A stretch of 64,000 nucleotides of DNA from Callorhinchus milii (taxonomy: Eukaryota): contig NW_024704742.1 of the NCBI RefSeq assembly GCF_018977255.1, positions 56,484,001 to 56,548,000 on the forward strand, in the 5' to 3' direction. Position 1 is the stretch's first letter, and the number at the start of each line of letters is the position of its first letter. The notes beneath the pieces are model-generated. The model made no database searches, was not told the DNA's origin, and was given only the letters and a program-made list of their open reading frames with translations. Shown here piece by piece: positions 1 to 64,000 of this stretch. Made by a program: the position numbers and the translations under genes.

Positions 1-147
1 TAAATGCATATGGATTTAGTTTACTTGAATTCTCAAGTAAAAATCGCTCAGGCTTGAATTCCTCTGGTTCTGGAAAATATGTAGGATCTCGGTGTAGGAC
101 ATAAGGAACAATAATAGCATTGACTCCTTTGGGAACCTTAAAGCCTC
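1..147 (-). CDS. CYP4V2: CYP4V2 exon 10 (partial, continues beyond window)
   Basis: RGFKVPKGVNAIIVPYVLHRDPTYFPEPEEFKPERFLLENSSKLNPYAF; PERF motif; acceptor cag|; the heme-Cys motif lies outside the window. Confidence 0.95.
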
Positions 148-1131
148 CTGTAAGGTAAAAGTAGTGTGTTAAACAATGCATTATTGATGACATCAGCTTG
201 TGGAAGAAAATTATAAAGAAACTAAAAATTATAGCATGCCTTTAATAACTTATAAAATTAGAAATTATAATAACAATAATCCTTGCATTTGATATAGCAC
301 CTTTTTGTTGGGAGGAAGTCTCAAATCGTTTCACAAGGCTTATTGTAAAGCGCCTTGGGACATTTTCCTGACGTGAAAAGCTTTATACAAATGTAATTTG
401 TTGTTGTTGTAGTGACTGTATTTTTATAATCACTTTATACAGACCACTACAACACGGTTAGCAACAGGAGTCCTGTTGAAAATATCTTAACTTCATACAG
501 AATTTGGAATTCATGTAGTATAAGCTGACACTCCAATACAATGCATGAGTGTGCTGCAATGTTGGAGGTGGATGAGATGTTAAACTTTAATGTCTGCCTG
601 TTCAGATGGACATTAAAGATCCCATGATACTATTCAAAAAGAGAAGCGAGTTTCTCCCGGTGTACTGGTCAACAAATCCCCCAGATAAAACAAACATCTA
701 ATTGAACCAATGGCACCTCCAGCGATGTAGCACACCCCCAGCATGAGAATATAGGGTAAAATTAGACAATATTAGTTCAAAGTTTCAACGAGGAGCTTGA
801 ATCTACAATCTTCTGACTCATACAGAAGTGCCACCAACTGAGCCAGGCTGACACAACTGACACAGCCTGATAATTTATAGTAACATGTTGTGGAGCAATT
901 TGAGACATCCTCCTGAAGTGAAAGGCACTATACAAATGTAATTTGTTGTTTTGTTGAAAGTATTATTAAAATCCCTTTGCTTTGTGCCTTCTCTCAGTTT
1001 TCAAAACTCTCACATCCCTTGTCTCTTTGACCGTTGCATTTGATAATCTCCCAAACCCCCTCCCTAATACCCCAAATTCTCAAGCTTGGCCAGTGCTTTC
1101 CACATGTGATCAAACAAACAAAGAAACTTAC

Positions 1132-1266
1132 TGATATAGCAATCCTCACATAGAGTACGCGCAAAAAATGGGACAGAGGGGAACAGGCGCAGAGATTCCT
1201 TGATAACACACTGAAGAAAGTGTAGATTTTTTAGATCCTCCATTGTAACAGCACGATCAGAATTAC
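1132..1266 (-). CDS. CYP4V2: CYP4V2 exon 9 (135 nt)
   Basis: [46 protein letters not shown]-helix ExxR; cag| and |gtaagt. Confidence 0.96.
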
Positions 1267-1745
1267 CTGATGGAGAACACAATCAAATCTAAATTACTAT
1301 GATGTAAATTATAGGACAAATCAATCTTACAAAGACATTTGATAAAAACATGTACAAGCTGTTTATTACACTTAAATCTAAGCTTTTACTGAAATGTATT
1401 ACTAATGTATATTATTTAGATGAAAAAGCTTAATTAAATCAAACACAATTGCAAAATGAATCCAAACAAAGTACTGTATTGGTGGGTTTATCTGAAAGAA
1501 TTATTTGCTCAATGAAACAAGGGAATCAAAATATGAGAATATTGCACTCTTTTCTGATTTCTAAATTCATTGCTAACTCACATCCCCAGGGTAAATAATA
1601 TTAGGAAAAGAACAAACTTACATTGGGCACTAATAGGATTTCATTATTATAGTCACATTTCGGCAAAGGTGCTACACATAAGACTGACTGAAATTTGTAC
1701 TCTAAAGTCCATAAATAGTAATCACCCCAGTGAGTCTGACCTTAC

Positions 1746-1848
1746 CAAATACATCATCCAGCTCTTTGTGTACCTTCTTCAGAACATTAGGATGAGATCC
1801 TAAGAGGTGGAGAGTCCAGTTTAAGGCAGCAGCTGTTGTATCATGACC
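1746..1848 (-). CDS. CYP4V2: CYP4V2 exon 8 (103 nt)
   Basis: [34 protein letters not shown]; completes the CYP4 I-helix FEGHDTT motif; cag| and |gtaagg. Confidence 0.96.
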
Positions 1849-2189
1849 CTGAACAAAAAGAGAAAAAAAACCAATTGTATGAACATATAAATCTTCTGCC
1901 AGAGTATTATTAATTTAGAACTACCAGCATAACAAATACACAGTAGGGGTGGTTGCCATAAGCACTGTGCAAGATGATGTCTCAACTCACATGTAGAACA
2001 ACTATCAGAGGGCTGAAAATGTGCCATTCACAAACCAAACATTCTATCTCAACTGATGTTTTGCATTTGATTTGTTGCTCAAGTCAGAAAAGGTTTGAAA
2101 ATTGAGACAAAGGTCAAAAAATGCTGGCCACAACATGTCCTTCGCCAACATTTGGGATCATGAGGCAAGGTGTGGTGAGGCAATGCAGG

Positions 2190-2770
2190 GATTTGAACTT
2201 GAGGATTCAGATCTGGAGTTTGATCTGCTGGGGGATGGGAAGCCAGTGGAGCAGAGCAGAGCCCATTGTGGGAGAGGACATGGACTGCTGGGTTCTGCAT
2301 TGTCTTTAGCTTGTGTAGGAAGGAGTTGGGGAGTCCAACGAGAAAGGTGTTGGAATAATTGTACCTGGATGTCATGAAACCTTGGATGAGAGCAGTGAGA
2401 GCCCAAGCTGGAAGAACAGTTGGGCCCAAACATGACAACAAGGTTATGCACCGGTTCCGTGGGATGGAGTAAACATTAACACAGACCGATGCAGTCAGCG
2501 CCTAAAGTGGGATGCTGCTAAATGGAGTTGAGGAGGAGAGGCTCTGTCTTGTCTAGATTCAATTGAAGAAAATTAGAGCTCATCCAGGACTTAATGTCTG
2601 ACAGTCAGACAGTATTGGGTCCTGGAATCAACAGTAGAGGCAGAGATATAGATTTGGGAATCAAATGCATATATGTAGAAATAGACCCCATACCTGGGGA
2701 TGGTATCACCCTGTAGGAGCATATAGATAGTGAAAAGGAACAGACTAAGCCTCGAGGAAGGATCTCCAAG
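2190..2770 (-). mobile_element. Degenerate L2 RT/C-terminal fragment
   Basis: LFLFTIYMLL...YIYAFDSQIYIS and FMTSRYNYSNTFLVGLPNSFLHKL. Confidence 0.8.
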
Positions 2771-2992
2771 ATAAAGACAAATGAATCCCATCATTGTTCA
2801 AGTTTTAGCAGTGTATAACTATATGGAGATAAGGGATTAGGCCATAACTTTTAAGGTATTGGATACTGTGAGAGTTAACAGCAGCTTCCAAGATGTGAGA
2901 AAGTATAGAACTAAAGGTACTAAGAGCTAACTTTGAAGAGTGTCTGATCAAACAGAAAGCATGGCATTTCTTTGAACAAGAGGATATGTTAC

Positions 2993-3187
2993 CTCAAACA
3001 TAATTGTGTCCACTTCTTCCCTGATATCCTGATGGCTCAGCTTCTTCCCATTTTCGTCAGTCACACTGAGAATCAAGTCAAGAAAGGCCTTACGCTTCTT
3101 TTTGCTCTTTGAATTGGAGTCTAAATCGAAACCCGAATGGTTGGATTCCACATGAGTCTCCATTTCACGAACCCTCTCAGCGATCAC
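2993..3187 (-). CDS. CYP4V2: CYP4V2 exon 7 (195 nt)
   Basis: VIAERVREM...[35 protein letters not shown]; tag| and |gtaaca. Confidence 0.95.
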
Positions 3188-3451
3188 CTAACAATGAGAA
3201 TCAAAGATTTAGCAGAAACTCAGGACTCAACTTTCTCAGCTTTTTTTAAAACTTGAACTTCTGAGAGACAGAGAGGCAGTGCCTATGTTCATAGATTTCA
3301 GAATTGAAAATGGTGTGCGAATGGGTTCCAGGAACTGCATCTCCACGTCTATTCAGTGCACTAATTGTCAACTGGATCGCTAAACTAACTCTATTGATTC
3401 TGTTATGAGCAAAGGAAGAAAATAAATGAAAGTTTAAGCGGTGGTTCCAAC

Positions 3452-3578
3452 CTTTTCTGTGAAGGAATGCAGGATTCTCAGATTATGGTTATGCTCCTTT
3501 CCTTCTCCAAATGTATTGTACACAAAATCCAGCCAAAACCAGGGCATCTTTTGTCTGCGTTGAATTAAATCACTCATC
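3452..3578 (-). CDS. CYP4V2: CYP4V2 exon 6 (127 nt)
   Basis: MSDLIQRRQKMPWFWLDFVYNTFGEGKEHNHNLRILHSFTEK; tag| and |gttgga. Confidence 0.94.
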
Positions 3579-5235
3579 CTAGATGAAGAAAAAAAATTAG
3601 CTTCATATAATAGGATGTCTAATTACATTCCCCAGAAGGTTCATATTATCAATTGTTTACTACTTTTTAAAAACAGAGTGATCTTTGCCTGGAGTCATAG
3701 TCAAAGCACAACGACATTCCCCCATATCTTAGAAATGATAGATCGGCAAATTTGAAGGAGCTGTTAGACAGGTCTGCAGAAGTCAGTGTTTCCCCCTAAT
3801 GTATAATTGTTACAAACAGAAATTAGGGTTTAAAAAAAATAACCTCACCAAGATTGAAAAAAGGTGTAGGTAAATTAAGATGTTACAGTTTAAGTGACAC
3901 CAATCTTGGTTTTAAATGACTCCAGATTGTATGCGGAAGAGAATGCCGGGGAAAGATAGAATGAAGAAGGGCAGCAATTTTGGAGCATGGACGAAAGGAA
4001 GAAGGAATTTTCCTTAAAAAAAAGTGTTATTGCTTCCACCTGATGATTGTTGCTGCTAAGTAAGCATCAGGGCTAGTGACAATGAGATACAGCAATATCA
4101 GGGATATTGCACCACCATGTGGCGCTCTGAACACTGCTGGTTGCTACAGCACCACCAAGTGACTAAAGTTGGAAACATCACAACGTTTCAGGGCACATTT
4201 CAGCTAGCTTTTCTGGTATGGTATGTTGTCCTCTCACTGACTGGTCAATGTCATATCATTCTGATCAGTATTGTGTACATTTGAAATACTTTATTTTCTT
4301 TTCTGCCAATTTTTCTTGTTGTTTCTCACTCTCCTTAACCCTTCTCTTAAATTATATTCCTCAGCGTTTTTACACAACTTCTCCATCTGCACCTCATTCA
4401 TCACTTACTGTTTTGTTCTCTCCCACATTGCACAATGCTTTTTCTGTATCTCATATTGGTGTGGGTTCTCCAATATTAGCTTGATAAATGTCATAATGTA
4501 AAAGAAAGCTTTCATAAAATATAAAATTAAAGGCTTTCTGGTTTTGAGAAAAACAAGCATCCAATGGCATACTTTAATCAATCTAGTCTAAGAGTTATGC
4601 ATGCAATTTCACTAAGCAACTTACTTTTAAACAAAGCACAAGAGTCTTGTGGTACTCACTTCAGTCAATTAACCTTCAATAAAACCAATGTAGCACTTAT
4701 GATCAGGCTGCTTGTTTGATCACACATATTATGCAGCATGAATTATTTTCCCAAAGATTTTAACAAGGGTCCACTTGGCTCAGGCAAACTGTTACCAAGT
4801 GTGAATTAAGTATTGCCATTGGATAGAAAATAAAGTCCTTAACTAGCATACCAACCCGCTGCTTCATTCCTCCTACCTAACTGTCCCATCATCAGTGGCG
4901 AGCTTTCAGCCATTCTGACCCCAATCTCTGGAATTCCATCCCAGAGTCCCACTAATTTACTCCCTTCCTTTCCCATTTTCAAAGTCTGCTTCATGGCTTA
5001 TCTCTTTGAAGGCTCATTGAATCATCTTCCCACAACCCCTTTCTGCTCCCCCCACTCTGGCTCAGGTGCCCAGCCAGCTGTGTAAAGCACTTTGAGACAT
5101 CCTCCCGACATAAAAGATGCTATAAACATTTCAATTGTATTACTGTATTGTATTGTATTACACCCTTCTCTGGGTTACACAGTGTGCAATAAAGCAATGA
5201 TTCTTATATAAATATAAGGAAGACAATACATTTAC

Positions 5236-5305
5236 CTGTAGATTGCCTGAATGTATTCAGATTCACTGTTTTCCTGAGCATGGATTTTCTTGCCCATGGC
5301 AGTTT
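5236..5305 (-). CDS. CYP4V2: CYP4V2 exon 5 (70 nt)
   Basis: ETAMGKKIHAQENSESEYIQAIYR; cag| and |gtaaat. Confidence 0.95.
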
Positions 5306-5890
5306 CTGAAACAAACCACACAAAATAAAGACCTTGTATGAAAAGACCAAATCCCTACTCACCAGCTCAGGAACGGAAGAGACCTCTCTAATCATTTAGC
5401 AAATAATCTGTGATGTTGAAAGACTGAAAAGTCAACAGGACAATTCCCTCAGTCTGTCAAATCCATTATTTCTATTTGAGAAAAGTGCTTGAGGATTTTG
5501 TGGAGCCTGTGGGAGAGGGAGGCTTTGCTGCTCTGTGGGAAGTCCACCACAGCCCAAGTGGGGGTGGTCTTTAGTCACGTTATCTAATGTCCTGAGGGAC
5601 ACCCAAAGAATGGCACCTCAAACAATGCAGCACTCTTTCAGCGCTGAATTAGAGTTTCAGCCCAGATTGTACCTTCAAACTCCAGTCATTTACTCCAGAC
5701 ACTCCAATACGGGACTAGGGGTTTGCTGCAATTTCAGAGGTGCCGTCCTTTAGATAATAATCCTTGTATTTGATATAGCGCTTTTCACGTCTTCTAGACA
5801 TCTCAGATGAGACATTAAACCATCTTTAAAGTTAAAGTTCCCATTGCTCTATTCGAAAAAGAGAAGGGGTTTTCTCTTGGCGTCCTGGCC

Positions 5891-6490
5891 AACAACAATA
5901 ACATTACATTTGTATAGCTCCTTTCACGTTGGGAGGACGTCCCAAGGCGCAGGTCAATCAATGTTTCGGACCCGAGCTAGGGGTCAGGATTGGGAGTGCA
6001 GGGAGTGGAAGGAGGGTGACCAAAGGCATGGTTGAAGAGGAGAGTCTTGAGATGGGTCTTGAAGGAGGCATGGGAGGGAGCGAGGCGGTGGGACTGCGGG
6101 ATGGAGTTCCAGATGGTGGAGGCAGAGGGGACATTGAGCGGAAGGAGTAGGCAGATTGGTCGGGGATTAGAAACCTGCAGAGGTAGGGGGGAGCAAGGCC
6201 ATAGAGGGCTTTGAAGGTGAGGACCAGGATCTTGAACTGTATCCTCTGTGTGATGGGAAGCTAATGGAGTCAGGCGAAAATGGGTCACAGAGCCTGGTGC
6301 AGGAGAGGACAAGGGCTGCAGTGTTCTGGATGATCTGCAGCCTATGGAGGGAGGAGTTGGGGAGGCTGACAAGCAGGGAGTTTGCATAGTTGAGCCTGTA
6401 TGTTATGAATGTGTGTATGAAGGTCTTGGCGGCCTGCAGTTTGAGATAGTGATGGAGCTGGGCGATGTTGCGGAAGTGGGGAAGGCAGAA
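5891..6490 (-). mobile_element. L2 3' fragment
   Basis: HFRNIAQLHHYL...FITYRLNYANSLLVSLPNSSLHRLQIIQN; tail at 5891-5950. Confidence 0.88.
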
Positions 6491-6727
6491 AAAGAGAAGT
6501 GAGTTTTTCTTGGTGTCCTGGCCAACAATCTCCCAAATAAAATTGGTCACTCATTTCATAGTTTTTTGTGGGACATTGTTGTGCGCAATTGTGCTGCTGC
6601 ATTTGCCTATAAATACAGTCACTCCATTTCACAGTAATTCATGTGAATTGCTTTGAGATGTCCTTCTGCCATGATAAGGATCTACACTAAACGCAAGGAT
6701 TATTATTAATTGTTGCTGAATACTGAC

Positions 6728-6918
6728 CACAGATGATGTCCAAGGCACAGAGTGTGATTTTATTGAAACAGTTAAAGACTCCCTTTCCAGCTTTCGCCTC
6801 CAGCTTTTCAAGCAAAATATTGGTTTGTTCATTCATGACCTCCAGAAATTCCGTCAAAATGGAAAAGTGAAATGCTGGGGTGAGCATTTTTCTCCTCCTA
6901 CGCCATTTATCGCCAGTA
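6728..6918 (-). CDS. CYP4V2: CYP4V2 exon 4 (191 nt)
   Basis: [31 protein letters not shown]...LCALDIIC; C-helix WxxxR motif; tag| and |gtcagt. Confidence 0.96.
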
Positions 6919-9046
6919 CTATAAAACAAAGATGAAGGCAATGTTTATTCAGGCATGCATAATTATACAGTATACCAACATGGGTCGTCACAATAAAGTA
7001 ATCATCTTTCTCACAAAATACATTGTATTCTGTTCGACAACTGTGAAGCATCTTAAAATGGGGTAATTAGTACAAGTAATATGATAATTTATTCCGGTGA
7101 TTTATCAATTCATCAGAAATTCATCCCCTGTTGACGGCTCAGTTAATATTTGGTCAGCATTCCTCCAACTCCTTCAAAATAATTGGGTCTGATGCTAGGC
7201 ACCACTGAAACTCTTAACTGTGGCAATTTAACACCAGTTTTGTCAACTCATTTTGGTTCAACTCAACTTTAAAATTCTCAGCAGTCAGGTGCAACTAATG
7301 GTGTAATGGGTAAAGGTAGTGCTTAATGTAACCTGTCCTATAGTAAACTATCAATACAATTTTAAAAGCAACAAATCTTCTCTACCCTTCAATTAAATTC
7401 TTTATGAAATAGCTAATAATTCCCTCTTGAATTTGCAATCTGCCTTTATCACCTCCTTGGTTTGTGTATCTTTAGGGTGGTGGGTCGGGGGGGGGGGGGG
7501 GGAGTGGGGTAATCAACCAATATTCTGAGATAACACCTTGCTGTGAAGGGCACCATATAAATGCAAGCTGTTGTTTGTTGTTGTAAATGATGGGACCAGT
7601 TGGTTGCCTGAATTAGCTGTTCTTATTCTAAAGCTGAGTGAAGAACATTATGTTACCACACTGACACATTTTCACTTGTTGATAAATCCAGATCAAGGGT
7701 GCAGCACATCTAAAGCAGATTTTCAGGTACCTCTTTATACAGAGGGTGGGGAGAATATGGAACTCACTACTGGAAACTGTGCTACTTACAGAAAGCATCA
7801 ACATATTTAAAAGGAAATGTGATGCATACATGAGGGAGAAGGGAATATAGAGGTACAGGACAGGGGATTAGGACGGATGGAGATTCAAGTGGAGTGTAAA
7901 CATTGGCATGGATTAGTTGGGCCGAATGGCCTTTTCCCATGCTGTAACAGTCTATGTAAATCAACAGTATTCAACGTAATTCAGAGGTATGTGAAACCTC
8001 TTGCAGTTCAATCAAATTTAAAAATCATGTTGTTTATCTCTTCATTTTACAAAAGAATGTATACAGGATGCAGATCATAGAGATTCATTTCTGCATAAAA
8101 TGGGGAGGGGGCAGTGGTGGGCAATAAAACACAGGATGCTATGTTATTGAAAATAATATTAAACACAATAGCCACAATACTTGAAAGCTAGTGTGCCATT
8201 TCAACATATCCATAACCTAGCAACCTGCCATACAAACTAGACAAACTGGACTTTCAACCCACTACTTTCTAAACTTGAGGCACAATAAAACATAATCATG
8301 AAAATTTACCTTTTACCTATTTGGCCTCTGAAAGAGATCCATTTAATTCCACTACCCTTAATACATTTTGTTTTCAATTATTTGCCTAAAGGGTATCCGA
8401 GTGACAATCTTCCAGATAAAGTTAATCATTCACTTCAACAACAAGATTCCATTTATAGAGCGCCGTTCACGTCGGGAGGACGTCCCAAGGCGCTGTACAG
8501 TTGGGTCAGGACCCGAGCAGAGGGGAAATGGTCAGGGTGAGGGGAGGGAAGGGAGGGAGCGAGGAGGGGGTAGAGAGTCGAGAGGGGAGCTGAAGGCACG
8601 GTCAAAGAGACTTGATGACTGTTTGTGGGAGAATACTATGTGCAAATTGGCTGCTGTGCTTTCCTACAAATACACAGTCAGTATACTTCACAGTTAATCC
8701 TGTGAAGCCCTTTGAGACATCCTCCAGATGCAAAAGGTACTATATAAAATGCAAAGACTATAATTATTATTATTATAATTCTCTTTTAAAAAACACAATT
8801 ACAGATTCTGCTTTAACCAGCAATTTTGTAAGGCATTCCATGTTGGAATGACTATGCAAAACAATATAATTGATAATCTATCTCTTTGTTTTTATTTTGT
8901 TTTCATTAACACTACAGAATTTTATAACACTTTGCTTTGATCTAAAAAAAAGCAACATATGATGATATAAAATAATGAATGGCAACTGTAATAGCATCTG
9001 AGTGCTTTTCCGATGTGAAAGGCGCTATACAAATGTAATCGTGTTG

Positions 9047-9050
<4 letters not shown>

Positions 9051-9093
<43 letters not shown>
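9051..9093. repeat. (AAT)n microsatellite
   Basis: About 14 perfect AAT units. Confidence 0.95.
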
Positions 9094-9293
9094 TTCAGCA
9101 GTGCTACTTTAGCTGTGGTTCTGGTGAGAAAAAGTTTGAATACAAATAAATATTCCCCTAAGTAATCATTGGTGAGGGAGGTACCAACTTTCTGTGTCAC
9201 TAAACTAAAAGATCACTGACATTACATTGAGTTCACTAACTGCTGTATGAGAGTGTCTGACTGAGCAGGAGTTATCGGATACATTTTCAGTAC

Positions 9294-9379
9294 CTTGTCA
9301 GCAGACCAGTGCCAAGCCAGGGTTGTAGAAACGTGTATGCATACGACTTATCAAGATGCTTGGAGCTGCTCAGAATCTT
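9294..9379 (-). CDS. CYP4V2: CYP4V2 exon 3 (86 nt)
   Basis: [29 protein letters not shown]; tag| and |gtactg; not in ORF track because it is short. Confidence 0.95.
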
Positions 9380-10225
9380 CTAAAGAATAAGAATATACTG
9401 TTAATTCCTACAATGATTGATTGCACTTTTAAGGTCTTCAACAACAAATTTCAACCAGATTCCCTTTCACAAAGTTACATGTCTCAAGGTATTTCACAAA
9501 GAGGTAGCACGTGAGTCCAAACAGGTTGGGAAATGGGGGAGTAGGAGAGGGGACCAAAGAGCAGTCAAACAGATAGGGATTTAGAAAAAGAGTTTATAGG
9601 TGGAGAGGGAGGGTGCAAAGTGAAAGGCTTTAGGGAGATATTTTCAGGTTTCAGTTGACAGAATGGAAGGGGCAGGGGAATTTGACCGCAGGAGATCACA
9701 GAGTGGTACAAGGTTGTACAAATATATCATAAAGTTATATCAAGTATCCTAAAGTCAATCTGCTGAGGATTAGGGAGCCCGTGTAACCAGGCAGAGAAGA
9801 GGATATGGGCTGATTAATAATATATATGATTAATAAAGCAAGAAACATAAAATATGGAAGAGTCTGTTCCAATTTTTCAAATCCACAGCTATAATCAGCC
9901 TTTACCCAATTGCTACCGTTCACTTACATCACTGTCTAGATCGGGCAGGTTAAATAGCTGCAACTGAACTAACTTCCCCATCCAACTTAAAGAGCAATTT
10001 GGAGCTCACAGTAAATCTTCCCCGAGCAAGAATTTAGATGAAGCTGTTGAGTCAACTCAGCTTCAAAAGACAAAACAAATATTACCACTTATGAAGCTGA
10101 TAAACATTTTAACTTTTTATCCGCCGAGTACCAAAAATAAAGTCAATAATCCTTGTATTTGATTTAGTTCTTTATCCCATTGTCACAAAACCTCAAAGCA
10201 CATCACAGGATATACTCAAAAGTGG

Positions 10226-10731
10226 AACAAAAACAGAAGTTGCTGGGAACACTCAGCAGATCAGGCAGCATCTATGGAGAAAGAAAAGTGAGTCAACGTT
10301 TCAAGTCCACGGTCCTTCATCAGACCTGGGGCATGTTGGGAGGCTTTTAAGGGCTAACAGAGAGGGGGGAGGCAGGGCAAGGAAGACAAAGGAGAAAATT
10401 GGGGAGAGGTAGATGACAGGGGATGACAGGTTAAAGAGGTGTTAATAATGCAAAACAAAAGGGGAGGGGAAATTGCAACAAAATAGGCAGACCAGAGAGA
10501 GAAAAGGTGTGTCGGGGCACAAGATGATGTGGTAATGGTCACAGAAGAGGGGGAGGGGGAAGGTGAGCTGTTATGGTCTGAAATTATTGAAATCAATATT
10601 GAGGCCAGAGGGCTGTAAGGTACCAAGAAATTAAATGAGGTGCTGTTCCTCGAGCTTGCGCTGTGGCTCATTGGAAAAGCATAGGAGACCATGGATGGAG
10701 AGGTCAGAGTGAGAGGGAGAATTGAAATGGC
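10226..10731 (-). mobile_element. Penelope-like element 3' remnant: GIY-YIG endonuclease C-terminus plus terminal repeat with degenerate hammerhead
   Basis: 10729..10571 translates HFNSPSHSDLSIHGLLCFSNEPQRKLEEQHLI*FLGTLQPSGLNIDFNNFRP*, typical PLE C-terminus (L-TLQP-GLN); downstream CTGATGA...GAAACGTT at 10323..10295. Confidence 0.85.
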
Positions 10732-11377
10732 TCCAAAGTGGTATGATTGTGTGTACTTAGTGGGTGAAACTATTTTCGTGAGTGTGAACACTGCAAAAAT
10801 TTGCTAAATCTCAGATATCCTGCTTGTTTTGTTTTCTTTATTTAAGTGTTTTAATCTCTACAACCTGCAAGTGCAAGGTAGGTTCAGTAAATGTTGGCTT
10901 TTTCAATATTAACGCAAGTATGAAAAAGTATGATATGAAATTGATATTCACAATTGCTCAGGTTACTTAGGCTACTGGACTGCACTCTGAAAAGACCAGG
11001 ATATGGTCGATAAGAATGAGAGCAAAGCATGCCAAGCTCAGTAGAAGAGTTCCGTATTCATTATTTGTCATCAGTTTTCTTATATTAAGCATTATTGTTG
11101 CTACTGCGAATGCAGCAATACAATGAGAACAGGGTGATGTAATAATAGTAATAATAATCCTTGCATTTGATATAGCGCCTTATCACGTTTTCTACACTTC
11201 TCAAAGAGCTGTATGTACTGAGATGGCTTTCTCTCCTGGTGTCCTGGCCTGCAATCCTCCAGGCAAACCGATCCTTGCTTGTGGAGCCTTGCTTTGTGCA
11301 ATTGGGTTGCAAAGTCTGCCTATTAAAAACATCGGTGCACATAACAGTACTGTTTGAGAAGTTTTCATGCAACAAGG

Positions 11378-11923
11378 GTGCTATAATAATGTAGGCTGGC
11401 TGATCCCTCCTCATTGGTCTCCGCCCCTCCACTATTCACAAAATCCAGCTCTTTCAAAACTCCGCCGCCCGGATTCTCACCCGCACAAAACTTCGTACCC
11501 CGATTACTCCAGTTCTTGCCAAACTCCACTGGCTCCCTGTCACAGAGTGAATCAACTTCAAGATCCTCACTCCAGTGTTTAAATCCCTCCATTCCTTGGC
11601 ACCCTCCTATTTCTCTAACCTCCTCTCGCCCCACAATAGTACCCGCTGCCTCCACTCTACTCGTCCCCCGAATCCTCCGCTCCACCATCGGCAGCCATGC
11701 CTCCAGCCACTACGCCACAAAACCTTGGAACTCTCTCCCTCAACCCTTTGCCTGGCCCCCTCCTTCCCCATCTTCAGCTCGCGCCAGAAGACCTTCCTTT
11801 TCGATCACGCCTCCGGTCACCTTGCCCCTCACCCAGGTTCGGCCTTGGGCTCCACCATTGTTAAGTGCTCTGAGACGCCGCCCAGGGTGGAGGGCATTAT
11901 ATAAGTGCAAGTTGTTGTTGTTG
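11378..11923 (+). mobile_element. L2 3' fragment
   Basis: FKSLHSLAPSYFSNLL...KTFLFDHA; (TTG)n tail near 11910. Confidence 0.88.
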
Positions 11924-12370
11924 GTAGCAGTCTTGCTTCTGGGTCAGAAGATTCAGGACCACATCAGGACTGCAACTCACGTAGTCTAAGCTGACACTCC
12001 AATGCAGTGCTGGGGCAGGGAGATGGTGTTGTCTTCTCAGAGGTGCGTCCTTCTGCTTAGATATTAAACCTGTCCTGTCTGCCTGTTCAGGTAGACCTTT
12101 AATGTCCCATGACACTATTCGAAAAGAGAAGGGAGTTTTTCCCAGTGTTCTGGCAAATTGTTCATTTGTTTCATTAGACATGTTTATGGGACATGAATTG
12201 CCAGGTTCACCTCACATTGGGAGGACATCCCAAAGCGCTTCACCATAAATCCTGTGAAGCGCTTTGGGAAGTCCTCCCAAAGTGAAAGGTGCTATATCAA
12301 ATGCAAGGATTATTATTATATTGCTATAAATGCAGTATTTAACATTCAAAACACTTGATCTAAATCTTAC

Positions 12371-12483
12371 CTCCACACACTCAGCATGAAACAACACAAT
12401 GAATGGTAGTGGCCCGAGCCATACCTTCATTAGAGGCTCATCTTTGAACTGATCGATGGACTCCAACAACTGAAGAAAGAAGT
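12371..12483 (-). CDS. CYP4V2: CYP4V2 exon 2 (113 nt)
   Basis: DFFLQLLESIDQFKDEPLMKVWLGPLPFIVLFHAECVE; cag| and |gtaaga splice sites; same length as human exon 2. Confidence 0.95.
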
Positions 12484-12872
12484 CTGAGGAACTCAAAAGA
12501 CAACGTTCCGTTATGTACATAAAATAATAGTTATTCCACAATGACAAATCACTGAGATAAAACTGCAGAATGTTACAGCAGTTGGTGGTAGCGCCTTGGT
12601 TTCATTCTGGCTGAGATTCGATAACTCCGCAAACTTCACAACTTGGGGATTTCTCAGCCACTTATAGGGTCCTCGACTCACTGGATTTATAATGCACGAT
12701 GTGCCATCAGAGCAACCTTACAAACCAATTTGAATCCACTGGTATATGTTTATTTTAAGCGACATACATCAACAAGGAACACATGCTCTATTTTAAAACC
12801 AAGTGACCACCATCACGAAGGTAGTATCATTTGGAAGTGGAGTCTGACCTACTGCAGTACAGTGAGGTCCTT

Positions 12873-13655
12873 GTGTTTGTGTGAGTGTGAGTGTGAGAGT
12901 ATGTGTGTGTGAATAAGTGTGAATGTGTATGAGTGTGTGTGTATGTATGTATGTATGTGTGTGTGTGTGTGTGTGTATGAGTGAGTGTGTGAATGTGTGT
13001 GTGTATGTAAGTGTGTGTATGAGTGAGTGTGAATGTGTGTGAGTGTGTGTATGAGTGTGAGTGTGTGTGCATGAGTGTGAGTGTATGTATGAGTGTGTGT
13101 GTGTGTGTATGAGTGAGTGTGTGAGTGTATGTATGAGTGTAAGTATTAGTGTGTGTGTATATGTGAGTGTGTGTGTGAGTGTGTATGTATATGAGTGTGT
13201 GTATGTATGTGTGTATGAGTGTGAGTGTGTATGAGTGTGTATATGTGAGTGAGTGTGTGTATGTGTGTGTGAGTATGTATGTGTGTGTGTGTGAGTGTGT
13301 GTGTATGTGAGTGAGTGTGTATGCGTGTGTGTATATGTGAGTGTGTACGGGTGTGTATATGTGAGTGAGTGTGTGTGTGTACGTGAGTGAGTGTGTATGT
13401 GAGTGAGTGAGTGAGTGCGTATGTGAGTATGTGTGTATATATGTGAGTGAGTGAGTGAGTGAGTGAGTGTGTGAGTGAGTGAGTGTGTGAGTGAGTGAGT
13501 GGGTATGTGAGTGAGTGAGTGAGTGAGAGTGAGTGAGAGTGAGTGAGTGAGTGAGTGTGTGAGTGTGTGAGTGAGTGAGTGTGTGAGTGAGTGAGTGTGT
13601 GAGTGAGTGAGTGAGTGAGTGAGTGAGTAAGTGAGTGAGTGAGTGAGTGGGTGAG
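12873..13655. repeat. Compound GT-rich microsatellite ((GT)n, (GTAT)n, (GAGT)n) in CYP4V2 intron 1
   Basis: About 780 nt of almost pure G/T/A di- and tetranucleotide units, grading from GT/GTAT to GAGT. Confidence 0.97.
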
Positions 13656-14260
13656 TGGTGCCTGTGCCCCTGGAGCAGGTGAAGCTGCCCTTACCCTCTC
13701 CCTTGGGTTTGAAGAGCAGCGCGTTGCCCAGGATGGGGTAGGTCGGGCTGACTCCCGGGATCGGCTTCAGTCGGTGCCATTTGTGCACATAGTCACCGAC
13801 CGAGTAGAGAGTGATGAGGAGCAGCAGAGCGAGGAGCACAGCGCCGAGAGACGTCCCGACCAGCAGCCAGTTACCGCTGGCCATCAAAGCTGCTTGTGGG
13901 CCAGTGCCGACACACACACACACACACATACACACACAACACCCAGCGCTGGAGGGTGGGGTCGGGGCCAGTGATCCCTCCCCAGTCCCCTCCTCTCCCA
14001 GTTATGGCAATCAGCTCCAGTCCTTGAAACCGGTTCGCAACTAAACCGCTTCGGGTTAAACTTCCCGCACTACTCGGCTTCAGGGCTCCCCCCAGGGGAG
14101 GGGAGGCGGTGCCGCCGGCGCAACTTTGCGGATGCGATGAAGCAAAGTTGGTCGTTTTCAATCCGCGGCCGTTTGCGGGACATCGCTGTGCGCCCACAAA
14201 TATACAGTCACTTCACTTTACGGTGTGTTCTGTGAAGCGCTTTGGGACGGCCTCCCGACG
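13650..14260 (-). promoter_or_regulatory. CpG-rich island / probable CYP4V2 promoter and 5' UTR
   Basis: Local excess of CpG and GC relative to the AT-rich window; GC-box-like ggggaggcgg near 14100; spans exon 1. Confidence 0.55.
13695..13884 (-). CDS. CYP4V2: Cytochrome P450 4V2, coding exon 1 (N-terminal membrane anchor)
   Basis: ATG at 13884; MASGNWLLVGTSLGAVLLALLLLITLYSVGDYVHKWHRLKPIPGVSPTYPILGNALLFKPKGE (hydrophobic anchor plus Pro-rich hinge); donor G|gtaagg, phase 1; CpG-rich context. Confidence 0.92.
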
Positions 14261-14316
14261 TGAAAAGCGCCATATCAAATGCAAGGATTATTATTATTAT
14301 TATTATTATTATTATT
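14143..14316 (+). mobile_element. 5'-truncated SINE about 260 nt upstream of the CYP4V2 start codon
   Basis: SINE body and (TTA)n tail; CpGs unusually well retained. Confidence 0.85.
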
Positions 14317-15795
14317 GACTTATACACGTTGACTATCTGCATGCATGGGATAACGTTGGTTATTTCTTGTCCCAAATTTTATTTCTTCTTCGGTGTTTCC
14401 TCCCCCCCCCACACACACACAGCAATAATAACAACACTTTGCATTCATATATAGTACTTTTACATAGAGAGAATGTGAAGAGCTTTACCAAAGACTGAGC
14501 TCAGAGGGAGGTAGGAAAGATGGGGCGAAGTGGACAACAGCACAGTCAAATACATCGTTTTTTTTGTATCAGTTAATTGTGAATTACTATGCAAGAATAA
14601 TCAATGGATTTTGTCTCCTAAATTAATTATTTTTTGTCTTGTCATTTTGGTGTCAGTCTGGCTTATTTGCAACAGCAGCACTCTCACCTCTGGAGTGAAA
14701 AGGTTGTGGGTTCAAACCCCATGTCAGGAGCTCACACTCACAGTCTCCAAATAGACTGACATGTCAATTCAGTGCTGGGGAGCTCTGCATTGAGTGGAGA
14801 TGCCATCCTTCTGAGGAGACTGAGGTCCTGTCTGCCCGTTCAGGTGGATGTTATTCGAAAAGAGAAGGGAGTTTCTCAGTGTCTTGGCCAACAATTCCCT
14901 GAAATCAGTCCATCCCTGAGTCCCTTTGCCATGACCCTTCCCTCGCCTCCAAGGTTTTTCTCTTTTGACTATGCCTTTGGTTACCTTTCCACCCCCACCC
15001 CTCTTGGTCCCATCCCTTCCCAAATTCAACCCCCAGCTCAGTTGTAAACTCTCAACTGCCCAACACCTTGGGACAGTCACCTATTGTGAACGCACTATAC
15101 AAATCCATGTTATTGTTTGTTGTTGTTGTTTATTCACTTCATGGCTATTTGTGGGACATTGATAAAAAGAGCCTGCCACTTTTGCCTGCAAAATATACAG
15201 TCACTACATTGCAATGAATCCTAAGAAGCACTATGAAATGTGCTCTCGAGGTAGGATGCATTATCACACCTATGGATTAAGGCTGTAAGGAAGTCGTGAC
15301 TTTTCTTGTTCCAAAAGTTGCGCCACAGTTTGTTAAAGTTTGTAGTGTTGGTGCTCTCAGTTCAAGTTCAAGTACCTTCAGTGAGTGTGTGCTCCTATAG
15401 GACCATCTACCTGTCCGTCATCACACTCTGTGCTTCTATTGCACCCTCCCTCTGTCCATCAACCATCCCTGTGCTCTCAATGGGCCATCCTACCAACTGA
15501 TGAATAGTCCAATGAGAGTATAGGATGAGTCCATGGTCAGCCAGATGGTCCAGTGGAAGCAGAGGGCAGGTAAATGGACAGTTCTTTGATCCATTGGGAG
15601 TGTGGGTCAGTGTTGGATAGGTGGATAGATGGATCATCCAATGGGAGCAGCTCGTCACCATAGTCACTAAAAGTTGCGGCAATCATAAAAAGTTGCAGTA
15701 TGTTGCAAAGCTGAATCTCCTTGGAGTCAGTTCAATTCAAAGGACACCCCACCTACCTCCTCCCTAAGGAAGATAGTGACTAGTTGGTCATTTGT

Positions 15796-16159
15796 GGGGT
15801 CCTGTAGCTCAGTGGTTAGAGCACTCGCCTCGCAAGGGAGAGACTTGGGTTCGAAGGGCGACATGTTGGGCAAGTTTCCTTATGCCTCTGTTTACCTAGC
15901 AGTAAGTTGGACCCCAATTGTTGGTGGATTGGTGGATCACGTTTCCAGGGATAATAATTCCTTCAATATTAAAAAAAATAATAAATTGGTCACTCAATCC
16001 ACGACTGTTTGTGGGACAGTGTTGTGTGCAATTGGCTGCTGCGTTTCATCCAAAAAATATACAGTCAATTCATTTTACAGTATATTCTGTGAAGTGCTTT
16101 GAGGTGCCTCGAAATCGTGATGAGGCACTATATAAAATGCAAGGATTATTATTATTATT
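15796..16159 (+). mobile_element. Full-length tRNA-derived SINE, long variant
   Basis: Head GGGGTCCTGTAGCTCAGTGGTTAGAGC (A box), B-box-like GGTTCGAA, extra internal segment, (TTA)n tail. Confidence 0.88.
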
Positions 16160-16899
16160 GACATCCGACAAGTGTAGATTGAGGTGTCATTAGGTGGATG
16201 GGAGGTACTGATGGACGACACAGCTCATAAAATGTGTGAGAATATTCCCACCATCCTCCTGCCCATAAATCAGACACACATCCCTACCGATTGACCAATG
16301 GTTCCATCAGTTGGAAGTGCAGAGCTTCAGCAGAAGATACTTACCTCTCTGAATACCTATCAAGGTGAATTCCAAGCTGTTGCATATGTGAGCATGTATT
16401 CACAAACCCAGACTCCAGGTAACACCCTCCAACAACTGTGGTCCAAAGTCTCAAGCCTAATGCTGCGGTACCAGGTTTATTCAGCATCTGCTGCTTAATC
16501 CAGGTTCTGATGTTCAGGGCTTTGGCAAATAGACATGCCCGCCATGAAACCAGCAACAGGTCAGTCAGACAGACTCCACCCTCCCTGCAACTGCTTTCCC
16601 TCTACCACAAATGCACATGACTACTTGATCCTGGACTTCACAAACGAATCAGAGGAAACTCTCCACTGTGTTCCCAAGAGCTCAAAAACATAAAGGAGTG
16701 TTTTAGCCACACTTCTTATATGACATATTCTTTAACTGCATTGGAATCTTGTTCTCATTGAAGTGAAATGCTGCACTCATTTAGTCCAAATAGGACATAT
16801 TTTACATTTAAACTGATTAAAGATCGAGTTATTTAATTTTACATATTATTAAATGCACCTACTTTTCTGCTAAGAATGTTCACAGTAAAATTCAAAATC

Positions 16900-18479
16900 T
16901 TTTTTCCATCAATAGTATGTAGTTTATTTACACCAGACATTAAAGAAAGAACATCTTGAATATCAAATTATTTTGGATGGACTATTTCGAAACTGGTATC
17001 ATATGTTTTATCATAAGGACCAATGAACATTGCATCTTCTAATAAACACAGTAGATTCAGAATAATATATAAATGATGTTTGGCAAATTCACACAGCAAA
17101 ATGCACTTAAATTGTTTTATGTATTTGCATTAAAAACAAAGTTTGCAACAAGCATTGGTTTATAATTTTTTTAAATAACTATTTCCATTTTACATAGCGT
17201 TAAATACAATGCTACAGGGTATTAGGCTCAACTAATTCCACTCTGTTCCCTTCTCTGGTATGAATGCATCAAATGAAGTATATAATTGAGAGATATAATG
17301 AGAAATCAATAATATCTAAACAATTAGAGGGAAAATCACCGAGAGTCAGTGTTGTAGATTTATTTTCTTGTTACAGTAAAACTCACATAAGTCTGATCTG
17401 TATACATAATATAATCTCCTAAATTGTACATCTGCCCAAGTCCCGTTCAAGATTTTATATTTTATGCAAGTTTGACATAACTCACATTCACAATATGACA
17501 ACTCACATATGTCATATTGAAATGTTTGGTCTCAACTGACATGACTTATGTGAGTTTTACTGTGTTGCATAGCATAGATAATTTGAATATACATATAATA
17601 TGTTTATTATATATGTTTTCAAAAGCAAGGATTACTATTAATATGAAATTTATATATACAGATTCATTTATATACATACATATATGCACAATACATGTTA
17701 ATTAACAGCTTTTTAAAAATAAATTATAAATAATATAAATAAGAAACAAGAGTAAAATACAAACATTATTTATATAATATAATAACAATGGACATTACTG
17801 TAATCAGAAAGAGATGGCAAACAATGCATTCAGAACCCACACCTCTCCAGATACTTTAGTTTCACACCAATGTTGACAGACTACAACTGAAATTGTGTTA
17901 GTCTGAAGAGGAATTAGGTGAATCTCTGTCCTGAAGATGTAAATTGGGTTTGTTCCCTTCATCTCGCTCAGATTGAATTGCAAGGAAATAAAGCTGGTGC
18001 AATAAAGATTTGATCCGCTAATGCTGTGTAGTTTGTAAATTAATGTACCTTTGACCTTGGGTAGCTGCCTGTCAGAACTGTATTGAGGTATCAACATGAG
18101 CAGTTTGAAAGATATAAAAAAACAGCAGTTACTCATAGTTTTGTGCTATTGAATCTCTTTTGAATACTCATGCAAGAGTGATTTATTTTCTGCAGTTTTG
18201 AAAAATGTCCTTGTTGGCTGATCCATTGTTTATTGCATAGTTCATCACATCTTGTTATATGAAATAGTAGGAAGACAGCTAAGAGTCACTGTTTGATTTG
18301 TTGATGGCTGTAATGCTTCACTATTTTGTGGAGCACAACAGGAAGAAAGCTTCCTCAGCACATGTATCTTTCAAGCCCAGTTGAATTTTCACTGCAGGTT
18401 TTCTTTTCATTAGACTTTTCCCTTTGCACCCATCATGTTTAAATTGTATCCCATTCTCCAATCAGCGGACTTGTTGCAC
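16900..18479 (-). other. FAM149A: Probable FAM149A 3' UTR (AT-rich, TE-poor)
   Basis: Follows the stop codon; several minus-strand AATAAA (e.g. 16923-16928, 17359-17364, 17603-17608); true end unknown. Confidence 0.5.
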
Positions 18480-18559
18480 TTATGAAACTACCTGAGATCT
18501 CTTTTTGGAACTTGTAGGAAGTCGATGAAATGTCTTGGGCTGTAAATGAACTTGTGGAC
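18480..18559 (-). CDS. FAM149A: FAM149A last coding exon with stop codon
   Basis: GPQVHLQPKTFHRLPTSSKKRSQVVS*; tag| acceptor; TAA at 18482-18480; resembles the FAM149A C-terminus. Confidence 0.88.
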
Positions 18560-19349
18560 CTAAACATGGGAACAGCAATTTAAGCAAACAATGATCAACA
18601 TCAAAAGAGAGTTGCATTTGTAGGTACTACTTTTTTGCCAGTTCATTGAAAAGAAGATTTAGTCAGTCATCAACAACAACAAATTACACTTGTATAGTGC
18701 CCTACATGTCGGAAATAATTCCCAGGGCACTGGACAATCATGGGTTTTGGAATGGGTGAAGAATAACATAATTATATTTAATCAGCAGGATCTCAGACAC
18801 ATGTGGGCTACGGCCACCCATCACCGTTCTTAAGAGAATCTAAAGTGGAATAATAAAACACATTCAAAAAAATGTTGAACATTCTGTCAGTTTGAAACAA
18901 AGTTGTAACTTTTTCAAGTGAAATATTTTGAAGACTTACAATATTTACACAAAAGTGATAACCAATCAAAATTCCCATGAGGTATTCTCCCAAGGTCCCT
19001 AAATCCCTCAAATAAAGTTGGCCATTCACTTCACGGCTGTTTGTGGGACATTAGTTAACACATTTGCCTACAAATACCGTCACGATACTTCATAGTAAAA
19101 CCCTGTGAAGTGATTTGAGATGCCATGACAACACGATATGGTGCTATATCAAATGCTATATTATTTTATTATTATTAATAGTTTGACATGACTCGAAGGC
19201 AAATTTCAAGCAGAAATGAAAGCTACTCGAACACTTGTAAAACAAAATATTTATGTGGTATACGTAGGGAAACCTGTGCAGTGAAATAATTCCAATGTTA
19301 GAAATGTGTTTTGCATTGAAGTTAGGAATGTTGTAATTTCTAATTTCAC

Positions 19350-19960
19350 AGTTCGTTTTGCCTCGATCCCTCCCTTGACTCCTTCAAGTCTCATCTCAAG
19401 ACTCTCCTCTTCAACCACGGCTTTGGTCACCCTCCTACCCCAATCCTCTACCCCTTTTGATCCCAATCCCCAGCTTGGATCCAAATCCCTGATCGCCCAG
19501 CACCTTGAAACATCCTCCCGACATGAAAGGTGCTATACAAATGTAATCTTGTAGTTGTAAGTATACAGAAAATCTGAGCTGCCTATGGGAATGCCCAAGT
19601 TCAAAATAAGTTGTCACAATTGTCAATTCTTAGATCTCAAATTCAAATAGAAATCAAAGGTTCAATCAGCAACAACAACAAAATACATGTGTATAGCGCC
19701 TTACATGTCAGAAGGATGTCCCAAGGCGCTGGACAAACAGAGTTACGGACCCGAGCTGGGTCGGGATCAGCGAGGGTGCAGGGCAGTGGGGGGTAAGCAG
19801 GGTGATCGAAAGCACGATCAATAAGAAGGGTCTTCAGATGGGTCTTGAAGGAGGCGAGGGAGGGGGTGAGATGAAGGGACTGCAGGATGGAGTTCCAGAG
19901 GGTGGGGACAGAGTGGCAGAAGCCCCCCCCCCCGCCAATTGTGGGGCGAGCGAGGCGGGG
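19350..19960. mobile_element. Two convergent L2 3' fragments (19350-19557 +, 19671-19960 -)
   Basis: L2 3' UTR and tail motifs on opposite strands. Confidence 0.75.
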
Positions 19961-21201
19961 GACATGTCTAACAATCAGTCTAACAATCAGACACTAACAA
20001 TTATTCTGTTAATATCAACTTGGAAAAAGAGCCAAAGAGCATGGGCTGATACTCTTCAGGTCTTAAAAAAAACTTGCATTTGATTCTAGCACCTTTTACA
20101 TCGAAAGCGCTTCACAGAATTTACTGCAAAATGTACACGAAAATGCTGCGGCCAATTTGTGCATAGCAATGACCCACAAACAACTATAAAGTGAATGACC
20201 AATTTTATCTGGGGGATTGTTGGCCAGGACTGCGGGTGAAACTTCCTTCTGCTCTTTTCAAGAAGTGCCATGGATATCTTTATTGTCCGTTTGAACAGGC
20301 ACCACACTGGAGTGTCAGCCTAGACTATGTGAATTCAAGGTCCCAAAATGAGGCTTGAAACCACAACCTCCTACCAACTGAAGCAGCCTGTCGTCTAAAA
20401 ACAGGGGTAAAGCAGCTTTTTCAAATGTGTAACAGATCTGTGATTTAAATCATAAGATCCAGCAGCACTAAACTGGCTGAAACAGTGAAAGTTGTAAGTA
20501 AGTGCCAATTATAAAGTAGAGGTCAATTACAAGGCACCTTGACCAATCATATTTCCATGCTCTGAGGCAGTGAATGAACTACTTGATGCTACAAATTTTA
20601 AGAAGTCCTCGTGCCAATAAGTGAAATACCAGAATTATGGTTGGAAGTGGATCGATGGGCATAAATGTGAAGGTCCATTTAAGCAAGGAGTCTCTCTGCA
20701 AGAACTGGTGGGAAGAGTTAGGGAGAAAAAGGATGATGATGATAATTTGAGTTATAATGAAATCACGGCTTTCATGAATTGAATAATATGAAACAGGCTT
20801 GTCGGGTAATTTATTTACTCCTTTGATACTCACCAGACTATTTTCATAGTTCTAAGGCCTTAATAATAATAAGCGTTACATTTGATACAAAGTTCCAGCT
20901 ATCCTGCATAAGGGAGCTTGCTGCTGTTGTAATTTCTTTCACATTGGTAGGAACTCTCAAAACGTTTCATAGGATTTTACTGTAAAGTGTATTGATCCTA
21001 ACCCTAACCCTATGACCATTGCGGTAGACATTCCATTTAGATTTACGCACATCGTCTTAGTCTATGTCAGCCACTAATGGGATTTCCCAACGATCATCAC
21101 AGATCGCCAAAGGCACTATGCAGAATGGAATCTTCATCCCATTATAATTCAATTTATATTTACATAGCACCTTTCACGTTAGGATGATGTCTCAAAGAGC
21201 T

Positions 21202-21910
21202 CAACAACAACAACAACAATAATAACAAGATTGCATTTATAGAGCGCTTTTCACGTCGGGAGGACGTCCCAAGGCGCTGAACAGTTGGGTCGGGACCCGA
21301 GCAGAGGAGAAATGGTCAGGGTGAGGGGAGGGAAGGGAGGGAGCGAGGATGGGGTAGAGAGTCGAGAGGGGAGCTGAAGGCACGGTTGAAGAGAAAGGTC
21401 TTGAGACCGGCCTTGAAGGAGGAAAGGGAGGAGGCGGCGAAGGCACTGGGGGATGGAGTTCCAGAGCCTAGTGGCTGAGAGGCTGAAGGCCCGGCCACCG
21501 ATGGTAGGGTGGTTAGAGCGGGGGATGTGGAGCAGACCGGAGTCAGAGGAACGGAGGGTAGGGGCAGTACGTGGGGGGATAGTAGATCGGAGAGGTAGGA
21601 GGGTGTAAGGCCCTCATCTCAACAATGCTGAGTGAGCATATGAGCTGAGGGTTGGGAGAGGAAAGATGACTGAAAGTGCGGTCAAAGAGATACATTTTGA
21701 AATGTAACTTGAACGAGCAGAGTAGTAGGAATTTGGGGATGGCCTTCCAGAGAGCAGGGACACAATGGTTGAAAGCCAGCCTGATGATAGTAGGATGGAT
21801 AGACCTAGGGCAGCCCAGTGTTTGCTGAGCAAAGGGAGCAGCAAGGTGGGTGGGGTTTAAGGAGGTGCAGAGGTAAGGTGGTGCAGGACTATAGCGAGAT
21901 TTGAACATGA
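21202..21910 (-). mobile_element. Two juxtaposed L2 3' fragments
   Basis: Young copy 21202-21615 is nearly identical to 8445-8608; older copy 21615-21910 (APPYL...FNHCVPALWKAIP). Confidence 0.82.
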
Positions 21911-22123
21911 GAAAGATTTCTTAAAATTTAAGATCCTGCAGGATTTGGGAAAATTCTTAAATTCTGTCTCAATTTGGAAACAGGTTCCTGAAAAGAACTG
22001 GCTTTCAAATAGAGTATGAATTTAAAATTTTTCCTAAATTCTCCATGATCTTAAATTTAAAACCAATGGATTTTAAGCTATGATAAATTGTGGGCCTCTG
22101 ATAACAATTAAAAGTGTCAGTAC

Positions 22124-22270
22124 CCCATGTTGACTGATACTCTTCCTCATCTCCTTCAACAGGTGACTGTTTTAATAGATGATGATAGTGATGTACGGAA
22201 TCTGTATAGTAACTGGAAGTGGAAGCAGAAATCCCCAGACTGGTGCCAGTAACGCCAATTCCAACGTGAT
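22124..22270 (-). CDS. FAM149A: FAM149A penultimate exon (147 nt, symmetric phase 1-1)
   Basis: DHVGIGVTGTSLGISASTSSYYTDSVHHYHHLLKQSPVEGDEEEYQSTW; cag| and |gtactg; open frame. Confidence 0.75.
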
Positions 22271-22504
22271 CTGCAAGGAAAATTTCCGAACATCAGATTC
22301 ATTCAATGTGTTTTGTTTTGATTTTGTGAAAATCAACTTTGAGCCTATGCTATTTGTTACATCTTTGCCAATAGGTTAAAAATGTGAAATACAATACTAA
22401 CATACCTGATATAAACCTGATCTTTAGAACTTAAATGTTTACTGGTTCTTCCCCCCACCCCACAACTTGGAATGGATTAACTCAACAGGCTGCTACTCGC
22501 TTAC

Positions 22505-22583
22505 CTGTAAGGGAACCTCGGCCTGTCCGTGTATGGCTGGCGTAGTCCATTGGTGTGAAAGATCGTTTGAACGGTGTGTCAGA
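22505..22583 (-). CDS. FAM149A: FAM149A exon (79 nt)
   Basis: SDTPFKRSFTPMDYASHTRTGRGSLT; cag| and |gtaagc. Confidence 0.9.
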
Positions 22584-23758
22584 CTGAGAAAAGTAAATAT
22601 CATTCCTGTTAAAACCAAGCCATCAGCCATCAATTTCTGATTTAGAGAAGCAAACTGTGAAATCTACCAATATATTCATGATCAATGAGACTGTTAGCAT
22701 TTTGAAAGATATTTTCAAGAAGGTTGTTCTGGACTTCTAAATAATGGACTTCTAAATTTTATGAACTTGTCCCCATTACCATGTTTAAGGATATCCAAAC
22801 CAGACTGAGAGTTTCAAGTACCCCACCTTTCCAACAGCGCCTTTGGTCACCTTCCTCCCCTTCTCCCTGGCTCGGCCCTGGGATCCATTACTGTGAAGCG
22901 CTCTGAGACACCGTCTGGCGTGGGAGGGCATTGTATAAATCCGAGTTGTTATTGTTAAACACATGGGAATTCCTATGTTTCAAATGGTCACTCTCTCCCC
23001 GGATGAATTCACCCTGTTTACCTAATGTTAGACAGTATTAGGCACAAGTTGTGCAGAACCAGGCTTGGGAACCCCAAAGTGTGCATTGGGGTACTCTTGG
23101 AGTTTAACCAGCTAAAACAACATAGCTTGCCATTGAAGATACTTAACACATTTGTGATGCATATGATAGAATTACTTTGTGTATAAGATAAATAGAATAT
23201 AAAATAAAAACAGCAGGCTTAGCAGCAACTGAAAAAGAAAAATCGGAGGAAACTTTAATCGAATTGAAACAGAAAAATATGCTTTTTATAGAATAGAGGG
23301 CACAAGGTCCAGGAAAAAACAACTAATGTGCAAACCCAGTAGAGCAATAGATTGGAACTGTACTCCTCAACACACCAGCTCAGAGTCTTGGCAGACACTC
23401 TAGTGCAGCGTTTAAACAACCAGGCAGAATAATCAATCTGCTGCAGTGCCTTGGATTACTGCCAAGTTTTGGCAAATGTACCTTTTCTGACTGAGTCCAA
23501 CTCCAGTGATCAAATGCCTCGGGAAACAAGGGGAGATAACCTTTTAAAAAATCAAATAAGGATTTCCTGCTTAACATGTAACCACGACTTTGTCCTCCCA
23601 TTTTAAAATCAGGAATGTACATAGTTCATTTTCAAAATAAATATCATAATGGAACTGGAATTTCACAAGATGCAGCTGTCCTCAAAAAACATGCAAACAC
23701 CACGTGGTGTTATCATGTCCAGTAGCTGATCTCAGGACACAGAAAGGACAGTGCTTAC

Positions 23759-23884
23759 CCTAAATGTGTGGGTTGTATTTGGTCTTGAAAATGTATCCAT
23801 GGAGACAGGTCTCTCCCTAAAAGGTCGACGTCCAGCTCCTTCCCCTGAAGCACTCGAGACCCAGCTGTGTGGAAATCGTCCTTT
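23759..23884 (-). CDS. FAM149A: FAM149A exon (126 nt)
   Basis: KGRFPHSWVSSASGEGAGRRPFRERPVSMDTFSRPNTTHTFR; RPxTTHTF motif; cag| and |gtaagc. Confidence 0.91.
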
Positions 23885-24946
23885 CTGTCATAAGTATGAA
23901 TACGGGTTTGTGCATGGGTTATTTTTAGTGGAGCACTATCAATTATTAATTTAAACAACTTACAGATAAAGGATTCTGACCCCATGTAATATGAGGATGA
24001 AAGTGTTTCACTGGAAACTTCTGTCAAATTTGACCTCTACGTGCAATTGTATCTCAACAATCTGACAACAATGGTCATTTTCACTTGTTCTTTTTGAAAC
24101 TCCCAACACTTCTCCTTAAAACTCCCGACTTCTCACAACATGAAAAGCACTATATAAATGAATTGTATTGTAAACAGTGACTCATGCTGAAAATAGATTC
24201 CATGGATATCAGCAGCCTTCCAGTATCTTGTTCAGGTTTCCATTCTAAATGTGAGACTATAAAATGACGTTGACAGGCTATTTAACAGTGGGGACATCAC
24301 AGCAAACTTTGATCTGTATTACACCCATATGTCCACTAATGTGTGCTTTGTATTGGTCAAAACATAGTGGACACCACATAGTGATCTCGAGTGAGATCCC
24401 TAACTATTTTTTACCGAATGGAACTCGGGTTATCTATAGTATCCCCATTGCTGCCAGTGCAGAGATTAGTTTAAACACCAATGATTAAATCTGGAACCTT
24501 CCTTGTACACATGGCTCAATATCATGCAAGGCAGTGCATTTCACCTATTAAGTATGGAGCCACTGTACTTTGCACTATATACTAAAAAAGGTGTGAGGGG
24601 TCTTCCCAAAGTGAAAGGCGCTGTTTCAAATATAAGAATTAATATTAGCCCTGAGTTATTGGGAAGATAACAAACTTTCTGTAGAAAAATAAACTTTCAC
24701 ATCATGACTGTTTGTTGGAAATTGTAGTGCGCAAATTGGCTGATGAGTTTGCCTACAAAATACAGTCACTACATTTTACAATAAAGATCCTGCCAACATA
24801 TATCAAATGGAAGGGTTATTAAAACAGGGAGTTATTATCTAACAGCATTAAATTTATTAGATTGTGTGATTGACACCTTTCTAGTTCTAAGTTTAGAACA
24901 CCAAAGAGCACATGAAGCTGCTTGAAGAAAGACTGTTCTATCTTAC

Positions 24947-25070
24947 CAGCTGGTGCCTTGACCCAGGGCCTGAAAAGTGTGCTTCCGCTGGCTCTGAATT
25001 AATGGGAGGTAACTGGTTATTGCGAGCAGTCTGTACTGAAGGAGAGGAGAGTCGATCAATGCCAGTGTGT
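24947..25070 (-). CDS. FAM149A: FAM149A exon (124 nt)
   Basis: HTGIDRLSSPSVQTARNNQLPPINSEPAEAHFSGPGSRHQL; cag| and |gtaaga. Confidence 0.9.
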
Positions 25071-25391
25071 CTGAATGGATGAGAATTAGAAACAACTTTA
25101 ATAGACTAACAATTTTCACAGTCTTAAGCGTTAGGGTGTCCCACTACAGAAAGTACTTGTTGGAAAGTTAGGAGTGTTCATATGGCATCATAGAGCAGAG
25201 CTCCAGCAAGTTGTAACATCTTCTAGCTTCCAGATTGACTTACAGGCTTTAAATAACAACCCACTATTTAGAATATCTTGGTTCAGTTTTGGTTATCTCT
25301 TGGTTACAGAGAACTTTTACTTCATTTTGGTTTGTTTCGGAACTAACATTGACGTTTGGTATACTGTAGACCGTGGGTGATGACATGGATG

Positions 25392-26084
25392 TAATAATAA
25401 TAATAACAATAATAATAATAATCCTTGCATTTGACATAGCATGGAATCCTGTAGCTCAGTGATTAGAGCACTCGCTTTGCAAGCGAGAGACCTGAGTTCA
25501 ATTCCAGGCAGTGCGAAACCTTGGGCAGGTTTCCTTACTCCACACGCCTAATAATAATCCCTCCAAAACCAAAAACAATAATAAATTGGTCATTTTCAAT
25601 CTACGACTGTTTGTGGGACATTGCTGTGTGCAATTGGCTGCCGCGTTTGCCCACAAATATACAGTCAATTCACTTTACAGTGTGTTCTGTGAAGCGTTTT
25701 GGGACGTCCTCCCGACGTGAAAAGCGCTATATCAAATGCAAGGATTATTATTATTATTATAGCGCCTTATCACGTCCTCAAGACATATGCAGTGCTTAAC
25801 TGCATATACCGTAAAGTTAATTGACTGTATAATTTGTGGGCGAAACATGGCAGCCCAATTGCACACAGGAGTGTCCCACAAACAGTCGTGGATTGAGTGT
25901 CCAATTTACTTATTTTTTTCGAAGCCCAGACAGGTTATCCGCCAATCAACTAACAATTGGGTTCCTACTTATTGCTAGGTAAACAGAGGCATGTGGAGTA
26001 AGCAACTTGCCCAAGGTTTTGCCCTGCCGGGAATCAAACCCAGGTCTCTCGCTTGCGAGGCTAGTGAACCACTGAGCTACAGGA
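25392..26084 (-). mobile_element. tRNA-derived SINE, long variant, split by the previous element
   Basis: Head at 26084-26020, body to 25761, tail resumes at 25440-25392. Confidence 0.85.
25443..25760 (+). mobile_element. Full-length tRNA-Ala-derived SINE nested in an antisense SINE
   Basis: A/B boxes, anticodon arm CTCGC-TTTGCAA-GCGAG (TGC), L2-like tail, (TTA)n. Confidence 0.92.
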
Positions 26085-26768
26085 TGTAAGATTGTGACAA
26101 ACATAAATTTACGCAGTGTACAGGAAAGAAATTTGCTGGCTTACTGGCATTTACATAGATTTACATAGATTGTAGGGCACAAAAACAAGCCATTTCGACC
26201 AAATAATCAGTGTCCGTGTTTACTACTCCACATTAGTCTCTGCTTTTGTTTCGGGTTAGACGCTAACAAAGGTTTCATTTCCCTGTTCAGATAGACTTTA
26301 AAGATTCCATGTTACTACTCAAAAATAGGCCAACAATCCTCCAAATAAAACTAGTTACTTCTTCATGGCTGTTGTGGGATGTTGCTGTGTGCAAATTGTC
26401 ACATTTGCACACAAAATACGTTGAACAAAATGCTTATCACAATGATCATAAGGCTAACCAAGTTAGTCACTGCACTTGACAGTATATCCTGTGAAACGTT
26501 TCGAAATGTCCTCCTGAATGAAAGGCATTATATCAAGTTCAAGGATTATAATTATGAAATCAATGGTGACACAAATGGAATAAGACCCCACTATAGAATG
26601 AAACAAACAATATTTTTTAACAATATAACCACCTACAGGAAAAGGTTCACAGTTCAATGGCTGAATATGATGTCAACTGAACTCCTTGTTTAAATCATTA
26701 CCCCCTGATCACTCAAATCTATTCTCTGTGTGATCACACATGGACTTCTGAAACTTAATGTAACTCAC

Positions 26769-26996
26769 AGTTTTGTTCCCCTGAGAATCTCATCGCTGTA
26801 GACATTGGTGTTTTTTGACCTTAACAGCTCGGAACCGAGTGCTGGCAGCTTACGTTGTGTAGCTGGTCTCCTTGCAGATAGCTGTAAGATGCGGGGTGAT
26901 GAAAAAGTACTGTGATCTGTCCCACGTCCTAGACGATTTCTTATTGTAGATAAAATAGTGGAGCCCGTACTGAGCTGCTTATCATCCTGGTCACAC
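26769..26996 (-). CDS. FAM149A: FAM149A exon (228 nt)
   Basis: CDQDDKQLSTGSTILSTIRNRLGR...NVYSDEILRGTKL; aag| and |gtgagt. Confidence 0.9.
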
Positions 26997-27924
26997 CTTC
27001 AGGTTTAAAAAAAAGCAATTTGTAAGTATCACAATGGAATGGTTGGCTCCCATGGAGACTAATTTTAGTAGAAATAAGAAATGTTTTCTCCCAAACTATA
27101 ATTTACATGAAGAAAGAGAATGTGTGGAGTGACTCTTAAATAATGTGAAACTGGTTATAAAGTTACATCAAATGAACCAGGCTAAATGAATAAGTCTGGG
27201 TGTTATTCCCTTTAATGCTTGTGAATCTTTGGTTATTGCCAGAATCTGCATCCAACTAAAGACTTAAAGATTACATATCAAAGAATACAAGATGTGGGAG
27301 TATGCCAATGAAAATGTTAGTGTTGCAATGTCTAACATCTCTCTCTCATCATTAACCTCAGGTCCTACAAGATGTGAAGTGAACTGAGGAAGTCCAAAGA
27401 TCTTATAAATAATCATTCTTATCAGAAAAGCACTGAGGGACAAACCATATTGTGAACTCCAAAAGAATAATATATTTAGATTTTCTGGTGTTCCCATCTA
27501 ACCTTCACCGATTGCTGCAATTTAATGCCAGGTTAATCTCAATTGACCTTTTCTCCATGGGGTAAAAATTACAGCAGTTCAAAGCATTCCTTGTGTTAAA
27601 TAGGGCACATTCTATAACTTCCTCTCCATGTGTGTGAAATTTCCCTGTTCCAATCTGCCCCAAACCAATTTTTAAAACACATTTTTTAAAAAATGTACTT
27701 TTCTGTTGTTGGGCAACTTGAAATTGATTTTTTTTGTTTAAAATCTATTTCTTGGGGTTGGTCACTCAAAGAAGGGGGAGACATCTACACTCTCCATGAT
27801 CCAGAATTTTTTTTAAGATATGCTGAGTCTTAGGTTGGTTTTCATTGGGACTCTATGTCAAAAATATTTTATATGAAATGAAGAATGTAGACTATTTAAA
27901 TCATCGAGGTGAAATATAAATGGC

Positions 27925-28098
27925 AAAAGCATTTGAACCTTAAATAACTATTTAGGGAGGACAAGTTTACAGGGCTATGGGGAGAGAGCGGGGAGTGGGA
28001 TTGATTTAGATAGATTTTTTTCAAAGAGCCTGCATAGACGTGATGGGCTGAATGGCCTCCTTCTGTGCTGTATAATTCCATGATTCCCTGATTCTATG
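27925..28098 (+). mobile_element. CR1-clade LINE 3' end
   Basis: GATGGGCTGAATGGCCTCCTTCTGTGCTGTA hairpin region and ATTCTATG-type terminal repeats; related copies at 7790-7960 and 36267-36442 (+), and 26150-26235 and 31536-31700 (-). Confidence 0.8.
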
Positions 28099-28316
28099 GT
28101 TACAAGTTGGTACTGCGGTAGACGGACTGTTCTTTTAACTCCCAGACCAAGAAGTGTTAAACCATAGGTTTTTCACAAAGGTTTGGTTTTTCAGCTGTAG
28201 AACAATACACATTATATGTCATGGAAAAGAAAAGAACAAACCATAACATGAGGCTGTTATTTTGTATGGATTGGGAGAATATGTATACATTAGTCATGTG
28301 AGGATACAATACTCAC

Positions 28317-28420
28317 TGGGTTTTATCAAATATTCCTGCATGTCTTTGTTGAAGTGGTTTGGCTTGAATTGTCATAACACCATGTAAGTTACTGCGGTAA
28401 CTGATTGCCATACGATGAGC
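28317..28420 (-). CDS. FAM149A: FAM149A exon (104 nt)
   Basis: AHRMAISYRSNLHGVMTIQAKPLQQRHAGIFDKTQ; FAM149A GVMTIQAKPLQ motif; tag| and |gtgagt. Confidence 0.93.
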
Positions 28421-28945
28421 CTAGAAGGCGTAATCAAAAAATGCACAAGAGCTTGGTAATGCGTAATGCGAGAGTCATGTAATAATATGCAGTCAAAACA
28501 AGAAAAGTGCTCCCCTCTCAGTGTTATTTTAGTCTGTCTTAAAAAGACTCAAAACTAAGACAGTAATTGGTTGAATAGGCTCATTTGATGACTGATTTCC
28601 TTGTCAATCTACAGTATGCTGTGTATGTAAATCAGCTCTGAAACCCAACTTTCCTGCAAGACAACTCTGCTCAGCACTGAACCGAAATTTTCTCCCAGAC
28701 CATCCAGTTCCACCAGTTCCATTGGTAAGCCAGGCTCATTCATTCGCTGCACCTAGTTTTATTCGGTTAGTGGCAACAACAACAACTTGCCTTTATATAG
28801 CACCCTTTGTGCAGGGTGGCATCTCGGAGCATGTAACATTGGCAAAGCTTGGCATTGAGCTGGGGGGTGAGGGGAGGTGACCGTAGACATGGTTTAAGAG
28901 GAAGTGATCTGAAGATGGGGAAAGAGTAGGCAAGATGGGGAAGGT

Positions 28946-29258
28946 GGAGTCCTGTGGCTCAGTGGTTAGAGCACTCGCCTTGCAAGCGAGACACCTGGGT
29001 TCAATTCCAGGCAGGGCAAAACCTTGGGCAAGTTTCCTTACTCCACACGCCTAATAATAATCCCTCCAAAACAAAACAATAATAAATTGGTCATTTTCAA
29101 TCCACGACTATTTGTGGGACACTGCTGTGCGCAATTGGCTGCCGCGTTTCGCCCACAAATATACAGTTAATTCACTTTACAGTATATTCTGTGAAGCGCT
29201 TTGAGGCGTCTAGAAGACATGAAAAGTGCTATATCAAATGCAAAGATTATTATTATTA
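28946..29258 (+). mobile_element. Full-length tRNA-Ala-derived SINE inserted into an L2 fragment
   Basis: Complete head, body and (TTA)n tail; L2 sequence on both sides (28775-28945, 29259-29360); AAGG on both flanks. Confidence 0.92.
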
Positions 29259-29567
29259 AGGCGGAGGCATTAAGGAAGAGAGTTCCGCGGTTTGGGATAT
29301 AATGTGCGATGGTGGAGCAGAGGGGACAAGGGATGTGCAGGATGCTGGAGCCAGCTGAGCGGAGAGGTTCGGTAATAGAAAACAGGACATGGCAATAGAT
29401 ATGGGAATTTCACCAGGAATAAATCTTGCACGAATATAGAGGAATTTACTAAGGTGAATTCCACCATTTCAATTAAAAGCCGCATTATCTTTACAATTCA
29501 AATGAAATTATCATGTTGTATTAGCGAAAGTATCACACTACAAATAAACACACATTGTGGATCATAC

Positions 29568-29713
29568 CTGAGAGTGGATGAAGGAAGCACCAAGAGCCAG
29601 GCTCCGTGTCTCAGATCCTCTAGATGGTGGAACACTACTGTTTGTCACAGTACTGACTCGAGGAAGTTTGCTCAATGTTACGTGCTGCATATTCACTATC
29701 TGCTTATCTTCAT
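29568..29713 (-). CDS. FAM149A: FAM149A exon (146 nt)
   Basis: DEDKQIVNMQHVTLSKLPRVSTVTNSSVPPSRGSETRSLALGASFIHSQ; tag| and |gtatga; phases 1-0 fit neighbours. Confidence 0.87.
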
Positions 29714-30009
29714 CTATAACCAGATACGAAATATAGAGACATAAAAGTATGTTATATTGGTATAGTTTTTTTTAATAAAATGTCTGAAATCGTCAAACCG
29801 AAACTGAGAAAACCCAGTGGTCGACCACGGCACTTCACACACAAGACCCACTTTTATGGAGTCAGGACTTTGGGACACCGCCATGAAGAACTGTACAGAT
29901 GCTATGCAGGAAGAGGAAGCACAGTTCATAATATACTGACAGTAGAGGCTATGTGTATGCTTTATTTTTTATTTCTGTAAAGTAAATATTAGTGGTGTCA
30001 ACCTGGTAT

Positions 30010-30600
30010 AAGCCTGGCTTAGTTGGTAGCACTCTCGCCTCTGAGTCAGAAGGCATTGGGTTCAAGATCTACATCAGGACTTTAAAATTGACACAGTCCA
30101 GGCTGACACTCCAATACACTGCTTCAAATGGAGGTGTTGTCCTTTAAACCAGATGTTTAACCAAGATCCTATCTGTCTGTTCAAATGGTAGTTAAAGATT
30201 CCACGGCAATATTTGAAAAGAGAAGGGAGTTATAAGAACATAAAAACAGAAACAGGAGTAGGCTGTTCAGTCCCTCAAGCCTGTTCCACCATTTAACAAG
30301 ATCATGTACCTCAAGTCCAGTTACCTGCCCTTGCCCCATATCCATTAACACCCTGACCTAACAGATGCCTATCCACCTCCGTCTTGGATATGTGAATGGA
30401 TCTCCCGGTGTGCTGGCCAACAATCCAGCACATAAAATTAGTCATTTACTTCATAGCTGTTTTAGGACATTACTTTGTGCAAATTGGCTGCCGCATTTAA
30501 TAACAAATACAGTCAGTCACTTCACAGTAAAATCCGGTGAACTACTTTGAGACACCTCGATGATGTGATAAAGTGCAGTATCGAATGCAAGGATATTTGT
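30010..30600 (+). mobile_element. Deu-domain SINE interrupted by an antisense CR1 3' end (about 30233-30395)
   Basis: Head TGGCTTAGTTGGTAGCACTCTCGCCTCTGAGTCAGAAGG; Deu core; resumes at TCTCCCGGTGTGCTGGCCAAC. Confidence 0.75.
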
Positions 30601-31237
30601 TATATTTTTTTTACTTATTTTATTGAACAAAATTGAAAGTAATTTCCATTCTCTATAAAAAAATAAGGTGGATTGTCAAGATTTGTTTTATTATTATAAA
30701 ATTATTCCAATTTTTTTAACTTTCATTATTATAAAAAGCAGATTGCCAATCTTTTATTTAATAAATAATTGTTACTTTACCCAGGTATTTTTTTTAAAAA
30801 ACAAGGAAATATCAGGTATTTATAAGCAAAAAAACAAAGCCCAGAAAAGCACCACTGCTCCATCCATGGTTTCTCCCACAAAATATACAGTTAATTCGCT
30901 TTACAGTATATTCTGTGAAGCACTATGAGTCTCAACACTGAGATTATATCAAAAGCAAGGATTATTATTATTATGTAGAATTCCTAATACACAAATGTTG
31001 TGATGGTCACTCCCCTACATTACAATGTTCAAAGATAAAATAAGATATTTTCTGTAAAATGAATAGTTTGTTCCCACTCATATCTGAAATGTAACTAAAC
31101 TAAATTATCTGCAGCCTGATATATTGTTAGCCTTGAAACAAACTGCTTTGTTCTGTCAATTTGCAAAGAGTAATTCACTACAAGCTGACCTGAGTCAATG
31201 TCAGCCCGAACATTTTTGAATCTATGATATCCAGTAC

Positions 31238-31428
31238 CTGAAAAAGTAGTCTCCCAGTGTTTCCTGATCAGCTCCTCCAACATCTCAATCACATCCCGCC
31301 AGATGTTGTCAAATATCTCTGCAGATACAGCATCCTTAATGCAGTCGTTGGGCGAAACGGGGGGAATGCCTCGTTTATTTCTCCTCTGAGCTAGCTGAAC
31401 TTTCTTTTGTTCCAAGCTCTCATCATCA
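31238..31428 (-). CDS. FAM149A: FAM149A exon (191 nt)
   Basis: DDESLEQKK...GIPPVSPNDCIKDAVSAEIFDNIWRDVIEMLEELIRKHWETTFS; tag| and |gtactg. Confidence 0.93.
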
Positions 31429-32234
31429 CTAATATTGTGGATGAAGCAGAACAAGATAAACATGAGCTACAGTGCAGTGTATTTCACTTTACAGATCAAC
31501 AAGTTAGAATTGTTCGCATATGCTACTGATATTGATAGGAACGTAGGAACAGGAGAAGGCCATTCGGACCATCGAGCCTGATCCGCCAGTATATTGGATC
31601 ATGGTAGATATTTTTATAATATTTCTCCACCTTTTTCCATATCTCTTAATACCATTAGATCCCAAGTATCTGTCTGCCTTGCTTTTAAATATCCCATTTG
31701 ATTATAAAACTATCCTAATGTAAACTTAACTGCAAAAATAAATGAATTAAATGGAGCTGAGTAGCAGAACCACTGCAATCGGTTATCTTCCATGATAAAC
31801 ATCTGTGTTAAGCTCTCCAGGACCCTGCCCCACGTGAAAGATACTATATAAATGCAAGCTGCTGTTGTACAGCATTTGCTTCAATCTACCTGCTTGAACT
31901 CAGTGGCTTTAGTCAGTTCTCAACCTGGCCACTAGAAGAAGCATATTATTTGGTATCAGACAGAAAAAACAATCCAAACAACAATCCATTTCTTTTACTT
32001 TCTGTAATTGTGCCAGTTATGCTGCAGCAATCAAACGGAAACTATTGGCAACTGAACGTCCTACTGTTATTCCACCAGTTAGAATGACATATGATACATT
32101 TGCCTACAAAATACATATTCACTGTACGCTTTGAAATGTTTCAACAACAGCAAGGCAGTAGCTCAAATGCAAGGTTTATTATTATTACTAATATATAAGA
32201 TGAACCTCTTCAAATATATGTCTTTGTAACTTTA

Positions 32235-32628
32235 GAATCCTCATCTCCACTTTTAAAGCCCTCCGCAGTCTTGATCCTCCGTACCTCTACGACTTACTAA
32301 CACCACATCAACTTGCCATCAACTCTGCTCCTCCGCTCAGTAGGCACTGGCCTGCTACATGTATCCCGCCCTGCCCACCCTACCATTGACGGTCAGGCCT
32401 TAGCTTTTCTGCCCCCATCCTCTGGAATTTCATCCTGGAATCTCTCCACCTTGCCCCCTCCTTTGTCTCCTTCAAGGCTCATCTCTCTCTGCCACCCTCC
32501 TACCTCACCTATCCTCCACCTCTCTTGATTCCAACCCCCAGCTCAGGTGGAAACCCTTAACTGTCCAGCGCCTTGTGATGTTCTTCCAACATAAAAGGCG
32601 CTATAAAATGTGATTTTGTTGTTGTTGA
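32235..32628 (+). mobile_element. L2 3' fragment
   Basis: LRSVGTGLLHVSRP; L2 tail ending in (TTG)n. Confidence 0.78.
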
Positions 32629-33223
32629 TGAGTTTTTATTTTAAAGCTGAATTCATCAATATGCCAAACTCTGTTACAAAAAGAGAGTAAATCTAGACCT
32701 TGGCATAATTTCTCCTCTGGCTCTGTTTCTTCAACAATTAAATCACATTTCTTTTTAGCCAGAACATATATCCTGTGCCCTTTTGGACAGAATATGTAGT
32801 TGTATAGTTCCCCTAGCAACCTGTGCTAAATGATAGGTTTAGGACTGAATAATGATCCCTACAACCTTCATCTCTGCCAATCCCACATCACCACCTCTCC
32901 CCTCACCCCCACTCCCCCCCTCCTCAGAGAATAGCTTCCCCTTCCAGCCCTTGTAGAACTGATTAGGAGTCATCTTAGATTTTAACATAATGACAATCAT
33001 TTATTTGAATGCTGGTCACCAAAGTTTATTATAATTATTTTTTTATAAATATTTATGTTAAAATATTTTAGGTCACCATCTGGCAAAGAAGAGTAAAGTC
33101 CGCATTTTCTATAGCATTCTCTAAGCTCTGATCGGGATGTCATATCTTTAGGCTGTCGCAAAGGTGAATTTTTTGCCAGAGAGTGGCCTAAAAAAAATGA
33201 TAGGTGAAGGTTGCTGCACACAC

Positions 33224-33403
33224 CATTCTTTGCTGTCATATGCAAAATATTCTTCAATTTTTCCATCCATGTCATAGATTTCCTCCTCCAGGAATGAGAA
33301 GTCAGATGAGTTTGAATGGAGTGAACTGACAGTGGAGTCTGACTCTGATCCACTGTGAAAGGGAGAATGGGTGGGAACCAAACGGTGGCCTGAGAGGCAG
33401 AGC
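33224..33403 (-). CDS. FAM149A: FAM149A exon (180 nt)
   Basis: LCLSGHRLVP...SFLEEEIYDMDGKIEEYFAYDSKE; cag| and |gtgtgt. Confidence 0.9.
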
Positions 33404-33739
33404 CTGAGAAAAGAAGACACACAGTGTGTTTGAGGTTAATAACTTCCACAAGGAAAGTTATCAAATCTTTGTTAATTTCCAAGCATTAGAAAAATGCCTG
33501 TGCCGGCTATCCGATCTTGCATTCTTTCGATTCTGAATAAGGAAATGTAAGAAACTGTGACTAAATCTATTTTTTATAATCATTTGGAATTACATAAATG
33601 AGTGCATGACTTCAATTTAAGGCAACATAAAATTGCCATGGTTATAAAAATGAGGAAGATGTCACAAGACACTGCAGGCGTCTTTCATACCATTCTTTTT
33701 GATCAGCCGATTGGCTGGCAGTGAGGAAACCCATCACCA

Positions 33740-34180
33740 TGCTTAAGAGTACCCGAACCAGACAGAATTCAATATATGTATGTCAGCAGCACATGGAATT
33801 ACCATGTATCTGGAATAGAATGCGCACTCTGGCTCAGGAGGGATGCATCTTTCTTATCTAATTCTGGAGAGGCGAAGTTGGCAAGGGCCAAGGTTTGGGG
33901 ACCCTGGAGTATGTGTTGGGGTAATGCTGGAGTTTAACTAGGTAAAACTAATTAGCTTGTTATGAAAGTACTATCTGACAAGATCTCCACTGCTTGTCCA
34001 GCTAGGAACACTCTATCCAATAGGCCTATGGCTAGAAGGGTTACCAGGAGCTGAATGGGAAGAATCCCTGCTCCAAGTGACTGGTCTGCCCACCCTAAAC
34101 CTGCCAATGAGCGAGGCTGGCTAGTCTGTCATCAACAATGTCCTGGAATAATCTGAACTCACATGGCTCAGGAACCAGAT
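33740..34180 (+). mobile_element. Ancient SINE-like repeat resembling AmnSINE2
   Basis: Shares GGAGTTTAACCAGCTAAAAC and AGAATCCCTGCTCC.AGTGACT blocks with 35655-35900, and the first block with 23035-23145; similarity to AmnSINE2 is from memory. Confidence 0.6.
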
Positions 34181-35276
34181 GACCGAGACTGTCACCGAGT
34201 GTTGACTCGATTTCTACATTCCATTGTCAGACATGTCACCCTGGAACCAGCTCAGCTCTAAGGAGACCCTGCTTAACTCCCACCAAAGGAGGATAGGCAC
34301 TAGTTCGTCATTTGACATCCAACAAGTGCAGGTTTGAGCCGGTGACTGGGATAGCAGGTGTCAGGTACCTGCAAACTTCTTGGTGAGCAGCACAGCTCAA
34401 CATGAAATGTGTCAGCGCATTGCCACCATCTTCCTGCCCACAGCTCGGACACAACCCTACCCACTAAGCAATCGTTCCATCAGGTGGAGATGTAGCATTT
34501 GAGCAACGGCTGCTTAACTCTCTTACAAGTCAAGGTGGATTCCAAGACGAGGTATGTGAATGTCTGTTCACAAACTTGGACTCCAGGTAACACCTTCCAG
34601 CAGCTATTGCCCCAGCCTTAGAGTTTCCTCATCAGCTACCTGGTGGGCATCTGCCTTCAGAGTGATGGGAGGAACTTTTCAGGCCAGCTTGTGACATGTT
34701 AGTCACCTTGATGATCTAGAGGTCCAAACTCAACGGCGTGCTCCAGACATAGTCAGCACCAGCTGCTTAATCCAGGTCCTCACGTGAGGGCTTACGTTTT
34801 ATTTACGGGAGTAAATAGACTTGATTACTGTGCAGACAATTCTGACTCCATGATATTCAGTAACAAGTCAGTGAAAGCCAGAACTCACCCATCTTAAAAG
34901 ACATAGTGTGTCTAGTGGCTTTCTTCCGTGCTGTAAATTTAATTGATTCTATGATTCACCCTCCCCGCACCTGCTCTCCCAGTTTACCACAGGCTTTACC
35001 TCACTGCTTGGTCCTAAACTTCCCAAATGGGCCAGAGGACATACTGCATTCCCAGGAGCTCAGAATCAAAAAGCAGAACTGTTTGGGTACATCTTACACA
35101 CCACAAGGATTAACATGCACACTTAACATGCATTGGGACATAGCTGTCTACAAAAAGAAAAGAGAATGACTAGAGTGTACCTTGCCCCATCTCATTGAGG
35201 TCCCTTGGTCAATGTCCATGCAAAAGTTAGCAATCATTACAGGTCTGTGTGATTGATTGATAAAATTAGGGCTTAC

Positions 35277-35402
35277 TCTTTCATATCGCTGCTGCTGTCA
35301 CAGAAACTCAGCAATGGCCTAGTTACCATGGAACTGTTTCCTCTGCTCTGAAAATGCTGAAAACCTTCATCTTTCGGCAACAAAAGCTGTGTTCCTATAA
35401 TC
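35277..35402 (-). CDS. FAM149A: FAM149A exon (126 nt)
   Basis: IIGTQLLLPKDEGFQHFQSRGNSSMVTRPLLSFCDSSSDMKE; cag| and |gtaagc. Confidence 0.92.
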
Positions 35403-35997
35403 CTGCACCGGATACAAAAAGGATGAAAAATCCAGATTAGCCAATAACAATTATAACAATGTTCACAGAACAAATGGACGAAATTCCATCAGGATCTAGA
35501 TTTACTCTATTCATGTCGCATTTTGCTTACAAAATGCACAATCATTACAGTATATCATGAGAAGCACTTTGAGACTTCCACCTAATTTGAATGGTTCTAT
35601 ATAAAATGTAAGGATTATTATTGTTATTTTAGAGTCTCCAGAATTTGGCAAATTAGGGTGTTTGGATACTGCAGGAGTTTAACCAGCTAAAACCGCATAG
35701 ACATTCCCATTGTGGATACTCTGGGCATGTCCAGTTAGGACCATTCAGTTAGGGCTTTGACTTGCAAGGCTAACAGGAGCTAAGTAGAAAGAATCCCTGC
35801 TCCCAGTGACTTGTCTGCCCCTCCAACCCCTGCAATTGATAAAGGCGAGCTATCTGTTATCAACAGCACCTCAGCATACCATTGAACTACACACATCTAT
35901 GAAGAACGGTCATCAAAATATTGTTATATACTGTTTGCTATCAGACTTTGCAGTAAATTTCATGAATAATATGCACAGCTGTGAATATCTAAGCTTA

Positions 35998-36190
35998 TTA
36001 ATAAATAATAATAATAATCCTTGCATTTGATATAGCGCTTTTCACGTCTTCCAGACGTCTCAAAGCGCTTCACAGAATATGCTATAAAGTGAATTGACTA
36101 TATTTGTGGGCAAAAAGCAGCAGCCAATTGCGCACAGCAGTGTCTCACAAACAGTCGTGGATTGAAAATGACCAATTTATTATTGTTTTT
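35998..36190 (-). mobile_element. 5'-truncated tRNA-family SINE
   Basis: Body and tail matching 25585-25760. Confidence 0.88.
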
Positions 36191-36786
36191 GTTTTTTTAA
36201 GAGAGAAGTAGATAATTATTTATTATTGTTTTTTAATTTATTATTGTTTTTAATTTATTATTGTTGTTTTAAGAGAGAAGTAGATAATTATTTGGGGAAG
36301 ACAAGTTTGCAGGGCTGTGAGGAAAGAGTGGGGGAGTGGGATTGATTTGGATAGCCCTTTCCAAAGAGCCAGCACAGAGCCGGCACAGACACGATGGGCC
36401 GATTGGCCTCCTTGTGTGCTGTATAATCCTATGGTTCTGTGAATTTTCCACAATGTAAATGACATTGCAATATACTGCTATATTTTACCATTTTTTGTAT
36501 TATATGTACATATTCTAGATTTTCTATTTCTGCAGTTGCCCTGAAATCATAATATTTTTCTTGGGTAATGTTATTCCTTGTAGATGCTGCAATAACAAAT
36601 TGGAAGGTGAATCAGACTCACATTCACTTTTTTTTACTGAGCCAGTACAGCATGTGAGGCAATGGAAATATGTCTCCCAGCACCACATAAAAGTTTTGTT
36701 CTTGCCCAATAGTTTCAGATTAAAATACCATTAGCTGCCACCTGGACAGCCATAATTTTAAAACAGATTCTAGAAGTAGTTCTCAC

Positions 36787-36929
36787 CTAAGTTGGGGTGA
36801 AAGTTTAGTCCATTCTCTGCATTCAGTCTGAAGACTTTGGGTACGAGAGCTCACCTTTCCCTCAAACAGCATCTCATCGATTTCCCAGAACAACTGATCT
36901 ACCGTGCGGGTGTTTACCTTATCAAACTC
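36787..36929 (-). CDS. FAM149A: FAM149A exon, conserved DUF3719 region (143 nt)
   Basis: EFDKVNTRTVDQLFWEIDEMLFEGKVSSRTQSLQTECREWTKLSPQLR; tag| and |gtgaga. Confidence 0.93.
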
Positions 36930-37858
36930 CTACAAGACAAAAATCACAAGCATGTTAACTCTTAGTTATGTCTCTGAAGAAAAGGATTTGTTCTTTCAGA
37001 TATGCCATGGCAACAGGAGACAAAATCTGAGGTTTAAAATTGTGAAGGGAAAGTTTAGGAAAAACGTGTTTCATTCACAGAAAACAAAGAGCTTGGAATT
37101 GGTTACCAGCAAAGCTAGTAGAGCCTAGGACTGATTTAAGAAACAGATTTACTCTGTAATGGGAATCTGGTATGGTTAGCACTTTGGAAGGATGAGATCA
37201 AATTGACCAAAATCCTTTCTTCATCAAACCTCTTTTATGATCCTAACCATTTTTGTCCTGAATCCATTCACAATCAGTCACTTCAAGAATTTAATTAATT
37301 AAACTCATTTTGATTTTTCCTAGTTGAGCCAATTGAGATCGATATGGATTTCACTGGCCTGTTCCAAGTTAATAGAGGACCAGGAATTAAGATGAAACAC
37401 AAAGGTTAAAGTCATCTGTGCTGGATTAAACACAAAGGTTAAAGACAGCTGTTGATATCTTCTTGATAAATCTCATTATTAAGTGTATCCTTTTTATCCA
37501 AAGCAAAGAGAAAATTGCAGTAGCTGTAATCTATAATCATACAACACCAATATCTATTCTCAGATAAAGCTTTAGCTGCCATCAAACCGCCAATGTTAAA
37601 TAGCAATTTTAATAACCTCCTAAGTTTCAACAGACTCACAAATACATCAAGTGGAGGGGAAAGAAAAAGAGGAGGATTGATGTGATGATGATCACCAATA
37701 ATAATTATCACGTAACACACAATGTTTTTCCTTCATCACCTGGTGACATTCCTGTCAAACTATATATTATTTTGTTATCTTTTATATGAAAAATGTTGGA
37801 AAAATGAAAAAAGTTGAAAAATGAAAAATCTCCTCTTCTGTTACAATCTAATACTCAC

Positions 37859-37991
37859 ATCATCTCGCCAGGAGTAGACTGAGCTGCACTCCGTGGAGAG
37901 GCTAGTGGTGTAACTTTGGATTGCAGACCAAGAGTTATTAAGATCTGTTGGTGTGGTCTGCCCACTGGACGTATCAAATACAGTGGATTCA
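37859..37991 (-). CDS. FAM149A: FAM149A exon (133 nt)
   Basis: ESTVFDTSSGQTTPTDLNNSWSAIQSYTTSLSTECSSVYSWRDD; family STExSSxxSW motif; cag| and |gtgagt. Confidence 0.9.
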
Positions 37992-39000
37992 CTGGGAAAG
38001 AAAACAGAAAGAAACATGATTTCCATTTGACGGTTTGTTAATTCATTCATTTATATTGCAATAAAATAACTGGAACCCTTAGGGGAGAATAATAATAATA
38101 CTCATCCTTACACTTGAAGAGCATCCCAAGGTGCTTCACATGATATACTGTAACGTGCAGTGATTGTGCATTTTGTTGGCAAATGCCGTAGCCAATTTGT
38201 ACGTCACTGTGAATTAATCTTATTCTGGATCAGTTATCTGAGACACCACCCCAGATGATGGGTGCTATTTAAATCCAAGTTGTTGTTCGTTTTTTAGCAT
38301 TTCAGAGTTTGCAGAGTCTGGCAAATTATTAAATTCCATCTTAACTTCAAATCCAGTTTTATGTCGGTTTTTATTAAGAAATGCACAAAAAGGCCTTCAA
38401 AATTAAGACTAAATTTGCCAAATTCTACACATTCTAAGATTCTATACAATCCTCCTAAGCTTAGCATGCTAAGAAAATAGCACAAGTTTGGACCTAGGTG
38501 ACATTTCTCCCCCAAGGGGCTGAAACTTGCAATATGTGCTAATTAACATTGATGGTGCAATTAAGCACATACACTGAATTGATTTATCCCCAGATGTAAC
38601 TAAGAAGACTCATACCCCCCACCCCCCCACTTTCCCATCCATCTCAATGCAAAAGCTTTAGAATGCACTGGTGAAGAGTAGGTCACATAATTTACCCTAT
38701 TTTGTTTTTGTTAACCAGTCAATATGTTATAGACTCCAGTATTTCCTGCAAGGCCCATGGAAAATTCACAGGCAAATCACATGCAGTGGTCCACAGTGTG
38801 AGGTGCTCAGAAGAGTATTGGGAATAAATGAATTCATGACCTTCTGCACACAATGGCATCTAACAGAACCAGTGAGTGCAAATACACCAATTACACTTGG
38901 TTTCATCTCACCGTCCACCTAATACCCATGCACATTAATCATTCATCACAGCATCCTTTCTACTTAATTCCTGTCGCAATAAATCATCAAAACACTTTAC

Positions 39001-39114
39001 CTGTTGTAACTCTGAATTGCTCCTTGAACATTTTTGGTAAAATTGGCTGGAAGGGAATCTTCTGATTTCGCAGGGAAGTGGTGATGGCCTCCTGTTCCTT
39101 TTGACAAGCCCTTT
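39001..39114 (-). CDS. FAM149A: FAM149A internal coding exon (first confidently identified; 114 nt)
   Basis: KGLSKGTGGHHHFPAKSEDSLPANFTKNVQGAIQSYNS; cag| and |gtaaag; phase 2-2, compatible with next exon. Confidence 0.8.
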
Positions 39115-41237
39115 CTGTTGGAAATTAGAAGTGACATTGGTAAGTCAAAGGCTGCTTTACAGATTAATTCTTGACTTGATGCTGCAAAAAATTCCAAAGT
39201 TATTAACTTCTTGAGCTGGGCAACTTCATTGTCATATGTTCCCACTCTTTATTTCACTCTATATTTTATATCTTCTTCATTCTGTCTCAGAGAGAGTGGA
39301 AGAACAGACTAGGGGCTCTGCAGTGCACTCTGCAATAACAGAAATCCCTCAGCCAGTCCCTCCAGGAGCAGCACCATCTCGCTGCAGATGGGAACGATCC
39401 TCAGGTACGTAGCCTCACCTTCCCTCACTCCTCCCTCACTCACTCATTCTCCATGTGGCAGTATCCCAACGTGAGCAAGCCCAGCTCAGCAGCAGGCAGA
39501 GTCAGCCCTGACACTTGCCCAAATACCAGTGTGCTGCCTGACAGTCTCCCAAATAAAATTTGTCACTTGTGTCATGACTGTTTGTAGGACATTGCAATGC
39601 GCAAACTGGCTGCCGCATTTGTCTACACATACACAGTCACTTCATTTCACAGCAAATCCTGTGAAGACCTTTGAGAAGTCATTCCGGCATGATAAGGTGC
39701 TATACCAAATGAAAGAATTATTAATATTATTATTATTATTATTTTTATATAGTCTTTCCTATCCAACAGGGACTCGAATACATTAGTGTGCTGGACATAT
39801 ATGTATTATACAACAAATCCTAGGGATCAGAAACATTCCTACCCACATTTAGTTGTGACTATGTCCAGGACATAACAAGAATCTATTTATACAATGGATG
39901 GATATGCAAATTTGAGTCTCAGATATTTCCCTGAGAGACAGGACTGGGATCAGTGAAATCCTGGAGGCTCCTGGAGTAAGACAAAGAGCCACTGGGTTTA
40001 ATCTGTAAGTATCTATTCTCTACAGACCGAGATATTTCTAGGTTCAATTCACAATCTGTGCGCAATCTCCCTGTCAGAGCTACAGATATGGCACTGCAAT
40101 TGTTATCAACATGGCTCATTTGGTAGCACTCTCGCCTGAGGCAGAATGTTGTGGGTTCAAATAGCAAAAGGAAGGAAACATGCAAATATCCCCAGCTATT
40201 CCACTGTCAACTCATTCTGCTCCAATGTTTGAAAGATAACAAATTGCCATGCTTTTACTAAAGGATCACGTATAACTATAACTTGTGAGGCATATCTAGG
40301 AGTAAATAAGTTATAATAATAATGATTGCATTTGATATAGCATCTTATTACCTTGTCAAGTTTCAAAGCACTTCACAGACTATACTTTAAAGCGATGTAG
40401 CTGTATGTATTTTGTGAGCGAACACTCCTGGGAAGCTCAGGGCGATTGAACTTTCAGACAAGAAAGATCTGGATATTCAGTGAAATAAAGGACAAGAAGG
40501 ATTACAAATATCAATTAAGCTTTTTAAAATACTTTGAGGTCTTAGATGCTATATCAAATTCAGCCCAATTATATGCATACTTTTACTTTTTACAAGTTGA
40601 GCAATACTTCCCTGTAGTTAATAATAAAATGAATCAGCATGTCATTGAAAATGTAAATGAAAGAAGCATAGATGAATATTTGCATATATCAATTATAAAT
40701 AAGATATCATAGTAAACATATTATAGGTCATGTGTGCAATAGAAAACGTTCACAAAAAGATCCTGGATTAAAAAATGTAATTGGTGCATCTCAAGGAAAA
40801 TCCCTCAGGAGTAGTGTGAAGATTTATGATGTCTCTTAAATAAACAAGGCTGTATGTAAGACACTGCTGTGCACAAGCTGGCTGCCATCTTTGCATATAA
40901 ATACACAATGGACAATGTAATAAAACACCATTCAAACGCATTTATACTATTATTAGAATGGTTCTTTTTAAATTATTTTATTATTATTTTGATTGTTTTG
41001 TCATTTTCCACCATTATGTGCTCATTGATAAATTAAATCATATCAATGGAATGAATTTTTACCTGAGGTAAATGTTTGAAAAATATTGTACACCACTCAT
41101 CATGTACTATTTTGCCTGCAGAAAAATTATTGTTTGGTAATTATTGCAAACATTGCATATTCCAACTCATGGGAACTCTTCCCCGGAAGTATATCACATC
41201 AGAACAAATTTCTCACAGGTTAGCATGAGTTACTTAT

Positions 41238-41640
41238 AATAATAATAATCCTTGTATTTGGTATAGCGCCTTTGAGATGCCACAAAGAGCTTTGCAGAAT
41301 TTTACTGTGAAGTAGTGATTATGTGATTATGTATTTGTATGCCCAGCAAACTGCCATGATTTGAATAACCAATTTTTTCTGAGGGTTGTTGTCCAGGACA
41401 CCAGGAGAAATTCCCTTCTCTTTTCGATTAGTGCCATGGGATCTGTCCAAATGAATAGGCAGATGGGGCATTGGTTTAACGTATCATCTGAAGGACAGTA
41501 CCTCCAATAATGCAGCACACTCCCAGTCCTGCATTGGAGTGTCAACCTTGACTGTGAGTCCAAAGTCCCAAAGTGGGTTATGAATAACAACCTTCTTTCT
41601 CAGATGCACAAGTGCTAACAACTGAGCCAGGTTGACACCA
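41238..41640 (-). mobile_element. Deu-domain SINE
   Basis: Reverse complement of the 59922-60332 type; similar copies at 20070-20375, 46465-46808, 53725-54060, 54195-54587, 63248-63485 (-) and 520-700, 5620-5890, 11985-12160, 14655-14900 (+). Confidence 0.78.
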
Positions 41641-42552
41641 GGTTCTGGAAGGAGTCCACATTTAATACAGAGTCATTTTTAAGGAACATCTAAGAAATTA
41701 GATCAATTTGGCAGAATAAACACGAGCAGAATAAGGTTTCTATTTGAAGAAACAAACTCATGTTCAAATCGATAAAACAATTGTCAATCTTTTATTATTG
41801 GGATTTTAGTGCAAGACAGAGGAGGGTGGTAATACAGGGTGATAAAAGATGACCCTTCATGCCTGATACTCGGACCATTGCACAGGGGCAACAAGGAGAA
41901 ATCGACAGATCAAGCACTCAGTGTCTAGCAGCCCCTGCATGAATTTCAACAAGTCATACTTTGGGACTTATAGCTAATATTCTGTTCATTAAAAGCAGCT
42001 CACACCAATATTCAAAAACGTTACATTTCATTGCAGATTTGTTATCACATCAAACCTGTTAGTAAGCATCACATTTTGCACCTAATACTAAATCGGTGAG
42101 GAGAACGGGTATATGGACAGTCTGTAACATTTAAATATTCATACTGTATCCAGACCCTTTTAAAACAATCCTTACATTTGATGTTTGCGCCATTCACATC
42201 AGGTGGATGTCTGAAAGCCCTTCACAGGATATACTGTGAGAAGTATAACATAGTGCCTTTGTAGGCCTAACACAAGGATGCCAGAATCACTTACTTGTAT
42301 CCTGTACTCACCCTATTATAATAAGACCTTTGTCCATCTGCCCCTTCTTATAGCAATCACTGTGCAACTGCCGAAGGTTAGAGGACAGGCAGGCAAAACC
42401 AGGCGAGAACACAATATTGGAAACATGCATCAGTCAAACATTAAATCACAAATCGCTCATTGGATCGGATTTCATAATTCAAATCACTGAAGCACAAAAA
42501 GGTAGCAGAAGAGGCAAGCAATGCTGCAGTTGCTGTTCAACCATTTTTCCAC

Positions 42553-42638
42553 CTGTCAGTCTTCAAGCTTGGGAATATGCAAAGTAAGATGGAGCGTCCA
42601 AAAGATTTCACGGAATTTCTAAATGTTAAACGCCGCAT
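42553..42638 (-). CDS. FAM149A: Candidate alternative first coding exon of FAM149A
   Basis: ATG at 42638; MRRLTFRNSVKSFGRSILLCIFPSLKTD+AG|gtggaa ends in phase 2, matching the exon at 39114; in-frame stop upstream; TE-free context; weak donor and weak Kozak context. Confidence 0.45.
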
Positions 42639-45600
42639 TAAGGTCAGCTCACTGTTCAAATTAATCGAAACACTCTTTCCTCTGATGTCTATGCCATTAC
42701 CAGAACTGGATTCCTGAATGCATGGACACTGTTGTCAGAGATGAAACTGTGTCCTACACGAGTCAATTAAAGCTGCCTGGCATTTGTTCTGTAGGTGCTG
42801 TGCAGTGTATGAGGCTCCGGACCCAGTGACAGCCCACAATGACTCACAGCTACATCAATATAGGAGCAAATTATTTATTTTTACCAAGAGACTTTCCCAT
42901 CCCAGCAGCCTCAGGCAGCACAGCAGCGAGTGAGCGAGAACTGCACAGGATTGCTCAGGCATGAACATGTTAACCATGGAATCTGAAAGAAATGTCAGTG
43001 ATGCAGAAAGCTACTGGCAATTATATAGGAAAATCAACATAAGCTCTTCCAAGAAGCCACTGAATGTTTTTTTTAAACACACTGAATTGTTTTGGAATAA
43101 TTTAACCCTTTATTTTTCACCGATTCATTCCAACGCCAAGCTCAATTGCAATTTCAATGTGTCGCTACAAAAAGAAAATATTTATGAAGAATCCAGTCAC
43201 CTGGGGTTCATACATCAGCAGAAGTGTTCCCACAAGGATTCATATTTGAGAGGTGATAACGGAAGACCGTAGTTAACAAATTAATGAGGGAATTAGCTAA
43301 ATGACAAGATAGGTTCAGATGAAAAATTCTAATTCGGCTGATTTGATCTCTTCTTTCCAGAATATATATCCTACCAAGCTCCCATGACAACAACAAGCTG
43401 TTCTTTGAATGAGTCAAACATCCTGGCCTCAACTTGCTTCCTGCTAACCTGTTCCAGCCACCAGTTATGCGCAGTCACTATACTTTACAGTATATCCTGT
43501 GAAGAACTTTGAGACATCCTCTCCACATAATAGGGACAAAATCAAATGCAAAGATTATTAAGAAATGACTAAAATTTAGACCCACATTCCTTACTCGTTT
43601 ATCTATCAATCATCATATTGGTGATGTCATTATACTGCATTAATTTGTAATGTTAAATAGAATACTGAAATTCATTCAGTGGTATTGAGTTGGTGATATA
43701 GAGGTCAGGACACAGCCCGGTAGCTCAGGTCTGCACACTCAAAGCTCAGAGGATTCAGACAGACTAATGTAATTATTCACAGCAGGAAATCGAAAACTCT
43801 GCCTGATTCCCATAGGGCACAGCTTTGCTGACCCAGGAGTAATATGGCTTGGTCATAACCACTCATGATTGACTGAATTTTTGCTGATTTTTCTAATGTT
43901 AAACATGGAGGTTTAGCAAGACAGAACAGCTGATTTTAAACTTTTTAAACATTTAAAAAAAATATTGTGACATATTGATTTGTCTAAACTTAAATTTTCT
44001 CTGATTTATAATACTAATTTTTGGATTTTATATTCTCATCCTCTGACTTTTCATTCCACCGGCTCTATTACTTCTGAGGACATGTTAGCCTTGAACAATG
44101 TAAGGTCTGGAAAGTTTCCAATTATTCAATTCAAAATGCCAAGTTCAGTCTGGTTTGGAGACTGGTTTAGTTCAGCCTACTCATTTCTGACCTGTTGCAA
44201 AAAGGTTGTTTAATGAAATATAAAACATGCAGTGGGGCATAGAACCACAGTGTGTGATCTATCACTATATTGATTTGAAGCCAGAGCCAAGGAAGTGCTG
44301 ATAAAATTAAGCAGTCTCTTGCACTTTAATGTTGCAATTCCAGTTATAAACCATAATACTGAACACTAACAAAATATTCCCAATAGCTGTGGTTATTTGC
44401 TATGCTTTCGGGACCGAAATGAGCTGAAAGTTAAAGATTAGTTCACATATATGTTACATTCTTTCACATATTTGCAGCTTTTTGCCCTCTAAGGTGTGAG
44501 GCACACTCAATACAAGCATTCCGAGACACTACCGTGCTATATAAAGGCGAGTGGTTATTGTTCTAATGTAGTTATGCGCTTCTAATGTCCCAGTGACATG
44601 ACTGACCTCCAGTGGTGAAATAAGCTGAGTTCACAGAAACTTCTATCTCTCCCATGGTGGCAAATGCAAAGTTGGGTAACCGAAAAAATGATCAATAATT
44701 TCAGAAGAGAAATAATATTTTTTCATAAATCATGAAAGCCGCCAAACTGACAGTATGGTATGTTCATTCATCTAACTGTCAACTTTGGCTTGAAGCTCGC
44801 ACAAAAGTTATTTGTCGCTGTTATAAAGATTAATTTTACTTTCCTGTATGTAGCTCTTTGGTGTTGGATCAGAGGATAATGTGGGAAATAACATGACGGA
44901 GACAGGGTTACTGTTTAATGGCACCGAATCAGAACAAACACACCATTTAAGATTGTAATAGTTTCTTTCTTTGTCCTTGCACAGTACCTATTTCTAGGTT
45001 TGAATTTCTGTTAATATTTAATTCTGCTAGTTTGCCATTCAAAAGTTATTTAAAGGGGTAATGGGATCTGGGGCAAAGTTATCAGAATGTTAGCTACTTA
45101 CCCTTATCTATTATTGTGAGCTATTCACTTACCAAATATAACTATTAATATAGAACAATGCACTATACTAAAGAGCATTGTAACAGTGTCCCCCTAAATA
45201 TGAGCTGTGTTATAATTACCTTTCAGGGTGCAGTGTATTTATTGAGATCCCTCGGTTGAATGTAACCTGATTCAAACAAAACCTGCAGCATATAAAAATA
45301 AGAATATATTCCAGCCAAGCGTTGATTCCTGGCAGAATTCTTTTAAATGTATTAAAATCTCTGCTTTTGGTATTCACAGATCTGCAACCTAGTTTGAAAT
45401 CCTTCAGATGACCTTTGTTTCCCTTCTAAACAAGGTTTGGCAGTCACAGCTGAACCTTGCGGTGGAGAAAGGGGTACTTGGCTGGGTTAGTTTCAAAAAC
45501 CACATTGGCTGACTGCAGCATTAACAGTGTCCATGGAGATGCTAGCAAACAAGGAACGAAATTACTTCCAAACTTGAAGTAATCCCAAATTTGGATTAAT

Positions 45601-45669
45601 TTCTAAATAGCTCCAATTTGACTTAGACCAGATAATTTTAGCAGGAACAGCATCTTACGGTACCCTCCG

Positions 45670-46295
45670 ACAGTACCTTACCTAAATGCAGCCAAAACCC
45701 TCGTGCATGCGTTTGTCACCTCCTGCTTGGATTATTTAAACGCACTCCTCACTGGTCTCCCCAGCTCCACTATTCAAAAGATCCAGCTCATTCAGAACTC
45801 TGCTGCCCACATACTAACCTGGACCAAAGTCCGTACCCACATCTCACCAGTACTGACCAGGCTCTACTGGCTCCCCATAACCGAATGGATTGACTTCAAG
45901 TTCTTCACATGTGTACAAATCCATTCACTCCCTGGCACACACCCCTACCTCTCCGAAATCCTCACTCCAAAATCCATCACCCGGCGCCTCCGCTCAACTG
46001 ACACCGGCCTCCTGCTCATCCCTCACACCCTCCACCCCACCATCGGATGTAGCACTTTCAGCCTCCACGCCTGAAACTCTGAAACACTCTCCCTCGATCC
46101 CTCCGCCTTGCCCCTCTCTCCCCTTTTTCAAGTCCTGCCTGAAAACCTTCCTTTTCGACTGTGCTTACGGTCACACCACCCCCCCACCCCCCCACCCCAG
46201 CTCAGATTCAGGCTCCGCCACTGTTAAGTGCTCTGAGACGTTACCCTGCATGGAGGGCGTTATATAAGTGCAAGATGTTGCTGTTGTTGTTGTTG
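45670..46295 (+). mobile_element. L2 3' fragment
   Basis: HAFVTSCLDYLNALLTGLPSSTIQKIQLIQNSAA...LYWLPI; (TTG)n tail. Confidence 0.9.
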
Positions 46296-46812
46296 TATAC
46301 TGTAGCATGAGATTGATTGACTGGTTCTGAATTCATGTGGTTTACCTTTGAGTAGAAGAAATACAACTTGACATAATCTACACTGACATCAGCTGGAACT
46401 TTACAGAAGGAAATGGTCTTCAAATTGCCTTGACCTCTAAATTTACTAATGATACCAAATAATAATAATAATCCTTACACTGATGTAGCATCTTATCACG
46501 TTGTTGAGACATTTCAAAGTGCTTCACAGGATTTCAGTGTGAAATGTAGTTACTGTGTATTTTGTTGGCAAATCCGACAGCCATTTTATACACAGCAATT
46601 TCCCTCAAACAGCCATGAAGTGAATGATTATCCGGGGGATTGTAGATCTCAACAATGTAAAAAACTGGCTTCTCTTTTTAAATAGTACCATAGAATCTTT
46701 AACATCCACCTGAAAGGGCAGGTGGGACATGGTTTTAAAGTCTCATCTAAAGGACAGTTCCTCAACAATGCAGCACACCCCAGCACTTCATTGGACTGGC
46801 AGCCTAGGTTAA

Positions 46813-49390
46813 ATCAACAACAAGTTGGATTTATATAGCGCCCTCCATGCCGGACAGCGTCTCAGAGCGCTTCACAGTAACGGATCCCGGGGCCGAGCCA
46901 GGGGGAGGGGGAGGAAGGTGACCAAAGGCGCGGTCGAAAAGAAAGGACTTCAGCAGAGACCTGAAAATGGGAAGGGAGGGAGCGAGGCAAAAGGAGTGAG
47001 AAAGGCAGTTCCAGAGCCTCAGGGCATAGCGGCTGAAGGCACAGCCGCCGAGGGTGGAGCGGAGGACTCGGGGGATGAGGAGGAGGCCAGACCCGGAGGA
47101 ACGAAGGCAACGGGTACTTGTTCTGAGGAGAGATGAGGTCAGAGAGGTAGGGGGTGCAGAGGGGTGCAGGGACCTGAATACAAGGGTGAGGATCTTGAAA
47201 TCGATCCTCTCTGGGACAGGCAGCCAGTGCAGTCTGGCAAGGACTGGGGTGATCGGGGAACGGAGTTTCGTGCGGGTGAGAATGTGGGCTGCAGAGTTTT
47301 GAATGATTTGGATTTTATGGATGGTTGTGGATGGGAGACCAGCGAGGAGGGCATTGGAGTAGTCCAGCCAAGAGGTGACAAAGGCATGGACCAGGGTTTC
47401 AGCAGCTTTTGGGGAGAGGTATTATCAGAGACCGGTGATGCGTCGGAGGTGGTAGAAGGGACCGGATGTGGGGGAGGAAGGATATTTGGGGGTTGAACCT
47501 GACGCCAAGGTTGCATACGGGTTCGGAGAGGTTTAGGGGGAGGTCAGGTAGGTGGAGGAGGTGAGAGCCGTGAGATTTTAGACATTGACGAGAGCCAAAG
47601 AATATGGCTTCTGTCTTGTCAACGTTCAGCTGAAGGAAGTTTGCACTCATCCAGCCCCTGAGATCTGACAGGCAGGCTGACAGAACATCAGGGGTAGCAA
47701 AGAGAGGTGGAAAAATAGAGTTGGGTGTCATCTGCATACATGTGGAAATGTATTCCATGTCTGCGGATGATATCCTCAAGAGGGAGCATGTAGATCAGAA
47801 AGAGGAGGGGGCCAAGGATGGATCCTTGGGGTACCCCGCAGGTGACGGGGTGAGAGAGAGAAGAGAAGCCATCTGTGCAGATGTACCGTAGGTAGGACTC
47901 GAACCAGGCGAGTGCGGTCCCATTAAGGTGTATGACGGAGGAAAGGCGATGGAGGAGGATGACGTGATCGACTGTGTCGAATGCGGCAGAGAGGTCCAGG
48001 AGGACAAGGAGGCAGAAGGAGCCCTGGTCACAGATAGAGAGGATGTCGTTTGTGACTGTCACAATTGCAGTCTCTGTACTGTGCACAGGGCGGAACCTGG
48101 ACTGGAGAGGTTCGAAGGGACTGATCCGGAGGAGAGGGATTGGTTGATGATGTCAGCCAGTAGTGGGTGGAGGAGGGGGAGCTGGGTGACCAGTAAGTTG
48201 GTGGGGAGGGTGTCGAGGCAGCAGGTGGTGGGTTTCATGGAGGTGATGTTGGGTGAGAGGGAGGAGGGAGAGATGGGAGGAAGGAATGTACAAAGGGAGC
48301 GGTCATAGGAGCAGATGATGATGAAGGTGAAGGGGACAGAGAGGGCTTGGTGGTGGGTGACAAGAGGCAGGTGGATGAGACTGCCTGGCGGATGTTAAGT
48401 ATTTTAGAAGAAAAGAAGTCCATGACCTCCTCGCACTTGGCATTTGATATGAAGGTTGAGGAGGCCTGAGGGGGGGCACGGAGGAGGTAGTGGGTGGTGG
48501 AAAAAAGGATTTTTGGGTTGTGTTTAGCCTCCAAGATGATATTGGAGTAGAAGGCCATTTTTACACGAGTCAAAGAACGGCGGTAGCTGTGGAGATGCTC
48601 GAGCCACAGTTGGTGGTGAACTGTCAGGCCAGTTTTCCGCCATCTGCGCTCGAGCAGACGGGTTTGGATTTTTTGGCGGCTGAGATTGTTGTTGTACCAG
48701 GGGGATCGGGTGGGTTTGGAGATGGCCCTAGATTTCAGGGGCCTCGAGGGAGTTGAAGGTGGAGGAGAGGCGATCATGGAGCAGCTGGACGGCTGCTTCA
48801 GGATCTCCACGGGTAGAGGGCCACAGGGATAGGATATTTGATGATGAGACGGTCTTTGTGAGGGTCTCAGGGGGTAGCCTTTTCCAAGGGTGGTAGAGGA
48901 TAGTTGAGGGCTTGGTGGAGGAAAGAGGGATGTGAGAGGAGAAGGAGATGAAAAAGTGGTCCGAGATGGCTTTGTCCACTATGCTGAGGTCGGAAATGTC
49001 AAGGCCATGGGTGATGACGAGGTCAAGTGCATGACCATGGTTGTGGATGGGTGTGTTTATATGGAGGGTAAGGTTTAGGGAGGAGAGGAGGGCAGTGAAA
49101 TCGGCAGAAGTGGTGCAAGGGGAGTTTAGGTGGAGGTTGAAATCGCCCATTATGAGTAGGCGCTCAGAGCAGAGGGACAGGGAAGAGAGGAGGGTAGAGA
49201 TGTCTGTGTGGAAGGAGGCAGAGGGCTTGGGGGGGCGGTAGACAAGGAGGATTTTCAAAGGGAGAGAGGGGTGAAAGAGGGTGGGGTGCTCGAAGGAGGG
49301 GAATCAGCCAGAGGAGTAGGGGGTGAGACCAAGGGAGGCTTTGGAAATGAGGGCCACCCTGCCGCCATGTTGGTTGGTGTAATGGGACAA
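46813..49390 (-). mobile_element. L2-clade LINE, 5'-truncated and frameshifted ORF2 (APE endonuclease plus RT) with (TTG)n tail
   Basis: VYRPP, GDFNLH, HGHALDLVIT, SDHF (endonuclease); HSTETA, LDLSAAFDTVDH, GVPQGSILGPLLF, YADDTQL (RT); 3' stem-loop tail. Confidence 0.95.
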
Positions 49391-50034
49391 TGAGAGAACA
49401 GTTACTGTAAATCATGGGTTCTGTTGCAACTTTTAGGTCTCTGCATATTCCTAAATCAGAAACTTTTGAATCAAACCTGATTAGACTCTAAAAAAAATAT
49501 TTTTTCAATAGGTTATTTGAGATCTAGGAATTCCTAAAATATCCAATAATAATTATCTAAATGTACCATAATACATGATTGATTTGTTTCCCACATTGTA
49601 TTGCCAAGTATATCACCTTTGAAGCCAAGTTGACCCCAATTACTGCCCTTCCCTAAGGAAGTTGGTCACTAATTTATCATTTGACATCCAACAAACTCAG
49701 GTTTGACCCTTCACAAGGTGGACAGCCTGATTCTTGTGGTTCCTTGTTCCCTGACAAAGTACTTGATAGGGTGAATTTAGTTTCTTAGGTGATCAGGTGG
49801 GCTAGGTGGTTCAGTAACAGGTATGCTTCCCTGACAGAGAGATACATTGATATTTGATCTCTGTCTCCATCTGGTTCTCCTATTAATATTAATTTATTAA
49901 GGGGTATCTGATCCTGAATAGTGTAAGACTGAGTTGCCCTGGAACTGGAATATTATCTGTGTGAGAGAATGCTTCAAACATAATGTTCACATACACCTCA
50001 CTGCTAATGTTTAAGGCTGATTGGTTACTGCTAG

Positions 50035-51047
50035 TAATAATAATAATCTTTGCATTTGATGTAGTGCTTTGCACATTTCTAGACCTCTCAAAGCGCTTCA
50101 CAGAATAGACTGTAAAATGAATTGACTGTATATTTGTGGGCGAAATGCAGTAGCCAATTGCGCACAGCAGTGTCCCACAAACAGTCGTGATTGAAGTGAC
50201 CAATTTATTATTTTTTTTCTTGAGGGATTATTATCAGGTGTGTGAAGTAAGGAAACTTGCACAAGGTTTTGACCTGCCGGAAATCAACAACAACAACAAG
50301 AACAACTTGGATTTATATAGCGCCCTCCACGCCGGACGGCGTCTCAGAGCGCTTTACAGTAACAGATCCCGGGGCCAAGCCAAGGGGAGGGGGAGGAATG
50401 TGACCACAGGCGCGGTCGAAGAGAAAGGTCTTCAGCAGAGACCTGAAAATGGTAAGGGAGGGAGCGAGGCAAAAGGAGTGAGAAAGGCAGTTCCAGAGCC
50501 TCAGGGCATAGTGGCTGAAGGCACAGCCGCCAAGGTGGAGCGGAGGACTCGGGGGATGAGGAGGAGGCCAGACCCGGAGGAACGAAGGCAACGGGTACTT
50601 GTTCTGAGGAGAGATGAGGTCAGAGAGGTAGGGGGGTGCAGAGGAGTGCCGGGACTTGAATACCAGGGTGAGGATCTTGAAATCGATCCTCTCTGGGACA
50701 GGCAGCCAGTGAAGTCTGGCAAGGACTGGGGTAATCGGGGAGCAGAGTTTTGTGTGGGTGAGAATGCGGGTGGCAGAGTTTTGAATGAATTGGATTTTAT
50801 GGATGCTAGTGGATGGAAGACTGGCGAGGAGGGCTTTGGAGTAGTCCAGCCGAGAGGTGACAAAGGCATGGACCAGGGTTTCAGCAGCTTTTGGGGAGAG
50901 GTATTGGCAGAGACGGGCAATGCGTCGGAAGTGGAAGAAAGCAGTGCTGGTGAGGGACCGGATGTGGGGGAGAAAGGATAATTGGGGGTCGAACATGAAC
51001 CTCTCACTTGTGAGACCAGTGCTCTAACCACTGAGCTGCAGGACTCC
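50035..51047 (-). mobile_element. tRNA-derived SINE split within its head by an L2 insertion
   Basis: Head 51047-50993; remainder 50283-50035. Confidence 0.85.
50284..50992 (-). mobile_element. L2 3' fragment, same subfamily as 46813-49390
   Basis: AAETLVHAFVTSRLDY...LHWLPVPERIDFKIL; near-identical to 46815-47480; (TTG)n tail. Confidence 0.93.
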
Positions 51048-52492
51048 ACAAGTGTAAAGTGGAAAGAATCTAATCAGGTGGTGTGGAGAGGAGAGTGTGT
51101 CCATTTGTCAATGAATGCTGTGGAGGGATTCTGTCCTTTATCCTGGTTTTCTTGGCTTAGTTGGGGATGGAGGTTCAGTTTTGAGGCTTTGTTATCAGAT
51201 CTTCAGGTTCAGAATAGCCAAAATGCAGGTGTTCCAAAGTCAAAGTACTAAGTGTGCATTGATCTCCCATCATTTGTATGATACCACATCTAACATGGAT
51301 TTATGAAGGATTTGGAAGCAGGAAGAGCTTGTGAAATTCTAGGTTTATACATGGAGGCAATGGAGGTAAAAACAAGGAGGCAATTTGAATTTTTACCAGG
51401 CATTGGTTATGCTGCAGTAGGATCACTGTGTCCAGTTTTCAACACAGAAAGTGTAGAAAGGAAGATACAATGGAAATTCGTTCAAATTGCATTAGGTATT
51501 AGAGACTTTAGTTATGTGGAGACCACTTGAAAAGGCTGGAACCATTTTCACCGAACAAAGATAAATGAAATCTGAGAAAGAAACAAACTGCTTTTGCATA
51601 ATGCCTTATGCTGTTGAAATGTCTCAAGATCTTTACAATACAAACTACCAATTGTTAATGACTAATTCTGATCGGAAGACAAACATGGCAGCCGTTTGGA
51701 CACATTTTATTGCAATATTAGTCATATCAGGCCAATGAAATGTTTCAGTATAAGAGATGGATTGCAGTAGAGATTAAACTCTAATCTATGAAATGTTGAT
51801 TCTTTCAAACACAGATTAGATAGTTTTCCCTTTAGGAAATAACATTATGGGATATAGTACATAGGTAGTTTGGGACATATGTGCATGCAACCGCCAGAAA
51901 GGTGGAAGGCGAACTAGATGGACTTAGGTCTTTTTTCGTCTAGCATTTATTATGTTCTTACGAAAACTGAGAATCTTCTTTCACTGTTTTCTGCTGCAAC
52001 ACAAAGGTACTAATTTGACTAACTTCATTAAACAGAGCTAACAATGTATCTCCATCAAGCTGACATAACATGATTCAGGTCATTAAATAACAGTTAGCTG
52101 GATACAAGGAATAATGTGTTCCGGCTCTCTGATTTAACATGAGCCAGGCAAATAAACAGCACTTTCACATTTTCTGAGAAACCAAGGTTTGTTTATTTAG
52201 CTTGTTTGCATTGATTAAAACGATAATGTACAGGGAAAACTTTGGGGGAGGTGGGACGTGTGGTCTAAATTGCAGAAGGATTGGAGAGTTGCAAATTATT
52301 CTGTTGTTTTATATACAGTAACACCTGATAACTTGTCACTCCAAGGGCAAAGTGCTCAACGACTAGTTATCCAGATTAACCACTTAGGCACTGGTCCTCG
52401 CAAGCCACAACAGGGTGCTGGTTGGGAGTTTTTGAGAAGTATTATGGGATCTTTAACATCCCCCTGTCCTGAGACTGGTGTGGGTTCTTGGC

Positions 52493-52815
52493 GGAGTCCT
52501 GTAGCTCAGTGGTTAGAGCAATCGCCTGGCAAGCGAGAGACCTGGGTTCAATTCACAGCAGGGCGAAACCTTGGGCAAGTTTCCTTACTCCGCACGCCCA
52601 ATAATAAACCCTAAAGAAAAAAAACCCAATAATAAATTGGTCACTTCAATCCACGACTGTTTGTGGGACATTGCTGTGTGCAATTGGCTGCTGCATTTCG
52701 CCCACAAAATATACAGTCGATTCACTTTACAGTCTATTCTGTCAAGCGCTTTGAGACATCTAGAAGACGTGAAAAGCGCTATATCAAATGCAAGGATTAT
52801 TATTATTATTATTAT
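52493..52815 (+). mobile_element. Full-length tRNA-derived SINE
   Basis: Same family as 28946-29258. Confidence 0.92.
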
Positions 52816-53279
52816 AGGTTGAGCACACATGCTCAGATGCATTGCAGAAGCTTCTGGTCTATTGGAAGGCTGTGTCACATCCTCCTGCCTTACTCTGTCA
52901 CAGGAGAGGGGGAGGTGGGGCGGGAAGCCATGGCTTGACTCTCCATTAGACCGAAAGCTTCTGTGATGCATCTGAGCAAGCGCTCACACCAGCCTCAGGA
53001 TAGGGCGGGAAGCCTCTGCGATGCAAGACGCCATTTTATAGGACTAGTTACCCAATTAAGTTTTATATTGTAAGTACTTGCATGCATTTCTAAAATGCGA
53101 CTAGTCATATATTAAATGCAGTGATAAGTAAATCGGAGTCCATTATTAACACTTTGCATGGGAAGCAGCCAATATATTGACAACATGGCTACTTAAGTGG
53201 TCATGACTAGTTAAGCCAATGTCTTATTATTAGAAGTTTACTGTAGATAAAGGGAAAAGTAATAATAATAATCATTGCA

Positions 53280-53414
53280 AAACGCAAAATACTGCAGAAG
53301 CTGGAAAACAGAAACAAAAACAGAAGTCGCTGGGAACACTCAGCAGGTCAGGCAGCATCTATGGAGAAAGGAAAGTGAGTCAACGTTTCGGGTCCACGAC
53401 CCTTCATCAGAACC
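53280..53414 (-). mobile_element. Solo 135-nt Penelope terminal-repeat unit inserted in a SINE tail
   Basis: Homologous to 10226-10325; flanked by ATAATAATC(A/T)TTGCA duplication at 53265-53279 and 53415-53429. Confidence 0.85.
53378..53414 (-). ncRNA. Minimal type I hammerhead ribozyme (PLE-associated)
   Basis: GGUU-CUGAUGA-A-GGGUC(GUG)GACCC-GAAA-CGUU-GACU: intact catalytic core, perfect 5-bp stem II, palindromic AACGUU stem III, short stem I. Confidence 0.75.
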
Positions 53415-54730
53415 ATAATAATCTTTGCATTTGATATAGTGCTTTTCACGTCTTCTAGACACCTCAAAGCGCTTTAGAGAATATACTGTAATGTGAATTG
53501 ACTGTATATTTGTGGGCAAAACCAGGCAGCCAGTTGCGCACAGCAGTGTCCCACAAACAGTTGTGGATTGAATGAACAAATTATTATTTTTTTTCTTGAG
53601 GGATTATTATCAGGAGTGTGGAGTCAGGAAATTTGCCCTGGGAATCGAACCCAGCAGGGCACAAGTGAACCTCTGTCTCTTGCTTGCAAGGCAAGTGCTC
53701 TAAATACTGAGCTACAGGAATCCATCTCAAAACGCTTCACAGGATTTACTGCTAAGTGCAATGACCGTGCACCCTGTAGTTGAACATGGTAGTTAATTTG
53801 TGCACAACAATATCCTCTAAACACCCATGAAATGAATGGCTAATTTTATCTACAGGATTGTTGGCTAGAACACCGGGAGAAACTCCTCTCTGCTTTTGAA
53901 TGATACCATCTAAACAAGTAGATGACATCTTGGATCACACCTCATGTGAAAGAAGATGCCTACGAAAATGTGGCATACCCACAGCAGTGCATTCTGGACT
54001 GCAGTGAGTGTGTCAGTTGACTTACAGGTGATAGCACTACCATCTGAGCCAGGCTGACACCTTTAAGAATCAACATAAAGAAACTGATTTACTTACTAAT
54101 AGAAGTAAAAAGACACAAACAAATTTACGGCTTTTTATTTATATTAGAAATGCATTTTATGCTACGTCATCCTCCATTCACCACATTTTTAATAAAATAA
54201 TAATTCTTGCATTTGATATAGCACCTTTCATGTTAGGAAGGCATCTCAAAGCACTCCACAGGATTCACTATAAAGTGTAGTAATTGTATTTTGTAAGCTA
54301 ATTCAGATGTAATTTGTGCACAGCAATATCCATCCAAAACTTGAAGTGAATGACCAATTTTAATAGGGAAATTGGTGACCAGGACACTGGGAGGAAACCC
54401 CTTCTGCTTTTGAGTAGTATCATGGGAACTTTAACATCCTCCTGAACTGGCAGGCATTGCCTCAATTTTAATATCTCAAACGAAGGATGTCACTTCTAGC
54501 AATCGCGTGCACCCCCAGATGTAGGGCTTGAATCAAAATCCTTCTGACTCAGAGGTGAGAGTGCTACCAACTAAGCCAGGCTGATACCTACAGTTAGCGG
54601 TTTAAGCTCTATAAGCAGTCAGTAGTTCAAACTTACCATACTATTCGGTTTTCCCAATCCTTTTGTTTCTCTGATTTGTCCTACTTGCCCTCCTCTATCC
54701 TATGAAGTGGCTTCTTGAACCCACTGGTTA

Positions 54731-54835
54731 AGTTCTGATGAAGGGTCACATCATTGAGAACCAGTGCTGTCACCTCAGTCAGGTGTTGAGTGACTTGCGG
54801 TGCATTTCCAGTAGTTTCTATTGCTATTTTATTTC
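54731..54835 (+). mobile_element. Highly degenerate Penelope terminal repeat / hammerhead remnant
   Basis: AGTTCTGATGAAGGGTC followed by weak similarity to the other copies; GAAA core lost. Confidence 0.45.
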
Positions 54836-55214
54836 CTCTCTGGTTCACTGAATCAATCAAGAGTCATGTATGACCGATTAACAGTCACCTCTGGTACTAA
54901 ATAAATCATGTCTCAGGAATCGAGGCCAAGTGGAACCTTTCCAGAGATGTCAATAAATGGGAGCCCCCACTGCTATACTAGTGTGACTTGCCCATTTCAC
55001 AAACCAGTTACAATGATGGCCTCACTGAGTCAGGCTCATACAGTAGTTAGCAACAAATTCTGCTGAATTGGAGGAACGTTGTATACTCAACCCCACAAGG
55101 AACCCAGATGAGACTTTCCAATCTCATTTAATACAGCATCCTTAGTTGCGTAGAACAATTTCAGGCAGGAGCAGACTAGACTGTCTACAGGAACAGAATC
55201 CATAGACAGGCCGG

Positions 55215-55440
55215 TGCAAGACAGCTCAATACTCGTGCCTCCACAAGTGGAGCAATAGAAAAACAGGTACATGACTGCTCAATACTGGTGCCTGGACTAG
55301 TATCAAAGGAAATAGACAGATGAGTAAAAAATTACACAATACTGGTGCCTCCACCAGTGACAAAGGCAATAATTTTTTTTCACAAGACTACACAATATTG
55401 GTACCTCAATTGGGGACAGAGGCAATAGATAGACAGATAT
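55215..55440. repeat. Degenerate tandem repeat, four units of about 55 nt
   Basis: Core CAATACTGGTGCCT (with variants) at 55227, 55280, 55337, 55393. Confidence 0.8.
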
Positions 55441-56190
55441 AAAACAGACAGATATATATAAAAAAAACTATTATCGTCTAGGTTCATACTCAAATACAGT
55501 GCTTTGGGTGTGCTGCATCGCTATTTGTGCAACATTGCTACGAGCAACTTGGCTGCCACATATGCGTACAAATTACACAAGTCACTACACTTCACAGAAT
55601 AAATCATGTGAAACTGGGGGACAATGCCACGCTGAATGTTCCAAATTGAGACCAATGCTTTAAATAAAGCAATAACTAAATGCAAAAACAAGCAGCAGTG
55701 TTTCTTCCTGAAATAGACACCACAAGTCTTTCCCTCATCCAGGTTACGTTGAGAAAAAAGAGAAGCAATTAAGAAGTCTGAGTGGCTCAAAGGTCTGTTG
55801 GGAGTCTGAGCTGAAAACACAACAAACAAGGAAGTCAACCAAAGCCTAGGATTAAAGCCGTGTGGGACCTATAGTTTCAGACATCACAATACTATTCCGT
55901 ACAATGGTTTGTCCTTACCTTCTTCTCCCTTACATATTGTGTAACACTAAAGATTAAAGTACAAATAGACTGGATAGCTTACGCCTGTTTTCACTAGAGA
56001 GGAAACGTTTAAACGAAGACCTAATAGAGGTGTTCAAAATCATAAAAGGGTTCAATAAGGCTGTTCCCACTTGTTGGGTAGTCTTTGGGCAAAAGGTATA
56101 AAGTGACAAGGGAAACTAAAAGAATTTTTGTGGAACTACTTTACTCAAAGAGTGATGAGAATGTGGAATTTGCTGCCTGAAGCGATGGTT

Positions 56191-57130
56191 GACAACAATA
56201 ACAAAATTGCCTTTATATAGATCCTTTCATGTCAGAAGGAAGTCCCAAGGCACTGGACAGTTAAAGGTTTGCACCTGATCTGGGGGTTGGAATCAAGAGG
56301 GGTGGAGAGTAGGGGGATGGGTGGTTGCCCAGTGGCACAGTCAAAGAGGAAGGTCTTGAGATGGGCTGTGGAGGAGGCAAGGAAGAGGGAGAGGTGGATG
56401 GCTTCCAGGATGGAGTTCCAGAGGGTGGAAGCAGAAAAGTCAAAGGCCCGAATGGTTGGGCGAGCAGGGCAGGGGACATGGAGAAGGTGATTGCCTGCCA
56501 AACGGAGAGAGCGACCAGGTTTATATGCTGATAATAGGTTGCAGAGGTAGGGAGGAGCACGAGTGTGGAGGGCTTTATAAGTGAGGACGAGGAATCTAAA
56601 CCCGATCCTCTGAGGGATGGGGTGCCAGTGGAGCTGGGCGAGGATGAGGGTGACTGGTTTACGGAACTGGTCCAGGAGAGAAAACAAGCTGCAGAGTTCT
56701 GAATAATCTGCAACTTGTGGAGGAAAGAGTTGGAGTTCTAGGAGCTGTGGGGGAGGCAACTGGGCAGATGTTAAACAAAAACAGAAGCCACTGGGAACAC
56801 TCAGCAGGTCAGGCAGCATCTATGGAGAAAGGAAAGTGAATCAACATTTTGGGTCCATGACCCTTCGTCAGAACATTCTGACGAACGATTGTGGACCCAA
56901 AACATTGACTCACTTTCCTTTCTCCAGATGCTGCCTAACCTGCTGAGTGTTCCCAATGACTTCTGTTTTTGTTTCAGATTTCCAGCATCTGCAGTATTTT
57001 GCGTTTAGACAGATGTTACTATCTTTGAGACAAAGAAGTCCAGGACCTCTTCACACTTGGCATTGGATGTAAGGATCGAGGATGCTTGAGAGAACGGGTG
57101 GACTGGGTGACGAGTGGTGAAGAAAAGTAC
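56191..57130 (-). mobile_element. Internally deleted L2, interrupted by the Penelope inverted repeat
   Basis: QIIQNSAA...LHWHPIPQRIGF at 56200-56715; 57010-57075 matches the L2 EN-RT linker at 48390-48455. Confidence 0.75.
56773..57006. mobile_element. Inverted pair of Penelope terminal repeats with decayed hammerhead cores
   Basis: Arms of about 100 nt inverted around CA at 56874-56875; CTGACGA cores on both strands; flanked by CAGATGTTA at 56765-56773 and 57010-57018. Confidence 0.85.
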
Positions 57131-59921
57131 TTTGGGTTATTTTTGGCCTCTAGAATAGCCTAGGAATAGCAGGGAAGCCAATTGTTAGATTTTACTATCA
57201 CAGTGTAATAATGAACAACATATCTTAAGATAAATAGTTAAAGGTCAGATTCCTTCTCGTCTTACATGGCTGTGCCATTGTACAACAACTGTTTGATAGT
57301 CACAAACAACCTGGCAAGACTCCACTTTATCAAAAAAACACTAAAATAAAGTTTAATCAGTTATATATGCTGCTAGCAAAATCAACGTAACTTTTGTTTG
57401 TTTGAGATTATTAATAATGTTTATTAAATTGTATAAAATAATTTAAAGTTTCATACTTCATTAACTTTAAATCTCATAATCTTCTCCAATTATGCACATT
57501 TGAATTTAAACATAAAAGTTAATTTAATTCTATTTTAATCAATTTTTATATTAGTGAATCAAGTGAGAGTGAATCATTTACTGTGGTATGAGCTGAAATT
57601 ATGCCATTAGTGAGATAAAAATTTAATTGAATCACAGATCCAATACCATGGACCCCGGAACAAACAAAAATCTAGTTCACATTCATTAACTCAATGCTAA
57701 ACAGATACCAAGTGAATTCTTTGCAGTGAAATTTCAGGTGTTAGAAAAACATCCAGCAGAACCTAAGATTAATTGCTGGTCAATTGTCCAATTGAAGTAC
57801 TGTACAAATAAGAAGGAGTCAAACAAATTGATATTTTCACTTCACTTTCACCACCATGGTGTGGTTCAAAAGGCATTGAGAGCCCAAATATACCTCACTC
57901 ACATTGCTCTCCCTCAAGGTTTAAATTCCAGTCATCATTCCCTACAACATTTTTGGTAATGTTGATTGCTAATAGGAGTTATAATCATACATTGGACAAA
58001 AATACCATAGGTAATACTGAAACGGAATTTCAGCCCGAAATTCATCCTTTATCATCGACCAATTTTAAATTGTGCAATTTTTACCAGTTTAGTGCTGAAT
58101 ATTTTGCACAAGTAGCTTGCGATATTTGCTTCAATACTTCACACATCTAAATCCTCCTGACATAAAAAGTAGTTCTAAATTGTCATGCCAATACACAATT
58201 TGGTTGATATTTCAGTGTGTGATTTCCACAAAAAGAGAAGATGTATTATTCTACAGGACAAGACTAATACCAGATCTGTTCGAAGATACCTCACTCAAAC
58301 TGCTCCTCTATGCTCCTCTCCTATACCCAGGGACTACATAACATTGCTAATGTTAAATAAGATGTGTGGCGCAATTTGGGAGGACGGTAAGGAAATCTGA
58401 ACAAAAGGAATCCCACTAAGCTTTACACTGAGATGAGGATAAGCAAAAAAACTTTTTCACCATTTACAAACATTTATATATTTAATTCATTGCTTCACTC
58501 TGACCTAAGTGCTCTGGGCCACTACCCTGCTTGAGGGGTGCTATATAAATGCAAGTTGTTGTTTTAATCTCTCCTAGTTATGCACTTGAAGTGGCTGCTA
58601 GACTTTACAATAATAATCCTTGCATTTGATATAGCCCCTTATCACGCCTTTGAGATGTCTCAAAGTGCTTCACAGAATATACTGTAAAGTGAATTGACTG
58701 TATATATTATGACAGCTTACTACCTACTAATCAGTTTGTCCTTCTCTCTTTCTCTGAGATGTACCAGGTGTGGGTCACTGAGGGTGAAACTGAAAAGTCA
58801 CTTCACAATACACAGTCAATTCACTTTGCAGTATATACTGCGTGGGTTGAGTTAGAAGTTATCAGAACAAAGCTACCTGCCTCCTCCTCTCAATGGCCTG
58901 TACTCTAGTGCTTTCTTGTACTGATTATATTATTTCTATAGGGTTTTATTTTACAGTTTAGTTACTGAAAGACTCTGAGCTTTACGAATCAACGGCACTC
59001 TTAAAAATTTGGATATCAACCTTAAGTCCTGAGCTCTGCAGTTTGGTCTGAAATGCAAACATTTTAAATGCCATGACTGACGTATTGCATTGTTAAACAC
59101 AGCCACCATAAATAGCAGCATTGATTTCAAAGGCTATGACTCACAGGATAAAATTGGTCTCCCAGTTACCGGTTGTGTATCCTCTGTCCCTACCAGCTGA
59201 TGAATATTTACAAATAAACTGAGGTGCCCTTTCTCTTTTGCAATCACTGAGAGTGTCGTATTTAATTTTATGTCTGGCTGACTCTCATCACAAACAAATT
59301 AAACATGTTAACAGTGCAGGCTAGGGAGAAACAATAAGATCGAAACGGTGAATAGAATGAAAAGAAAATGCAAATATTAAAGCCAAAGAGAAGGAATCAG
59401 ATCCTGGAGATAGGTATTGAAAACCTACACCTTGCTGTTCTTGCATTAACATATTTTTTAATTAGTTACTTGAACTATGGCCTTAACTTGGAGTGAAACA
59501 ATTAAATATTGAAAACTTTAGTCTTAATTCCGAGCTCAAGTTTTAGCGTCTTTGAATAGCAGGGTATTATATATTTCATTTCAGAGGAGGAATTTTATTA
59601 CTGCAGGAAGACTGGCATGGGTTACCTTTATAATTAATATCTCTCTAAAAAATGGCTGACCTTTCTGCTTGTTCAGGACTAAACACAATTTATTGGTGAA
59701 GCAGTTTGCCCATTGCATTACTTTCCCTGAATTATACTGTATTATATAACCTTTTTCTAAAAATATCAGTACATTAGAGACTATAAACCGAAGATTTCTG
59801 CTGCTTTCCAATCTTAGGAAGTTTAACAAGCTGAATGAATTTTGTATCTTATAAGCGATTATATATAAATAGGACAACCAATTGTTAAGAATCTCATTAG
59901 AATACAGATCCTGTACTTTTT

Positions 59922-60332
59922 GTGTCAGTCTGGCGCACTCGCGCTTCTGAGTCAGAAGGTTCTGGATTCAAGCCCCATGTTCGAACTTGGAACCACATAG
60001 TCTAAGTTGACACGCCAATGCAGTGCTGGGGGGTGTTGCATTGTTGGAGATGCCACCCATCTGATGAGACATCAAACTGAGGTCCCGTCTGCCTGTTCAG
60101 GTGGACATCAAAGATCCTATGGCACTATTTGAAAAGAGAAGGTAGTTTCTCTCAGTGTCATAGCTATCAAATCCCCCAAATAAAAATTGTTCGTTCACTC
60201 CATGGCTTTTTGTGGAAACTTGCTGTGTGCAAATTGGCTGCCATGTTTGCCCATAAAAATCACAATCAATCTACTTTACCGTATATCCTGTGAAGCGCTT
60301 TGAAAAATCTGGAAGACGTGATAAGGCACTAT
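59922..60332 (+). mobile_element. Deu-domain SINE (SacSINE1-like), near full length
   Basis: tRNA-like head, central GATGAGAC...GAGGTCCCGTCTGCCTGTTCAGGTGGAC..AAAGATCC.ATGGCACTATTTGAA resembling the Deu domain (recalled), shared SINE 3' body. Confidence 0.78.
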
Positions 60333-61737
60333 CCTGTTGATTCGAGGTTATTGGTGATGTTCCAACTTCAGGCACTGACCAGCCAGCTACCTGCACTAAA
60401 CGTTGGCCAGCTTCTGGGTCAAGTCTCCACTATTTCGCCCACAAAATATACAGTCAATTTACTTTACAGTATATACTATGAAGCCCTTTGAGACATCTCA
60501 ACTACATGATAAGGCTCTATGTCAAATGCAAGAATTATTATTGTGTTATATACTGAATGTGCCACTTCATGAAGGAAGTGATGTCAGTGGCACTTCTTAC
60601 ACACCATGTGCATGCACACAAGATGCAGGAAATGATAATGGCGTGAAGATTTTGTAGTCAGAGATTTTCTCATGCTTCCTTTTAATGAGTCATCTGAGGT
60701 ACTAGGGTCTGCTTGTGCCATTTCCCATGTAAAACCAAATGTTATTGAGCAGGTGCGGATCCAGGAGGTTGCCGAAAGAGGCCTGAGGCACACACACACA
60801 CACACCCCCAAGACCAAAGTATTTATTTTAATTTTAAGCCGTTTTACTCGGGCATAAAACATTTGTGGGTTTAGGGATCTTCAATCATGTTTAAAGATCA
60901 ATGGAAGTGCAGAAATTAAGTCCTAAACCTACCTTCAGCGTATCTTCAGTTATATTTCAACCACCAACTTTCTCGCTTCTGCAATGACACTGATATCCCT
61001 GAGGCCAGTATCATTACAGACAGCTGCAAATTCAAAAAATGTATATTTTTAAAATTGCCTCTCTTTTTTCATCGGTGCCTTTTTCTGACCCTGTAAGTCA
61101 GTGACAGGGACAGACAAATATTCTGATGGATACAGAGAGACACAGAGGTTTTTTGGTGGTTTATGTTTTTGAATTTCTCACTATCTGCAATAACTGTCTG
61201 TCAGTGTCAGTCATGTAATGTTTGTTTCATTTAGTGGATCACTATTTCTCCCTGAATAGTGTCTAAGTCACTGAAGTCACAACTACTTTATTATCTGAAT
61301 CGTGTCTAAGACAAGCAAGAACCTGACCTATGTGGGACACTGAGTCAGACAGCAGTAAACCCTGCATCAAAAAGTTCAGAGTCCTTCCTATTTCAGCATT
61401 CCCAGTTTATTCTGGCAAGCTGAAATCCTCCATCATTACCCCTGTTTTTTTTCCTCACACATACCCACATTATTATTATAACTTTGAAGTGGAATGACTT
61501 TTGCTAAGTAAACACATGTGAGCAACATTGATTTTAAAAGCCTCATTGGAACATAGATTCACTTTTCACACAAGTGCCTTGTTGATCCAAGATTACAGGA
61601 GGTGTTTAATGGCAACAGTATGTTACAGACTGCAATGAAATGAAAATGTAATGAACCAATTCATCTTTTGATCAGCTGAATTTAGTTGAGGGAGTAAAGG
61701 ACAAATGAAGAGGTATGATTATTAGCAAGGACATTGA

Positions 61738-62430
61738 GAGACCATTCTGCAGACATGGGATCAACTTCCACTTGTATGCAGATGACATCCAACTCTACCT
61801 CTCTGCCTCCACACTTGACTCCAGGACCACTGTTGTCCTGACAGAATGTCTGTCAGACATCAAGTCCTGGATGAGAGCTAACCTTCTACAGTTGAATGTC
61901 AGCAAGATCGAGGCTCTCCTGATTGGCTCCTATCAGCGCCTCTACCTCAGGCCCTGACAGCATCACCATCCATGGTTGCACACTCCACCTCACTGAGCCA
62001 GTCCAGAACCTTGGCGTTTGTTTGACCTTCAACTATCCCTTCTACCCCACATCCATGCCATGAGCCGCTCTGCCTTCCCTCACCTCCGAAACATCACCCA
62101 CATCCGCCGCTGTCTCGCACCACAGGCCACTGAAACCCTCATACACACTTTCATTACATTGATGCTTGACTATGTAAACTCGTTGCTTGTCGGCCTCCCC
62201 AACGCCTCCCTCCGTAGGCTTCAGATCATCTAGAACTCTGAAGCCCGTGTCCTCTCCCGCACCAGGCTCCGCGACCCTATCACCCCCATCCTCGCCCGAC
62301 TCCACTGGCTTCCCATCACACAGTTCAAGATCCTGGTCGTCATCTTCAAAGCCCTCCATGGTCTTGCTCCCTCCCACCTCTACTATCCTGCCTGCTCTCT
62401 CTGCTCAGTAGGCTCCAGCCTGCTTAACGT
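61738..62430 (+). mobile_element. L2 RT/C-terminal fragment
   Basis: HGINFHLYADDIQLYLS...WMRANLLQLNVSKIE; ATETLIHTFITLMLDY. Confidence 0.9.
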
Positions 62431-64000
62431 CCTTGTGGGTTTATGTTACCTTCAGAGATGTTAGATTAGTAATTGCCAAAGAGAAAGCTATGTTTGTTGG
62501 CTGTAAAAATCTAATTGAATACCACATTAAAATTTCTCACATTTTATTAAATGATATTTTTATTATTTTCAATGCTCTGTATACTTCCTTTAAGAACTAC
62601 AGAAAATAGGCTTTAAAGTTAGACCAAATTCAATAATGTACCATATGCACCAACACTGAAATGTTATATTAATAGATGAATTTCTACCCAAGGATAGACA
62701 TGTCTAAAAGATATGTGTCTAAAATTACTTTAAATTCAATTAAAGGCAAACACATGGGGTCTTTGAAGAGAAGATGCAACCACTTCAAAGTGTTTGAAGA
62801 TGCAGCCTGCCTGCGTTGGTTCAGAGAAAGGTAATACTGTTCACTTAACAAATGCTGTAGATGTGGCTATTCTGCAGGTTGACAAAATTTTCAAGATTTA
62901 AACAGTATCTTTCTATAAGTAGCTTTAGCAATATTGTAATCCGGGCAATTATCCTTTACTACATCTGAAAGCGAAGAAAAACAACAGCAGGAAAAATGTC
63001 AAATTTTTATTTGTGGACATGCTGATTTATTTGGAATACATGAGTGCCAAGCCTTCAGCCAACATCCCCCCATTCTCTAGAACTCGCTCCCAAAGATCCC
63101 ATCTTGCCTTGCTATATCTCTTTCTCTCTCTGCCTTGAAAAGGCTCCTAAAAACATAATCTTTGACCCATAGACAACACATCTTTCAATTCTCACCCCTT
63201 TACAATTGCTTGGAGATGTTCTGTTATGTGAAAGTTAATAATAAATACATCCTTGCATTTGATCTGGCATCTTTCACGTCAGAAAGACATCACAAAGCGT
63301 TTCTCAGAATTTACAGTTAAGTGTAGTGACCGTGTATTTTGTAGGCAAATATGGTAAATTTTGCCCACAGAAATGTCCCACAAACAGCCACTATGTGAAT
63401 GGCCAATTTTATCTGGGAAATTGTCAGCCAGGACACTGAGAAAAACTCCCTTTATGTTTCCAATAGCCGGAGAATCCTTAGATGGTCTCCGCGTTTCTCT
63501 AGTGCTAGTCCTGAGAGACAAAAACAATATTGTTTTTCAACTGTAAGATGCGTTTTTTGAAGAATTTGAAAGAAAGAAATTAAATGAGCACAAACGGAGG
63601 AAGAACAAGATGGTACAAGAGCAGAGAATTGCTATTCAGGCTGATGGCTTCATTAGAGAAGCAATCACTTACACAAAAACATGCATTATGAGTCGAATAG
63701 TTCCCTGCTATGCAGTAGATTTTGAGTTCTATGGTTTCTATATTTGGATTTTCTGTACAATTGCTCCCAGGCTGTAACTGTGAAGAATAGTGGAGTTGAC
63801 CCAGATATCACAGTGCTACAATCTGGTGGTATTTGCATCATTAATTTCTTTTTTCCACTGTAAACTATTTAACATCTTATCATTGTCACACGTAACCTAA
63901 AAAGGGGTTCGGTGCAAGGGAACTGGTGCCCATCTCCCACTCACCAAGTACAACAACAACAACAACCTGGATTTATAAGCGCCCTCCACGCCAGACACCA

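Follow-up and report, generated by a model that had tools for sequence, protein, structure and literature searches.

The window analysed here, a stretch of 64,000 nucleotides of the Callorhinchus milii genome, contains at 53280..53414 on the minus strand a short insert that begins with what reads as a hammerhead ribozyme, raising the questions of whether the resemblance is genuine, how such a sequence came to lie there and whether it could cut the RNA of its host. Reading the sequence directly, we identified a minimal type I hammerhead motif (min-HHR) at 53378..53414 of the minus strand (53414..53378, GGTTCTGATGAAGGGTCGTGGACCCGAAACGTTGACT), with predicted cleavage after the U at 53382, between 53382 and 53381. 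Both core boxes, CUGAUGA and GAAA, are present, U17 precedes helix I, and a single extra unpaired A lies between A9 and position 10.1. Helix II (GGGUC/GACCC) comprises 5 bp with a G10.1–C11.1 closing pair and a GUG loop, helix III consists of the palindrome A15.1-C-G-U16.1 without a loop, and helix I is 4 bp long, GACU pairing with GGUU by way of two G–U pairs. The earlier note on this DNA had described a minimal hammerhead with both core boxes, the extra A, the 5-bp helix II, the palindrome and the 4-bp helix I, and this reading bears it out.

Might a motif of this size resemble a hammerhead by accident? The exact 29-mer of the motif is expected 0 times according to shuffles, and with N7 left free the exact ribozyme occurs in 243 genome copies compared with 0 for the reversed control, the window motif being one of them (row C1:56537379-56537413). 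The idea that a repeat came to resemble a hammerhead by chance, without ribozyme ancestry, draws on three null results. First, the window has no excess of a loose core-box pattern, which matches 6 times against 3.89 expected, at chance level (31 of 100 shuffles reach 6). Second, a covariance-model search of Rfam, which had been named as a check, came out without a hammerhead: scanning 53000-53700 at E ≤ 10 gave four matches, none to a hammerhead, nor did one appear when gathering thresholds were applied to the whole window. The Rfam hammerhead families (Hammerhead_1, Hammerhead_3, HH9, HH10 and Hammerhead_II) share the catalytic core consensus, but their models need helix III to form a hairpin or helix I to be closed, and the min-HHR class is without these. 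Third, covariation across genomic copies, another check named beforehand, was not above shuffles within the family, with pairing in 89.2% of cells versus 88.8% (73 of 500 shuffles reach it) and a covariation score of 0.145 versus 0.141 (135 of 500 reach it). Copies decay neutrally after insertion, so within-family covariation is unsuitable as a refutation test.

Within the family, both core boxes are in register in 51 of 96 copies, and the extra-A column between A9 and 10.1 is at least 90% conserved across those 96. Over 88 distinct alignment rows, the 15.1/16.1 pair is A–U in 85, while the 10.1/11.1 pair is G–C in 63, G–U in 13, A–U in 1, unpaired in 8 and gapped in 3. The window motif departs from the family majority only at the free position N7 and at the opening base of helix I, where it has G and the majority A; its CpG sites, located in helix II, at C11.1–G12 and in helix III, are undecayed. 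We also found a second amplified lineage (2,383 matches at ≤3 mismatches, at least 100 exact), which has A10.1–U11.1 for G–C, a double change, and A1.1 for G, converting U–G to U–A, with pairing kept. This double change speaks against coincidence, as does the position of the motif, which occupies the known hammerhead position of Penelope-like elements (PLEs), in an element that has a reverse transcriptase (RT) and a GIY-YIG endonuclease. So, too, does the presence of all four features that, according to the main text of PMC4209133 (Cervera and De la Pena 2014), its descriptor did not require, namely a base between 9 and 10.1, G10.1–C11.1, a palindromic 15.2–16.2 and a helix I of 4–5 bp. We regard a chance resemblance as scarcely credible.

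The min-HHRs set out in that main text share with the window motif the core boxes, the unpaired base between A9 and 10.1, the G10.1–C11.1 pair, the palindrome at 15.2–16.2 and an open 4-bp helix I, and they likewise occur mostly as single motifs in truncated PLE copies, accompanied by close opposite-strand pairs. Helix II differs in length, with 5 bp here, 6 bp in Drosophila and 7–8 bp in the families from Schistosoma. The same text reports thousands of min-HHR copies per fish or amphibian genome, and makes no mention of Callorhinchus milii. The prior assignment to a Penelope-type minimal hammerhead is upheld.

The insert is flanked by ATAATAATCATTGCA on the element's 3′ side (53265-53279) and ATAATAATCTTTGCA on its 5′ side (53415-53429), a target-site duplication identical at 14 of 15 bases. 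Most family copies terminate ...GCGTTTTG, so the first TG of the 3′-side repeat (in element orientation) may be the element's end, in which case the element would reach 53278 and measure 137 nt with a duplication of 13 bp. Thus, of the previously described 135-nt insert with a 15-bp duplication, the retro-insertion and the duplication are real, but only 14 of the 15 bases are identical and the sizes may be 137 nt and 13 bp. The target, TGCAA(A/T)GATTATTAT, lies within the (ATT)n tail of a SINE on the minus strand (53430..53721), of which this segment holds a tRNA-like head at 53721-53647 (tRNA model, 31.2 bits), the body and the start of the tail; the tail resumes at about 53245-53264. Of the 18 occurrences of the host-SINE tail motif in the window, 17 are uninterrupted. 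Two contigs of one sequencing run (X11) lack the insert and pass directly from 53276 to 53425, which is what uninterrupted SINE tails at other places would give. The insert is nested in the SINE tail, as had been noticed, and is therefore younger than that SINE; its proposed recent mobilisation also holds in that the copy is fairly young, with 131 of 135 bases equal to the family majority. Across the window, Pfam assigned solely LINE RT/endonuclease domains and no host-gene domain to the 50 longest of 368 open reading frames (ORFs), and a 402-aa ORF at 12796-14001 on the minus strand matches a mix of unrelated proteins. Neither result bears out the label 'FAM149A sense' that the earlier note gave to this strand.

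The sequence belongs to an abundant family. A first-look search with 53280..53414 gave 1,862 candidates, and all 40 that were scored are 94–100% identical, comprising the self match at 100% and 39 others at 94–97% across the same span. A genome-wide count (~1 Gb) allowing ≤2 mismatches finds the family's tail motif 6,544 times and the control 0 times. Other copies extend upstream beyond the unit by about 80, 450, 850 or 1,650 nt, with a maximum of ~1,800 nt, and the longer ones hold GIY-YIG and RT remnants ~330–1,650 nt upstream. An RT-like fragment from a longer copy has 27 relatives at E ≤ 0.001, the best 61–68% identical and several from cartilaginous fish. Two long relatives pass the Pfam cut-offs for RVT_1 and GIY-YIG, and endonuclease fragments from the loci align to the GIY-YIG regions of those relatives (E = 1e-12 and 3e-13). 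In five ORF fragments from the loci themselves Pfam detected neither an RT nor a GIY-YIG domain, only a sub-threshold EGF_4 match, so the domain assignment rests on the relatives and the pairwise alignments. By protein search, PLE ORF remnants are frequent in the genome (1,777 first-look candidates, 58 matches).

Three 10-kb walks and one 1.4-kb stretch recovered only 5′-truncated copies, several with inverted partners, and neither a full-length copy nor a 5′ pseudo-LTR; a genome protein search with a 955-aa relative gave no match below residue 171, and 42 downstream flanks of copies had no sequence in common. We thus infer where the ribozyme stands relative to the ORF start. In the Poseidon element PAc of Anolis carolinensis (Frangieh et al. 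2024, PMC11167929), 26 nt separate the A of the AUG in CUGAUGA from the cut site, the same as here. This family differs from PAc in that the frame opened by this AUG meets a stop after 19 codons and most copies carry ACG at that place, so that its ORF probably begins outside the ribozyme. It differs further in its linker, which has a CX4CX2C motif that PMC8557442 assigns to Neptune/Nematis and not to Penelope/Poseidon.

Judged from its sequence, 53280..53414 very probably arose when the 3′-terminal ~135 nt of an autonomous Penelope-like element's RNA were retro-copied, giving a 5′-truncated 3′ end, or stub, that was dead on arrival. It has no ORF and no evident promoter, and its hammerhead is the element's own minimal dimer-type motif, passively copied. 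The earlier note had favoured a self-standing, non-coding retrozyme-like derivative, a reading that finds no support, the same sequence forming the 3′ end of the longer copies with RT and GIY-YIG remnants.

To characterize how copies begin and end, we sampled 40 tail-bearing copies, identified by an exact 23-nt tail motif in the first 17.7 Mb of one contig, and could score the forward copy in 39. Truncation at the 5′ end is the rule, with 33 of 39 copies beginning at or within the unit: 19 start at −10 to +10 of the ribozyme start, 14 inside the unit and the remaining 6 farther upstream. Nearly half of the 5′ ends therefore cluster at one spot, which plain random 5′ truncation does not predict, and this cluster at the 5′ edge of the ribozyme may be an under-described point.

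Such a modal length class, with 19 of 39 copies starting ≤10 nt from the first base of the ribozyme, is what might be claimed for a dedicated non-autonomous unit of 135 nt, retrozyme-like, transcribed as such and mobilised in trans by Penelope enzymes. Animal non-LTR retrozymes (Cervera and de la Pena 2020, PMC7229834; Li et al. 2026 preprint), as far as the consulted portions of these sources describe them, share with the unit a type I hammerhead, a weak or palindromic helix III, a small non-coding form and a proposed link to PLEs, and a portion of preprint 10.64898/2026.07.22.740005 argues that they derive from PLE pseudo-LTRs and are often monomeric. By those same descriptions, however, retrozymes form head-to-tail tandem repeats and circular RNAs, whereas here the units stand dispersed or in head-to-head pairs and align colinearly with an autonomous element. 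Tail-to-hammerhead tandem junctions number 0 in the genome, counting a tail followed within 4–40 nt by a ribozyme start as an exact pattern that decayed arrays may escape. Moreover, the 5′ ends outside the cluster are spread across and upstream of the unit, the stub is without an evident promoter, and nothing diagnostic separates short (n = 37) from long (n = 22) copies, the majority base differing only at two positions, both CpG-decay sites near 50% frequency. Taken with these observations, a dedicated retrozyme-like unit is improbable, and we retain the reading of a truncated Penelope copy.

The 3′ ends and partners of the copies fit this reading. An adjacent head-to-head inverted copy accompanies 20 of the 40 sampled copies, and none is found at 53280..53414 itself. 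Forward copies end at unit position ~135–137, while 15 of the 20 inverted partners end at unit positions 95–109, without the tail, and none reaches 135. Together with loose ends of diverse flanks at 53312-53316 in contigs of all four sequencing runs compared, these ends delimit a 33-nt tail (unit positions 103–135; 53280..53312, minus strand) between two alternative 3′ ends of the family. Arms within a head-to-head pair are closer to each other (0.894) than arms between pairs (0.867; reached by 0 of 2,000 permutations), suggesting a single-event origin for the pairs, in keeping with the Penelope reading. By eye, duplications at other insertions measure 8–15 bp at five loci and 9 bp at the window's second insertion, and at least six other loci adjoin the same SINE tail, in both orientations.

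These hallmarks are those of known PLEs, whose insertions are often 5′-truncated and lie next to an inverted copy that is itself 5′-truncated. A variable duplication and an AT-rich or ATT microsatellite target are among the features given in PMC8557442 and PMC11167929, both of which also describe a PLE tail of 30–40 bp at one end only. In PMC11167929, the PAc system prefers ATT, cleaves and extends both strands of its target, and begins reverse transcription at either of two internal sites, the origin of the tail. Our family shares with it the ATT-rich target and two alternative 3′ ends ~30–40 nt apart that define the tail, and the extendability of both target strands in PAc is consistent with the head-to-head pairs seen here.

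From the anatomy of the family and the published Anolis Poseidon system we infer the following order of steps. The endonuclease would have cut the ATT-rich SINE tail with a stagger of ~13–15 bp. Reverse transcription would then have begun within the element RNA, ~100 nt downstream of the hammerhead; of the two start sites this is the distal one, and its use would explain why the copy carries the 33-nt tail. From there cDNA synthesis would have traversed the ribozyme and stopped at its 5′ boundary.

Does the motif act on its host? The earlier note had suggested that the insert may place a self-cleavage site in FAM149A intronic RNA, and the corresponding proposal is that the motif is an active ribozyme in a host transcript, cutting intronic RNA after GUU (53382) either alone or in trans with other copies. 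The near identity of the motif to the family majority and its intact CpG sites count in its favour, as do the palindromic AACGUU, through which two copies could join according to folding prediction (6-mer duplex at −3.5 kcal/mol), and the further family copies within the same window. Yet helix II has decayed in the same-strand window copy at 10291-10327, and in the same-strand arm at 56832-56875 G12 is changed to A. The predicted minimum free energy of the monomer (−9.1 kcal/mol) belongs to a competing fold in which part of the core is base-paired, against −4.9 kcal/mol for the ribozyme-competent fold. In the assays given in the main text of PMC4209133, single min-HHRs show no detectable cleavage, and dimers and trimers cleave at a low level; PMC11167929 saw no cleavage when the element protein was left out, nor any RNA-seq reads ending at the Anolis site. 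Since published tests of single minimal hammerheads detected no cutting, cleavage of the host intron is unlikely, and we consider an active ribozyme here very improbable. A lone copy in a host transcript would be unable to form helix III and is most likely catalytically silent.

A broader possibility concerns the element. The 5′-end cluster and the head-to-head twins might be non-random outcomes of the working of the Penelope ribonucleoprotein (RNP), with the hammerhead serving mainly as a module for RNA dimerisation and RNP assembly. Element RNAs would start at an initiator-like CCCAGT right at helix I, the palindromic helix III would pair two element RNAs on a dimeric RT-endonuclease, and both target strands would be primed together; the ~135-nt stubs and hairpins, present in their thousands in the genome, would then be by-products and not failed full-length copies. 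We offer this idea as speculative and, on the sequence evidence, unlikely.

Sequences of this kind have already been described in many animals, so that the catch is correct but ordinary. For the host genome, the insert is one of thousands of decaying Penelope stubs and probably inert. It is nonetheless a clean young example, with an intact ribozyme, a tail and a duplication, nested in a datable SINE, and as such has modest value: a cartilaginous-fish genome shows the same insertion signatures as biochemical work has established for an element of a lizard. The 5′-end hotspot at the edge of the ribozyme, if general, could help to place the start of Penelope template RNAs, and it bears on the role of the hammerhead for PLEs, given its dispensability for insertion in vitro.

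Direct reading of the minus strand at 53414..53378 gives GGTTCTGATGAAGGGTCGTGGACCCGAAACGTTGACT and confirms the hammerhead motif that the earlier note had proposed, with both core boxes and the helices in place. In hammerhead numbering, the 5′ strand of helix I (GGUU) is followed by the first core box (C3-U-G-A-U7-G-A9), one extra A, helix II (GGGUC/GACCC, loop GUG), the second core box (G12-A-A14), a helix III position without a loop (A15.1-C15.2-G16.2-U16.1), U17 and the helix I 3′ strand GACU. Helix I comprises four pairs, two of them G-U, and the predicted cleavage site lies between 53382 and 53381. The exact 29-mer had 0 expected occurrences in shuffles, and the exact ribozyme with N7 left free yielded 243 genome matches, the window locus among them, and none in a reversed control. 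A loose core-box pattern was not enriched (6 matches vs 3.89 expected, with 31 of 100 shuffles reaching 6), and Rfam hammerhead models gave no match to the insert region at E ≤ 10; at gathering thresholds, only four tRNA-like SINE heads were matched across the whole window. The motif shares with the minimal type I hammerheads of Penelope-like elements (PLEs), as described in the cited sections of PMC4209133, a base between 9 and 10.1, G10.1-C11.1, a palindromic 15.2-16.2 and membership in a consensus family, four features that, according to those sections, the search descriptor of Cervera and De la Pena did not impose; a short, open helix I is likewise common to both.

We searched the 991.5-Mb assembly (1,762 contigs) with the 135-nt insert (53280-53414, minus strand), whose unit positions 1-135 run from the ribozyme start to the 3′ end. 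The genome-wide copy search suggested earlier thus produced 1,862 first-look candidates, and all 40 that were scored were 94-100% identical and ended at one common 3′ boundary; a 23-nt motif taken at the 3′ end had 6,544 genome matches at ≤2 mismatches (control 0). Upstream similarity persisted at 13 of the 30 loci examined first, and walking outward revealed copies of about 215, 600, 985 and 1,800 nt, all with the same 3′ end. The 135-nt unit is not the whole element. The upstream part of the longer copies is a coding remnant of a reverse transcriptase (RT) and a GIY-YIG endonuclease, as seen in the family copies L032 (9009-9335, ...FPCQHRRCNTCPF...VVYCSRCGLLYIGETKCRLGDQF) and L065 (7455-7829, ...LFTMDIQSLYTSIPH..., with YIDDCVG in the neighbouring frame). 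Pfam directly recognised none of 5 ORF fragments from the loci, and the domains were assigned through relatives, of which the RT-like fragment had 27 at E ≤ 0.001 (the best 61-68% identical, several from cartilaginous fishes), of which many carry PF00078 and some PF01541. Two long relatives contain RVT_1 and GIY-YIG above Pfam cut-offs, and the endonuclease fragments align to exactly their GIY-YIG regions (E = 1e-12 and 3e-13). Endonuclease-bearing PLEs are defined in the cited sections of PMC8557442 by a GIY-YIG endonuclease placed C-terminal to the RT, and a CX4CX2C linker, as found here, is assigned there to the Neptune and Nematis clades. These colinear copies argue for the Penelope origin suggested earlier for the insert. 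PLE ORF remnants abound in the genome, with 58 matches from 1,777 first-look candidates, most with stop codons, and a full-length 5′ end, sought among the copies and in the genome, was not recovered. Elsewhere in the window, LINE ORF remnants at 47691-49303 (minus strand; RVT_1 E = 2.9e-21, Exo_endo_phos_2 E = 1.9e-05, below its cut-off) are unrelated to the Penelope family, and a 402-aa open frame at 12796-14001 (minus strand) is without a Pfam domain, its database matches being mixed unrelated proteins that are probably repeat-contaminated.

The earlier note had also regarded the 135-nt unit as retrozyme-like, which would make it a lineage separate from the longer colinear copies found here. 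The sameness of short and long copies argues against this: short (n = 37) and long (n = 22) copies share the majority base at all but 2 of 135 positions, and these two, neither diagnostic, are sites of CpG decay where the frequencies lie close to one half. So does the absence of tandem junctions, as the tail (unit positions 103-135, 33 nt) followed by the ribozyme start within 4-40 nt had 0 genome matches, using an exact pattern that decayed arrays could escape. The window copy departs little from the family majority (131 of 135 positions agree) and is therefore fairly young.

The insert lies between ATAATAATCATTGCA (53265-53279) and ATAATAATCTTTGCA (53415-53429), flanks that are identical at 14 of 15 positions. 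The 15-bp target-site duplication reported earlier is real, although it may measure 13 bp, with an element of 137 nt, since most family copies end in ...GCGTTTTG. The two duplication copies differ by T vs A at a base where the SINE majority is G; A also occurs there in two other SINE copies of the window, so that one post-insertion substitution suffices for the mismatch. The host SINE has a tRNA-like head at 53721-53647 (minus strand, 31.2 bits) and a tail motif, CTATATCAAATGCAAGGATTATTATTATT, with 18 window matches at ≤3 mismatches. Because the insert sits inside this tail and 17 of the 18 tails are uninterrupted, the insert is nested in the SINE and younger than it, as previously stated. The earlier account of the insert is thus partly supported, in its Penelope derivation, duplication and relative age and not in the retrozyme-like unit. 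Two contigs from X11, one of 4 sequencing runs compared, skip the insert, running from 53276 straight to 53425, as would be expected of uninterrupted SINE tails elsewhere. This tRNA-headed SINE with an (ATT)n tail is very abundant (18 tail motifs in 64 kb, e.g. 25727-25755, 36007-36035 and 52779-52807). Penelope stubs have landed repeatedly in its tail elsewhere in the genome, where it adjoins family copies in either orientation at at least 6 other loci (L007, L008, L022, L072, L074, L079).

We characterized insertion architecture in the first 40 exact tail-motif matches along contig 1, a sample that avoids choosing copies by 5′ extent, and found a scorable forward copy in 39. Of these, 19 had a 5′ end no more than 10 nt from the first base of the ribozyme, 14 had one inside the unit (positions 11-110) and 6 had one further upstream. 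A head-to-head inverted copy stood beside the 5′ end at 20 of the 40 loci (in a first, similarity-ranked set, a partner lay within 20 nt at 7 of 30). Inverted copies ended at unit positions 95-109 in 15 cases and 84-85 in 3, with 2 atypical and none at 135; they therefore lack the last ~33 nt. Arms within a pair were on average 0.894 alike (25 usable of 27 pairs) compared with 0.867 for arms of different pairs, a difference reached by 0 of 2,000 permutations, and one event producing both arms would give this pattern. At L070, L093, L096, L099 and L102, visual inspection showed duplications of 8-15 bp. The cited sections of PMC8557442 list as PLE insertion hallmarks high 5′ truncation, a 5′-truncated inverted partner at the 5′ end, a tail of 30-40 bp confined to one end and a microsatellite bias; truncation, inverted partners, one-sided tail and target type here all match. 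In biochemical assays, Poseidon, a PLE of Anolis carolinensis, prefers ATT, cleaves and extends both target strands, and initiates reverse transcription at two neighbouring internal sites, the distance between which is the tail (PMC11167929). Loose contig ends with diverse flanks cluster at 53312-53316 and 53413-53415 in 4 of 4 runs, and the cluster at the tail-less boundary is an independent trace of that boundary.

Related structures occur elsewhere. A second family insertion in the window (56774-57009) is a head-to-head pair with both arms starting at the ribozyme's first bases, composed of a tail-less inverted arm (about 56774-56875, minus strand) and a tailed arm (about 56876-57007, plus strand) and flanked by the 9-bp duplication CAGATGTTA (56765-56773 and 57010-57018). 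A longer, older copy of the element's 3′ region at 10225-10480 (minus strand) reaches 150 nt or more upstream of the ribozyme and has a tail-less 3′ end at about unit position 105. On a larger scale, L107 (G000:C1:22546650-22548050), a copy of at least 2 kb, keeps its RT/EN frames partly open; ahead of it stands a tail-less inverted copy of its own 3′ end, 745 nt in length and again head-to-head.

A start at the first ribozyme base in about half of the sampled copies is not what random 5′ truncation predicts. Short copies begin at G2 (GTTCTGA...) after unrelated bases, and long copies read ...CCCC-A-GTTCTGA at this point; in L003 (1455-1503), L005, L016 and others, a pyrimidine-rich tract ending ...CCCAACATGCCCCAG directly precedes TTCTGA. 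The CCCAGT at the hotspot resembles the initiator consensus, and the hotspot may be a transcription start at the ribozyme's edge, in which case any pseudo-LTR transcript could give a mini-cDNA running from the start to the RT site. The pyrimidine tract with CAG also looks like a 3′ splice site; in Drosophila virilis, an intron end coincides with helix I's 5′ end (cited sections of PMC4209133). The hotspot may instead mark an RT stop or strand switch at the ribozyme's edge, or two template RNAs that pair via the palindromic helix III on an enzyme dimer. The hotspot is distinct from the cleavage site, with only 3 of 39 copies starting at positions 28-39.

Conservation was counted over 96 family copies. 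The exact motif was present in 11, the window copy included; 51 had both core boxes in register, and 34 also kept 5/5 helix II pairs, at least 3/4 helix I pairs and the palindrome. CpG decay accounts for most differences among copies, with examples such as CCGA->CCAA, which destroys G12, and CCGA->CTGA. At N7 the family majority is C and the window copy has T, creating AUG, probably a CpG-type transition. Among the 96 copies, paired cells (89.2% vs 88.8% in shuffles, 73 of 500 reaching the observed value) and covariation score (0.145 vs 0.141, 135 of 500) did not rise above shuffled values, and slid registers paired far less (14.6-49.4%). Dead copies of a single master that decay neutrally give covariation counts like these, which therefore neither support nor refute the fold. 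A second amplified lineage (e.g. L074, L077, L078, L085, L087 and L103; 2,383 matches at ≤3 mismatches, at least 100 of them exact, control 0) carries A10.1-U11.1 for G-C, a double change that preserves pairing, A1.1 for G, turning U-G into U-A, and two loop changes, with the core unchanged. These between-lineage changes lend the fold modest support, from two lineages only.

Would the motif cut host RNA, as the earlier note had ventured? In folding predictions, the monomer's minimum (−9.1 kcal/mol) is an alternative fold that pairs core GAUG with CGUU, compared with −4.9 for the ribozyme-competent fold, in which helices I and II form, and −3.5 for the AACGUU self-duplex. A single Schistosoma minimal hammerhead showed no detectable cleavage, and dimers and trimers cleaved poorly (cited sections of PMC4209133); the Anolis motif cleaves only with the element protein, is dispensable for insertion in vitro and has no RNA-seq read ends at its cleavage site (PMC11167929). 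In the window, the motif has only two neighbours on the same strand, both decayed, with helix II broken at 10291-10327 (GGACC/GACTT) and G12 changed to A in the arm at 56832-56875. From folding, published assays and these neighbours, we rate cleavage of the host transcript as very improbable, and the motif is probably inactive against host RNA. The insert is a further example of the already known Penelope-derived hammerhead stubs.
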